A stretch of 63,178 nucleotides of DNA, counting the filler. It is 8 parts of 8 records of this genome, joined end to end, with 100 filler letters (N's around TTAATTAATTAA, not from the genome) between each part and the next. Parts side by side here need not be neighbours in the genome. Positions count along the whole stretch, not along the records: positions 1 to 11,298 come from SRR31147125_75537; 7 more parts are not named here. The stretch is one strand, 5' to 3'. Position 1 is the first letter of the stretch, and every line of letters starts with the position of its first letter. The notes beneath the pieces were generated by a model. It did no database searches. It was not told the origin of the DNA and saw nothing but the letters and a program-made list of their open reading frames with translations. Shown one piece after another: positions 1 through 63,178 of this stretch. Made by a program: the position numbers and the translations under genes.

Positions 1-12
1 GGGGGGACGGGG

Positions 13-2139
13 CTACGTGAGGCCGGGCAGCTGGAGCGGGTGATAAATTTTCATCCCGGTTCCCTCTGCAAGCTGGATCGAGCAGACGGAGCTCTCGGTT
101 ACGATCGCGTCGAGCCGGGCTTCCTTGAATAGCTTGAACAGTGGCTCGCCGACTGCGGAGGAGAGCTCATGGCCGAGCAGTCCCGCCTTGAGACCGAAGG
201 TCCCGCCCATGCCGCAACAGGTCCCGGTTTCGATCAGCCGAACATCGGCCCCCCGCCGCTTCAGCCAGGAGAGCGCTCCGTGTCCGGAACCGAGCGGTCG
301 CTGGTGGCAGGCACAGTGATACCCGAGCCGCATGCCGACCAGCTTTTCTGACTCAGGGCTCCGGTCTGCCTCGTTCTCCAGCCTGATCAGGTATTCGAAA
401 AATTCGTAGGAACTGCCCGCCAGCTTGCGTGCGCTGGCGTTGCCGGGCATCAGGGTCGGATACGAGACGGCCAGTGCATAGGCCGCGGTGGGTTCGGTCG
501 CGACGACGTCATAGCCAAGCTCAACCCACGGAGCGAGTTTCTCGACGTTGTAGGCCGCAGCTTTGCGCGCCCCGTCCATGTCGCCGTAGGCGATGCAGGG
601 GTAGCCGCTCACTCCCTGCTCAGGAACAATGACGTTGCAGCCGCTCCTCTCCAGTGCCTCGACCGCAGCGAAACCGAGATCCGGATCATTATGGTTTGCA
701 TACACGTCGACGAAAAAGACAACATTGTTGCCGTTGTTTCCATTCTCAATGGCAGCGGATGCTCTCCGGGCGAATCGCTTCATGAACGTGGTTGATGCAA
801 AGGATGGCAGCGTGCGGCGGGCGGAAAGTCTGATGGTTTTCTCCATCGCCTTACGCACCAGTTTGCTGGACAGCGCCGCGTTGGCGAGCGGCGCTGTGGC
901 TGAACCGAGTTTTGCCGCTTTGTCGGCACCGATCATCACCCGGTTGGCCAGCAGGTGCCCTGCTGATTTCGCGTCCTCGTGCTTGACCCCCGCGATCATG
1001 TGCGGCAGGTTAATCTTGGCCGGACAGATCTCTTTGCAGAGCCCGCAGGATATGCAGAGCTGGGCGAAATCCCCGGCTGTTTCAATACCGTGCACGCCCG
1101 CCGTCCAGCAGATCCCCATGGGGCCGGGATAGATATGGCCGAAGGTATGGCCGCCGACCACCCCGTAGGTCGGACAGGTGTTCATGCAGGCTCCGCAGCG
1201 GATGCAGTAGAGCGCCTCGCGCAGAAACGACTCCCGCATCTCGGTTCTGCCGTTGTCGAGGATGATGATGTGGGTTTCGCGGTCGTTGTCTGCACCGTCA
1301 CCGAGTTCGCATCGTCCGTGCATCCACGTCACGTAGTTGGTGGGGAGCTGCCCCGATGCACTGACCGGGTGAGCCAGGATCATCAGCAGCGCGTCCTCGA
1401 TGGTGTCGACGATTTTCTCCATCCCGATGACGCAGACGTGACAGGTGCCGATGCTCGAGACCAGCCTCCCGTTGCCTTCGTTGGTCTCGATGCAGATGCC
1501 GCCGGTTTCGGCGATCCCGATGTTGGCCCCGGTCAGCCCGATGTCTGATTTAAGGAAAATGGGCCGCAGGTATTTCCGGACGACCTTCATGATGGATGGG
1601 ATATCGTCCGCCACCTGTTCGCCGGTGACATCGGAGAAGATCTTCGCGACATCGGGCGCCATCTTGTGCACGGAGGGAAAGACGAGGTGGAACGGCCGCT
1701 CGTCGACCAGCTGGATGATCAACTCGCCGAGGTCGGTCTCAACGACGTCGATGCCCGCATCGATGAGCGGGTAATTCATCTCGATCTCTTCGGTCGTAAG
1801 CGATTTCGATTTTGCGATGATTTTTGCGGAGTGTTTTTCGGCCAGCCGCAGACAATAGGAGATGACGTCCGTCCCGTCTTTCGCCTCGATGACAGTGGCT
1901 CCGCGTTTGCGGGCATTGTCGATAAAGCGCTGCTTGAGTTCCGGTAATTCCTCGATGCAACGCTCCTTGGCTGCCCTGACGTCGTCCCTGAACGCACTGC
2001 CGCCGGGGAGTGTCTCGAGCGCCTCTTTCCTGGTATCCCGCCCCCGTTTCATGCAGCTGAGCAGCAGATCGCTCTTGGTCTGGTCCGACAACGCTTCTGC
2101 AATGTTCTGTTTCAGCGTTTCGATTCGCGCTTTTGTCAT
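13..2139 (-). CDS. lutB: LutB/LldF-type lactate utilization Fe-S protein (LUD domain plus 2x[4Fe-4S]) fused to a C-terminal GlpC-like CCG domain
   Basis: Motifs KSKS..TEE, ETDLGE, NEGNGR, CIRCGACMNTCP and CISCGLCKEICP are present. The C-terminal region has YHCACH and CCGMGGTFG. Start moved to the ATG at 2139 (MTKARIE) to avoid overlap with lutC. Confidence 0.85.
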   Translation of the reverse strand: MTKARIETLKQNIAEALSDQTKSDLLLSCMKRGRDTRKEALETLPGGSAFRDDVRAAKERCIEELPELKQRFIDNARKRGATVIEAKDGTDVISYCLRLAEKHSAKIIAKSKSLTTEEIEMNYPLIDAGIDVVETDLGELIIQLVDERPFHLVFPSVHKMAPDVAKIFSDVTGEQVADDIPSIMKVVRKYLRPIFLKSDIGLTGANIGIAETGGICIETNEGNGRLVSSIGTCHVCVIGMEKIVDTIEDALLMILAHPVSASGQLPTNYVTWMHGRCELGDGADNDRETHIIILDNGRTEMRESFLREALYCIRCGACMNTCPTYGVVGGHTFGHIYPGPMGICWTAGVHGIETAGDFAQLCISCGLCKEICPAKINLPHMIAGVKHEDAKSAGHLLANRVMIGADKAAKLGSATAPLANAALSSKLVRKAMEKTIRLSARRTLPSFASTTFMKRFARRASAAIENGNNGNNVVFFVDVYANHNDPDLGFAAVEALERSGCNVIVPEQGVSGYPCIAYGDMDGARKAAAYNVEKLAPWVELGYDVVATEPTAAYALAVSYPTLMPGNASARKLAGSSYEFFEYLIRLENEADRSPESEKLVGMRLGYHCACHQRPLGSGHGALSWLKRRGADVRLIETGTCCGMGGTFGLKAGLLGHELSSAVGEPLFKLFKEARLDAIVTESSVCSIQLAEGTGMKIYHPLQLPGLT

Positions 2140-2167
2140 AGCCGTCACCGTGGGTTGATGGGGGGGA

Positions 2168-2728
2168 TCAGCGGTTCTCTTCAGAGATGATGATGGCATG
2201 CGCCTCTTCCGGGCCGTGCACGCCGAGGGTCAGTTTGAGCTCGATATCACCGGTCCGGCTTGGCCCCGAGATAAAGCTGATGACGACATCGTCTCCGGAG
2301 CGGTTGATGATCTCTCGAATCCGTTCGCTTGCATCGAAGTACGCATCAATGATGTCCGACTCCCGCAGGATGCCGAAATGGGTGGCGGGCAGGCTTGACA
2401 CGAGGCGTACCGCATCGTTGTCGGAAACCTCGACCATCGTGCCGGACTGCGCGATCGCGAACTCCATCGACGTAACGCCGATGTCTGCTCTGTCGATAGC
2501 CAGCGGCAGGGAAGCGGCGGGGTATGGCTCTGTCAGTACCTCGATGTCCGGGCCGCAGTTCGATCGGATCAGCTCGACCAGTGAACCGGGGAGTCCGGCG
2601 AGGGCGATGCAGCCGGCCTCCTTGCGGCGGCAGAGATCGGCGATGATACCGGCTGCTTCGGCGTCGCTTGCGACGCGGTGGGATATTCCGTGGAGCTTTT
2701 CGAAATTCTCGCTGAAAGAATAGTTCAT
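2168..2728 (-). CDS. lutC: LutC/YkgG-family LUD-domain protein
   Basis: Motif ISGPSRTGDIELKLTLGVHGP, plus AIAQSGT and SSLPATH. Adjacent to lutB. Confidence 0.9.
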   Translation of the reverse strand: MNYSFSENFEKLHGISHRVASDAEAAGIIADLCRRKEAGCIALAGLPGSLVELIRSNCGPDIEVLTEPYPAASLPLAIDRADIGVTSMEFAIAQSGTMVEVSDNDAVRLVSSLPATHFGILRESDIIDAYFDASERIREIINRSGDDVVISFISGPSRTGDIELKLTLGVHGPEEAHAIIISEENR

Positions 2729-2759
2729 GGATGCCCCTCCGATGGTCTTCCTGTAGCCC

Positions 2760-3062
2760 TCAGGTGTTGAGTTTGTCCACTACGCTGTCGATCTTGTCGT
2801 TCATGGTCTGCTCTTTGTCGGTGCGGGTCCCGACCTTGATCGAGCTGGTGAGTCGCGGAACCCCCATCTCGTGGAGCGTGTCATGGCATTTCCTGACGGC
2901 TTCGAATACCTCATCCCATTCACCTTCGATATTGGTGCCGTAGGCGTGCAGATTGGTCTTCAGGCCTGCCTCCTCGAAAATTTCATGGCAGGCGGCGATA
3001 TACTTGGAAACGGACAAACCGACGCCGAAAGGCGATACGGTCAGATCCACGATTACCTTCAT
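2760..3062 (-). CDS. MTH1187/YqgV-family thiamine-binding protein
   Basis: Motifs SVSKYIA, HAYGTNIEGEWDEV and KVGTRTDK. About 100 aa from the ATG at 3062. Confidence 0.9.
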   Translation of the reverse strand: MKVIVDLTVSPFGVGLSVSKYIAACHEIFEEAGLKTNLHAYGTNIEGEWDEVFEAVRKCHDTLHEMGVPRLTSSIKVGTRTDKEQTMNDKIDSVVDKLNT

Positions 3063-3181
3063 AGGGTCCCTCGTTTGTTCTGAGATACGGAGAAGTGGCT
3101 CACGGGTTGTGCGCCGGCCGATGCAGGTCGGTGCCACCTGTTATTATACATCTTTTTGAATGGTGAATGGAATTTATTTGA

Positions 3182-3211
3182 TTGTCATAACCAGCCGTTT
3201 CACGGTATGAT
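3182..3211 (+). promoter_or_regulatory. Putative sigma70 promoter for the chelatase operon
   Basis: TTGTCA-18 bp-TATGAT, about 50 bp upstream of the ATG at 3265. Confidence 0.4.
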
Positions 3212-3264
3212 GGCGCGGCTGGTCTTACCAGAGTTGGATACCAAGAAACTTTTACTTACGAACC

Positions 3265-4452
3265 ATGAAACGACATAGCTTTCCGTTCAGTGCGATAGTA
3301 GGGCAGGAGAAACTGAAGACGGGCCTGCTGCTCAACGCGGTTGACCCGTCAATCGGCGGTATTCTCGTCAGCGGACACAAGGGAACCGGCAAATCCACGG
3401 CAGTAAGAGCCCTGGCGGGTGTACTCCCGGAAATCGACGTGGTGGCTGGCTGCCCGTACAATTGCGATCCCGCCGACGCGGATACCTTCTGTGTGTCATG
3501 CACTGAGAGATATCATGCTGGTGAGCAGCTTCCTTCGACCACGAGGCCGATGCCGCTGATCGAACTCCCGCTCAGTGCGACGGAGGACCGGGTGATCGGC
3601 ACCCTGCACGTGGAGCAGATCCTGAAAACCGGTGAGCGTACCTTCGAACCCGGCCTTCTGGCGGCAGCGAATCGCGGGATCCTCTACGTGGACGAGGTAA
3701 ACCTGCTCGACGACCACCTGGTCGACATCCTGCTCGATGCCGCCGCGTCGGGAATAAACAACGTGGAACGAGAGGGAATATCCTATACTCACCCGTCCCA
3801 GTTCATGCTGATCGGCACGATGAACCCGGAGGAGGGGGAGCTGCGTCCGCAGTTCCTCGACCGCTTCGGGCTGAGCCTCTCGGTCAACGGGGTTGACAAC
3901 AGCGCGCTGCGATCGATGGTGGTTAACCGGAGAATCTCGTTCGACACCGATTCCGACACCTTTGCCACGGGGTTTCACGAAGACGAATCGCTGCTGACCG
4001 CCCAGGTCCGCACGGCCCGCTCGACACTGCTCGACACGGTTGTTCCCGACGAAATGGTGACGCTGGCCGTGGCTCTTTCCACCGAAGCCCGAGCCCAGGG
4101 GCATCGGGCTGAAATCGGCATCATCAAGGCCGGCCGGGCACTGGCTGCATTTCTTGAGGCCGGCAGGGTGGAGCCCGAGCATATCATCGAGGCCGCCCGC
4201 TTTGTACTCCCGCACCGGATTACAACGCTTTCCTTTGCTACCGGTGAGCAACTCGACGAGGCCCTTGAAGACATCTTCAAGAAGGTCCTCGACGAAGAGT
4301 CGGCTGAGGAACAGGGAGCCTCCGCAGATGAACCGGATGAGTGGGAGGACCTCGACAAGACGGTTCCCGGAGCCAATGCGGCTTCGCATGTCAGTATGCT
4401 CTTCACGTTCATGGCCGAAAAAAAAAAGCGGTCTATGAGCCCGATACGTTGA
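3265..4452 (+). CDS. Mg/Co-chelatase AAA+ subunit (ChlI/BchI-like), the 0-frame product of a chlD-like gene
   Basis: Motifs [19 protein letters not shown] (Walker A), [28 protein letters not shown] and [19 protein letters not shown], followed by an acidic tail. Confidence 0.9.
4417..4428 (+). other. Slippery site GAA AAA AAA AAG (A10-G), candidate -1 programmed frameshift or transcriptional slippage site
   Basis: A run at 4418-4427. The 0-frame stops 8 codons later, while the -1 frame continues into the VWA domain. Confidence 0.6.
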
Positions 4453-5282
4453 TCTGCGTCGACAGCCTCAATCTCGACTCCCTCCAGGTAGACGGAAAAT
4501 TCAGGGGCAGGGCCCGGACGGTCCGATCCCAGTCCATCAACGGCAGGTATGTGAAGGCCGCCCCGGTTGTTGACGGGGATCGGGGATACGCTGTTGCCGC
4601 CGATGCGACCATTCGCTCTGCGCTGCTGAGGCAGGCGGGAAACGGAGGCGTCGAGAGGCTGGCGGTGATCCCCTCGGACCTGCACAAGAAGGTCTACCAG
4701 CGTTCCGTCAAGTCCCTGATCGTGTTCGTGGTTGACTCCTCCGAGTCGATGGGGGACGAGGGGGCGCAGGCGCGCATTCGCTCCGCCAAGGGGACGATCC
4801 TCGGTATTCTGACCACGGCGTACCAGAAACGCTACCGGGTAGGGCTGATCTCGTTTTACGATGAATCGGCCGAGGTCGTCCTCCAGCCTACCTCGAGTGT
4901 GGCCCAGGCCCGCAGGAGTCTGCACGCGCTTCCGGTCGGAGGGGCGACTCCTTTTGCCCATGGCTTGATGAAGGCGTGGCAGATGATCAGAACGGAACGG
5001 GTCAAGGATGAGGACATCAGGCCCCTGCTGGTGGTTCTCTCCGACGGTGAGGCCAATGTCCCCTACGACAGCAGGGTGCCACACCACCGGATCGGCGAAG
5101 AACTGATCCGGATCGGCGGTCGGATCGGCAGTGATGATATTTCGTCGCTCGTGATCGAGACACGGCCGCTGAGGAAGCCGTCGGCGACGATGCGCAAATT
5201 GGCTGAGTCGCTCGGGGGAAGATACTATCATAGCGCCGTTTTCAAGAACGCGGATCTGCTTCAGGCGGTGGCGGATTTTTAA
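4422..5282 (+). CDS. ChlD-type linker plus VWA domain, in the -1 frame relative to the AAA+ ORF
   Basis: Motifs [33 protein letters not shown] (MIDAS), [10 protein letters not shown] and VLSDGEAN. No convincing start codon or RBS of its own before the conserved region. Confidence 0.85.
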
Positions 5283-5311
5283 AGCCCAGCGAACGAGAAA
5301 GGACGAATCAA

Positions 5312-6601
5312 ATGGAACAGGGACATAAATCATACGGGCCAGCGTGGCTCGCCTGGCTGATGTGGGGGCTCGTCGCCGTACTTTACTGTATCGGTTTCTT
5401 CCAGCGCATGGCCCCGGCCGTCCTGGCCGAAGACCTGATGCGCGACTTCCAGCTCGATGGGGCATTGCTCGGTAATCTATCGGCAGGTTATTTCTATGCA
5501 TATGCGCTCATGCAGATTCCGACCGGTCTGCTGGTCGACCAGATCGGTGCACGGCGGCTCGCATCCATTGCCTGTGCGACCACCGCGGCGGGGATCCTCC
5601 TGTTCAGCTTCGGTTCTTCGTTGTGGTTCGTCTACATTGGCAGATTCGTGGTCGGGGCATCGGTGGCTGTAGCATGGGTCACCTGCATGAAGCTGGCCGG
5701 CCACTGGTTTCCGTCAAACCGCTTTGCGACGGTGACCGGCGTGGCGCTGATCTTCGGCAACGTCGGCGGGATCATGGCCGGCGTGCCGCTGGCTTATGCG
5801 ATGGAGCTGGTGGGCTGGCGAATGGCGATGGGAGCCAGCGGGTTTCTGATGGTGGTGCTGGGGATTGCGACCTGGGCCGTACTCAGGGATGATCCCGGGG
5901 AGTATGGATATCGGAGCCACGCTCATGCGAAGGTGCTCGACGAGGGGAACCTGCCGGCAGGCCGTGCGCTCCTGTCGGTGGTATTGAACCGGAATACCTG
6001 GCTGCTCTTCTTTGCAGGCGGGCTGTCGACGTCGCCGCTGCTCGTGTTCGCCGGACTCTGGGGCGTCCCCTACTTGACCCAGATTTACCAGCTGGAGGTT
6101 GCGACGGCGGCACTGCTGACCTCCTCCATGCTGGTATCGCTGGCGTTGAGCGGCCTGTTCTTCGGTTTCATCTCTGACCGGATCGGTCTGCGGAAGATGC
6201 CGTATCTGATTGGAGCCACCATCACCTCCCTCCTGTGGGCCGTATTCCTGTTCGTGAAGGTTCCGTACCTGATGCTTTTCCCGCTGCTGGCCGGGATCGG
6301 CCTGGCCACGGGGGCGATGATCATCGGGTTCGCGACCGCCCGCGAGGTGAATCACCCGGGCGCGGCCGGTACCGTCGGCGGAGTCGTGAACATGTCGGTG
6401 CTCGGCGTCGCCGCGATCATGCAGCCGGCGGTGGGCAAAATGCTCGATGCCCGCTGGGACGGCGTATTGGTCGACGGTGCCCGGGTCTACAGCGAGGCCG
6501 CCTATCACTCGGCGTTTATCTGGCTGTTCATCAGCACGGTTATTGCGGTTATCATGGTCGCACTGACGCGGGAGACTTACTGCCGCCCGGTCGACAGCTG
6601 A
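5312..6601 (+). CDS. MFS transporter
   Basis: About 12 hydrophobic segments with GLLVDQIGARR and GFISDRIGLRK (motif A). RBS AAGGA upstream. Confidence 0.9.
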   Translation: MEQGHKSYGPAWLAWLMWGLVAVLYCIGFFQRMAPAVLAEDLMRDFQLDGALLGNLSAGYFYAYALMQIPTGLLVDQIGARRLASIACATTAAGILLFSFGSSLWFVYIGRFVVGASVAVAWVTCMKLAGHWFPSNRFATVTGVALIFGNVGGIMAGVPLAYAMELVGWRMAMGASGFLMVVLGIATWAVLRDDPGEYGYRSHAHAKVLDEGNLPAGRALLSVVLNRNTWLLFFAGGLSTSPLLVFAGLWGVPYLTQIYQLEVATAALLTSSMLVSLALSGLFFGFISDRIGLRKMPYLIGATITSLLWAVFLFVKVPYLMLFPLLAGIGLATGAMIIGFATAREVNHPGAAGTVGGVVNMSVLGVAAIMQPAVGKMLDARWDGVLVDGARVYSEAAYHSAFIWLFISTVIAVIMVALTRETYCRPVDS

Positions 6602-6666
6602 GCGAAAAGATCTGCCGGCCTGGCCGCATTGGGAAAATTACTATTAAACAGCGGTATGTACTCTCA

Positions 6667-8034
6667 ATGAATAGAGATTTATTTGAAATCAGAGACTTCT
6701 TACTTCTCTATCCGCCGTTCGATACGTTACCTGTCGAGTCTGTCGATCATGCCGTATCCTCGGTGGAGGTTTCATATTTCAGGGCAGGAAGCGATATACT
6801 GCGGTACGGTGACGAGATCCACCATCTCTTTGTGATCCGGAGTGGCGCTGTGGAGATATACCGCCGCAACGGCACCTTGTTCAATCGGCTTGAGCAGGGT
6901 GGTCTTTTCGGTCAGATGGGCTTGCTGATGAATAATCTGGTGCAGTTGCAGGCCCGGGCCATTGAGGACACCCTCGTCTACCGTTTACCTGAAGCTGTAT
7001 TTCATGATTTTTGTGCCCGATACGAAGAATTTTCAGACTTTGTAGAACTGGAAAACAGCAACCGGCTTCATCAGGTTGTCGCTACTGTCGGTGGAAACGA
7101 TCTGACGACGGCAAAAATTAAGAGTCTGCTTACTCGCGACCCGGTGATCCTGTCCGGACAAACGACGATTCAGCGCGCCGCACAAACCATGGCCGAAGAA
7201 AATGTTTCCGCGGTCCTGGTCGGAGAGAAAAAAGAGTGGTGCGGACAAGGACAAGAGAAAAAACAGATATACGGTATTCTGACGGATAAGGACATCTGTA
7301 ATCGAATTCTTGTTTCCGGCCTCCCTTACGACACACCTGCCGTCGATGTTATGACATCGGAGTTGTTCACACTTGATCATAACGCCTACGTGTATGAAGC
7401 AATGCTGTTGATGTTACGGCACAACATCAAACACCTGCCCATCATGAAAGAGAAATGGCCTGTCGGGGTTGCAGAACTCACCGACATCGTCCGTTATGAA
7501 TCCCAGAACAGTTTATTGCTGGTCAACACGATTTTTCAACAATCGTCTGTAGAAGATCTTGAAATACTGTCACATCAGGTCAAAGACTGTTTCGCCCGTA
7601 TGGTCAATGAAGATGCCAATTCTCATATGGTTGGCAGCGCAATGGCGGTTATCGGGAGAAGCTTTATTCAAAGGCTTACAGAACTGGCCGAGGAATTATT
7701 AGGTCCCCCTCCAGTTCCTTACTGCTTCCTCTCCTTTGGCTCTATGGCCCGGGATGAGCAACTCTTTATTACCGCTCAGGATAACGGCCTGATGCTTGAT
7801 GACTCATATCATCCGGATAATCATGGGCCCTATTTTGAACAGATGGCCACTATCGTCTGCAAAGGGCTGGCCGGATGCGGATATGAGTTGTGTTCCGGAA
7901 ATATAATGGCAACCAACCCGGAATGGAGAAAGACAAGGACGGGGTGGAAAAACTGTTTCGGAGAGTGGATTGATGATCCTCATCCGCAGGCCCTGCTCAA
8001 CAATTCCATTTTTTTCGATTTGGAAGGGGTGTGA
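6667..8034 (+). pseudogene. cNMP-binding + CBS + nucleotidyltransferase-like (DUF294) protein, truncated before most of DUF294_C
   Basis: Motifs IRSGAVE, a CBS pair, GSMARDEQ..TAQDNG and GYELCSGNIMATNPEW. Ends abruptly at FFDLEGV-TGA. Confidence 0.75.
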
Positions 8035-8770
8035 CAACAGCATCTCTCTTCGTGAGGTGGCGCACCTGATGGCGCGTTCCTACCAGGGTCTCAAGATGAT
8101 CACCACCCACAGTATGAGCGACGGTGAGGTGACGTTTTTCCGGGGCCGGCAGCCTGGAAGCTCTGTTAACGCAGACCCATGCGCAGGTATTGTTAATGAT
8201 GGTTATCGCTCAAAGTGTCAATCCCGGGGTTCTGTGCGTACACGGTGGCATCCCCAGTGTGACCGGTGAAGGCGGTACTCTTTCCTACAGCTCACCCCAC
8301 CAGACTTACATCAATGCGGCGATGGCTCGGGTCAACACATGGATTACCGGATTCCCCTCCGCCCAGACCGGCGGGAGCACCAGCCTGTCCGAGGTGACTC
8401 CCCAGGCGATTCTTGAATCAGAGTTGAGCCGAAATTCGTTGCGCACGTATGGGGTCCATATCCTGCGTCATGCGATGGGGGCCCTGGGGGATCTCAATTT
8501 CTTCAGTATGGAAAAATTTGTGGAAGACTGCGAGCGTGAACGTCATTCCATGACGATTTTTGAAACATACCCTGCAACCGGTGGGACGCTCTCTCTGTAC
8601 TTTCCGGCGGATGACCATGCACTCGAGGGGATTCGGGAGGTTGCAGAGAGAGGCAACCCGAAAAATGCTGAGCATACGCTGAAAAATGTCGACTCATTTC
8701 GGCAGTGGGAGAAACGTATACCCGCTGCCGCGGAACAGAAACGTGACAGCCCACAACTCAAAGATACACT
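8030..8770 (+). pseudogene. Fragmented trimethylamine methyltransferase (MttB-family) gene, non-pyrrolysine type
   Basis: The frame containing 8148 reads GSLEALLTQTHAQVLLMMVIAQSVNPG..GGIPSV..GFPSAQTGGST..PQAILE..HILRHAMGAL..SMEKFVEDCE. This matches the C-terminal half of MttB. The N-terminus and a middle part are missing. Confidence 0.6.
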
Positions 8771-9450
8771 TATGGCGGCTTATGGCGATGGAACGGTAAA
8801 CAGGTGCAGGGGGACGGGCAATAATCGTTCATTGTCGTCAGGTCCCGCTCATTGCAGTACCCTTTTGAGATATATCCGTTCTCAAAACCTTTCCGGGTTA
8901 AGACCTGCAGGTGGGTATGATAAAACCAGTTGCCGTTTTCATGGAAGTCACCGATCTCGGCAAAGGGCTGACCGGCGGGTACGGCCGTTCCTTCTTTTGG
9001 CAAAGAGTCGCTTCGAAGATGCCCGTAAAAACTATAAAAAGTGGTGAAGTGCCGGCTGTCATGACGGAGCAGGACAAATCCGCCGTAGTTGCCTTCCCCG
9101 CTTTCATACCCGCACTCCTCGACAACCGCGTCGAGCGGGGCATGGAGCGGGGTTCTCAGGGGGACGATGATGTCGAGTCCCAGATGAATAAAGCGTTTTT
9201 CCTCAACCATCTGGGGGCAGTCTCCCAACAGGGTGTCCCGTCTCTCGAGATATGAAGAGAGTCCCCAGCTGAATCGGTCGTCCATTTCCCTTTCGAGGAT
9301 GTGCTGGAATGTCTTCTGGTCGCGCACGTCCACCCCTTGAAGCAGGGGGCTGGATGGTGACATATCAGCAACCAGCGGGTCTCCTTTGATATCCGGGAAG
9401 ATGGGAGACAGGTTCACCTTGTTGCTATAGATAAGATAGGGGTATTGCAT
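8770..9450 (-). CDS. M23-family metallopeptidase-like protein without a signal peptide
   Basis: Motifs HLGLD (HxxxD), GNYGG, YGHL and HTHLQ (HxH). The last codons are probably shifted by a homopolymer error at 8809-8813; adding one C gives CPSPLHLFTVPSP*. Confidence 0.85.
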   Translation of the reverse strand: MQYPYLIYSNKVNLSPIFPDIKGDPLVADMSPSSPLLQGVDVRDQKTFQHILEREMDDRFSWGLSSYLERRDTLLGDCPQMVEEKRFIHLGLDIIVPLRTPLHAPLDAVVEECGYESGEGNYGGFVLLRHDSRHFTTFYSFYGHLRSDSLPKEGTAVPAGQPFAEIGDFHENGNWFYHTHLQVLTRKGFENGYISKGYCNERDLTTMNDYCPSPCTCLPFHRHKPP

Positions 9451-9462
9451 CGATTATCCTCG

Positions 9463-11298
9463 TCATGAAAGGGGATGCGTCGTGCTCTTCGTGAGCCCTC
9501 GTACCGGCAACACGGGAGAGCCGTCGTCCGCAATCTCAGTGTGACCGGGCCATTCGAATTCAGCTGACATCGCACGAAAATAGTCTCTTTTATATGGGGT
9601 CAGCTTAACCGACAACCCATCTTTTCCTTCCCGGACAGAAGACGTAAGCCCGAAATCCACGTCACCGAGCGGGGTGCTGACAATGTAGCGGGGAATCTCT
9701 CGCCCGCTTCCTTCCCTGCGAACTTTTGTCGCGATATCTATCACATCGTAGAGGTCGACCGGGTTGTCGCTGTTCCAGTGTTCCTGAATCGTCAGCCCTG
9801 CTACATAGAGATGGTGAAATTCGATCGCCGCTTCACGGCACCGGTAGGCGAGCTGATGAATAATTGTCGCCGTGTCGTTTATGTTGCCCAGGAGCGGTGT
9901 GTTGTTGTAGACGGTGATGCCCCGGTCTCGAAGTTTACGGGTCAGTTGTACGTGGCGTTCCGTGATCTCTTCCGGCGCAATAAACCATGCCTCAATTTCA
10001 ACTCGCAGGGGATTGACCACGGTCAGGCTGTTGATGTCGGCGAGGAGGTCGATCGCCTGTTGCGTGTAGCGTTGCGGATTGTCCCGGAACGCCCGGCTGC
10101 GCAGACGCATGCTGTTTACATGCGGAATGCGTTTCAATTGTGCCGCTAACTCACGGACTGTGTGCAGGTCGTGGACGATATCCTGGTTTGAAACGACCAC
10201 GACGTCCGTTATGCGGTCGTCTGATTCGATATACCCGAGCGCCGCATTGTCAATGCCGGCATCAACTTCAACACGGGTCTCGTGTACACGGGAAACCAAG
10301 GTATGACCTGTCGGTACGATTGACGGTGACAGGCATTGATTCTCCTGTAAACGTTCATACAGGGAGGAGGGGATTTTGGTTGTTTCCAGCTCTTTCTGCG
10401 GTTTTGCAGGACGTGAACCGAAAAAGAGGGAAGGGTCACCGATTTTTGCCATGTACTGAATATCGATCGTTCCTTCCTGGTTGATTCGTATGTTTTGCAA
10501 TTCGTTTGCAAGTGGTGCGAAATTTTTGAAGTATTCCGGGGTGTATGGACTCCTTATCCAGATGAAATTGTCATTTCCCGCGACTGGTTCAACCGCCCAT
10601 CCGCTTGTGTTCCAGTCCATTTTACCAATCGGTGTTGCTGTGCAGATTCTCGGGATGACCCGGTCGGAAAGGTGGGCCCGGAGGTATTGGGCGGCATCAT
10701 GACCTTTCGAGATTGGTGACCAGTAGATGCTGTTGCCGTGAATCGGGCTGCAGGGGATGTAAATATAGTGCAACTCGGCACCGGCCCCCCGGAGCAGGCT
10801 GAACAACCGTACCAGTTCCGGTCCCTTGTCATTGCAGCCATCGAGAAATGGAGTCTGGATATAGACACATATGCCGTTTTTAACGAGGTCTGTAATTATC
10901 TGCAGGCACTGCGGAGAAATCTCGTCCGGATGGATGAAATGCGTTGCCAGCTCTATGCGCTTTCCCTTTTCCTGCAGCTCAATGTTTTTACGCTTCAGGT
11001 AACGCAGGTATTGTTCGTCGTTGGCCAGGAACAGGTCAGGAAAATAGGCGACGGACCGGGTGGCGAGGCGCAGGGTCTGCACGTGCTCGACCTCCATCAG
11101 ATTATCGATGGTGGCAGCCATGTTTACCCTGCTCATGAATGGGTCGCCGCCCGTCACCACGATCTCCTTGATCTCGGGGGAATTACGGACATGTTCGACA
11201 GCCTTGAGGACATCCTCGGGCGCAGGGTTCGCCTCATTGCGGGATTCTTTGTGTTTACGAAAACAGAACCGGCAATAGACCGGGCAGCTCATGTTGAG
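9463..11298 (-). CDS. KamA-family (lysine 2,3-aminomutase-like) radical SAM protein with a second, degenerate KamA-like copy; 5' end cut by the contig end
   Basis: First half has CPVYCRFCFRK, VVTGGDP, THFIHPDEI, QTPFLDGCND and TPIGK. Second half has parallel motifs ITDVVVV, MRLRSR, FIAPEEIT, NNTPLLGNIND and SGREIPRY. Confidence 0.85.
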   Translation of the reverse strand, partial: LNMSCPVYCRFCFRKHKESRNEANPAPEDVLKAVEHVRNSPEIKEIVVTGGDPFMSRVNMAATIDNLMEVEHVQTLRLATRSVAYFPDLFLANDEQYLRYLKRKNIELQEKGKRIELATHFIHPDEISPQCLQIITDLVKNGICVYIQTPFLDGCNDKGPELVRLFSLLRGAGAELHYIYIPCSPIHGNSIYWSPISKGHDAAQYLRAHLSDRVIPRICTATPIGKMDWNTSGWAVEPVAGNDNFIWIRSPYTPEYFKNFAPLANELQNIRINQEGTIDIQYMAKIGDPSLFFGSRPAKPQKELETTKIPSSLYERLQENQCLSPSIVPTGHTLVSRVHETRVEVDAGIDNAALGYIESDDRITDVVVVSNQDIVHDLHTVRELAAQLKRIPHVNSMRLRSRAFRDNPQRYTQQAIDLLADINSLTVVNPLRVEIEAWFIAPEEITERHVQLTRKLRDRGITVYNNTPLLGNINDTATIIHQLAYRCREAAIEFHHLYVAGLTIQEHWNSDNPVDLYDVIDIATKVRREGSGREIPRYIVSTPLGDVDFGLTSSVREGKDGLSVKLTPYKRDYFRAMSAEFEWPGHTEIADDGSPVLPVRGLTKSTTHPLS

Positions 11299-11398
11299 NN
11301 NNNNNNNNNNNNNNNNNNNNNNNNNNNNNNNNNNNNNNNNNNTTAATTAATTAANNNNNNNNNNNNNNNNNNNNNNNNNNNNNNNNNNNNNNNNNNNN
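11299..11398. other. Artificial contig spacer (N44-TTAATTAATTAA-N44); also at 17034-17133, 31157-31256, 38050-38149, 45443-45542, 50659-50758 and 57849-57948
   Basis: Identical 100-nt linkers with stops in all six frames. Genes are cut at every junction. Confidence 0.98.
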
Positions 11399-11518
11399 CG
11401 GTTTGGATATCACAAGCGATTCCCCGCACTGGCAACAATTAACCGTATTCAGGATCTCGTTGAGATTGTCCGAACTCAGATCGTTTCTGGCACCACACTC
11501 TTCACAGAAGATGATCAT
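11399..11518 (-). CDS. N-terminal zinc-ribbon protein (partial)
   Basis: MIIFCEECGARN..CCQCGESLVI contains two CxxC pairs. Runs into the spacer. Confidence 0.65.
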
Positions 11519-11641
11519 TTTTACCTTTTTCTCCAATGCCGGACGTGGTTTTCATAAAAATTAGGCTCGGTAAACAAACAAATAGAGGGGATGCGAGAAA
11601 GCATAAGAACGACCACCTCGAATCCCCGTGAAAAAACCAAG

Positions 11642-14101
11642 TTAGGTTGTCTGTTGACTAATGCGGAACTGAGCAATCTGCTGGGTAAGGCTCATCGACA
11701 GTTGCCTCAATTCATCGGTAATTCCCACGACCTCGCTTGCCCCGGCCACTGTTTCGGTTGCACGGCCTGCCGAAGCTGTCGCAATTTCGACCAGGCTTTT
11801 GGATCGTTGGGCCTGAAGGTCGGTTAGCTTTCTCATCTCCTCGCTTCGTTCAACCACGCCACGCATTTCGATTCCAACGTCCTCGGCACTCTTTTCAGCC
11901 TTCTGCACCAAGTCGGAAATGTTGTTTGATTTACTGATTAGCGTTTCGAGGGCGACTTGAGCGGCCTCGCGGCGTTTACCCTGCCGACCGGCCATGCCTC
12001 CGATTTCCTCGGCAAGCGTGTTGAGGCCTTCTATCAGTGATGTCACCTCACGCGTCTGCTGGTTCAGGTTCTGACTCATCCTTGATATGTTGTCGATCGC
12101 CTCGCGGTTAACCTCGCCTCCCTGGGCGATTTTTTCCAGCGCCTTTTCAGACCGCTCCGTCAAACGGGTTCCTTCCTGAACACGATTGGTCGATTCTTTG
12201 ATCAGGTGGCCGATCTCCTTGGCTGCTTCAGATGATCGCTGGGCCAGCTTTCCGACTTCGTCGGCAACCACCGCAAAACCTTTTCCATGCACACCGGCTC
12301 GGGCAGCCTCGATGGCGGCGTTTAGGGCCAGCAAGTTGGTTTGTTCAGCAATATCGGTAATAACCGAAATAATATCGGTAATTTTTTCCGATGACTCGGC
12401 AATTGCCTGCATACCCGAAACAGTCTCCTTAACCGACTGGGCGCCCTCCTGGGCAGCGGCCAACACGCCTTGCCCATGTTCGGTGGCCCGGTTGGCTGCC
12501 TGGGTCATATCCGACACAATGGAATCGATTTGCTTGACGGCACCGGTTACCTTGGTGACCTGATCGCCCTGTTTACCGGCGGTAGACACAACCATGGCAC
12601 CGGTTTCACCCATTACGGTCACACGTTCACTGGCGATATCGGCTTCTTTAATCTGTTCGGTGGAGGCCTGCCCCATCTGGCGCATGCTCTCGATGAGATT
12701 CTCCACCCTCCGGTAAGAAAGGTTAGCCGCGTCTCGCTGAGAGTGAGAGAACTGAGCGACTTCACCGGCGGTGTCACCCATCTGGTTCACCGTATCCTGG
12801 ATAATCCCCATCTGACGTTCTTCCTCGGTGGCGCGCTCCTTGTTGGCGGTGGCACGTTTGGACACCTCTGTTGAGAAGTCATCGACACCCGAGGCGGCAA
12901 CGTTGGCGACTTTCATCGACTCGCGCATTTCACCGATCATGTTATTGAACTCTTTGGCCATCGCTCCGACCTCGTCACCGGTTTTGACCGGCACTTCAAG
13001 GGTCAGATCTCGGTCTGAGGCGACTTTGTTTACTACGCTTGCAATCTCGACAACCGGCCGTGAAATACCATTTGAGATCAAGAACACGACCCCCAGCAAC
13101 AGAAGCACGGCGATGTTTCCCACAACAAGGGTTCTGATAAAAAGCTGTTGCGGCGCCCTCAACACCTCATCCATTGGGAAATTGACGCCCAGGCTCCACT
13201 TATTTTTAGCACTACCGATGGATACCGGCGCAAAAACATAATAGGTTTTTTTATTCGTTACCTTGGAAACAGAGAATTGGCTGGCTTCCTTTCCATTTTT
13301 CACTTTTGCGATGAATTCGGGAGAAAAACCGAATTTATCCATCGGCTCACCGAGCACGGCTCGCGTCGTGGGGTGTGCGACTGGAGATCCATCACTTGAA
13401 ACGAGGAACCCGTAACCTGAGTCGTAGAGGTGGATGTCTTTCACGATGGGCTCGAAGGAGAGCACGGGAATCTCTATCCCGACAACGGCCACGACCGTTC
13501 CGGAAAACCTCACTGGAACGGTAAGGACGGCGGTGCCCTTGGTGCGGTCTTCTATGGAAAAATCAGGGTTAAAAATGGCTTCCTGGCCAGACTTGAGCGT
13601 TTCCAGATAGTAGTTCCTTTTTCCTTCAGCTGTATACCCCCCATAGGGTTCGATATCGATCTCGCCATCTACACGGTTCCAGTAAGGGGCGTAACGCCCA
13701 GTCTCATCGTGCCCGAATGCGTCAATGAAATCACTGTCTTTACCGTCCAGGGCATTGGGTTCCCAACAGGTCCACACCGCCAGAAAATCGGGATTGTCAA
13801 TCAGAACCTGTTTAAGGATACCATCCATCATGTCCCGGGGCGGAACACCTTGTTGTTTCATTCCCTCAAAGGATTGTCTAAGTGTCCGGGCTGTATCCAT
13901 GGCGCTGCCAAGTTTCTCCTGAACGCGACTGGCGTAACGATAGGCCGACTCACGCGCCTTGTCCAACGCCTCCTGTTCGGCAAGTTGCCTGGAGTTGAAA
14001 CCGATGTAATAAATCGTCAACGTGAAGGCGATCCAAGCCACTGAACAGATGGAAAGCAGCATCTTGGTTCTCAGTTTAAGGTTTTTGAATTTTTGAAACA
14101 T
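11642..14101 (-). CDS. Methyl-accepting chemotaxis protein (TM-dCache-TM-HAMP-long signalling domain)
   Basis: Hairpin tip [46 protein letters not shown] and Cache-type [22 protein letters not shown]. Confidence 0.95.
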
Positions 14102-14209
14102 TTGTCAGACCTCCTAAAAGGATTGAAAAAGAGAGAAAAGGTTGCAGCAGAGCTAATTCATTTTACAGAAAACATTGATTCAAGGGAAAATGAGGCTCGC
14201 CATTTAACC

Positions 14210-15085
14210 CTATTTCGCGCTTGCGATCACTGTCAGGCAATCCGATACCGTTGAATAGTCTCCTGGATAGGTCCACTTGAAAACCTTGGCTGCCCGCAAT
14301 GCCTCATGGTCATTTTTCATGAGCATCAGTGTTTTCCTCACCTTCTTACGCAAATCCCGGTCAGCCGGTTGGCAGGCCACAAATGGCCATTCCGGATAAA
14401 GCTCGGTGGAATGCACAAAGGCAAACGAATCATCGATTTCATTGATTACCTTGAAATCGCTCATCTGGATTTTGCCCTCGGCCTGCATCCGTTCAAGTGT
14501 ATCTGATCGAACCGTACCCACATCAACCTTTCCACGCTTGACTGCCATGACCACATTGTCGTGGGTTCCCCCTTCCACAAACCGGGCGCAATCCCTCTTG
14601 GGATTGATTCCGTTTTCGAGCAACTGTCGCCACGCCATCTGCCCGCCGCCAAAGGAGGAAAACTTGACGCACATGAAGCGCTTGCCGCGAATATCCTTGA
14701 TCGTGTTTATTTTGCTTCCTTGACGAACGAAGATAACGCCCCCAAACTTTTCCACCGCTTCATTCTGCCTGCGATTGACCATGGTCGTGAGCGCCTTGAG
14801 ACCGTATTTTTTTTGCATGGAAGCATAGAACCCTGAGTTGGCGATCAAAAAATGAATCTTTTGATCCGCCAGGGCCGGCTCGATCTCGACAAATTTCAGG
14901 GGAACAATGGTGACCGGCCGGGACAATTTATCTGAAATTGCCTTGGCGGTGGGTCCCCATTGCGCATGCGCCTTTTCGGCTCCTCGCTTGGCAAGCACAC
15001 CGATTTTTATTTCAGATTGCGCCCGTACCGCTGTTGATCCGATCAGTAAAAAAATGAGAAATACTGTAATGAATCTTGTTTTCAT
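14210..15085 (-). CDS. Stand-alone PhnD/SsuA-type periplasmic binding protein resembling the TtrS/ThsS sensor domain
   Basis: Signal peptide (AVRA-Q), then IGVLAKRG..QWGPT, SSFGG, THDNVV.AV..G.VDVGTVRSDTLERM and STELYPEWPF. Confidence 0.8.
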   Translation of the reverse strand: MKTRFITVFLIFLLIGSTAVRAQSEIKIGVLAKRGAEKAHAQWGPTAKAISDKLSRPVTIVPLKFVEIEPALADQKIHFLIANSGFYASMQKKYGLKALTTMVNRRQNEAVEKFGGVIFVRQGSKINTIKDIRGKRFMCVKFSSFGGGQMAWRQLLENGINPKRDCARFVEGGTHDNVVMAVKRGKVDVGTVRSDTLERMQAEGKIQMSDFKVINEIDDSFAFVHSTELYPEWPFVACQPADRDLRKKVRKTLMLMKNDHEALRAAKVFKWTYPGDYSTVSDCLTVIASAK

Positions 15086-15354
15086 TTTCCCATCCCGATG
15101 ATTGTTGTATTGATTCTGAATAAATAGGGGTTTCGGTCGTTTTCACATTTACTTGAGAAAGACCTTAGCCCAAAGGCTTTTGAAACGAAATCAACGGCCC
15201 CACGGAAAACGCAATAGCGGCGAAGCCTTATGCAAAAAAGCTACACGATAACTCGAACCACCTTGCGCAAGAAACGCTTTGGCAGTCATCAATCGGAGAT
15301 TCTCCTATAAATTAATTCATTTAAATTTCTAACCAATGCTGCTAAAGAAATTCC

Positions 15355-15373
15355 TGCATGATAAACTCATGCA
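15355..15373. promoter_or_regulatory. Perfect 7-5-7 palindrome, candidate operator
   Basis: TGCATGA-taaac-TCATGCA, 48 bp upstream of the DDAH start in the divergent intergenic region. Confidence 0.45.
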
Positions 15374-15421
15374 AGCAAGTTATCGGCAGCTATCCATGAA
15401 ACATTAGAGCTAGAAAGACAT

Positions 15422-16183
15422 ATGATTATCACTCAGGCCATCATCAGGCGACCGGCAAAAACAATGGGCGCCGGTCTCACCACATCGGATTTAGGTCCGC
15501 CGAATTATGAAAAGGCGGTAGGGCAGTTTGAGGCCTATAAAGCGGCACTTGAAAAGTGTAACATTTCGCTGATCATTCTCGATTCGCTACCAAATTATCC
15601 GGATGCCCATTTTGTGGAGGATGGGGCGGTGATTGTGCCGGAGGTAGCGATCATCACCCGCCCGGGAGCCGTATCCCGCCAGGGCGAGGTTTCATCCATT
15701 GAACGCGCGTTGCAACCGTTTCGCAACACTATGCGCCTTGATCCGCCTGGAACCGTTGATGGTGGTGATGTGCTGGTGATCGGAAAGCATGTATTCATCG
15801 GGTTGTCGGACAAGACCAACCAAGCCGGGGCCACCCAACTGGGTGAGGCCCTGGCTGACTTTGGTTACTCCTGGCAAGCCGTGCCCGTGGGCGCCGGGCT
15901 GCATTTTAAATCGAGTGTCAACGCGGTGGGAAAAGACACCCTGTTGACCACACGGCACTTCGCCGATCATCCGGCGCTTGCCGGATTTCACCGGATCGTG
16001 GTTTCAGAGGAAGAGGAATACGCGGCGAACACGCTGCGGATCAATGATCACTTGATCCTGCCGACTGGATACCCCGACACCCGACACAAGCTGTCGGCGC
16101 TGGGCACCCCCATTATTGAGCTGGACACCAGCGAGTTTAGAAAGATGGACGGGGGGCTGACCTGCCTGTCCCTGAGGTTTTGA
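15422..16183 (+). CDS. Dimethylarginine dimethylaminohydrolase (amidinotransferase fold)
   Basis: Motifs YPDAHFVED, ITRPGAVSRQGE, DGGDVL, LHFKS and KMDGGLTCLSLRF. Confidence 0.9.
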   Translation: MIITQAIIRRPAKTMGAGLTTSDLGPPNYEKAVGQFEAYKAALEKCNISLIILDSLPNYPDAHFVEDGAVIVPEVAIITRPGAVSRQGEVSSIERALQPFRNTMRLDPPGTVDGGDVLVIGKHVFIGLSDKTNQAGATQLGEALADFGYSWQAVPVGAGLHFKSSVNAVGKDTLLTTRHFADHPALAGFHRIVVSEEEEYAANTLRINDHLILPTGYPDTRHKLSALGTPIIELDTSEFRKMDGGLTCLSLRF

Positions 16184-16187
16184 GTGC

Positions 16188-16484
16188 ATGGGGGATATGG
16201 ATGATCAAGGTGAATCGAAACCGCCCAGGATAATAAGGCCCGGCCCACTGTGGTGCATCGGCCAAGTCATGCTCACCGCTTGCGCCTGCTTTTTTGTATT
16301 TTTCGGAATATCCCTTTTAATGGCAGCCTACCGACTCAAGGATCCCTTCTCTTTCATCATGACCTTTTTTGCGGCGAACTTGATCATCCTGATTAGCGCC
16401 GTGATGGTTATAGGGTTTGTCGTGCGGATAAATCGTGCGCTTCGGCCAGGCCACAGTGTGGCGCATCGTAAAGGCGATGAATAG
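16188..16484 (+). CDS. Small two-TM membrane protein
   Basis: Two hydrophobic helices; starts 4 bp after the DDAH stop. Confidence 0.65.
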   Translation: MGDMDDQGESKPPRIIRPGPLWCIGQVMLTACACFFVFFGISLLMAAYRLKDPFSFIMTFFAANLIILISAVMVIGFVVRINRALRPGHSVAHRKGDE

Positions 16485-16503
16485 CTGCGCGTAGGCAAGC
16501 GAC

Positions 16504-16857
16504 TCAGTCATTTTTCTTGCTGCCCGCACGATACATACGCACCCGTGCTTTTTCCACGGTGACAATCCCTTCGGTGATGGCATAATCAATTTCCTGCAGA
16601 AATGATTCTATTTTCTCTTCGGCATCAATAATTTCAACGACCACTGGCAAGTCTTCGGAAAGTCTTAGAATCTTGGTCGTATGGATCAGACTGTTGGCAC
16701 CGAAGCCCTGAATCCCTCGAAGAACGGTCGCGCCGGCCATGCCTTTGGAGCGGGCCTGTTGAACAATCCATTCGTATAGGGGAATCCGGCCGTGCTTATT
16801 GGTTTCTCCGATGAAAATCCTCAGTAGTTGTCCATCCTCCCTTAACAATACAGTCAT
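16504..16857 (-). CDS. DUF190 (PII-like) protein
   Basis: Motifs LLRIFIGE, GATVLRGIQGFG and LSEDLPVVVEIID. CAT at 16855-16857 and TCA at 16504-16506 place it on the minus strand, although the ORF track labels it +. Confidence 0.92.
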   Translation of the reverse strand: MTVLLREDGQLLRIFIGETNKHGRIPLYEWIVQQARSKGMAGATVLRGIQGFGANSLIHTTKILRLSEDLPVVVEIIDAEEKIESFLQEIDYAITEGIVTVEKARVRMYRAGSKKND

Positions 16858-16902
16858 GGGACCCCCTTATCTGTGACGGGTTTAAAAGCAAATCGACCGG
16901 TT

Positions 16903-17033
16903 TCAGATCAACCGTGATAGCGTATGACCGAGCAAAACCGCCCCCAACCCCAGGATGAGACTAATTCCCAGGTTGCCGAAGGAAGATAGCCACTGCCCAT
17001 CCCTGGCCAGGTTAAAGGTTTCCAGGCCAAATG
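16903..17033 (-). CDS. crcB: Fluoride channel CrcB/Fluc, C-terminal part
   Basis: Minus-strand translation FGLETFNLARDGQWLSSFGNLGISLILGLGAVLLG. The crcB-DUF190 order is typical. Confidence 0.85.
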
Positions 17034-17134
17034 NNNNNNNNNNNNNNNNNNNNNNNNNNNNNNNNNNNNNNNNNNNNTTAATTAATTAANNNNNNNNNNN
17101 NNNNNNNNNNNNNNNNNNNNNNNNNNNNNNNNNG

Positions 17135-17515
17135 ATTGCCTGGTGGCCTGGAAAAATTAAAGCCGGCACTATTAATCACACAACTGTGATGACCATGGAT
17201 TTGATGCCGACTTGCTTGTCAATAGCCCAACTTGATCTGCCTTCAGCTGACGATCCGCATGCTCAGGATGGGATTAACATCAGCCCCATTTTGTTTGAAA
17301 ATGATGTGTTGCCTGAACGAACGTTGTTTTGGAGATTTCATAATCAAAAAGCGGCAAGAAAAGGTTCATGGAAATTAGTACAAATAAGAGCTGATGAACC
17401 GCAATTGTTTAATCTTGAAAGAGACCCGGGAGAAAACAGGAATCTTGCATTACAGCAACCAGATATCGTGAAAGATCTTCTTGCTGCCTTTAAAGAGTGG
17501 GAAAGGGATCTTTAA
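17135..17515 (+). CDS. Sulfatase, C-terminal part
   Basis: Motifs WWPGKI, MDLMPT, DGINI, WKLV and LFNLERDPGENRNLA. Confidence 0.85.
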   Translation: MAWWPGKIKAGTINHTTVMTMDLMPTCLSIAQLDLPSADDPHAQDGINISPILFENDVLPERTLFWRFHNQKAARKGSWKLVQIRADEPQLFNLERDPGENRNLALQQPDIVKDLLAAFKEWERDL

Positions 17516-17582
17516 TCAAAATAGCGGTTTTTTAAAAATATATTGAAAAGGTTGTATTGTAACGAAAAGGAGTAGAAGCAAC

Positions 17583-19966
17583 ATGATTACTAAAATGAAA
17601 AAGTACAGCAAGAATATGATTAAAAGAATATATCCTGCAATAATTCGTATTCGTATGCTTGTCATAACCGGATGTGTGATATTGATTGCTTTTTTCTTTG
17701 CGTGTTCGACAAAAACTCAGATTAATGATTATCCGCACCCTGTAAAAAATCCCGACTCACCTGTCATGCTCGCAGGTGACTGGGTTCCGGAGGACTCACA
17801 TCAAATTAATTTTTCTGGTCTTCCAAAAATCCCATCAGAACATGTGGTAATTAGTGATGTTCGTGCTCAGAATGGAGTGAACCAGCACAATTACCTTGTA
17901 TATTATGAGGGGCGATACTGGATTATGTGGAGTGACGGACCTGGTGTAGAAGACCGTGTTGGCCAACGGGTGGCTTTTGCCACAAGCAGCAACGGATTAA
18001 AATGGAGTAAACCGAAATACATAACACCTTACCCACCAAAATCCGATCCCAACACGACTATTTACAATACACGCTCCGATAATGGTTTTCGTTATATTTC
18101 ACGGGGATTTTGGCAACGTGATGGAGAGCTGCTGGCCTTGGTTTCATTGGATGAAGCAGGTAATTTTTTTGGCCCAGGTTTGGAGCTTCATGCCTTCCGC
18201 CTTGATCCTGAAAATGACAGTTGGGAGGATATTGGCGTAGTTTATGACAATACAATCAATAATTTTCCTCCTAAATTGCTGCCTAATGGTGAGTGGATGA
18301 TGACTCGCCGCACATATGACCGAAATGTTTACATGCTAACAGGTGGTACAGAAAGTTTCGACAAATGGGAGACACATCCTGTGGTGAGTTATGGTGAAAG
18401 CGATTTGCAAGCTGAAGAGCCGTACTGGTGGGTATTGCCTGATGGAAATTTGCTGGCACTTTTTCGCGATAATGCCCGTAGTGGATTTTTGTTTCGAGCA
18501 TTCTCAACTGATTTTGGTCGCACGTGGAGCAGGCCAGTAAGGACGGATTTCCCTGACGCCAGGTCGAAATTTAACGGTTTGCAATTGAGTGATGGCCGTT
18601 TTGTTCTGGTCTCCAATGCCAATCCGAAAAAGCGAGATCCACTGGTATTATCAATTAGTGATGATGGATTGGTTTTTAACAAAATGGGTTACCTTGTGGG
18701 AGGACGGCATGTGGATTACCCACATGTGATGGAACACGACGGATATCTTTTGGTGGCTTTTGCCGGGGGTAAGCAGACGGTAGAGGTATTAAAAATAAAG
18801 ATATCCGATCTGGACAGGCTGGAGATGCCTTCCGAACCGTTGGTAGATATACCTCATCCTGTTACGAATCCACAATCAACTGTCATGCTGGCTGGTGACT
18901 GGGTCCCCAAAGATCCGAATCAGATTGATTTTGATAACCTGCCCCACGTACCCTCAAAGCACGCAGTGGTCAGCGATGTGCGTGACAAAGGTGGAAAATG
19001 GGTTCATCAGCATGGATATCTTGCACATTATAAGGATAGATTCTGGGCTATGTGGAGTGACGGACCTGGCGTACAGCGTACTACGCCGGACAAACACAGA
19101 AATGTCGTGCCTGGACACGATCGAGCCGGTACGCGGGTTTCTTTTGCTACCAGTCCGGACGGCCTGAACTGGAGTAAGAAAAAGATCTTTCAGGACCGCC
19201 AGCTGATGGATTTGGCTGGATTGCTCGTGGATTCTGGGAAAGAGAAGGTGAATTGCTGGCGCTGGCTAGTCATTTCAACGCTCCCGGGTATACGGGTAAG
19301 GGATTGAGTCTGGAAGCATTTCGCTGGGATGAAGACACGAATAGTTGGAAGCCAGCCGGAACTGTTCAGGATGATGCTTTGAACAATTTTCCACCAAAAA
19401 AATTGCCCAATGGTGAGTGGATGATGAGTCGTCGTGACCATGTACGAAATGTGACGGTCATGTCCGGGGGAACTGCAGGTATCGATCAATGGCAAGTCCT
19501 TCCAATTGCAATGTATGTACAAGGGCAACAACAACCGGAGGAACCATATTGGTACATTCTCCCGGATAGGAAAAATATTGTAGGATTGTTTCGGGATAAC
19601 ACTGATTCCAAGCGCCTAATCCGGGCTTTTTCTACGGATAATGGTCAAAGCTGGAGCGAATTGGTCAGAACAAATTTCCCGGATGCCCGAAGCAAATTTT
19701 ACGTAGTGCATACCTCACGGAATTATTACGCACTGGTTTCGAACGCAAATCCACGCGGCCGGGATCCACTTACGCTGGCCATAAGTCGGGACGGATTGAT
19801 TTACACTAGTATGTTCTACCTGGTTGGGGGACGTCATATTGATTATCCGCATATGATCGAGCATGACGGAAGCCTGTATATCTCATTCTCAGGAGCCAAA
19901 CAGACGCTCGAGGTCTTGAAGGTTGATCTTGACGATCTTGACAGACTAGAGATGCCATCCAAATGA
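17583..19966 (+). CDS. Lipoprotein with two tandem BNR/Asp-box beta-propeller (sialidase-like) domains; frameshift at A5 19179-19183
   Basis: Lipobox FFAC, Asp-boxes STDFGRTWS and STDNGQSWS, and duplicated VMLAGDWVP and LDRLEMPS. One added A joins the two ORFs (WSKKKDLSG..IARGFWEREGELLAL). Confidence 0.8.
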
Positions 19967-20077
19967 TTGGTGATCATAGCGATGCTACTTGCATATGATG
20001 AAGGTATAATTTTAAATTCAAAAGTAAACACGACATGTTAATGGCTACCATCTTGACCAGGCATACAAAATATTCAT

Positions 20078-20375
20078 ATGAGAAATCGACTAAAAATAAT
20101 CTATACTAATTTTAGCCCCGAAAACATGATATTAAGGGATCATCTTGCATATGAGCGCACAATAATTGCTAATGAACGCACATTACTTGCCTACTTGAGA
20201 AGTTTTATTATGTTATTAGGCTTTGGTTTAACATTTATTAAAATTATAGATGATCCACTGTAAGTGTGCTGGATTATTTTTAATTCCTATTTCATTCGGG
20301 ATGCTGGTTCTTGGTTTTTTCAAGTATTTTCGATTAAGAGCAATATTAAAAAAAATATATCAAAATAATCCGTAA
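20078..20375 (+). CDS. DUF202 (YidH-like) small membrane protein, frameshifted near 20260
   Basis: Motif LRDHLAYERTIIANERTLLAYLR. A further TM segment (AGLFLIPISFGMLVLGFF) lies in another frame and ends at TAA 20373-20375. Confidence 0.7.
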
Positions 20376-20654
20376 CGATTTTTTACAGTCGCGTGGCTCC
20401 TTAAATAAATGAGAACTGGGAATCCAATATTCGACGTATCGCCAGAGTCCGGACCAAAACAGGAGCACGTTGTGTGTTGAGATCGCTGATTCAACCTTCT
20501 AACAGGGAGGAATGCGTTACAATGCTGAATCTCTGACATAAACATACAGAATGAAATTTTTTTAAATACTGATGTTTTAGATCTAACAAAATGAATATCA
20601 ATAGATTAAAAATTGATAAGAAAATATAATAGAACTTTTGAGGGAAAAATAAAA

Positions 20655-22037
20655 ATGAATATTCTGCTTTTCTGTGTTGATGATCTTCGGCCGAACCTGG
20701 GATGTTATGGCGATACAATCGCGGTGACACCAAATATTGATAAATTGGCTCAGAAAGGAGTTGTTTTTAATAATGCTTACTGCCAGCAGTCGATATGCAA
20801 TCCTTCCCGGGCGACACTGATGACCGGTAAAAGGCCGGAATCACATGGAGTCTGGGATTTAAAAAAGCATTTTCGAGAGGCTCTGCCGGAGGTCATAACT
20901 CTCCCTCAACTTTTTAAAGAGCACGGTTATTACACTCAAGCTATTGGCAAAGTCAATCATAATCAGCCTCCGATTATCGATCCACCTTCCTGGTGTGTGC
21001 CTGAAATGTTATTGGAAATCAGCAAACGGGACGAATATTTGCACCCTGAGAACCGTGTAGGAGGATTTATTCGACCCAGGCAGAAAATGGCGTCAGTAGA
21101 AATGGTAAATGCACCAGATAACGCATACGCTGATGGTCAGGTAGTAGATGCAGGGATTCAAAAGCTACGCGAAGTGAAGGTTAGACCTTTTTTTCTCGCC
21201 CTGGGTTTTAAAAGACCACACTTACCTTTTACAGCTCCAAAAAAATATTGGGATCTATATAATCGAGAGGATATTTCGCTTCCTGTTAATGCCACGCCAC
21301 CAAAGGGTGCTCCCAATATTAGTCTTCATGACTCGAAAGAGCTTAGGGGATATAAGGATATACCTGATGAGGGTCCTATTTCAGATGAAAAAGTGAGGGA
21401 ATTGCGACATGGATATTATGCCTGCACAAGTTTTATTGATGCTCAGGTAGGACGTGTATTGAATGAACTCGAGACGTTGGATTTACAAAAAAATACGATC
21501 ATCGTTTTTTGGGTGGATCATGGATTTCATCTTGGTGAACATGGGCTCTGGGCAAAAAGGACTGGATATGAGCTGGATGTGAGAATACCCCTGATAATCT
21601 CAGTGCCAGGTCAGCAAACTGCCGGCTCAAAGTCAAACGCCCTGGTTGAATTAGTAGATCTTTATCCAACTCTGGCAGATATTTGTAACTTACCGGTTAA
21701 TCAGCATCTTGAGGGAACAAGTATGAAGCCACTCATAGAGAATCCAAACAGATCCTGGAAAAAAGCGGCTTTCAGTCAGGCATATCAGCCATATACAGAG
21801 ATTTATACCAATGAGGAACCTGCAATTAAAAGCATGTCTATTCGAACAGTGGATTATCGTTATATTGAATGGTTCAACCAGAAAACTAAAGAAGTAATCG
21901 CACGGGAATTGTATGATCACAAAAATGATCCTCAGGAAACTGTAAATATGGCTAATGATGAAAAGTACAGGTGTACTGTGCAGGAGCATCATGAAATTAT
22001 TGCCGGAGGATGGGAACAGGTGGCGGATGATTTATAA
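20655..22037 (+). CDS. Formylglycine-dependent sulfatase, iduronate-2-sulfatase-like
   Basis: Motifs NILLFCVDDLRP, CNPSRATLMTG, GKVNH, GFKRPHLPF and DHGFHLGEHG. Confidence 0.92.
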   Translation: MNILLFCVDDLRPNLGCYGDTIAVTPNIDKLAQKGVVFNNAYCQQSICNPSRATLMTGKRPESHGVWDLKKHFREALPEVITLPQLFKEHGYYTQAIGKVNHNQPPIIDPPSWCVPEMLLEISKRDEYLHPENRVGGFIRPRQKMASVEMVNAPDNAYADGQVVDAGIQKLREVKVRPFFLALGFKRPHLPFTAPKKYWDLYNREDISLPVNATPPKGAPNISLHDSKELRGYKDIPDEGPISDEKVRELRHGYYACTSFIDAQVGRVLNELETLDLQKNTIIVFWVDHGFHLGEHGLWAKRTGYELDVRIPLIISVPGQQTAGSKSNALVELVDLYPTLADICNLPVNQHLEGTSMKPLIENPNRSWKKAAFSQAYQPYTEIYTNEEPAIKSMSIRTVDYRYIEWFNQKTKEVIARELYDHKNDPQETVNMANDEKYRCTVQEHHEIIAGGWEQVADDL

Positions 22038-22106
22038 ATGCCTACAACGTGTTATTAATAAAACAATTTAGCAAATATTGTAATAGAACTATTAACCTGG
22101 TTTATT

Positions 22107-24193
22107 ATGCCCAAAATTCAATATTTCGAAAACGATCTGGTTGTTTACGGTGCTACTCCTGGAGGAATTAGCACTGCTATATGGGCTGCACGTGAGGGAT
22201 TGAATGTTTTACTTGTCAGTTATTCAGCCCACATTGGCGGAATGTGGATAAACGGAGTGCAACTATTTGACACGCTTTACGAGGGTTTTCGTACACCTTT
22301 ATTGGAAGAGTATTTAAATAGAATCCGTTCGTATTATCGTAGCACATATGGTGAGGATAGTGTTCAATATCGAGCGACTTTATTTGGCGTCAGGTCAGAA
22401 TCATTTGCTCATCCCTGTTTTGAACCTTATGTTGCAGAATATGTTTTTAACGAGATGGTGAATTCTGAAAGTGGGATCAGACTCGAAAAAAAATATTTCC
22501 CAATCATAGCTGAAATGTCGGATCGAACAATAAATGGAATTCATTTTAAACACATTGATAGTGGCGAAACGATCTGTGCCAATTCAAAAGTATATATTGA
22601 TTCATCTTATGAAGGAGATTTGGCAGCTGTCTCTGGTGTACCATATCGAATTGGTCGGGAAGATCGAAGTGAATATGGAGAAAGATATGCAGGAAAGATA
22701 TTCGGAAGAAGAAGAACCGGTCTTTTTCCTTATGACGCTTTTGCTGGAAAATTAAATCTTCGCTGTTTTAAACATACAACAGGACAAATTTTTCCAGGAT
22801 CTACTGGAGAAGGGGATCGTGCGATTCAATCCTATAATGCCAGATTAACTCTTTCTTCAGATCCGAAAAATCGTCGATCTATTGTAAAACCAAAAAAGTA
22901 TGACCGGAATAGATATTTACCGCTTTTAGGTGATATCAATTCGACGTGGTTGTTCGATCACCTCTCAAGTCACAATTAATACTTGAAAAATTGAGCCTTG
23001 AAACAGTCGGTCTTAAAGGTGCATCAGCACATTCACGCCAGGGGCTTCATTCTAAAATTTATGGTTGGAATGCCGGTAATTACGTTGGGGAAAATTATGA
23101 CTACCCTGACGGGGATTGACCCTTCGGTCCGTCATTATAAAAGAACACATTGATCACGCGTTGGGATTATTATATTTCCTGCAAAATGATGAGCAGGTAC
23201 CCATAGATATAAAGATGGAAGCTAAAGAGTGGGGTTTGGCAAAGGACGAATATATGGATAATGACAACGTTCCCTATGAAATTTATGTACGGGAAGGGCG
23301 ACGATTTTTAGGGAGATATGTTTTTACTGAACATGACGTCATGATTGATAGAGGTATCCAACGTACTCCAATTCATTCTGATTCAATAGCAATAACTGAT
23401 TGGTATATCGATATTCATGATTGTACTACAGAGCGGAAATGTGGGAGTGAAAACGACGGATTATTAATGTTAACAGAGGAATCTCGTCCAGCCCAGGTGC
23501 CTTACGGAATATTGCTTCCCCAAAATATTGACAACCTGTTGACAACTGTATGTGTCTCGAGTAGTCATGTGATGGGGGGCGATCCGAACAGAACCGACAC
23601 TCGTGCACATAGGTGAAGCAGCTGGATTTGCTGCTGCACAAGCAGTTAAAGATAATAAACAACCTGCTTTGATTTCTATAGCTAAATTGCAAAAAACATT
23701 GATAGAAAATCGAGTTATGATTTCTTTCTTTAACGAATTTGACATGAAAACAGAAAAAAGATGGGTCCCGGCAATTCAGTTTTTGAGTACCAAAGGCTTT
23801 TTCGAAAGTTTTGATGCAAAACCAGAGACCTTGTTAAATGTTTCTACTCTTAAAATATGGATTGAAAAAATTGGTCAGCTTTTATTCGATAAGAATATCC
23901 GTTTTTCAGCAAACCGACAGTGTGATGAAAATGAGAAAAATAAGGATAGGATAATTTCTACGGGAGAATTTGTAGAATTAATCAAAAGTAGAATCGAGCA
24001 GAAAGATGTTGTCAAATGCGATTTTACTTTTCTCGATGTATTTTATAAGAATGAGAAGCCTATTTGTCGAGGTGATGCGTGCTTTATTTTTTATGAAATG
24101 TTGAATAAATTAAAATATTTTGATGACCAGGATTTTAATAGCAAAACAGGAAGAGATATTATAGATATTTTGAGCGATAAGGAGAATTTATGA
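22107..24193 (+). CDS. FAD-dependent oxidoreductase (FAD_oxidored/PF12831-like), split by about three frameshifts
   Basis: Motifs VVYGATPGG, IDSSYEGDL..GVPYRIGRE, IQSYN.R, WGLAKDEY, YVREGRR, QVPYGILLP and HIGEAAGFAAA run in order across ORFs 22107, 23116 and 23603. Confidence 0.8.
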
Positions 24194-25757
24194 GGCTGCA
24201 TTTTCTTGACATTCTGGCAATTGTGGGGTACATGGGCGGAACAGCTCTGATTGGTGTGTATTTTTCCCGAAAAAACAAAAGTACAGAGGAATACTTTGTC
24301 GGTGGTCGATCCTTTCCCGGATGGGTAATCGGATTAAGTCTTGTTGGGACCGGGATTAGTTCTGTAACTTTCCTTGCCTATCCAGCTGATGCATTTAAAA
24401 CGTCCTGGATCAGATATCTACCAAATGTTTTAATGCCGTTGGCTGTACTTTTCGCTGCCTACTTTTTCTGCCGTTTTTCCGGAGAGGTAAAATAACCTCC
24501 GCTTATGAATATTTAGAGGGTAGATTTGGTGTCTCTGTACGACTTTATGGATCCGCTTCGTATATACTCAGAGGCTTAATTAGAATTAGTATTATGCTTT
24601 ACCTCGTCTCAATTCTTTTTCGTGAAGTCACTAATCTAAGTTTACCAATGTGTATTGTTATAGCAGGTATATTTGTCACCTTTTATACTGTTCTTGGAGG
24701 GATTGATGCTGTTATTTGGACGGATGTTATTCAAACGATAGTTCTTGTTAGCGGGGCACTGCTTTGTCTTGGTGTCGTCGTGTATCAGCTACCTGGTGGT
24801 TTCGACCAAATTTTTAGTGTAGCAGTTGCACAAGGGAAACTGTCCTTTGCTGAATTGGTTAATGGAGAATTGGTTCCTATTTCCTGGAAATTTTCATTGA
24901 GTGAAAAAACAGGCAGTATGATGATGTTGTTTGGCCTAACGATTTGGCTAACTATGTATAGTAGTGAACAAGCCACAATACAACGATATTGTGCCTCTAA
25001 AAGTGTTAAAGAGGCCAGAAAAGGGATGTTTTGGGTGGTTGCGGCTAGTTTACCTATCTGGGCCTTTTTTATGTTTCTCGGCACAAGTCTTTTTGTCTTT
25101 TTTCATGATTCACCAACGCCTGATTCCGTAGCCATGCTTGCAGGAGACATAAAGGCAGAACACATCGTTCCTTATTTTATTATGAATTACCTGCCACCCG
25201 GCATATCTGGCATGGTGATAGCCGCAGCACTCGCTGCTGCCATGTCCTCACTGGATTCGATTATTAATGCTATATCCACTGTGCTTACTGTTGATTTCTT
25301 TAAACCACATCTTATAAAAGGAAAGAGTGATACATATTATTTAAGGTTAGCACGAATATTTGCCCTGCTGGCTGGGGCCATTATGATTAGCGGAGCGCTG
25401 TTCCTATCAGTAACAGAGACCAAAACTCTTGAACACACAGCTTTGGTGCTTGCCTCGATCATTATTTCCGGGCGATTGGGATTATATTTATTGGGATTTT
25501 TTACTACCATTGGTGATGCAAAAGCGGCCTGGACAGGCCTCACGTTTAGTTTCTTGTTCACGTTATGGTCGATTCTGTCTGAGAAAAACATGTTACCTGC
25601 TGGTTTAACTTTTCCTTTCGATCTTTATTATACCAGTATCGTAGGCAATATTATCATGTTTATAGTAGGTTTTTTTGCCGCTGCTTTGATCCCAACTAAA
25701 AAACGAGATCTTGCTAATTTATCTATATGGACTCAGGATGGTGCACCACTTCAGTAA
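24190..25757 (+). CDS. Sodium:solute symporter (SiaT/SSS sugar-acid type), frameshift near 24465
   Basis: Motifs EYFVGGRSFP, ISSVTFLAYP, SAYEYLEGRFG, GGIDAVIWTDVIQ, QRYCA and AAAMSSLDS. Confidence 0.88.
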
Positions 25758-26077
25758 ATACCGTGCTTGTTTTGTAATGATTAGAGTAAGTGATTTGGGA
25801 CTACATATGTTGGTTTTAAATAGTACTATGCTATAATGCATTATTCGCTACATGAATGCAATTATATGATGGGCAAAATAGGTGACCAGCTATGGTTGAC
25901 TCGTACCTGTTTTTAAAAGGCAAAAAATTGTTCGGTGGATTATGAAAACAAATATCATTATAAAAAAAGAAAATCCAGAATAATCAAATTTTCATTAAAT
26001 TATTAAACTGTATTAGATGAACTAATTTAATATAAAAGTGCTATGAATAAATGAATTCGTAAAGGAAGGCTATATTT

Positions 26078-28383
26078 ATGTCAGGAGATTATATTAATTC
26101 ATTAGCTAACGTAGATATTCTTGTCATCGGTGGCGGTATGTCTGGTTTAATGGCAGCAATGGCGGCAAAAGATGCGAATAATAAGGTTTTAATTGTTGAA
26201 TCGAGTAATGTTCTAGGTGGTCAGGGAACAACAGGTGGTGTAGCAGGATTTTGCGGGGATACCATAAGAGTAAATTCGATTTTTAAAGAACTGGTGGATA
26301 AATTAGCGGAACATAATTTAATAGCTGAATATAATCCAAATGCAGATAGACGCGAATATGATTTAGAGTGGTGTGCGTTTTTTCTGCAGGAAATGATAAT
26401 TGAACGTGAAATTGATGTACTGCTTCATTCACGGGTCACTGATGCTATTGTAACTGACGGTCGGATTGAGACCGTTCGAATTTCCACGGCTGGTGAGGAA
26501 TTTGAATGCAGACCACATTTTGTTGTTGATGCATCAGGCGTAAATATTGTACCTATTCGTGCTAATTTCCCTGTAGTTAACGAAGGTGCAAATAAACAGT
26601 TGCCAATGAGTCTTTACTTTACTCTCTGGGATACTGGAAAAAAGTAAAACCCTTTCTGCCAGCCGGATGTCCCAAATGGTCTGGTCCGGATGAAATTCCT
26701 ATGACGTCACTACACTTTTTCCCTTCAGGGAAAGTTGAAGTGAAAATTAAAGTTGTTGGCTTTGATGCTGCTGATGGATTGAGTTTGTCACAGGCTGAAG
26801 TTTTTGCGCGACGACAGATGATGGGCATAATCTATTTTTTACAGACCCACGGATATAAAGGTCATATTTTAGATACCTACGTCCTGGCTTCTGTATCAAG
26901 GGCTATCGGAGTTAGGGAACAGCGACGCATCATTGGGGAACATGTTTTGACCTTTGAGGAAATTAAAAATGCATGTGTTTTTGATAATGGAGTTGCAATC
27001 GGTACTTATCATACAGATTACCATTGGACGGATAAAGCTCAACGTGCCGGGACAGGTATTATTGAAATGCTGGAACCATATCAAATACCTCTTCGCTGTC
27101 TGGTCCCAAAAGGTTCACAAAATTTACTGGTCCCTGGCCGTGGTGCATCAGCAGATCAAATGGCAATGAGTTCATTCAGAGTAATGGCGACTGTAGCGCA
27201 GATGGGATTTGCTGCTGGAATGGCAGCAAGACAATGCGTGCGTAAAAGTATAAGCCTTGAGGATATTAATGTCCCGGAATTGAAAAAGGAAATAGAAGAA
27301 GGCGGGCAAATACTCGACTTGTCATACTATGGGGAATATCTCAGGGAGATGCTTTTTACACATGAATATGTCTTTAATCCCATACAACACTTTAATCAGT
27401 GCCATGCACCAACAATAGTGCAATTAAAAAATAACAAGTTTCTTGTCGCCTGGTTTGGAGGGACTGAAGAGGGACATAAGGATAACGGCATTTGGATGGC
27501 TGACCGTTTTCAAACAAAATGGTCACATCCGCGTTTAGTTGCCAAAGTTAATGATGAGCCTCACTGGAATCCGGTTCTTTTTCGAACACCAGATGAGCGG
27601 TTACTGCTCTTTTTTAAGGTTGGACCAAATCCAGAAGAATGGGATTCCTGGCTGACAAGCTCAGTAGATGAAGGGAAAAATTGGTCGAAACCAACTCTGT
27701 TGCAGGATAAGAAACATAATATACCGATTGGTCCTGTTAAGAATAAACCAATTGTATTATCGGATGGTACATGGTTAGCTCCTAACTCGGTCGAAACAGA
27801 ACATCAGTGGGATGCGTTTGTCGATATGTCGATTGATGATGGGAAAACCTGGGAACATAGTAAATTTGTTCCTGTGGATCATGCAGATTTTAAAGGTAAG
27901 GGAATCATACAACCAACATTGTGGGAGTCAAAGCCCAATCATGTGCACATGCTTCTTCGCACAACGAGTGGAAATATATATAAAAGTGATTCTAAGGACA
28001 ATGGCCGTACCTGGAGCAAAGCTTACCCTTTATCACTTCCTAATAATAATAGTGGGATAGATATAGCCAAATTAAAGGATGGTTCACTGGCTTTAGTTTA
28101 TAATCCCGTTTCTATCAATATGGGTCCGCGTACACCATTATCTGTTGCGATATCTAAGGATAATGGTGAAACATGGTCTCACAAAGTCGATATTGAAAAG
28201 GGTGCAGGTGAATTTTCCTATCCATCAATAATACCTACTGAGACAGGCATGGCAATTGTCTATACTTACAAACGAGAGCAAATCAAATTTTGGCATGGAT
28301 CCATTGAACGTGTATTGTCTGACTATGATTTGAATAAACTTCAATACGAAATATATAACGGTGTTAGTGGTGATATAAAATAA
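26078..28383 (+). CDS. Fusion of an FAD-dependent oxidoreductase and a BNR/sialidase-like beta-propeller; frameshift at A6 26638-26643
   Basis: GGGMSG, GVREQRRIIG, YQIPLRCLVP and SSFRVM are followed in frame by CHAPTIVQL, HWNPVLF, GPVKNKP, four Asp-boxes (SxDxGxxW), PNNNSG and FSYP. Confidence 0.82.
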
Positions 28384-28514
28384 CAAAGGTCGAGTCATTT
28401 TAGAGTTCGTTTCGTGACATTGGAGTACCAAAAATTTTATTGCTCCGGACGAAAGCATGTGAGGCAACTTGTCATTAAAACAAATATTCAGGCCTTTAAC
28501 CTGGCACTCATCGT

Positions 28515-29996
28515 TTAAGCTATTTTTCTTTTTGTGAATTTATCATAATAGTAGAGCAAAACCCCATAAACAATAAAAAGAGCACCAATTATCGAGAAAT
28601 AGATACCATATTCCTTGAAAATTTCATTGTAGCCTTCAAGCGGTCCGGCTTTTGACAAAAGATGGATACCTTTTATGAAAGGTATGCACGCGCTCACAAA
28701 ACCAATACTACCCCAAAATTTATGTGGTTTGTTTTTTCTAAAGGGATTGATTTTATTTCTGATTATATCTGTGGACAAAAAGTACCAGAAAAGAAGAATC
28801 CATAGACTCCATGAGAGGATTTGCCATATGGTTAGGCTGCGGAAATAGCCAAACAGATTAGTGATCGGGCTTGCCCATACTTTTTCGCGTGGAACCATCC
28901 TGCGATCGCGGTAGAGCAAAACTGTTATTTTTTCCTGATCATGGTGACGTAAGATTTCCATGATTTCTTTACGTTTCTCGCTATCCTGTTTGTTGTGCCA
29001 TCCAGGTATAGTGAACGCGTTCCAGGCAAACGCCGCGCTGCCATAGCCGTGATAATCACAGTCACCGAGCATTAAAAGACCGTTCGATTTGCAATGTTTG
29101 ATGATGTCTTCGATTACCTGTGGATCATAAAATATACCTTCTGCCTGATTGGCAATCTCAAATCCCTCGGCGCCAATGTCGATATAGTGTTGTATGGATT
29201 TGCGTTTGTCAGCAAACCAGTGAGCAATAACCGCGCAGCCGCCCTGAGCCTGTACGGAATCTATGGCCGTGGAATCCGGATAATCCTTGGTGTTGAAATT
29301 CCTTTTCAAGCCCAGCAATAAAATATGGTTGCTGCCCGAATATTCCTGTCCACACAGGACGAGTGGGGAAGAGGGGGTGCTGCCTGACCTTTGCGCTTTA
29401 ACTAATTCGAGGGTTTTATTATGATTATTATGTTCGGTCAGAAAAAAAGCGTCAAAACCATTACGTTTGTGCCAGCGCATGAGTTTGTCATGGGAGATGA
29501 TGCCATCATGACTGTAATGGGAATGGCTGTGCAGGTTTATTAATACAGCATTTTTATTATTATTGATAATTGTGTTACTGGGCAGAGGAACAAATATAAT
29601 GAGTATCATAACTGCAATCCCGGTTATCAATACAATCGGAAACCGAACAAGCCACGCTTTGAATCCCTGCCATAACGCCCTGAATGGGCTTGTAGGAGTG
29701 GAACGAATGTTTTTTATTATCAAAAAAAATAATAGCGCGATGATGAGCCATAATAAAAGAACAAGAATTTCCACCAAAGGTTGATCCGCGCGCAGGTAAA
29801 ATAAAAGAGGACCCAAAAAGGGCTCAAATAGTATTCTCCATATGGAAATGTGGATGCCAAAACCCTCTGCTGCTGTCCCACTCAAAGCGTCAACAATCTG
29901 AATGGGGATTCGAAAAAAAACAGAAACCACAAAGATGAACAATATAAATATACCGGGGAACCATAATGTTTTGTATTTTTTCGAAGAATCAGGCAT
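28515..29996 (-). CDS. Membrane-anchored PHP-domain metallohydrolase
   Basis: Motifs LHSHSHYSHDG, TEHN, GQEY, IAH and DCDYHG, flanked by TM helices on both sides. Confidence 0.8.
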   Translation of the reverse strand: MPDSSKKYKTLWFPGIFILFIFVVSVFFRIPIQIVDALSGTAAEGFGIHISIWRILFEPFLGPLLFYLRADQPLVEILVLLLWLIIALLFFLIIKNIRSTPTSPFRALWQGFKAWLVRFPIVLITGIAVMILIIFVPLPSNTIINNNKNAVLINLHSHSHYSHDGIISHDKLMRWHKRNGFDAFFLTEHNNHNKTLELVKAQRSGSTPSSPLVLCGQEYSGSNHILLLGLKRNFNTKDYPDSTAIDSVQAQGGCAVIAHWFADKRKSIQHYIDIGAEGFEIANQAEGIFYDPQVIEDIIKHCKSNGLLMLGDCDYHGYGSAAFAWNAFTIPGWHNKQDSEKRKEIMEILRHHDQEKITVLLYRDRRMVPREKVWASPITNLFGYFRSLTIWQILSWSLWILLFWYFLSTDIIRNKINPFRKNKPHKFWGSIGFVSACIPFIKGIHLLSKAGPLEGYNEIFKEYGIYFSIIGALFIVYGVLLYYYDKFTKRKIA

Positions 29997-30064
29997 AAAT
30001 TTCAGTTATCCTTTGATATCTAAATGAGATGATGAATTTTTAATTTAAATGAAAAGCGCAATTA

Positions 30065-31156
30065 TCAGAGTATATCTATTATTTGTTGCATGATATCGGT
30101 AAAATAATCTCCGGTATAAGGTCCGAACCAGGACATTAACCGTGTTTCATAAGTATTGAGCTTGTAATACTGCGAAGGAGTGACATAACCCACATAACAA
30201 CCATTAAAACTGGTAATGGTTGGCTTGATCCCCTTGCTTTTTGCATGTTTTTTGACATGCAAAGCCAGTTCTCCACTGAATTCACCCGGGCTGCCAATGA
30301 TAACAAAATCATCCAGGGCCAGCACCTGCATATAGGAATCGCCTACATGGAAAATCTGGCGCGCCAGCCAGGGTGCGAGACGAATCCCGTCACTCACCCG
30401 CACCTGTAAATCGTGAATGGGAACAGGCAAACGAAAATATCTTAGCTCTAGGTCAGAACGAAATTCCGATTTTTCCAGATGTGTAAGGACGCTATCCGCC
30501 AAACCGAATCCAATATATTGAGCCCGCTCAAAATCTTTTCCCTCTCCACGGTGACTGTGACTTCCCAATCCTGCGGCCGCAAAAATAGCCGGACCGTTAA
30601 TAACCGATTCAACTTTTCGCTGAAAATAACCCGGGTAATCACCACTGAACGATAAATTTCTGGCCGATAATACGGTCGCATGAGCGGAATAGGTGGCCAA
30701 AAGAGCAATGACTTTATCCTGTCTCCAAAAGGACAGAAATACCAATTCTGCGTCTACTGTTCCATTTTCCTTGATTAACCGATTGCGAATATATCGTGGC
30801 GCGTCCAGGGATCCAACCGTATAATCAGCAGGTGCTGGATTCGCCAGCGCTTCACCAATGGCTGCTAATGTCCCGTTTATGATCGTTTTGTTACTACGAT
30901 CATCCGGCGCGCCGGAAAATTGTTCTTCAAGCCATCCCTGACCCCATCCGCCCGGCCCGGAATGGGTGTGGGTTGCTGTATATAAGAGTTGGTCCGGATT
31001 AAGACCAAACCGGACCTTGATACTATCCTCAATCTGTCTGGCCAGGGCCGCAGGCAATAAAAGCATATCATAGCCAACAATACATGCTAATTTGTTCTCG
31101 CTTTGAAGCACTATTGCTCGAACAAATAAACTATCATGTACTCCAACAGAGGGAGC
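30065..31156 (-). CDS. Neutral/alkaline ceramidase N-terminal-domain protein (5' partial)
   Basis: Motifs GVHDSLFVRA, ATHTHSGPG, YSAHAT, SGDYPG, PGEF and YVGYV. Confidence 0.8.
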   Translation of the reverse strand, partial: APSVGVHDSLFVRAIVLQSENKLACIVGYDMLLLPAALARQIEDSIKVRFGLNPDQLLYTATHTHSGPGGWGQGWLEEQFSGAPDDRSNKTIINGTLAAIGEALANPAPADYTVGSLDAPRYIRNRLIKENGTVDAELVFLSFWRQDKVIALLATYSAHATVLSARNLSFSGDYPGYFQRKVESVINGPAIFAAAGLGSHSHRGEGKDFERAQYIGFGLADSVLTHLEKSEFRSDLELRYFRLPVPIHDLQVRVSDGIRLAPWLARQIFHVGDSYMQVLALDDFVIIGSPGEFSGELALHVKKHAKSKGIKPTITSFNGCYVGYVTPSQYYKLNTYETRLMSWFGPYTGDYFTDIMQQIIDIL

Positions 31157-31667
31157 NNNNNNNNNNNNNNNNNNNNNNNNNNNNNNNNNNNNNNNNNNNN
31201 TTAATTAATTAANNNNNNNNNNNNNNNNNNNNNNNNNNNNNNNNNNNNNNNNNNNNTGTCAGGATAATTTCTGTTATCCTTTTTTTCATTGCATCCTCCT
31301 CACAGGAAAAAACCCTTTTGCCGATAAAAATAATATAAAAAAATTGTTACTATATCCCTTTGAAAACATTATTTTATTTCGAAACTTTTTCATGGAGTGT
31401 TGTACACGTTTTTTTTTAAAGGGCAAGCTACATTAGCACTACATAATTGCTACATTATTCCTACATTATCCCCTGCTCTGGATTCGTTGATCATGCCTGG
31501 ACGGCCTGGGAGGGAACCCCATGTCCCTGGCGGCCTGGAATATGCCGGGCTGGATTATGGGCAGGTGCTCAGAACGCAGTTGAACTGTCATATTCTATAG
31601 TATACGATGAAAACAGCGATTTACTTCAGATAACTGATCTTCAGGAGAGGATAATGGTCCATAAAGG

Positions 31668-32815
31668 ATGAGAGCATCGGCAATGTCCACAAAAATGCAG
31701 TCATGTAAAATATCCGCCTTTGCCCTGTATCTTGTGTTGATATGCAGCATCAATGCAACACCATTATTTGCATCCGAAAACAGGGCCCCAGGAACCAATA
31801 ATTATAATGTGGGATCAGAAAATAACCAGGCCGTACCAAAGGCCATGTCCCACACCCCGGTTAAAAAAAGGAGACATCACACCTTATATGGATAATAGGT
31901 GAAATCTCCCTTGCCGTCATTACCGCGGTTATACTTCTGACAATCTATAGCTGGCATTTAAGAACCGTCGTCTCAAGGAAGACCCAGGAACTGAAAAAAC
32001 TCAATACACACCTTGAGGATAAAGTCGAAGAGCGGACAGCAGAACTCAAAAAAAGCAAAGACGCTTACAAAACAATGTACGCTCAAGCAGAAGACGAAAG
32101 AAAACGGACAAAAGTCTCACTGGAATCCGAAAGAGAGGCCATCAAACAAAATTCAAATTTCATGGATATGATATCTCACGAATACCGCACCCCGCTGTCT
32201 GTGATCAGTTCGAGTATAGAGCTCATCAAAAAAAAATGTGAGTTGAGTGATTTCCGGCAGATAGACGGGCAGATCAGAAAGATGACTATATCCACTCAAA
32301 GGTTAATAGATATTTTTGAATCATCCCTTGGGAAAGACCGCCTGGACAACCTGGCGCCGCAACTGCAAATTGGCACCTTGAACCTTGTGCATATTATTCA
32401 TTCTGCCATGGAACTTGCAAAAACTGTATATGCGGATCATCAGATCATATTTAAAAACGAGCCCTATCCTGACATCCATATCACTGGAGATGAGAAACTC
32501 TTGGTTACAGTATTCAAAAATATTCTGGATAATGCCTGTAAGTATTCAACGCCTGACAAACCCATTTATATCCTGGTGAATTCTGACCAGGATCATGTGG
32601 AAGTACAAACCCTTGATTCCGGAATAGGTATTTATGAAGATGAAATCCGGTTCGTTTTTGAAAAATACTTCCGGTCAGAACATACAGGGAAAAAACAAGG
32701 CGCAGGACTTGGTCTTTTTCTGGTTAAAACAATTGTAGATATTCATAATGGAGATGTTAAATTAGAGTCGGAACGGAATATTGGCACTATAATGTCTGTT
32801 CTTTTACCCAGATGA
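31668..32815 (+). CDS. Sensor histidine kinase with a very short extracytoplasmic part; frameshift at A7 31863-31869
   Basis: Motifs SHEYRTPL, NILDNACKYS, DSGIGI and GAGLGL. The corrected frame gives TM-short loop-TM-coiled coil (LEDKVEERTAEL). Confidence 0.85.
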
Positions 32816-32830
32816 GAGAAACGTATAAAA

Positions 32831-33538
32831 ATGAGTAACCGTGTAATCTTTGTAGAAGATGATCTGTCTTTACGGGAAAATATTTGTGAACTCCTGAGGC
32901 TGGACGGCTTTGACGTGACCGATTGCGGCAGTGCCAAAGCATTTTTGGATCATATCAATACAAACCAGTTTAAAGTGGCCATAGTCGATATCGGACTGCC
33001 GGACAAATCAGGGTATGATCTGGCGCGTTATTTAAGAACAAATACAGATATGGGAATCATTATTCTCACGGCGCGTACCGGAATTGACAACAAAATACAA
33101 GGCTTCTCATCTGGTGCAGATTATTATTTTTCAAAACCTGTGGATTGCAGAGAACTCACCGCATCTATCAATAACCTGCTGTGCCGGCTCTCCTTTACAG
33201 ATCAAAATGGGGATGGCAACCCGATACAGAATAATTCATGGACACTCAGCTCAAACAGCTGGATGTTGATCTCACCGGATGGCATAGAAATCCGTCTTAC
33301 AACCAAAGAGAGTGCCTTTATCCGCCTGCTCCAAAAATATGAAAAAGACGGCGCGGGAAAAGAATATATACTTCAAGAACTTGGATATCTAAGTGAGGGT
33401 CCCTATGGAAGCCGTGCTCTCGGTGTTATGATCGCGAGACTCAGAAAGAAAATTAAAAATACCGTCGGAGAAAACGAATTAATAAAGACCGTTCATGGTT
33501 TTGGGTTTTTACTCGGAGAGAAATTGATTTCCTCCTGA
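32831..33538 (+). CDS. OmpR-family response regulator
   Basis: Receiver domain VEDD, VDIGLPD, ILTAR and GADYYFSKP; winged helix LTTKE, RLRKKI and IKTVHGFGF. Confidence 0.92.
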   Translation: MSNRVIFVEDDLSLRENICELLRLDGFDVTDCGSAKAFLDHINTNQFKVAIVDIGLPDKSGYDLARYLRTNTDMGIIILTARTGIDNKIQGFSSGADYYFSKPVDCRELTASINNLLCRLSFTDQNGDGNPIQNNSWTLSSNSWMLISPDGIEIRLTTKESAFIRLLQKYEKDGAGKEYILQELGYLSEGPYGSRALGVMIARLRKKIKNTVGENELIKTVHGFGFLLGEKLISS

Positions 33539-34228
33539 TATCTTCTTCATGGCCTTCCCGTCCACACGAATAGCGCTATAAAGTTCTTCTTGCGAACGGT
33601 GGGTGTGAATCATAAAGAAAAACAATCCGGCACACAGGGTAGCAATCAACTGGAAGAGCAGGTAGGCCCCCATATCTGGGCTTTTAAAGACATTGTAATG
33701 TTCGTTATCCATCAATAGTAAAACCAATCTGAAAGAAAGCCCCACAAAACGCATGAGAAAGAAGATGCCGCCTATAAGATATAATATCCGGCCCGTAGCC
33801 GGGTTAAACGAAAATAGAGTCTTGCATATAATAAAATTGAACGGTGTGATCGACAGAAGTAAAACAGCATACCGGATGGTAATATTATCGTCAACATAAT
33901 AAAAGTATAGGTTCAAAGGTACGACCAACAATAATAAAAGGTATGCATACCGCGGCAGGGTCTTGTCTTTTGTAAACCGCAATATTGCATCGGCGTAAAG
34001 CATTGATGCCAAGGGGGTAAATAATATGACAGCACCAACACAAATCCCTTCGCTGATCACCAGGCGTAAGAGTACGGCACCATATGTGCAAGAATAACAT
34101 ATTGTGGCCAGGGTCCAGCATCCAAATCCGTTATATGTCTTCTGGGTAAACCAAAATAATATGTATGCCGCCGAGTAAAATAACAATATATGCATTATAC
34201 ATATAAATATCGTTTGTAAATCAATCAA
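33509..34228 (-). CDS. Stand-alone polytopic (about 7 TM) membrane protein resembling N-terminal sensor regions of kinases/GGDEF proteins
   Basis: Seven hydrophobic segments with DLQTI and YNGFGCW, ending after HRSQEEL with no catalytic domain. Confidence 0.6.
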   Translation of the reverse strand: MIDLQTIFICIMHILLFYSAAYILFWFTQKTYNGFGCWTLATICYSCTYGAVLLRLVISEGICVGAVILFTPLASMLYADAILRFTKDKTLPRYAYLLLLLVVPLNLYFYYVDDNITIRYAVLLLSITPFNFIICKTLFSFNPATGRILYLIGGIFFLMRFVGLSFRLVLLLMDNEHYNVFKSPDMGAYLLFQLIATLCAGLFFFMIHTHRSQEELYSAIRVDGKAMKKISGGNQFLSE

Positions 34229-34383
34229 TCAATCGATCAAAACCCCGCTAAATATGAAAAAATAGTAAATTTTTTATATAGTTCTACAGTATTATCCCTT
34301 AATTTAAAAGATGTATTCTCATGATATAAGGACGGGATGATCCCACTTTTTTATCCTTAGCCTGGGCCGCAAATTCCTCAAGT

Positions 34384-35382
34384 TTAAAGGACCGGTCTGA
34401 ACAGGGTCTTGGGGCCGTCGGGCACGGCAAGTATGTCTCCCTGTTCCAGAAGATGCTTGAGGGTGACCGTGATCCAGCCGCCGAGCAGGGCCCGGCCCAG
34501 GCGCCTGCCCGGATAGATCCGGTGGTAGATCCCCTGGAAGGAAAGTCCCCGGGTGCCTGCCCCTGCAATAATCTCCAACACCTGGGCCGTACGGCGGTTG
34601 CGATGATCAATGGCCGCCTGGAGGCGTGTCTGGGGATCGGTGATGGGGCTGCCGTGGGCCGGCAGGATAAGCCTTAGGCCCTGCAGGTTTTTCAGGCGCT
34701 CAAGGCTGTTCAGGTAAAGGGCGAGATTTGATTTGGGCGGTCCCAGCCAGGTGGTGACGGTCCTCAAAATCATGTCCCCGGATAAAAGGATCCCCCTGGC
34801 CGGGTTGTAGAGGGCGATATCATCATCGCTGTGGCCGGGCACCGGGATAATCTGCCAGGTCTCCCCGCTGATCCTGAGACGGCCCTTTTCATCCAGGGGA
34901 CGGATCCGGCCGGATACGAACCCCACGGAAAAAAGCCGGAGGAAAATCTCGTTGAGCAAATGGTTCCGGACCTTGTAAAAGGGGGCAAGGCATGGGGAGC
35001 CAGGGCGATGGGTCCGCTTTTCCCAGAAAAAATGTTTGTAGTTTTCTTTGGATCCGATTTTAAAGGCCTGGCGCCGGGTGGCGAGGATTTCCAGGTCCAG
35101 GTGCTCCTGGAGAAACCAGAGGCCTGAAAAATGATCCCAGTGGCCGTGGCTGATCATGGCCCGGGTGACGGTGCAACATTCCCCCCGGGCGGCCATGGTC
35201 GTTGAAACCTGCGGGATGGCGGAGGCCAATAACTTAAGCGCGCCGGGCCTGCCGTAGCCCGAGTCAAAGACCAGACCGTCCCTGCCGGCAATCACATAGA
35301 AATTGACCGAAGACTTGAATGGCTTAGGTCCCAAGGCCTGGGTAATCCTGAATATCCCTGGTGCCGGTTCACTTATGGGCAT
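34384..35382 (-). CDS. MBL-fold metallo-hydrolase
   Basis: Motifs SHGHWDH, PGHS, SGD and LPAHG. Confidence 0.9.
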   Translation of the reverse strand: MPISEPAPGIFRITQALGPKPFKSSVNFYVIAGRDGLVFDSGYGRPGALKLLASAIPQVSTTMAARGECCTVTRAMISHGHWDHFSGLWFLQEHLDLEILATRRQAFKIGSKENYKHFFWEKRTHRPGSPCLAPFYKVRNHLLNEIFLRLFSVGFVSGRIRPLDEKGRLRISGETWQIIPVPGHSDDDIALYNPARGILLSGDMILRTVTTWLGPPKSNLALYLNSLERLKNLQGLRLILPAHGSPITDPQTRLQAAIDHRNRRTAQVLEIIAGAGTRGLSFQGIYHRIYPGRRLGRALLGGWITVTLKHLLEQGDILAVPDGPKTLFRPVL

Positions 35383-35938
35383 GGATTCTCATCCCTCCTG
35401 GTCTGTTTAGTCATGATAGACTCAGCAGGGATATAATCCTGATGCGCCCCAAATGCAACCCCTTCCCGGGTATGGTCTTCATGATCAGGGAAAAACACCT
35501 CCCTTTCGGCACCTCGCCTTCAATCATGTTCAGGACCTCGTACCCTGTCTGATTATAACGAATTTGCGGCCGGTGTTCTGTATCCCGATGATATCGGGAA
35601 TCCCGTTAAACACAGGGTCGAGGATATGATTCTCCTCTTTGAATTTACCCCAACATTAGGGGGATTCTTTCTTTCCAGATTCAGCTTTTCCAAGCCCTGA
35701 ACCCGTCTTTTTGGTTCAACCCATCAGGCATTCCAAACAAAGGGGCTCTTTTCTTGACAAAACGCCTCGTCCTATCCTATTCTTGGACATCTGCATGACA
35801 GACTCCAGCGACTTTAACCGAGAACAATCCAGCCATTCTGTATTTCAAAGGCCGTCATGGGACCTAAAAAAACAACGGGGAGGTCATAACGATCTCCATT
35901 TTACTAAGTATACCGTTTACGGCAAGGAGTACAAACCA

Positions 35939-37497
35939 ATGATGCACCTAAATCTGACAGCCATGGTATGCCTCTGGGGCGCCCTTGTATTTTCTCCTCC
36001 CGCCTTTGCCTGTGTGGAGGTGATTTCCCGGGAGACCTTGATCAATCACAATACAAACTTTGACTGTGAGCTTCTTTTCATTGATCAGGGGCGTCTCATT
36101 GTTCAAGAAGGTGTCACCGTCAAAATCTCAGGGCCGGTCACGGCGGAGCGCAAAGAAATTTTCACCGGCCCGGGTCTGGTAGAGCTCACAGGATCCCATT
36201 TCCCCCTTGCCTTTCCGGAATGGTTCGGTGCGGACGCCGGTGGCGTAACAGATAGCAGCCTATCTTTTCAAAAAGCGGTGGACGCCCTCGTCAATGGCGG
36301 CACGCTCTTGGGTGATCCAGATGCAGTCTATCGATTACAAGAGGACGTAACCATTCGAAACAATCATACCATATTCAACATGGGAAACGCCCTGATCAAG
36401 GGAACCAGCATAAAAAAATCCGTTGTGACGGTGATTTTGATGGCCATGAACCAGGGGACTGGTCCACAGCGTTAAAGGGGTGCATTGTAAAAAATATACG
36501 CCTTGGGGACGCCAATGATTCTCAAAACCGGTTCGGCGGGGTCGCTCTGCGATGGTGCATGGGATGCGGGGTCGAAAACATTGTCAAAAAAGGAGAAACC
36601 GGCAGCTTCAGCATGAGCGTATGCCGGGATAGCTTTTTTAAAAATATTGAAAACTACGGAAGCCATCCGACCCGGCCCAAAATCGGGTTCCTCCTCCACA
36701 TGACCTGGAACGCCCTTGTCGACAATTGCCATGCCAAAGACGGCCCCTTTGTTTACGGATTCCAGGTCAAAGGAGGAGAGAATGCCACAATTATCAACGC
36801 CTCCGCCACAGACCTTGTCGTCACCTCCGACCATGAGGATGCGGTCATACCGAAAATAGCATTCAGGGATCGTGGCGATGCCCCATGGAAAGCCTCTGCA
36901 ACCGCCGACGGAAGTCTCACCTATCCTTTTGCCGATAAATCCTGGAATGAGCCGGACATCAGACGAGCCTCCCATAACACCCGGTTCGTCAATCTATCCG
37001 TAATCAATGCCCCCAATGCCACGGCCTATAAAGTGCAGGAGGCCATGGGAGCCCGCTTCCATAATGTCACGGCACACCATGTCAGAATGGGGCTTACCTT
37101 TATACGGGCCGTCAACGGCGAGGCGTCGGACTTCCGGGTCGATAACTTTCTCATTGAAGAAAGCCTGGCAGGTGCCATCTCCATTAAATCAAACGATGGG
37201 GCCCCCCTGACCAATGTACATCTGAAATCCGGAGAAATCCTCTCTGATAATCCGGGAATCACACTCAACAACACAGAGAGCATATGTTTCGCCTCCATCA
37301 GTATAAATGGCAATGATCTGCAATCCAGCGACCTGACAGAAGAAAACACCTCAGGTACCGGCATCACCCGATGTGAATGGGATCTTGACTGTGACAGGGA
37401 CGTGGACGGTTCAGATCTTGGAACATATGCGAGAGGATATTATGAAAGCCTTGAAGGATTCGCCCATGCCTTTGGCAAAGCGGGGTGCAGTGAGTAG
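35939..37497 (+). CDS. Secreted beta-helix (pectate-lyase-3/tailspike-like) protein with a C-terminal dockerin-like Ca motif; frameshift at A7 36412-36418
   Basis: Signal peptide (AFA-C), PEWFGADAGGVTDSSLSFQKAVD, beta-helix-like repeats and terminal WDLDCDRDVDGSDL. Confidence 0.65.
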
Positions 37498-37590
37498 CCC
37501 CTTCCGGTCAGGGCGTCTGCCCCTGCCCATCTATTATTCCTTGGGATATACCTGAGGATATAGAAGCTTAGACCATAGACACCATAAAAA

Positions 37591-37630
37591 CACTGTCCCC
37601 AGCGCCCTGATACAGGGTCTGGGGACAGTG
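37591..37630. terminator. Strong hairpin between convergent genes
   Basis: CACTGTCCCCAG..CCCTG-ATA-CAGGG..CTGGGGACAGTG, with an A tract on its left (U tract on the minus strand). Confidence 0.7.
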
Positions 37631-37659
37631 AGTCATAAAACGACAGCCTTATATCTGAA

Positions 37660-37854
37660 TCAAACCGGAGGGGTTCCCTCTTTGAATTCTGTGAGGATTT
37701 TTTCTCTGAATTCGGGAGTATCCTCATACCCGTGTACTTTTGCACCATGTTGGACAACAGCCTCCAGCAACTCTTCTTTTGAGTCTGCAGAAAGCGCAAC
37801 AGAACATTTGACATCTCCGGGATAATCCCGACAATCAATATAAAAACGTGCCAT
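37660..37854 (-). CDS. DUF1059-family small metal-binding protein
   Basis: Pattern IDCRDYPGDVKC..ADSKEELLEAVVQHGAKVHG. Confidence 0.85.
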   Translation of the reverse strand: MARFYIDCRDYPGDVKCSVALSADSKEELLEAVVQHGAKVHGYEDTPEFREKILTEFKEGTPPV

Positions 37855-37944
37855 GATTGTTCCCCTATTATATTTTTAATCTAATGTTTGGAAAAACCGG
37901 CTCAGCTGCAGCTTTTAATCTCAATCGCGCACAGGGCTACTTAC

Positions 37945-37975
37945 CATATAGTTGCCACAATGTGGTACTTGTCAA
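37945..37975 (-). promoter_or_regulatory. Candidate promoter with a dyad in the spacer
   Basis: Minus strand TTGACA-19 bp-TATATG. The spacer contains TACCACA-T-TGTGGCA. Confidence 0.4.
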
Positions 37976-38149
37976 GCATCCCATGGGAATTATGCCTTTC
38001 TCCACGACTTGGATCCCCTGCCCCTGGCGAAGCGTTCCGGTTTCAAATTNNNNNNNNNNNNNNNNNNNNNNNNNNNNNNNNNNNNNNNNNNNNTTAATTA
38101 ATTAANNNNNNNNNNNNNNNNNNNNNNNNNNNNNNNNNNNNNNNNNNNN

Positions 38150-38979
38150 AGAAGCAAAAATACGCCGATGCCGAAAATCCTGAGATCGCTTTTGATGAAG
38201 CCGATCATGTCGTCCGCAATCATGGAGATGCCGCCCAAGAAAATCTTGGCAACGGAACGGTATCGCCCAAGAATCGAACGAATCTGCGCGATGTTTCGAT
38301 GCTGGACTTCATTCATCCGGATTTGGCGAGTCCGGATTTCCTCTATCACGGTATCCAACCGTTGGGATTCCTGTGTGGATAGGCTCCCCTCTTCAACCTT
38401 GCGATCCAGATAGCCGTTTCGTTCGGCGATCAGCCCCATGTAGGCCGGATCTGATTTGATATTGACCACGATGGCCGTGGTGCCCATGTCTGGACTGACC
38501 AGCAGGTCGCGGTAAAAAGGACTTTCTCGCAGCTCGATTTTCGCCAGTCGTTTATCGATGGTCGGTGATTTCAGGCTGGGAATTTCCTTGGAGATGTCCG
38601 CATAGGAGATGGGCGGGCTCTCCAATAGCGGCACATCCAAAATGGTGAGGACGGATTCGACCCAATCCATCGATTGGAGTTCGTCCCGCAGGCGGCCAAG
38701 GGCGTCGAGGTTTTGATTTGCAAGCAGATCTCCTTGCAAGGGGGTGAAGGAAACGAGTAGAAAGTCGCGAACCCCATATCGCTCGCCGACTTGCCGGGCG
38801 TAGCGTAAATCCGCATCATTTTCCAGCAGGATGGCATCCGCCGACGCGTCGATCCTGAAGTCCTTGGCCTTGTATCCCAATACGGCAATGAGAATCATCA
38901 GGCAGATCAGGACCCGCACGGGATGATCCAAAACGATTTTGCCGTACCAGCGGTTGAATGATCGAAATATTTCTTCCAT
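38150..38979 (-). CDS. MMPL/RND-family transporter (3' partial)
   Basis: N-terminal TM, FRIDASAD, SVLTILDVPL, LVSPD..TTAI and GGISMIADDMIGFIKSDL. Confidence 0.85.
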
Positions 38980-39376
38980 TGGAGCAGAACTCCTTGTATT
39001 CGTGACGAACAATATATTTTAAAAAGAGAACAGATCCCGGCCATACTTTCATGCTCTCCGATTTAATGTCAATAGGATGTCTTATTGACCAACCCTTCTA
39101 TCAGGTAATAACAGCTGGAACGTTGAGGGCGCGTGCAGATCAAAATACATTTGAAACGAATCGTTCAGGGGGGGTAAGGCACCCAGAGCATAACGGTCTT
39201 GGTGCCATTTGCAGTGGGTGGGGTAAGGGGGCAAGCTCCCCGAAGGAATACCGTCAAATTAGGAGTGAATTAAAAACCAATATAAGTTAAGGTTGGACTT
39301 GCGCTTCAAGCGCCATTCGCAGAAGGAATGAATTAGACTGCCGAATATAGAAAGTAGGGTCAGATATTTAGCTGAG

Positions 39377-39512
39377 ATCAAGGCGCACGAAAGGCCTTAC
39401 CGCAGGCGCTCCGCAGGAAGTGCCCTCGGGGTGCATATGATTGAGGTTCCGAGGATAAATTTTTTCGTGGGACATCGATATCGGGTAAATTGGTCATTCG
39501 TGGATGGACACT
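39377..39512. repeat. Intergenic palindromic MITE/REP-like element
   Basis: ATCAAGGC..CACGAAA/TTTCGTG inverted pair..GATATCGG..GTGGATGGACACT. Shares its framing motifs with 45543-45645. Confidence 0.45.
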
Positions 39513-39521
39513 GCCTAAATC

Positions 39522-39998
39522 CTAAGACTTGTCTTTATAGGTGCGTTTGATACTCTCCATGAGCGCATGGAATTGGTCGCTTTGTTCCTTTAGTGAATTA
39601 TTAAGATGCTGAAACAGCTCGGTATGACCAAGCCCCTCTTGGCTCAGTAAATCACGCAGTCCGTTAATGGTCGTTTGCTGCTGCTTTATTTTCTCTTCGA
39701 GAGCGGCACATTTTTCAAGGACTTGCTGGTGCTCGGTTTGGGTGACCCAGCCCCATTGTGCGGCAAGTTGGGTGAAGGCCTGCTGAAAATCAGCGATAGA
39801 TTGTTGCCAAATTTGTGCGTTCTGAACGTCTTTGGCTTTCGGTTGTTCCAGACCGTAACAACGCCGAAACAGTTCGCTCAGATCACTGACACCAGTAAAT
39901 CCCTGTTTCATCCAGGCGGTCATATCCTCGAGCTGTTTTTGCCCCTGGGCAACGTTGGTGAAAAAGTTTCCCCAGAACTCATAAAATTGCCGATTCAT
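39522..39998 (-). CDS. Coiled-coil hypothetical protein, possibly PHA-granule associated (PhaE-like features)
   Basis: Amphipathic W/F/Q-rich N-terminus and a coiled coil (LEEKIKQQQTTI); downstream of the phasin-like gene. Confidence 0.5.
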   Translation of the reverse strand: MNRQFYEFWGNFFTNVAQGQKQLEDMTAWMKQGFTGVSDLSELFRRCYGLEQPKAKDVQNAQIWQQSIADFQQAFTQLAAQWGWVTQTEHQQVLEKCAALEEKIKQQQTTINGLRDLLSQEGLGHTELFQHLNNSLKEQSDQFHALMESIKRTYKDKS

Positions 39999-40212
39999 CG
40001 GTGCACACCATTTTTACCGGGATCCGTTCCGGCCCGAGTTTTAGGTCAAGACCTAATTAATTACAATGCGGATTGTGTTGGTTTCTTTTGTTTCGTGGTC
40101 ACGGCAGCGGTTTCGTTGAAAAATTGCTTTTTGATGGGCACGCTGATCTCCCCTCGGATTCGTCCCTTTAAGGCGGCCGTATTAGCCGCCCATCAAGGAC
40201 ATCCTGAATTTG

Positions 40213-40470
40213 CTATTTTTCAAAATATGTTTCAACCTTTGCGTAGTTATCATCGACTTGTTTTTTTAACTCACTGCATCCGGTTCGATAGGCCGACATC
40301 CAATCTCTAATGGCCTTTTTACCCTCTTCCGGCATCCAGGCGGCCTGACCGAGAAAGGTGTCAACCATTTTTTCGTTCTGCTCGTAAACCATGGTCATGG
40401 CGTTAAAGCTGTTTTCAAAGATAGTTTTGTTGAACTGAACCATCTGTTTTGTGATCTGTGTGTTGTCCAC
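40213..40470 (-). CDS. Phasin-like small helical protein
   Basis: KQMVQFNKTIFENSFNAM..QNEKM..WMPEEGKK..W. GTG start with RBS GGAGG. Confidence 0.6.
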   Translation of the reverse strand: MDNTQITKQMVQFNKTIFENSFNAMTMVYEQNEKMVDTFLGQAAWMPEEGKKAIRDWMSAYRTGCSELKKQVDDNYAKVETYFEK

Positions 40471-40544
40471 TTGAAATCCTCCATTTAAATTATTGGGGTT
40501 AGTCCCCCTGTCATTAAGGTTGCGTGGGTTGCCACCTGGTGCTA

Positions 40545-40700
40545 AATATAGGTTTATAGGATCACCTTGTCAATTAAAACTTGTTGCATTGCACAATATT
40601 AAAAAATGAGCATATGAAAGCTTATATACATCTTTTTTAAAGATGTTATTTCTATTATTTAAAAGCAACTTAAATCTTTATAATATTGCGCCACAATATT
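40545..40700 (-). promoter_or_regulatory. Sigma70 promoter with two PhaR-like boxes
   Basis: Minus strand TTGACA (40573-40568)-17 bp-TATATT. Boxes TTGTTGCATTGCACAA (40581-40596) and AATATTGCGCCACAATATT (40682-40700). Confidence 0.6.
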
Positions 40701-40839
40701 TATCCATCAAACGCTTATTTGGCACCGAACGGGAAATAGTCAGTCGATGATATCGACTATCGCGATGGCTCTAATCGCAAATTGAACATTTTCAAACCAC
40801 CGCCAAAAATGGACAACCAGATGTTGGAAAGTTAACCGG

Positions 40840-41742
40840 TTACTCTCCAAATTGATTGTTAATGAAAGTGCCAAACTCAGCAACTGCCTTCTTCGCCTCA
40901 GGCATGGCTTTCACATTCAAATGAAATACGTGCCACAATTTGTCATAAATCTTTAACGTCACATTGCCGCCCGCACTTTCGACCTTTTTTGCAATGCGTA
41001 TTGAATCGTCTAGCAACATGTCGTCAGTGCCAACATGAATCAGCAATGGCGGAAGCTCTTTCAGGTCGGCATACAGGGGTGATACGAGTGGATTGCGGGG
41101 ATCATTTTCACCGATATAGTTGTCCGCCCAGACCTTGGCTGATTGAATTTTAATCATGGGATCTCTTTTTGACTTTGTTTTTATTGAATCGCCGGTCAAG
41201 CATAAATCCGTCCATGGGGCGATACAAGCAATCGACGAAGGCAAAGGTACTCCCGCATCGCGTATCGAAATTGCGGTGGCTAAAGACAATCCGCCCCCCG
41301 CGGAATCCCCTGCAACAGCTATGTCTTGACCTCTTAGCCCACTATCAAGTAGCCAACGGTATGCAGAAACAGCGTCTTCCAAAGCTGCTGGAAAGGGTTG
41401 CTCCGGGGCAAGGCGGTAATCTATGAGCAGCACCTTTGCACCACTTGCTTTTGAAAGGTGTGCGCCTAATTCCCTATGCGTATTAATAGAGCATATGTTA
41501 TAGCCGCCGCCATGTAGGAATAAGATAACCCTGTCTTCTCGAACCGTGCCTGCGCAAACCCATTCAGCGGCCAACCCATTGATTGTAATTGTTTCGACCT
41601 TAGTGTTTGGTGGAAGCTTTGCAAATGTTGATATTTTTTCCATGCTTTTTCTGGTTTCATCTATGGACTTTAAATTATTCAATTTAGGTGCAACCAGATA
41701 TTTTGTCATTAACCGGCAAAAAGTGCCGCGTAAGCTTAGCAT
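40840..41742 (-). CDS. HSL-family (family IV) esterase, alpha/beta hydrolase
   Basis: Motifs LHGGGY, DYRLAPE, GDSAGG and WHVF. Confidence 0.93.
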   Translation of the reverse strand: MLSLRGTFCRLMTKYLVAPKLNNLKSIDETRKSMEKISTFAKLPPNTKVETITINGLAAEWVCAGTVREDRVILFLHGGGYNICSINTHRELGAHLSKASGAKVLLIDYRLAPEQPFPAALEDAVSAYRWLLDSGLRGQDIAVAGDSAGGGLSLATAISIRDAGVPLPSSIACIAPWTDLCLTGDSIKTKSKRDPMIKIQSAKVWADNYIGENDPRNPLVSPLYADLKELPPLLIHVGTDDMLLDDSIRIAKKVESAGGNVTLKIYDKLWHVFHLNVKAMPEAKKAVAEFGTFINNQFGE

Positions 41743-41794
41743 TTAGATTGCCTTTCCAATATGTTATCAGCGTCAATGTTGATTGTCTAGCCTT

Positions 41795-42142
41795 TCAGGC
41801 CCCTTCCGGCAGCCCATCGACAAAGGCGAGTGGGACAGCAAATAATATCCCTTTCCCCGGCTCACAAAGATCGCCGCAAAAGGATTTGACAATTTCGACA
41901 GCTTTATCCAAAATTTCTTTTTCCCTGATCACGGTGAAAATGGTCTTGTTGGAGGATTCGCCATCTGCTATCATCCTACTTATTTCCTCCATAGCGGGCC
42001 CGTCCGCTCCGGCCTTCATCAACACCCGCCCCATACCAGTGCTGTTCATTACCGTCGAGCCCTTGATCCCTATTTTAGCAAAACCATCCAGAATAGCCAC
42101 AAGGTGTTCAGGTTGTTCCAGTACGTTTACAAGCAGGTACAT
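41795..42142 (-). CDS. PII-like signalling protein
   Basis: Motifs GIKGSTVMNSTGMG, NKTIFTVI and DLCEPGKGILFAVP. Confidence 0.75.
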   Translation of the reverse strand: MYLLVNVLEQPEHLVAILDGFAKIGIKGSTVMNSTGMGRVLMKAGADGPAMEEISRMIADGESSNKTIFTVIREKEILDKAVEIVKSFCGDLCEPGKGILFAVPLAFVDGLPEGA

Positions 42143-42347
42143 AGTATTATTCCTCCATTAATTTATGGGCGACCTGATATGATGCGACCAATTGAAAAAT
42201 AATCGCCACATCTGCCGGTGTACTGGCGCTCACACTTCGGGTAGCCAACCACTGTGAGTTGCCCAACAGGCCCCAACCAGTCCGAGTCCCAGCCAACTCG
42301 TTGACAGACCCCCAGTCCGATCCCGAACCGGGAGCGCTTGCAGATTT

Positions 42348-43469
42348 CTATTCTGCAAATCCGCTCCGGGAGGGTCGGGTAGCAGGGGCACGTTCGATCA
42401 GTGCATTCAATAGGGATTCCAAGTTATTGATGCGTCGTTTCGCACTCCAGAAATTGTGAAACGGCGAGGTGTCCATTACCGGTCCGGCGTGGTCGGTGGG
42501 GGGCGACAGCTCAACCATTTCCGCGCCGGCCAAGACAGCACTACCAGCAGGGACCAGCCCATCGTTTGGCTCCTTGATCAGCAGGTTGAAGGTGTCCTTT
42601 AAGCCAAACTGACCGAACACGTCCTTGAGCGTCTGGTTGAACCGATCCGAAATGAGGCTGATCGTGTCGGCGACATTATGGGCCAAGGCCGCCTGTGCCC
42701 AATACCAGTATTCTTGGGTATTCTTTATCACCGCAGCGGCGATGTCATTCAGCAGGGCTGGGTTGATGGCCTCAGAAGCCAGCTTGATGATGTCGGAAGA
42801 GACCTGGCCATCTGGATTGGCCTGGTAGATCCCGTACGCGGAGGTGACCGGGATGCGCTGGGTGAGGCTATCGATGGCGTCCTCGTGCTGGGTCATGTAC
42901 GGACCGCGGACAGACATTTTGATATCGTCCAATGCGAGACCGTCACCGAGCATGTTCATCAAGGCTTCGCTGAGGGGTGCTGGAACCATGTCCACAAACG
43001 GCGTCCCACCGAAAGGTGATTGGAGGGAAAGCCATCCGTGGACCTTGGCACGTAGCGGGTTATCGGCCCTGATCAGCGCCTCGAGGGTGTCCAGCCCCCC
43101 CTTGCTGTGCGACACGATCAACACTCGGCGATCCCCGATCTTGCTAAGCATGTCGATAATTGCCGCGCCGTTCTTCGCGATGCCGTTTTGAGTGGAAAAA
43201 AAACCGCACGTTCCCATGTCCACACAGTCAATGCCGCGGGCCGAGAAAGCCTTTTCCTGATCGAAGAAGCTTACGCCTGAGCCTTCATCCACCGGCAGTT
43301 TGAGACTGGGAATCAAGCTCGATAGCTCTCCACCCATCATGGGAATACTCTTCGCGACCTCGATGAGGGTGTCCGTTGACATGGCGTTCGCCACGACGCT
43401 CACGGCATCATATATCCCGGTGAGGAAGCCGGGAACGAACAGGATTGTGTAATCCCTCAACTGATTCAT
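42348..43469 (-). CDS. Lipase-like alpha/beta hydrolase
   Basis: Motifs LFVPGF, SHSKGGLD, QSPFGGT, NDGLVP and DH. Confidence 0.8.
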   Translation of the reverse strand: MNQLRDYTILFVPGFLTGIYDAVSVVANAMSTDTLIEVAKSIPMMGGELSSLIPSLKLPVDEGSGVSFFDQEKAFSARGIDCVDMGTCGFFSTQNGIAKNGAAIIDMLSKIGDRRVLIVSHSKGGLDTLEALIRADNPLRAKVHGWLSLQSPFGGTPFVDMVPAPLSEALMNMLGDGLALDDIKMSVRGPYMTQHEDAIDSLTQRIPVTSAYGIYQANPDGQVSSDIIKLASEAINPALLNDIAAAVIKNTQEYWYWAQAALAHNVADTISLISDRFNQTLKDVFGQFGLKDTFNLLIKEPNDGLVPAGSAVLAGAEMVELSPPTDHAGPVMDTSPFHNFWSAKRRINNLESLLNALIERAPATRPSRSGFAE

Positions 43470-43513
43470 GGCAAGTCCTTTATCTGCGCGCGCCTGCTAC
43501 TCGTGCGGCAGGG

Positions 43514-44371
43514 TCATTTTGTAGCCACGCAATAGAACTCCGCACCGTGCTTTTCGCTGGCCTCCGCCGGTTCAGAGGTATTTGTCCAGCCTGTGTCTTT
43601 CAGGAACGGACCCAGTTCCTCGGGCCGTATGCTCCAAAGCCACGGCTCTCCGATGGCCTGGAATGTCCACAGAAGCATCCCCGTCCATAGACCTGCATCG
43701 GGTCGACCATCAGTACCGGTAGAAAAATAGGAAAAAACGATTCTGCTGCCGACACCAGCGATTTCATCACATTGACGAAACAAATCCTGAACAGCTTCTT
43801 GAGGCAGGTACATCACAAGGCCTTCGGCGACGATGACGGTGCGTGCCTGTTGGTCCCATGACTCGTTGGATTTCAGAACATCCAAGGAATTCTGCTTACC
43901 GAGATCCGCTGGGACCAGCCAAAGATTATCATGCCGTCCCATTGTCTCTATCCCTCTTGCCTTGAGACGAGCGGCAGCGGGATGATCTATCTCAAAGAAG
44001 TTGACGGTAGAAAATTCCGGTGCCAACCGCCACCCCATCGTGTCGTAACCGGCTCCAAGAACAAGAACCTGGGTAGCGCCGCCGGCACGAAGCTCCTCCC
44101 TCACCTGCCGCTCAAAGAATGCCTTTCGATGGCCAAAGGCCGCGAATTGACCCGGCATCATCCAGTCGAAGGCCTCGCACACGGAAACCATTCCGCGGGA
44201 ACGTGACCATTGAAGCTCGGATGCATTCGCCACTCCGGACGCAATCAGCAGTTTCTCAGTGGCATCGACAATACCGGGAGGCAGAATGTCGTCCATTCCT
44301 GGCTTTGCCCCTAACGTAACAATATTCATTGCAACCTTGTACGCCGTGTTGCTCGGTTGATCCCTGCGCAT
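43514..44371 (-). CDS. LCM-type class I SAM-dependent methyltransferase
   Basis: Motifs QVLVLGAGYDT, FEIDHP and AEGLVMYL. Confidence 0.9.
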   Translation of the reverse strand: MRRDQPSNTAYKVAMNIVTLGAKPGMDDILPPGIVDATEKLLIASGVANASELQWSRSRGMVSVCEAFDWMMPGQFAAFGHRKAFFERQVREELRAGGATQVLVLGAGYDTMGWRLAPEFSTVNFFEIDHPAAARLKARGIETMGRHDNLWLVPADLGKQNSLDVLKSNESWDQQARTVIVAEGLVMYLPQEAVQDLFRQCDEIAGVGSRIVFSYFSTGTDGRPDAGLWTGMLLWTFQAIGEPWLWSIRPEELGPFLKDTGWTNTSEPAEASEKHGAEFYCVATK

Positions 44372-44539
44372 AAATCCTCCTTCGAAGCCAAACCATTAAT
44401 TCATTAGCAAATCTGCCCAACATTCCAGACGATCAATCACGGCGATAATGGCCTTTATGCAAACGCGCCTGGCAAGACAGAGCCGTCCCCTCCAAATGAG
44501 ATGGGTGGGACGACTTTTTTTGATATGCTTGAGCCGTTG

Positions 44540-44977
44540 TCAGTTTAAGGATGCGGAAAGTGCCTTGATTTTATCCAACCACTGCTTGCCGATATCACCT
44601 TCGAATTGATCCCAGACCTTCATTTGTTTCTCCTTGAATTTAGCCATCTCTTCGGGGGCCAGTTCGGTCACGGCGATACCCTTCTCATTCAACAATGTAT
44701 CACCGTCGATGGTCAGTTGCTTGCCTTGCTCACGGGCCTTGGCCTTCTTTACAATTTCGATGGCGCTGCCCACCTGCCCGGAATGGAAGTATTGGGCATT
44801 GACCTTGTCGCTGATTTTTTCGTTGACATCCTTTTCAATCCATAGCCCCGATTCGGGCCCAGGTTCAATGGAGTTGACAAAATGGGCGAACTTGAATTCC
44901 ACGGGGCCGGCCTGAACTGCCGTGACACTCGGACAAAACACTACAACCGAAGCAAAAACCGATAATTTCTGCCTCAC
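44540..44977 (-). pseudogene. dctP: TRAP substrate-binding protein DctP with a large in-frame internal deletion
   Basis: Signal peptide plus FKFAH..YFHSGQVG joined directly to the C-terminal EKGIAVTEL..AKFKE segment; only about 145 aa. GTG start with RBS AAGGAG. Confidence 0.7.
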
Positions 44978-45542
44978 CTGAATAACTCCTTTTGTATTAG
45001 TCCGGCCAACGCCTGTTGAAGCCATCCGAACCGTTTTAGAATTAATGATAAATCAGAGATAACAACATGCATTCTAATGTTAAATTATTATCAATAATTC
45101 TGAACGCCATTTAAAATGCAAATGGAGCCCCGTATGGACGCGAAATTGGCAACATCAAATATGTTGATTCGAACATGCTCGGAGTTTCGAAGAAATGGAT
45201 CGATACGGTTTAGCCAATTGATTAAAAATCACGCTTGACTTGGTCCTACATATAATGGTTTAATGTTTTATGTCAATATAAATATTAAATGCCTCGAATC
45301 ACACCGACGATTGGAATGACAAAGTATCCTCCGCGCGATTACCGCCGGGCCAGATAAATGAAGTGGATACTGGATATATTGATGACGAGATTTCATTGAA
45401 AGGAGACAGTCGACGGCTATGGCGGAAGAAACATGGAAAGACNNNNNNNNNNNNNNNNNNNNNNNNNNNNNNNNNNNNNNNNNNNNTTAATTAATTAANN
45501 NNNNNNNNNNNNNNNNNNNNNNNNNNNNNNNNNNNNNNNNNN

Positions 45543-45645
45543 ATCAAGGCTTGCGAATCCTGAGGAATGAGGTGTACTTATCGTACTCCGCGGTGACGAA
45601 GGATGAAGCGTAACGCCGATATCGGACTTTTTACGAATCCGTCAA
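45543..45645. repeat. Partial MITE/REP-like palindromic element
   Basis: ATCAAGGC..GTAC-ttatc-GTAC hairpin..GATATCGG-ACTTTTTACGAATCCGTCAA. Left end cut by the spacer. Confidence 0.5.
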
Positions 45646-45699
45646 TTTTGGATGGGCGCTAACTCGGGACCATCAAACGAAATACCCGAAACACCCCCC

Positions 45700-46398
45700 A
45701 TGGCATTCAAAGACACCCTAAAAAAATTCTGTTATCGGCAGTTTTTTCCGCGAGCCGGGCTGATGGTGGTTAAAATCCTCTCCCGCACGTACACCTATTG
45801 TATCGTTGATATGCACAACGAACAGCAGGCCATGGCTGATTATGGCAGCGTCGTCTATGCCTCCTGGCACCAACGGTTTTTCCCTGGTATCACTTTTTTT
45901 GCCACCCGCAAGCCCATCGCCATCATAATCAGCCAGAGCCGAGACGGTGAGATGATCGCCCGGGTCGTAAACATCCTCGGCTGGCAGGCGGTGCGCGGAT
46001 CGTCGTCCAAGGGCGGTATGCGGGCCCTCAAGAAAATCCGCCGCCTGACCGCCGAGGGCCATCGCATCGGCCATATCGTCGACGGCCCCCAGGGCCCTTT
46101 TGGTGCGGTCAAGCCCGGCCTGATCACCATCGCCCAGTTTGCCGAGGCCCCCATTGTTCCGGTCATCATATCCGCCCAGCGGCGGTGGGTGTTCAATAGC
46201 TGGGACCGTTTCATGGTGCCCAAACCTTTTTCAAAGGTGTTCCTGCGGTTCGCCCCTCCCATTGTCGTGCCCCGTCGCCTGGATGCCGATGCCTTTGAAA
46301 ACCTGCGGCGGGATGTGGAAATACGGATTAAAGAACTGGTCATCGAGACCGATAACTGGTGGAGAAGACCTGATAAAATCCGGCACTATTTCCCTTGA
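45700..46398 (+). CDS. DUF374 / lysophospholipid acyltransferase-family protein
   Basis: Motifs WHQR, ISQSRDGE, VRGSSSKGG, VDGPQGP and SWDRFMVPKPF. Confidence 0.9.
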   Translation: MAFKDTLKKFCYRQFFPRAGLMVVKILSRTYTYCIVDMHNEQQAMADYGSVVYASWHQRFFPGITFFATRKPIAIIISQSRDGEMIARVVNILGWQAVRGSSSKGGMRALKKIRRLTAEGHRIGHIVDGPQGPFGAVKPGLITIAQFAEAPIVPVIISAQRRWVFNSWDRFMVPKPFSKVFLRFAPPIVVPRRLDADAFENLRRDVEIRIKELVIETDNWWRRPDKIRHYFP

Positions 46399-46443
46399 TC
46401 GCGCCTGCTTACGGCAGGGCGACCAACCACGAGGAACCCGACA

Positions 46444-48207
46444 ATGGATACCCTGCCCCAACTACGCGGCGCCGAGCCGATGAAACTGCCCCCGGCAAGG
46501 GTCTACCTGGACTATTACCAGCTGGCCGAGGCCCCCTTTGCCATTACGCCCGACCCCGAATTCCTGTTCACTGCCGGCAGCCATCAACAGGCGATAGAAA
46601 AAATCATTTATGCCATCGAGAGTCGCATGGGCTTCATTCTGCTGACCGGAGAGGTGGGCACCGGCAAAACCACAGTTTGCCGGGCATTGCTGGACCATCT
46701 GGGCAACACGGCGGAGACGGTCTATATCATCAATCCGTCCCTTTCCGGCCTCGAGCTGTTAACCGGTATCCTTGAGGATGCGCATGTCGTCCTCGACGCG
46801 GATGCCTCCAAGAAAACGCGCATCGATCATCTTTACCGGCATCTTCTGTCCCTTGAGAATAGCCGCCCCTTCGTGGTGATCATCGACGACGCCCAGACCA
46901 TGCCACCGGAAACCCTGGAAGACCTGCGGCTGCTCTCCAATCTGGAAACCGACAAGCACAAACTCATCCAGGTGGTCCTGTCCGGCCAGCCGGAACTAAT
47001 CGACCTATTGGGAAACGATCGATTGCGCCAGCTCAAGCAACGCATCGCCATTCACTGCCGTCTCTCGGCCCTGCCCGCCGCGGAAACCGAGGCCTACATC
47101 TCCCAACGGCTCTTCGTGGCCGGCAACCATGGCCAGGTTCGCTTTTCCGCCGATGCCACGCGGCTGGTCCATAAAAAATCCGGCGGCATCCCCCGCTTGA
47201 TCAATAAAATCTGTGATTACACCCTGACCGCCGGTTACGTGAAAAATACGCGGATCATCCATAAGCCCCATGTCCGCTATGCGCTGGCAGAATTGGAGGG
47301 CCTCGCGTCACCCCCTGCCGGCCCCCCCTAAGCGCGCCGTCCATGTCGCCGCCGCCATGGTAATTATTTTGCTGGCGGGGTTCATGCTGACGTCTCACCA
47401 CGGCCTATTCGGCAGGCGACCGCCGATCACCGACACGCCCATCGCCGCGTCAGGAACAGCACGGCAGAACCGCCATCCGGTCCGGCGGCACCAACCGCAA
47501 GCCAACCGGCACCTTCCTCGGGCACGGCTGTGACACCGCCGCTATCGGCCAATCAGACGCCCGCCACAGCAGAAAGTGAAAAGGAAACCATCTCCATGGA
47601 TCGTCCGGCCAAAGGCACGGCGTCGACCGAAGAAAGACAAGATCTGCCGGCAATATCGCATCCGGCGCCTTATGCCCTGCAACTGGGCTCCTTTGGTACC
47701 CGCAAAAAGGCGCAGCAAAGTGTTAACAAGTATCGCCAAAAAGGAGTCCCGGCCCACTGGCAGGCGGTAAATGCCGGGCAGTGGTATCGCGCGATGGCCG
47801 GAAAATTCGAGAACCTGACGATGGCCAGACAATTTCAACAAAAATACGGATTGAAAAAATCGCTGATCATCAATGCGCCCCTAACGGTTGAGGTGATGCC
47901 TGGCCACCCGGACGCCGCGGCCAGCGATATTCCCGCGTTTCTTTCTCGAATCGGCTACGACGGCCTTATGGAAACCGCCCCGACGGGCGATAATGTATTT
48001 TATACCGGCCTTTTCTCATCGGTCGAAGATGCATCCCTGGTCGCCCAAAAAATCAACGCCGGCAGCCGGTTTATCGCACGAGTGGTCAAGCGCGAGCATA
48101 TCCTTGACTTGAATCAATCCATTGGTTGCCTTGGCAAGCGGCTGCATTCAAGAAAAAGAAGATTTCATGAGCCTGATGAACGATGCATTAAGAAAAAAGA
48201 ACCGTGA
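46444..48207 (+). CDS. ExeA/MshM-like AAA ATPase with TM and C-terminal SPOR domain; two frameshifts
   Basis: Motifs PFAITPDP, GEVGTGKT, IIDDAQ, LRLLSNLET, GQPEL and GGIPRLIN. TM segment in a second frame after C7 at 47322-47328; SPOR-like YALQLGSF..WYR follows. Confidence 0.8.
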
Positions 48208-49439
48208 ACATGGGGGGGCCGCCCCGTCTGCGGAGGTTTCCTTGGCGCCTCCCGCCCCCCCCCCGATCGACCAGAAAATGGTTGATCCTGCTGGCGGCAC
48301 TGATGGTATCGGGCAGTGCCGTCCTTTACGGTATTCATCTGCGGCACCCCACGGGAAAGGCATCCCTGGCGGTCAAGCGCCCGTTTTCCGCCCGGACCGG
48401 GCAGCCGGCAGGTCCCCCGGCCGAGAAATCATCGGCAAGCGTGCAGCAGGCAAAGACCGGTTTCGCCCCAACCGAAAGTATCCAACACGCCACCCCCGCG
48501 CCGACGGTACCGCGTCCTTCCGCATCGGTCATGGCAGCCAACGAACAGCCCTCTCCCCTCCCATCCATCGTGCCGGCCGAAACACCGGACGCGGAAGGAA
48601 CGACAAAGACGAGCAACTTTTCGTTGGAAGGGAATCCAGCGGCATTGGTTGGGTTACCACCGCAAGCCGATAGGGCAATCGAACCAGGTCCGGATCCGGC
48701 CGTCCCCCCACGACATCCCGCACCAACGGCATCGCCGCGATCCCGGCCCCCCGTCACCCCGGCGACAGCGAACCAAGCACCCTCCCCGGGCCCGAGCCGT
48801 CCTGCAACACAAACGCGTAGTGCGACCATTTCGGATACGGCGCTGTTTTACCGGAAAGCCCTGGCCTGTCATCGCAGTGGCCGCCTGGCCCAGGCCGAGC
48901 ATTTCTACCGCAGCGTCCTGAAAACCGATGCCAACCACAGCGAAGCGATGTTTAACTTGGCTGCCGTATATATCGCGGAAGATCGTTTCAACCAGGCCCA
49001 CCCCCTTCTCAAGCGCCTTGAAAATATCACGCCCCGCCCCGACGGTGTCTTGTTGAACCTGGCCATCACCGCCATTGGCAGGGGTGCACCGCAAGCGGCG
49101 CTGGACTATCTGGATCGGGCCGAAGCAGCGGCCGATGCCGTTCCCCGGCAGATCCATTTTCACCGCGCCGTGGCGCTGTCGCGGCTGAACCGGTTTTCCG
49201 AGGCCCTGGACTTTTACCGGCAGGTGGAAATTGAACGGCCCGACGATTACCGGGTGCAATTCAACATGGCCGTCACCCATGATTCACTGGAGGATTATCC
49301 GCAAGCGCTTTACTATTATGAGAAGGTGCTCGAGGCGCCAAGCCAGGCATCGGAAAACGACAGGCAGTCCATCAGCCGTCGCATGGGACGTCTCCGGCGT
49401 TACCTCACCACCACCCAATCACAGGTAAAAAGGCAGTAA
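48167..49439 (+). CDS. MshN-like TPR protein; frameshift at C10 48255-48264
   Basis: Start MSLMNDALRKK, then a TM helix, Pro-rich linker and C-terminal TPRs (AMFNLA, LLNLA, VQFNMA). Confidence 0.75.
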
Positions 49440-49440
49440 G

Positions 49441-50658
49441 ATGGCAAAACGCATCGGCGACATATTGATTGACATGGGATTCATCGACCGCGATCAGCTG
49501 GAGATGGCGGCGACCGAATCTAAAAAAACGGGCGTCATGCTGGGAGACGTGCTCCTGCGGCTGGACTGGATCACCCAGGAACAACTGCAGATGAGCTTGG
49601 CGGTGCAAAGCGGCGCCAAACTTCTGGATGTGGATGCCGTCAAGGTGGACCCGGGGTTAATCGCCGACGTGCCCCAGGACTTTGTCACCACCCATGGCAT
49701 CATGCCCCTGCAAAAACAGGACGATACCATCCTGGCCGCCACCAACAACCCCTTTGACGTCGTGGCCAAGGATAAACTGGCCCGCATCACCGGTTGCCGG
49801 GTGGAGACCTACATCGCCTCCAAGGAATGGTTGAACACGGCCATCGAGCTTTACTACAAAACCGCTTTGGCCATCGATGCGGACATCGACAACATCACCC
49901 GGGCGACGGTGGCGGAATCTCAATTCGAAGAGAACCAGATCGTGGTTCTGGGTGACCGGATTGTGGAGAAAGGGCTGCTCTTGGGAGCCAGCGATGTCCA
50001 CATCGTGCCGGATGTGAAGCTGACCCGTATCTATTATCGTATCGATGGGGTGCTGCAGCAAAAATTTCTTTTCCCCATTCGCTTTCACAAAGGACTGGTC
50101 ACGCGTTTCAAGATCATGGCCGACATGGACATTTCCAATCCCAACATTCCCCATGACGGCCGCATCAAATTCAGCGGCGAGATCGGGGAAATCGATATCC
50201 GTGTTTCCACCTTCCCCACACACTTGGGGGAAACCGTAGTCATGCGTCTGCTGGTCTACAGCAAAGTCGTGGGCGATCTGGAGCGCCTGGGATTGGAATC
50301 GGAGGATCTGGCGTTCTTTCGCAAAAACATCAAACGTCCCTATGGACTGATCGTGGCCACCGGCCCCACGGGTTCGGGAAAAACCACCACGCTCTATTCG
50401 GCCCTGATGACGGTCAACAGTCCCAACATCAATGTGATGACCGTGGAAGACCCAATCGAGTATGTCATTCCCACCATTCGCCAAACCGCCGTCAACCCCA
50501 AGGCCGGGCTTACCTTCGGCAATGCCCTGCGCTCGGCCATGCGCCAGGACCCGGATATCATCCTGGTCGGTGAGATCCGCGACACGGAAACCGCCGATCT
50601 GGCCTTGCGGGCCTCCATGACCGGGCACCTGGTGTTCTCCACCCTGCACACCAACGAC
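49441..50658 (+). CDS. GspE/PilB/MshE-family ATPase with MshEN domain (3' partial)
   Basis: Motifs RIGDILIDMG, ASDVHI, GPTGSGKTTTLY, EDPIEY, MRQDPDIILVGEIRD and STLHTND. Confidence 0.93.
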
Positions 50659-50786
50659 NNNNNNNNNNNNNNNNNNNNNNNNNNNNNNNNNNNNNNNNNN
50701 NNTTAATTAATTAANNNNNNNNNNNNNNNNNNNNNNNNNNNNNNNNNNNNNNNNNNNNAAAACTATTTTTCCTTTAAGGCGTGGTC

Positions 50787-52343
50787 ATGGCTACACACGA
50801 AACTCTGATAGTACTTGATTTCGGTTCACAATATACCCAGCTTATAGCAAGACGCATTCGTGAAATGAATGTTTATTGCGAGATTCTTCCTTGTACAATC
50901 GATATTGGCGAAATTAAAAAGCGCGATCCGAAGGCTTTGATATTATCGGGTGGCCCTGCGTCCTTGACTGACCCCGATGCTCCTAATGCCCCTGATGGAT
51001 TATGGAATCTCGATATTCCGATGCTCGGAATCTGCTATGGAATGCAGATAATGGCGCGTGATCTCGGTGGAAAAATTGCAAATGCAACTACCAGAGAATA
51101 TGGCCATGCAACTATAGATATAGTGGAAAAAAGCGAGTTTTTGAAAAACGTCGGTTCAAATAATGATGACAAGCTTAAAACCGATGTATGGATGAGCCAT
51201 GGCGACAGAGTCAAAAACATGCCGGAAGGCTTCAAGGTTATAGCAACTACAGAGAGTTGCCCTGTTTGCGCTATGGAAAAAAACAATCAGTATTTCGGTG
51301 TTCAATTCCATCCGGAAGTCAGTCACACTCCCGAAGGCAAAACGATTCTGGCCAATTTCATCAATGATATCTGTGGTTTTACCGGTGACTGGACATCGGA
51401 AAGCTTTATCGATGAGACTATTGTCCGTTTGCGAGAACAAATCGGTGACGGAAAAGTTATTCTCGGATTATCCGGTGGTGTAGATTCTTCTGTTGCTGCT
51501 GCTTTATTGCAAAAAGCCATCGGCAATCAATTGCACTGCATTCTGGTTGATAATGGACTTATGAGAAAAAACGAGGCAAAAGAAGTATTCGCGACTTTTA
51601 CAAGTCGCTTTGATATGAACCTGAAGCTTGTTGATGCTTCCGATGATTTTTTGAGTGAACTTAAAGGCGTTACCGATCCGGAAGAAAAACGCAAAATCAT
51701 TGGAAGAGTGTTTATCGAAGTATTTGAAAAAGAATCCAACCTTATTCAAAATGCAAGATTTCTGGGACAAGGTACAATCTATCCTGATGTGATCGAATCA
51801 GTATCTTTCAAAGGTCCATCGGCAACCATCAAAAGCCATCATAATGTCGGTGGCTTACCTGAGCGCATGAATCTGGAACTCGTGGAACCACTTCGTGAAC
51901 TTTTCAAAGACGAAGTAAGGCGCATTGGTTATGCTTTGGAATTGCCAAAATCGCTGGTTGGTCGCCATCCTTTCCCAGGACCCGGACTTGCTGTCAGAGT
52001 TTTGGGCGAAGTTACCCAAAAAAGGTGCGATTTGCTGCGTGAAGCAGACGCTATTTTCATTGAGGAAATAGAAAAGGCCGGTTGGTACGATAATATTGCC
52101 CAGGCATTTTCAGTCCTTTTACCGGTTAAAGCGGTAGGCGTTATGGGCGATGAAAGAACTCACGAGAATGTTTTGGCTCTAAGAGCGGTAAACACAACAG
52201 ATTTCATGACAGCCGACTGGACAAGACTGCCTTATGACCTTTTGGCGGACATTTCCAACAGAATTATCAATAATGTACGTGGTATAAACCGGGTTACATA
52301 CGACATTTCCAGCAAACCTCCTGCAACAATCGAGTGGGAATAA
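50787..52343 (+). CDS. guaA: GMP synthase (glutamine-hydrolysing)
   Basis: Motifs [39 protein letters not shown] and KPPATIEWE. Confidence 0.99.
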
Positions 52344-52822
52344 GGGGAAATAGGCATTATTTTCGATATTATATCATTATCCGATAATAATATTTTCTTC
52401 CATAACTGCATGATATTAGTCATGTTTTTGTGTTTTTTCCTTTAAATTTCAAGAAAGTTTACAAAGCCAGTTGAATTTGGGGAAAACTCGCGCGTCTAAT
52501 CGTTTGTAAGATGAATTGAAAGGCTTGAATAAGTACCAATTATCAAGTATTATATTGATATCTGGTTGATATTACTGATCTTTTTCTTTTTAATGATATG
52601 TTTGTACCATATCGGGAGCATTTCGACATGCATGATTGCATTGCCACAAAACGGTGTGTATGGCTTGCATTAAAAGTGAAAGCTCTTGACATAAACAATG
52701 TATAATGGTACGAAATACTGTACATATTGTAAATAAAATGGGTAGTTTTAATGTTTATTTTCGCAAAAAAGCGTAAGAAATCCGACTGCCGCTTTCGAGC
52801 GGAGAAAGGAGGGAGGCGAATC

Positions 52823-53743
52823 ATGAGAGATCCCAGAAAATGGGGCGCAGCAATCCTTATTGCTGTTTTGGTGATGGTTACCCAACTGGCATTTGCCCAG
52901 GATGTCACCGAAAACGTAGGAAAAACGAAGGTTAACTGGACTAAAAAGGAAATGGTGTTCACAGGTGACGGAGCCGTCAACCTGAACGCTCCCAATGCTG
53001 CTTCGGCAAGATTGGGCGCAGAAAGAGCAGCCAAACTTTCAGCACTGAGAAACGCTCTTGAAGCCATTAAAGGTATCAAGATCAAAGCTGGTGAAACCGT
53101 TGGTCAGAAAATGCAGGCCAAGGATTCTATCAGAACTTCAGTCGAAGGTGTAATCAAAGGATTTATCGAAGGTGAAGTACGTTACTATTCCGATGGTGGT
53201 GTACAAAGAGACCTTATCATTCCTTTGGATGGCGTACTTTCAAAAGCCATTTTGGGAGATGAAGTCAAAGCAGCTCCTGCTCCGGTTAAAAAAGCTGAAG
53301 AACCCAAAAAGGTTGAAGAACCTGCAAAAGCAGTTGCAGCAGCTCCTGCTCCTGAACCAGCCAAAAAAGAAGAACCTAAAAAGGAAGAGCCCAAAAAAGC
53401 GGAACCAGCTAAAAAGACAACAGGTCTTGTGGTTATCGCCAAAGGTTTCAAGGTTATTCCCGTATTGGCTCCCAAGATCATCGACGAAGACGGTAAGGAC
53501 GTATACGACGTAACTATGGTCAGCGATGCAGATCTTGACAACGGTATTGCAAGCTACATCAAAGATGGTGATTTGGCAAAAGCAGACAAAAAAGTCGCCA
53601 GCACACCACTGGTCGTCAAAGCACTGAAATCACCAAATGCAGTTGACCTCGTTGTATCAAATGCAGACGCGGAAAAAATTCGCACGATGGCAAAGAACTC
53701 GCCGATGTTGGCAGAGGGACGTGTCATTGTTGTTAAAGACTAG
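52823..53743 (+). CDS. Secreted LPP20/FlgP-like protein with a Pro/Ala/Lys/Glu linker
   Basis: Signal peptide AFA-Q, VNW..TGDG, AERAAKLSALRNALEAIKG, TGLVV.AKG and PKIIDEDG. RBS GGAGG. Confidence 0.7.
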   Translation: MRDPRKWGAAILIAVLVMVTQLAFAQDVTENVGKTKVNWTKKEMVFTGDGAVNLNAPNAASARLGAERAAKLSALRNALEAIKGIKIKAGETVGQKMQAKDSIRTSVEGVIKGFIEGEVRYYSDGGVQRDLIIPLDGVLSKAILGDEVKAAPAPVKKAEEPKKVEEPAKAVAAAPAPEPAKKEEPKKEEPKKAEPAKKTTGLVVIAKGFKVIPVLAPKIIDEDGKDVYDVTMVSDADLDNGIASYIKDGDLAKADKKVASTPLVVKALKSPNAVDLVVSNADAEKIRTMAKNSPMLAEGRVIVVKD

Positions 53744-53770
53744 AAACTGGAAGTACGAAGGAGAAGATAG

Positions 53771-54952
53771 ATGAAAAAGACAGCGATGATCGCTCTGGTA
53801 ACGGTCTTGCTCGTATTTTTGGCAAACGCCGCGTTTGCGACTGATGCCAAGACAGTTACCGTAAAAGGTGAAGGAGTAATTTTCCAGAAGGATCGTGCTA
53901 CCGCCAAAGAAAAAGCCGTCGATCAGGCTTTGCGTACAGCGGTAGAGCAAGTTGTAGGTACTTATGTTACCTCATCCACTCTGGTTGAAAACTACGTAAC
54001 CGTTGATGACAAAATTTTGAGTCAGTCCAAAGGTTTTGTAAAAAGCTGGAAGGAAGTTTCCTCAAAAGTCGAAGACGGTGTAGTTATTGTCGAAATCGAA
54101 GCCACTGTTGCTGCGGCTAAACTTAAAGGTTCATTGGACGAGATTAAATGGGTCATGGCCAAGAAAAGCTATCCCCGTGTAATGTTCCTCGTTGCCGAGC
54201 AAAACATCGGACAATCGAGTTTTTCATACTGGTGGGGCAACACAAGCAGTGCTGTCAGCATGAGCCAGGTTGAAAATACTCTTATCGATGAACTCGGTTC
54301 AACCGGATTTACCTTTGTCGATCCGTCAGTATTGGCAGGCAAAATCAAAATGAAAGATGCCTACAAAGTAACGAGTGCCGGTGTATCAAATGACGCTGCT
54401 CGTGAAATCGCTAATTTGACAGACGCTCAGGTAGTCGTTGTAGGTACAGCAGTTGCCACAAACGCCGGTCCTGTTATGGAAGGCTCCAAGCTCAATTCCG
54501 GACAGGCTGATTTTACCGCTCGCGCAATCAACACTGATAATGGCGAGATTCTTTTGACAGCAAGTGTACACGCTGCCGAGGCTCATATTTCACCGACTAC
54601 AGCCGGTAACAAAGCCTTGCAGAAAGCTGCCAAGAAATTCGGTAAAGCAATGATGACCAAGCTGGTTGACAAATGGATGTCTTCCACATCAACAGTCACT
54701 TTGGAAATTTCCGGTCTTGCAAGCTACATGATGCTTGATAACTTCAAACAGGTTTTGTCAAACCAGATCGGTGGAGTTAAAGGCGTTAACGAGCGCAGGA
54801 TGAAAAAAGACAAAGCTCAGTTGGATATTTTCCTTGACGGCAAAACATCAATGCTCGCCAAAGAACTGACTTTGAAGAAATTCAAGGGATTCAGGGTACA
54901 GGTTGACGAAGTTACACCTAATCGCCTTGTATTGACACTGAAAAAGATGTAG
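53771..54952 (+). CDS. FlgT N-terminal-domain protein with a TolB_N/CsgG-like middle domain
   Basis: Signal peptide, VTVKGEG..AKEKAVDQALRTAVEQVVG.YV.S.T.V, PRVMFLVAEQN, AQVVVVG and RAINTDNGEIL. Confidence 0.7.
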   Translation: MKKTAMIALVTVLLVFLANAAFATDAKTVTVKGEGVIFQKDRATAKEKAVDQALRTAVEQVVGTYVTSSTLVENYVTVDDKILSQSKGFVKSWKEVSSKVEDGVVIVEIEATVAAAKLKGSLDEIKWVMAKKSYPRVMFLVAEQNIGQSSFSYWWGNTSSAVSMSQVENTLIDELGSTGFTFVDPSVLAGKIKMKDAYKVTSAGVSNDAAREIANLTDAQVVVVGTAVATNAGPVMEGSKLNSGQADFTARAINTDNGEILLTASVHAAEAHISPTTAGNKALQKAAKKFGKAMMTKLVDKWMSSTSTVTLEISGLASYMMLDNFKQVLSNQIGGVKGVNERRMKKDKAQLDIFLDGKTSMLAKELTLKKFKGFRVQVDEVTPNRLVLTLKKM

Positions 54953-55017
54953 TTGATTGTCGGATTGTTATCCGGCAAAAATCGCCAACTTAAAGGAATC
55001 AGAAAGGACGCTTGGAT

Positions 55018-55797
55018 ATGATAAAGCGAACTTTTCCAAAATTTAAAATGCTTCTCGTACTTGTCGCTGTGGCAGCTCTGGCACTCACAGCCATCGGCAG
55101 CCTTTCTGCCAAAGAGGCGAATACAGCGAAGGTTACCTTTTTAAAGGGTAAAGTAGAAGCGAGAAAAGGAGCCACCGGTGAGTGGCAACCAATCGCCAAA
55201 GGTTCGGAACTTGGTGCTAAGTATGTCGTCAAGACTGGCAAGGACTCACGTCTTGAATTGAAACTTCCTGACGGATCTGTCCTTAGAATTTCTGCCAAAG
55301 CCAAAGTAAGGCTAAAAAAGCCTGATCGGCAAAAAGAAGAAAAAGGCGGAAAGACGGACTTTAAGGTTACAACCGGAAAAATCTGGGCCAATGTTTCCAA
55401 GGCTATCGGTGGTGAAAAGAAATTTGAAGTCAGCACCAATAACGCCGTCGCCGGTGTTCGCGGAACTATCTTCCGTGTAAGTGCTACCGAAACCGCCACT
55501 GTCGTTAATGTCTATGCCGGATCGGTTGCAGTTTCCAATGCTCCGATCATGGAAAAGAAAATCGACAAAAAAGCAGGTCGTACTCAGGTTGCTGGACCCA
55601 AACAGGTTTCCAAAAAGCAATTCGAGCAGATCATTGCCAAAGAGATGCAGCGCATTGTCGTTGATGCTCGTGGCCGTTTGTCGATGACAGACTTTACCAA
55701 AGCCTCCGAAAAAGAGGACGATTGGGTACAGTGGAACGAAGAGCGCGACAAGCTCGCTTTGGTTCCGATCCCCAAAGAGGATCTACCGAAGAAATAA
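55018..55797 (+). CDS. Secreted FecR-domain protein
   Basis: Motifs KTGKDSRLELKLPDGSVLRI, GKIW, NAVAGVRGT.F and V.VY.GSV.V. Confidence 0.85.
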   Translation: MIKRTFPKFKMLLVLVAVAALALTAIGSLSAKEANTAKVTFLKGKVEARKGATGEWQPIAKGSELGAKYVVKTGKDSRLELKLPDGSVLRISAKAKVRLKKPDRQKEEKGGKTDFKVTTGKIWANVSKAIGGEKKFEVSTNNAVAGVRGTIFRVSATETATVVNVYAGSVAVSNAPIMEKKIDKKAGRTQVAGPKQVSKKQFEQIIAKEMQRIVVDARGRLSMTDFTKASEKEDDWVQWNEERDKLALVPIPKEDLPKK

Positions 55798-55815
55798 GTT
55801 TTCGCAAAATCGACT

Positions 55816-55847
55816 AAAGGCGATCCTAACCAGGGGTCGCCTTTTTT
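55816..55847 (+). terminator. Rho-independent terminator
   Basis: AAAGGCGATCC-loop-GGGTCGCCTTTTTT. Confidence 0.85.
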
Positions 55848-55916
55848 GTTTGACACTTGGTGCATGAAACAATATCTATAACTATCGGAACCAAAACACA
55901 AAAATAGAGGATAGCC

Positions 55917-57050
55917 ATGACAAAACTATATCTTTTCCTGATATTTTTAAGCCTCGCGTTCATTTCATGCGGCGAAGACACATTTGTTCCATCAGACGGA
56001 GACGGTGATACTGACGGACCAATAAATCTCTATCCTGGTGCTGATGGTGACACCGACTCAAAAAACGGTGAAAATTCGGACACTGAGCAACAGGAAACCA
56101 TCACAAGCAATGGAACTCTTAAAGAAACAAGAATGCTGGAAGTCGAAAATTGCAGCGATAACCCTGTAGAAATATTGCATGTTTGGAATTACGACAATGA
56201 AGGATACATGGTTTCCTACAAAGTGGATACCAACGGCGATGAATTGTTCGATAAAAATTGCATGAAATACGGCTATGACAAGCATGGCAATATGACAAGT
56301 CAGGTGCTTGATGATAATTGTGATGGCAAACAACTGACTTGTACGAACTGGAAGTATGATGAAAACAACCGGTTATTGAATTATAAGCATGATGTTAGCT
56401 GTGATGATGTAAGCGCAATAGATTTGACATCTACATACGACACTAATGGAAACCTGATTTCCGAATGCTCAAAGCCAAAGGAAGGAAAACTGGATGGAGA
56501 GTGCAAAACATCCTTTTCTTGCACAGAATATACATATGATGAAAGCGGCTACAAATTATCGAGCAGGTATGTAAAGACCTGTGATAACTCTAAAGAAGAA
56601 AGCAAATGCTATAATTACAAAAATTCGGAAAACGGTAAGCTGCTTGAAGAAAGATACGATTATGATTGTAGCGGCGAAATTTATGAATGCATTGTGTATA
56701 AATACGATTTTGAAGAAAATGTAAAAATCAGAACTCGGCATGATGGAGATTGTGATGATACCAGCAAAAGCTGCTATTCATATGAATACGATAAAGATAA
56801 CAAAGTTACCAGAGAAGGAAATGATAATGATTGCGATATCACACCGGATGAAAGATGCACTGTGTTTCAATACGATGAAAAAGGACAACTGGTTACATCT
56901 GCGATAAATGGAAAATGTAACGGAAAAGCTACCAGTTTTTGCAAATCGGCAACATATAACGACAATGGAAGTAAGCTTACAGAAACCATGGATAAAGAAT
57001 GTGATGGCAAACCGGACACTTGTATAAGCTATGAGTATGATTATCGTTAG
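55917..57050 (+). CDS. Cysteine-rich YD-like repeat lipoprotein
   Basis: Lipobox AFISC, a DGD-rich linker, then about 11 repeats of roughly 28 aa with consensus C-x3-YD-x2-G-x8-D-x2-C-DG. Confidence 0.75.
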   Translation: MTKLYLFLIFLSLAFISCGEDTFVPSDGDGDTDGPINLYPGADGDTDSKNGENSDTEQQETITSNGTLKETRMLEVENCSDNPVEILHVWNYDNEGYMVSYKVDTNGDELFDKNCMKYGYDKHGNMTSQVLDDNCDGKQLTCTNWKYDENNRLLNYKHDVSCDDVSAIDLTSTYDTNGNLISECSKPKEGKLDGECKTSFSCTEYTYDESGYKLSSRYVKTCDNSKEESKCYNYKNSENGKLLEERYDYDCSGEIYECIVYKYDFEENVKIRTRHDGDCDDTSKSCYSYEYDKDNKVTREGNDNDCDITPDERCTVFQYDEKGQLVTSAINGKCNGKATSFCKSATYNDNGSKLTETMDKECDGKPDTCISYEYDYR

Positions 57051-57071
57051 AGATGATTTTTTTGCAACCTC

Positions 57072-57131
57072 GGCGATCCATTTCGGATCGCCTTTTTTTT
57101 GTTTGACCATAATATCTTTAAAAGATATAGT
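57072..57131 (+). terminator. Rho-independent terminator running into a sigma70 promoter
   Basis: GGCGATCC-atttc-GGATCGCC-T8, then TTGACC (57103)-17 bp-TATAGT (57126). Confidence 0.8.
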
Positions 57132-57165
57132 CCTAATAATAATAGTAGAATATTAAGGTAAAAAG

Positions 57166-57848
57166 ATGAAGCTTCTGATTAAGATGATATTTTTAGGTTT
57201 CCTGTTTAGTATTGTTTTGGCGTGCTCCGATGGAACCAGTGAGCAACTTGCGAAAAGGCCAATCAGGAAAGTGATAGAAAAATCAAGCAACGGCTGCGAT
57301 CATGAATATAATGGATGTTCTATAAAAACTTATGATGAGAATGGAAATCGATTATCTATGGTTCGTGACTCTGAATGTGTAGGTGCCAAAGAAAGATGCT
57401 GGGAAAGCAGATATAACGAGGATGGAAATATTTTGTATACATTTTTCGATGATAACTGCGATGGAACCAAAGATGATGATTGCGAAGAATATACTTATGG
57501 CGAATCTGGAAAACTGGTTGCGAAAAAGGAAGGTTGTGCTGGAGATCAGTGGATTAATTGCTACAAGTATTTCTATGATTCCAATGACCATGTTACGGAA
57601 ATCAGAACGGACAGTGGTTGTAATGGTGTCAATTCTTTCTGTGAACGATTTTCATATGATGCAAGAGGAAACCTGACCCGAAGAATTGGACACAATGGTT
57701 GCACAGCAAATCGTGGTTTCGGTTGCATTTACTATACATACGATAAAAATGACAACCTCCTTACAAAAAGAGAGGACAATTATTGCAAAGCTGTCGGTGG
57801 TACATTGTGCGAAACATCTGGTTCAAGTCCCATTTCCGGGGAATGCCG
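57166..57848 (+). CDS. Second cysteine-rich YD-like repeat lipoprotein (3' partial)
   Basis: Lipobox IVLAC; repeats such as CSIKTYDENGN..DSECVG, CEEYTYGESG and CIYYTYDKNDN..DNYC. Confidence 0.75.
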
Positions 57849-57948
57849 NNNNNNNNNNNNNNNNNNNNNNNNNNNNNNNNNNNNNNNNNNNNTTAATTAA
57901 TTAANNNNNNNNNNNNNNNNNNNNNNNNNNNNNNNNNNNNNNNNNNNN

Positions 57949-58208
57949 CATGCTTCAGCTTGGCGACAATTGCAAACAGATAAAACCGGCTTTAGCCTTT
58001 AAGAAAATTAATGGCTAAAGCCTTTTTTATTGCTTGTTCTTAAACACCGGGCTAAAGCCACGGTGCAAAAATGACTAGCTCCGGTATTTATGCCAGAGAA
58101 CCAAAGTCCACCCTGTCATTCCGGGCTTCAGCCCATAAGCAGTTATTAAGGACTAAAGTCCATCTTAACTCAGCTACTTTTTCACGGGCATAAATACCCG
58201 TGTTAGTC
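57949..58208. repeat. Cluster of REP-like palindromes arranged as inverted doublets (REPIN/BIME-like)
   Basis: Units GGCTTTAGCC, GGCTAAAGCC (x2), GGGCTTCAGCCC and GGACTAAAGTCC. GACTAGCTCCGGTATTTATGCC (58073) pairs imperfectly with GGCATAAATACCCGTGTTAGTC (ending 58208). Confidence 0.7.
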
Positions 58209-58382
58209 AAGAGAAGAATTTTCGGACAACGACTAACCACAGTGCAAAAACTTCGTGAGACTTAGTGCTCTTAGTGCCTTCGTGGCAAAAAAACATCACA
58301 AAAAATACAAACACTTTTATAACAATTTTTTCCGATTCAAATTTCTTCTAACTACATTTGGATTCCAACAAAACTGAACTCA

Positions 58383-59423
58383 ATGAAAGCCGTTTACTAC
58401 AAAGAATTCCAGGGAAATGTTGAAATAAGAGAAGTTCCCAATCCGACTGTTTCGCCCGATAGTGTAATTGTTAAGGTAGAAGCTACCGGACTTTGCCGCA
58501 GCGACTGGTATGGCTGGATGGGGCACGACCCGGATATTGTTTTGCCGCATGTTCCGGGGCATGAACTGGCAGGAGTTATTTCTGAGGTAGGGAAGGAAAT
58601 AAAAAACTTTAATGTTGGCGATCGTGTAACGGTTCCTTTTGTTAGCGGATGCGGTTGTTGTCCCGAATGCAACTCCGGTAATCATCAGGTTTGCGACCAC
58701 CAGTTTCAACCCGGATTTACAGCTTGGGGCTCGTTTGCCGAGTTTGTGGAGATAAAATATGCCGATTTTAATTTGGTGCATTTGCCCGACGAAATAGACT
58801 TTGTAACCGCTGCCAGTTTGGGCTGCCGGTTTATAACTTCTTTCCGTGCGGTTATCGACCAGGGAAAAGTGGCTGCCGGACAATGGGTAGCTGTGCATGG
58901 TTGTGGTGGAGTAGGGCTTTCTGCCATAAATATTGGTGCCGGTGCAGGAGCCAATGTTATTGCGGTTGACATTGACGATGAGAAATTGCAACTGGCAAAA
59001 AAACTCGGAGCAAATATTCTTATTAATGCCCGAAATGTGGAAAATATTCCTTCTGAAATAGTAAAAGTTACCGGGCGTGGTGCCCATCTTTCAATCGATG
59101 CTCTGGGAAGCCAGGAAACGTGTTTTAATTCAATTTCGTGCTTACGCAAACACGGAAAACATGTACAGGTGGGGCTAACCATTGCCGACCATAAACACCC
59201 CAAAGTGCCAATGGATAAAGTGGTTGCCCACGAAATTGAAATTTTAGGTAGTCATGGTATGCAAGCTTTTCGTTACGATGCTGTTTTTGAAATGATAAAA
59301 ACCGGAAAAGTACAGCCCGGATTAATGCTTGGAAAAACCATTTCGCTCGAAGAAGCTCCAAAGGCCCTCAGGAATATGAATAAATTTGAAAACCTTGGAG
59401 TTACTGTAATAATTTTTGATTAA
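58383..59423 (+). CDS. Zinc-dependent alcohol dehydrogenase (MDR family)
   Basis: Motifs GLCRSD, GHE, CGCCPEC..C and GCGGVG. Confidence 0.95.
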
Positions 59424-60892
59424 TCTTCTGTTTCAATAGATTCAGATTCCTTTTCTTCCCCCTTTACAAATCGCCTTATTTTTATATTCAAATAGGCAAA
59501 CATAATAGTCATTAGCGGGCTAATAATATTAAAAAAGGCGTATGGCGCATAAGCCATCGTATCAACACCTAAAACCTTCGATTGCGTTGCTCCACACGTA
59601 TTCCACGGAATTAGTACCGAAGTCATAGTTCCACTGTCTTCAAGTGTTCTACTTAAAACTTCGGGTTTTAATCCTTTTTCTTCGTATGTTTTTCTGTACA
59701 TCCTTCCGGGTACTACCAGTGCAAGGTATTGGTCGGATGCAGTGGTGTTGAAGAATATACAGGTTCCAACTGTGGATAATACCAAATTTCCGGTGCTTTG
59801 GGCATATTTTACAATAGGTTGCGTAATACGTTTCAGTAATCCGGCCGATTCCATAATGCCGCCAAAAACCATTGCCGAAAGAATTAACCAAACGGTATTA
59901 AGCATCCCTTTCATTCCCGAGGTACTTAGCAGGTCGTTTACATTTGGGTCGGGAGTAGTTAAACTTACATCGCCAAACATTGCCTGCATAACCGTATAGT
60001 ACGAAGCAGTTGCGTAATTATCAATATCGCCGGCAATACTATTAATAATTTGTGGTTGAAAGATTACTGCAAAAATTCCACCCAGAATGGTTCCTGCAAA
60101 TAACGATGGTAGTGGCGGAACTTTTAGAATAATAATTGTGAGTAATGCAGCAGGCACCAGAAATAACAAAGGATTTGTATTAAAGCTTCCGTCAATAGCT
60201 GTTTTTACATTTTGAACATCAATAGTTGCAGCCGAAAAGTCGTAACGAAAACCAATTATCAGAAAAATTATAAGCGTAATAGTCATACTGGGTATGGTGG
60301 TAAAGGTCATGTACCGAATGTGTGTAAATAAATCGGTACCGGCCATGGCAGGAGCCAGGTTAGTCGTATCGCTTAACGGACTCATTTTATCGCCAAAATA
60401 TGCACCACTAATAATTGCACCGGCAACAATTGCTTCGTTAATCCCAATGGCCTGTCCAATTCCGAGCAGTGCCACTCCAATTGTTGCAATGGTCGACCAC
60501 GAACTTCCGGTGGCCACACTAACAATGGCACTTACAACAACCGCTGTAAACAAGAATAACTTCGGACTGATTATATCCAAACCATAGTAAATCATAGCAG
60601 GAACAACGCCACTAATCAGCCAGGTTCCGGCCAGCGAGCCAATCAAAAGAAGTATTAAAATAGAAGGCATGGCAGAACCAATGGTAGAAACAATTTTTTT
60701 ACTGATATTTTCCCATTTAAATCCTAAGCGATATGCAATAACCCCTGCAATTGCTGCTGCCAACATCAGTGCTATTTGGTTTGCACCCGATAAAGTATCT
60801 TCAAAAAGAAGTGTATTAAATGTTAATAGAATAATTAAAATGATAATTGGAAACAGTGCCAGTCCCAGGGAAACTTCTCGTTTTGATGTCAT
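59420..60892 (-). CDS. nhaC: NhaC-family Na+/H+ antiporter
   Basis: Motifs [34 protein letters not shown] and PWNTCG. Confidence 0.93.
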
Positions 60893-61073
60893 AATAGTGC
60901 TTAAAATTTCTAAGAAGCGGCAAAATAATACTTTTGCATTGAAATTTGTTATAAGAATGCAATCTTTTCTTTCAAATTGTTAAAAACGACATTCGACTCA
61001 AATTCATTAGGCATTTTACGGCATGTATACTTAATTGTTTATATTTTCGTTTGATTTATTTTAAGAGGAATTT

Positions 61074-63178
61074 ATGAAGGAGTTTTACTACAAAGTATTT
61101 ATTGGTCTGTTTTTTATTGTTAGCTCGTTTACTGCTGTTGCTCAGCGAAGTAGCGGATTAGCCGTTGAAGGCAACATTACAGTTGAAGGAGCCTCGTCAG
61201 AACTGGCGATTATTGCCATGTATCGCGACGGGCAAAAAATGGACAATTATGGAGTTGATGGCGATGGACGTTACAAAGTTGAATTACCATATAACCATAA
61301 GTTTGAACTCGTTTTTCAGCACGAAGGCCATTTTCAGCAAAAAATTGTAGTTGAAACAGCGGTGCCTAAAAATGTGTTGGATACCGATCCTCGTTTTCCT
61401 CCTTTCCCTATAAATATTAATCTGTTTGCAGAAATTCCGGGAATTGATAAATCATTCTCTGAAAATACAATTCTAAAGATTTTTTACAGCCCCAGTGTCG
61501 ATAATTTTGTGTCGGAATTGTATTACAACGATGCGCAAATAAAAAAACTTATCGAACAAGCTGTGTTGCAAGGGCAGGTGGTTGATAAGCGCGCCGATTA
61601 CATGGATAAACTTACCCGTGCTGAACTGGCAGAACTTCGAAAAGAATACAATGAACTTTTAGAGCAGGCCGGAAAAGAGTACAGTGGTGAGGAATTTTTG
61701 GCAGCACTGGATGGGTATAAAGCCGCAAGCAAAATTTTTTCAAACGAACAGTTTCCGAAGGATAGAATTGCCGAAATTAACGATTTACTTGGGCTGATTA
61801 TGGCTGCCGAGGAATTGGATAAGGCAATGTTGGAACGCTTTAATAAGTTGGTTCAGCAAGGTGATTTGGCCTTAAATCAAACCAAATATTCCGATGCAAA
61901 GAAATCGTACGACAGGGCACTTTCGATAAAGCCCTTCGATGAATATGTACACGGACAGCTGGAAAAAATTGCAGACTTACTTCAGAAACAAACACAGGAG
62001 CAACATTACGAAGATTTAATAGCCAAAGGTGATTTGTCGATAACCGAAAGGTTATACAACGAAGCAATTGGATTGTTCGAAGAGGCATTGGAAATTAAAC
62101 CAAATGCACAGTATCCGAAAACAAAATTAACAGAGATAAATAAGTTACTGGCAGAACAACGCGAAGATCAGGAACAGAAAAAGAATTACGAAACTGCTAT
62201 GCTTGAAGGTGAACGGCAATTTACAAAGCAGTTTTTCGACAGAGCCTTAACTTCTTTTGAGTTAGCACTACAATATAAACCAAACGATATTAAAGCCAGT
62301 CGTAGGATTGAGGATACGAAAAAGATAATGAAAGACATCCTTGATCAGATGGATTACGACAGGTACGTTTCGGCAGGCGATAAGTCGTACAAACGAAAAG
62401 AATACACCGAGGCTTTGACAAATTACGAACAGGCACTTACCCTTTATCCTCAGAAAGATCCTCGGATTAGTAAGCGCGCCGACGAAATACGCGATATTCT
62501 ATATAAAGAAAAAAGTGTTGAAGAGTTTATTGCACAGGCCGATGAGCAATTCACAGCAGAAAATTATCTGGAGGCCAAATCGTTATACGAAAGAGCTCTG
62601 GCGTTAAAGGCTGGTAATAAATATGTGTCGGGAAAAATAGAAGCCATCAATAAAATTATTGCAGAACAGGGAATTGATGAGCAATACAAACAAATTATTG
62701 CAGCAGCCGATGATTTCTTCAATAAAAATGAATATGAAGCAGCAAAAGTCAAGTACAATGAAGCACTGACTTTAAAATCGAAAGAAAGTTATCCGAAAGA
62801 TAAAATTGGCGAAATTGACAGGATATTTATTGATTTGGCTAACACTAAAAAGGAGTATCAAAATGCCGTTGCCAAAGCAGATGGTATGTTCCGTCAGAAA
62901 AAATATGAAGAAGCAAAAGTGGCATTTTCTGATGCAGGAAAAATTAAACCGGACGAAACTTATCCGGGCGAAATGATTCAGAAAATTGATAATTTAATTG
63001 CAGAACAGGAACGTTTATTGGCTGAAAAGGAAGCAGCCGAAGCAGCTCGACTTGCAGCCATTCAAGCTGAAAAGGACAAGAATTATACGGATGCCATTAC
63101 CAAAGCCGATGAATTATTCAACAATAAAGATTACGAAGCAGCACGCAGCGAATACCGCGTTGCACTGGATGTGAAACC
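61074..63178 (+). CDS. Large secreted TPR-repeat protein (3' partial; absent from the ORF track because it has no stop in the window)
   Basis: MKEFYYKVFIGLFFIVSSFTAVAQ signal peptide, a beta-sandwich-like N-terminus, then repeats of the type Y..AI.KAD..F..K.Y..A...Y..AL..KP.E.YP..KI. Confidence 0.85.
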   Translation, partial: MKEFYYKVFIGLFFIVSSFTAVAQRSSGLAVEGNITVEGASSELAIIAMYRDGQKMDNYGVDGDGRYKVELPYNHKFELVFQHEGHFQQKIVVETAVPKNVLDTDPRFPPFPININLFAEIPGIDKSFSENTILKIFYSPSVDNFVSELYYNDAQIKKLIEQAVLQGQVVDKRADYMDKLTRAELAELRKEYNELLEQAGKEYSGEEFLAALDGYKAASKIFSNEQFPKDRIAEINDLLGLIMAAEELDKAMLERFNKLVQQGDLALNQTKYSDAKKSYDRALSIKPFDEYVHGQLEKIADLLQKQTQEQHYEDLIAKGDLSITERLYNEAIGLFEEALEIKPNAQYPKTKLTEINKLLAEQREDQEQKKNYETAMLEGERQFTKQFFDRALTSFELALQYKPNDIKASRRIEDTKKIMKDILDQMDYDRYVSAGDKSYKRKEYTEALTNYEQALTLYPQKDPRISKRADEIRDILYKEKSVEEFIAQADEQFTAENYLEAKSLYERALALKAGNKYVSGKIEAINKIIAEQGIDEQYKQIIAAADDFFNKNEYEAAKVKYNEALTLKSKESYPKDKIGEIDRIFIDLANTKKEYQNAVAKADGMFRQKKYEEAKVAFSDAGKIKPDETYPGEMIQKIDNLIAEQERLLAEKEAAEAARLAAIQAEKDKNYTDAITKADELFNNKDYEAARSEYRVALDVK

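Follow-up and report, generated by a model that had tools for sequence, protein, structure and literature searches.

The characterised KamA-type aminomutases are, to our knowledge, all single-barrel chains that act as homo-oligomers. The locus described here encodes a KamA-like protein in which a barrel with cofactor motifs is followed, in the same chain, by a second barrel without them. It raises two questions: what a cofactor-less barrel does inside such a protein, and on which substrate the other barrel would act. The DNA analysed (the window) is a stretch of 63,178 nucleotides in which eight contigs are chained by N44-TTAATTAATTAA-N44 linkers, and the gene lies at a contig edge.

The tandem gene is cut at the contig edge

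The tandem ORF lies on the minus strand, with its stop codon at 9463-9465, and its frame stays open as far as the contig edge at 11298 (Table 1). Many proteins of 819-820 aa cover the 611-residue fragment over 100% of its length, and P0002, with 93% identity, is the best match. Because the frame is open at the edge and these relatives cover the whole fragment, about 208 N-terminal residues are absent from the window ORF, and the fragment starts at residue 209 of about 819. The ATG at 11292 is internal and is not the start codon. In the relatives, the missing N-terminal part is a domain of about 140 aa followed by the helical lead-in that is typical before the KamA cluster motif. An earlier note on this DNA overlooked both the truncation of the ORF at the contig end and this additional domain. 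The upstream operon is also absent from the window: tblastn with the neighbour genes of the relatives and with AblB matched nothing besides the tandem fragment and the M23-like gene.

A pseudogene or an assembly artefact is a very improbable explanation of the feature in this genome. The gene is cut at 11298 and the contigs of the window differ strongly in G+C, which would favor such a reading. We rejected it because the 611 codons are uninterrupted, the identity to a full-length protein extends over the entire fragment, and the truncation point is exactly the contig end. Moreover, the downstream partner gene is intact.

Table 1. Position of the tandem KamA-like gene, its parts and its surroundings in the window
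Feature	Coordinates	Strand	Remarks
Tandem KamA-like gene fragment	9463..11298	-	611 C-terminal codons and stop of about 819; 5' end lost at contig edge
Copy 1, predicted live radical-SAM/PLP barrel	10582..11298	-	Residues 1-239 of the fragment; 209-447 in the numbering of full-length P0002
CPVYCRFC	11263..11286	-	Sole CxxxCxxC [4Fe-4S] motif of the protein
GGDP, SAM-binding GGD/E-type motif	11140..11151	-	Invariant across 35 sequences
TPIGK Lys codon	10621..10623	-	K434 in full-length numbering; aligned with LAM PLP lysine K337
Beta-rich tail, copy 1	10423..10581	-	Occupies the place of the LAM_C zinc domain
Inter-copy linker	10318..10422	-	Poorly conserved
Copy 2, degenerate KamA-type barrel	9628..10317	-	Without cluster cysteines and GGDP; Asp at the PLP-lysine column
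STPLGD Asp codon at PLP-lysine column	9661..9663	-	Glu in most relatives
Beta-rich tail, copy 2	9466..9627	-	
M23-like metallohydrolase gene	8770..9450	-	12 nt downstream of tandem gene; HxxxD and HxH conserved
Artificial inter-contig linker	11299..11398	.	N44, TTAATTAATTAA, N44

Both halves resemble KamA and one keeps the cofactor motifs

The earlier note had read the protein as a KamA-type enzyme fused to a degenerate copy of itself. Every motif that it quoted is present in the translation of 9463-11298 (minus strand), namely CPVYCRFC, GGDP and TPIGK in copy 1, and RVHETRVEV, ITDVVVVS, MRLRSR, FIAPEEIT, NNTPLLGNIND and SGREIPRYIVSTPLGD in copy 2. BLASTP of half 1 of the ORF against half 2 gave an E value of 7e-21 with 26% identity over 260 residues, and half 2 alone matched KamA models (TIGR00238, E 1.9e-17; the glutamate 2,3-aminomutase model, E 9e-20). 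Whether half 2 is a KamA-type barrel, on which that reading hinged, was checked with a structure model, in which half 2 folds as a KamA barrel. The top Foldseek match of the window copy-2 model (pLDDT 91.9) was 2A5H (E 9e-14 versus 7.8e-5 for the next entry), and VIA-align superposed it on 2A5H with a Z score of 19.4 and an rmsd of 3.5 A over 240 residues (next fold, Z 10.8). The whole-chain model of a full-length relative (pLDDT 85.2, pTM 0.89) also had 2A5H as its best PDB match (E 2e-16). This entry is the lysine 2,3-aminomutase (LAM) KamA of Clostridium subterminale (AblA, TIGR03820), the fold that both tandem barrels match best.

Across an alignment of 35 sequences, the residues C213, C217, C220, R222, G258-G259-D260-P261, T327-H328, N364-D365 and K434 of copy 1 are invariant. 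In a phmmer alignment to chain 2a5h_A, C213/C217/C220/R222 fall on C125/C129/C132/R134. When five genuine LAMs encoded by neighbouring genes were aligned with the family in MAFFT, K434 fell on the GGGGK lysine, and the TPIGK lysine had thus been rightly equated with the PLP lysine. The roles given here to LAM R134 and K337 (the PLP lysine) follow structural work on LAM. Copy 1 shares with LAM the CxxxCxxC motif, GGD, the Arg two residues past the third Cys, THFxHPxE, ND and the PLP lysine. It matches the radical SAM model PF04055 with 38.7 bits (gathering score 29.5), and in it a LAM-type barrel is combined with a GGD/E motif, an Arg that follows the third Cys and a PLP lysine beyond the last strand. 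With the one CxxxCxxC motif, GGDP, an Arg at the LAM R134 column and a Lys at the PLP-lysine column, copy 1 carries all the requisites of a radical-SAM/PLP 2,3-aminomutase core.

Copy 2 has no match to PF04055 and, among the KamA features listed above, has the fold only. Its cysteine columns hold Val/His/Val-type residues, and S-x-x-D replaces GGDP. At the lysine column, Glu is found in 78 of 100 family members and Asp in 9, while the pattern was unmatched in the other 13. All 100 family members of at least 700 aa have exactly one CxxxCxxC motif. The reported loss of the cysteine triad, GGDP and the lysine was therefore borne out, with Asp or Glu at the PLP-lysine column. Because of these changes, copy 2 cannot hold a cluster or form a PLP aldimine. 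The fusion of a complete KamA-type core to a cofactor-less copy is real and is conserved across the family.

Conservation, distribution and origin of the family

The earlier note had suggested surveying homologues for the two-copy architecture, which we found to be common to 100 full-length members. The mean pairwise identity is 81% in copy 1, 63% in copy 2 and 35% in the linker. In copy 2, 43 of the 230 columns are invariant, including R545, H547, R550, N682, D683, H703, H704, R741 and E742. R545 occupies the column of LAM R134, which we take to be the carboxylate-binding arginine and which is kept in copy 2. Copy 2 is still under selection and is as old as the family.

When copy 2 was used as a query against 1.84 billion cluster representatives, 361 proteins were found at E <=1e-3 and 40 at E <=1e-30, and two-barrel forms of 808-850 aa were found down to 27% identity. 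In a quick maximum-likelihood tree, the copy 1 sequences formed one clade (SH-aLRT 99), the copy 2 sequences formed another (100), and the two clades were joined at 89. Since each copy is a single clade and the two are joined together, the tree fits one ancient internal duplication that would have preceded the diversification of the family. The nearest outgroup to both copies, with weak support (65), was the single-barrel protein P0169. This single-copy protein of 388 aa shares with the tandem protein the CP.YCRFCFRK motif, the beta-rich tail replacing LAM_C, and the PLP lysine, which it has in an IGK motif, but it has one barrel and G/T at the two specificity columns discussed below. No clear split form was seen among the copy-2 matches of 283-425 aa that were examined. 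Most of them start within copy 1 or the linker, and as candidate stand-alone dead copies they were rejected because they look like fragments.

The family is patchy and occurs in sulfate reducers. With the copy-2 profile, the gene was found in 2 of the 301 sampled genomes from the phylum of Desulfopila sp. IMCC35008 and in 2 of the 201 from its order. Pattern scans detected the tandem gene in 37 loci of species genomes and in over 529 stretches of metagenomes. The source annotations of the relatives go no further than 'radical SAM protein' or 'lysine 2,3-aminomutase', and full-text searching of the literature found no description of a two-barrel KamA protein. The two-barrel KamA design appears to be unpublished, and it is a divergent branch of the known KamA-type aminomutases.

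The substrate columns argue against free lysine

Unlike LAM, the tandem chain has two barrels, one of them cofactor-less, and it has Ser and Ala in place of D293 and D330. These two residues of chain 2a5h_A, which we take to bind the lysine epsilon-ammonium, have S392 and A429 of the tandem protein as their aligned counterparts. Ser is found at the D293 column in 98 of 100 family members, and Ala at the D330 column in 97 of 100. D/D is found in each of the five genuine LAMs whose genes adjoin tandem genes. Of 53 single-barrel representatives, 26 have D/D, 2 have D/E and 3 have K/N, and the remainder are mixed, often with hydrophobic pairs. The top model of all three K/N proteins was that of glutamate 2,3-aminomutase, with one of them above the cut-off. 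Because the LAMs have D/D and the K/N proteins match the glutamate 2,3-aminomutase model, the two columns track substrate specificity. The fixed Ser/Ala signature of the tandem family would fit a side chain that does not end in a free ammonium. Free lysine is probably not the substrate of the tandem enzyme, since both lysine-binding Asp positions are replaced in copy 1. The earlier note had also suspected that the substrate is not free lysine. Its suspicion is probably right on account of the Ser/Ala columns of copy 1, while the argument that it drew from the dead half is not the basis.

Curated models place the protein apart from the known subfamilies. Against TIGR00238 (KamA subfamily, cut-off 199.2 bits), the fragment scored 159.5, P0002 159.0 and P0012 161.0 bits, and the tandem protein is thus a divergent branch that is related to the curated KamA subfamily yet outside it. 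Its scores are far under the AblA/KamA cut-off (TIGR03820, 525.4 bits), with 150.8 bits for the fragment and 150.3-163.5 for full-length relatives, and the window protein has Ser and Ala at the Asp columns expected of AblA/KamA. Glutamate 2,3-aminomutase (TIGR04368) also belongs to the KamA family, and its residues at these two columns are altered for another side chain. It is single-barrel with K/N (three representatives), whereas the tandem protein has S/A and scores 151 bits against a cut-off of 650. Furthermore, unlike LAM, the tandem protein has the additional N-terminal domain of about 140 aa and is without LAM_C. Neither the fragment nor P0002 has a match to PF12544 (LAM_C, with the zinc cysteines), while the neighbouring LAM of locus L027 has one. 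LAM C268 is not conserved.

Gene neighbourhood and the AblB association

Neighbour ORFs were clustered over 117 loci, 100 of which have a tandem gene of at least 700 aa. The most constant neighbour is the M23-like gene, which is next downstream in 45 of the 82 loci with room for it (41 in the orientation of the tandem gene, mostly at a distance of 8-23 nt, and 4 convergent). A divergent IclR gene lies upstream of the tandem gene in 38 of 79 loci. Among the 37 loci with 6 kb on both sides, an ABC ATPase was found in 27, each permease in 25, a PotD-like binding protein in 23, an Amidohydro_3 hydrolase in 25 and a proline-racemase homologue, which keeps both catalytic cysteines (Cys/Cys), in 20. 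Some loci have a binding protein of the polar-amino-acid type in place of the PotD-like one. In five loci the genes immediately upstream of the tandem gene encode a genuine LAM and a HemL-like aminotransferase, and GABA-type and other aminotransferases are near it in some loci.

N-epsilon-acetyl-beta-lysine (NABL) is a common osmolyte in anaerobic, saline habitats. The published route to it, as PMC3543383 and PMC11337218 give it, consists of ablA/kamA and ablB. AblB (TIGR03827, the beta-lysine N-epsilon-acetyltransferase model) is encoded within the flanks of 13 of the 117 loci, and all six members tested scored 291-335 bits against a cut-off of 205.1. In seven loci ablB immediately precedes the tandem gene in the same orientation, and no ablA intervenes. 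The gene lies just past the 8-kb flank in G001, G494 and G497; in G001 and G497 it closes the divergent operon and follows the amidohydrolase gene at 48 and 8 nt, respectively. AblB above the cut-off was found in 8 of 9 carrier genomes versus 30 of 201 genomes in the order sample (Fisher p 3e-6, calculated over carrier genomes that are related, not independent, and that span two orders). The carrier genome G498 is without ablB, and in G002 and G208 ablB is far from the tandem gene. AblA above the cut-off was found in one of four carrier genomes. The tandem family is strongly associated with an importer, two hydrolases and AblB.

Proposed function and alternatives

Taken as a whole, the explanation that we favor, with a chance slightly better than even, is a tandem aminomutase with a built-in partner, acting in an osmolyte locus on the candidate pair N-epsilon-acetyl-L-lysine and NABL. 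There would be one active site per chain, and copy 2 would be the built-in counterpart of the second chain in homo-oligomeric LAM. The chances are about equal that copy 2 does stand in for the partner subunit of an ancestral homo-oligomer. The enzyme would shift an amino group between positions C2 and C3 in an amino acid that bears no free ammonium at its distal end, and Ser/Ala would leave room for a neutral acetamido tail. The IclR regulator, the ABC importer, the proline-racemase homologue, the Amidohydro_3 protein, AblB and the M23-like hydrolase would together form a locus for the uptake and turnover of an osmolyte. That the pathway concerns NABL is, in our judgement, about evenly balanced. 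The particular reaction, a 2,3-amino shift between N-epsilon-acetyl-L-lysine and NABL, is a tentative assignment that is rather unlikely to be exact. Working toward synthesis, it could form an AblA-independent route in which AblB acetylates first. Working toward breakdown, it could convert imported NABL to acetyl-lysine, from which the amidohydrolase or the M23-like enzyme might release lysine. Literature searching found no published NABL breakdown pathway and no AblA-independent route to NABL. The NABL reaction accounts neither for the proline-racemase homologue nor for the fact that a single operon encodes both an acetyltransferase and a putative deacetylase.

The genes of the locus also allow other readings. 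The locus might be purely catabolic, and the protein an aminomutase for some other nitrogen compound that is imported but has no relation to NABL. One example would be a neutral or proline- or ornithine-derived amino acid freed by the amidohydrolase or the M23-like hydrolase. Its commonest neighbours (IclR, the PotD-like or polar-amino-acid ABC importer, Amidohydro_3 and the Cys/Cys proline-racemase homologue) and the aminotransferases of some loci would fit this, and the hydrophobic residues at both specificity columns in many KamA relatives point to many specificities among them. However, the enrichment and adjacency of AblB would be left unexplained, and we consider this reading doubtful. 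The AblB association could instead mean that the protein is an alternative lysine 2,3-aminomutase, a stand-in for AblA that feeds beta-lysine to AblB, with the epsilon-ammonium bound by other residues and the dead half as a mere scaffold. The seven loci with ablB immediately upstream and no intervening ablA, the scarcity of AblA above the cut-off in the carrier genomes (just one of four), and the frequent annotation of the protein as lysine 2,3-aminomutase by the sources all agree with this. Nevertheless, it is decidedly unlikely, given that Ser and Ala stand at Asp columns kept by 5 of 5 neighbouring LAMs and 26 of 53 representatives, and that the bit scores of the protein (150-164) do not approach the AblA cut-off (525.4). 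Moreover, the five loci with an adjoining genuine LAM would make such an enzyme redundant, and G001 and G002 hold other KamA-like genes that score just under the AblA cut-off.

The role of copy 2 may be read in another way that is compatible with the built-in-partner tandem aminomutase. Copy 2 could be a ligand-binding module without chemistry, allosteric or handing over the substrate, for an amino acid or a nucleotide. R545 (in the R134 column), H547, R550, N682-D683, H703-H704 and S739-G740-R741-E742 are invariant in 35 sequences and in distant forms, which would agree with a binding site. Conserved interior residues may also serve folding or the interface, and we regard a ligand-binding copy 2 as unlikely. 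An aminomutase specific for N-epsilon-acetylated lysine, with radical-SAM/PLP chemistry and the twin barrel as its ligand-sensing partner, is likewise a doubtful proposition, if a little less so. For the built-in-partner tandem aminomutase, the Ser/Ala signature and the AblB link give a testable substrate proposal in NABL metabolism. The conserved chain of a live and a dead barrel is a natural experiment on what a partner subunit contributes in a radical enzyme.

The M23-like partner

The M23-like protein of the window matches the peptidase M23 model PF01551 with 38.6 bits (gathering score 28.7) and is thus a predicted member of that family. Its residues H89, D93, H144, H178 and H180 are invariant in 20 sequences and align with 9gy1_A. 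A signal peptide was not evident in the M23-like protein. A complex prediction of tandem residues 141-819 with the M23-like protein gave a score of 0.00, which has no bearing on binding.

The 226-aa protein matches positions 402-571 of NF004799, and P0272 is 33% identical to it over 89% of the query. It resembles the central part of PRK06148-type fusions, proteins of about 1010 aa in which the M23-like part stands between a kinase and a class III aminotransferase. The M23-like partner is a second unexplained module of these loci, and one that is also embedded in large kinase-aminotransferase fusions. In both settings the module accompanies a PLP enzyme. At the tandem loci, however, it is free-standing beside a radical-SAM/PLP enzyme, whereas in the PRK06148-type proteins it is fused.

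Genes next to the tandem KamA-like gene

The M23-like protein encoded downstream of the tandem gene shares homology with the middle section of fusions roughly 1010 aa long (NF004799; P0272), in which an M23-like part occurs together with an APH-type kinase and a class III aminotransferase. The protein itself looks cytoplasmic. Its gene is convergent with an ORF whose product contains cNMP-binding and CBS domains along with a DUF294 nucleotidyltransferase domain, and the true start of that ORF probably lies further in than the listed start. The LutB/LutC-like, AAA, and MFS transporter ORFs on the same contig have no relation to the tandem gene.

Features in the window and in other genomes or metagenomes
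Sequence	Position	Strand	Feature
Window	13-2728, 3265-4452, 5312-6601	-, +, +	LUD-domain/4Fe-4S/CCG proteins (LutB/LutC-like), Mg-chelatase-like AAA protein, MFS transporter
Window	6235-8034	+	cNMP-binding + CBS + DUF294 nucleotidyltransferase domain protein
Window	8770-9450	-	M23-like protein
Window	11299, 17034, 31157, 38050, 45443, 50659, 57849		N runs, linkers between contigs
Window	11642-14101	-	819-aa ORF
L026	8206-10462		Tandem gene in two ORFs
L027	11664-13085	+	MttB-family and proline-racemase homologues
G002:C1	4406117-4407193		KamA-family match
G395:C22	325768-326847		KamA-family match

Related sequences in other genomes

At L026, a tandem-gene locus from one MAG, the gene is present as two ORFs (458 and 296 aa), which could reflect a frameshift or an assembly error. 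At L027, in one clade, the tandem gene is followed by a homologue of the non-pyrrolysine MttB-family methyltransferases and a second proline-racemase homologue. The KamA-family matches in G002 and G395 score slightly under the AblA cut-off; each contains one in-frame TGA and may be a selenoprotein or a broken gene.

Composition of the window

The eight contigs are connected by N44-TTAATTAATTAA-N44 linkers (window 1-63178). Since G+C content varies between 0.36 and 0.61 among 2-kb blocks, the pieces may originate from more than one organism. On the contig that follows the one with the tandem gene, the 819-aa ORF resembles a methyl-accepting chemotaxis protein as judged by eye; that the tandem family has the same length is coincidental.
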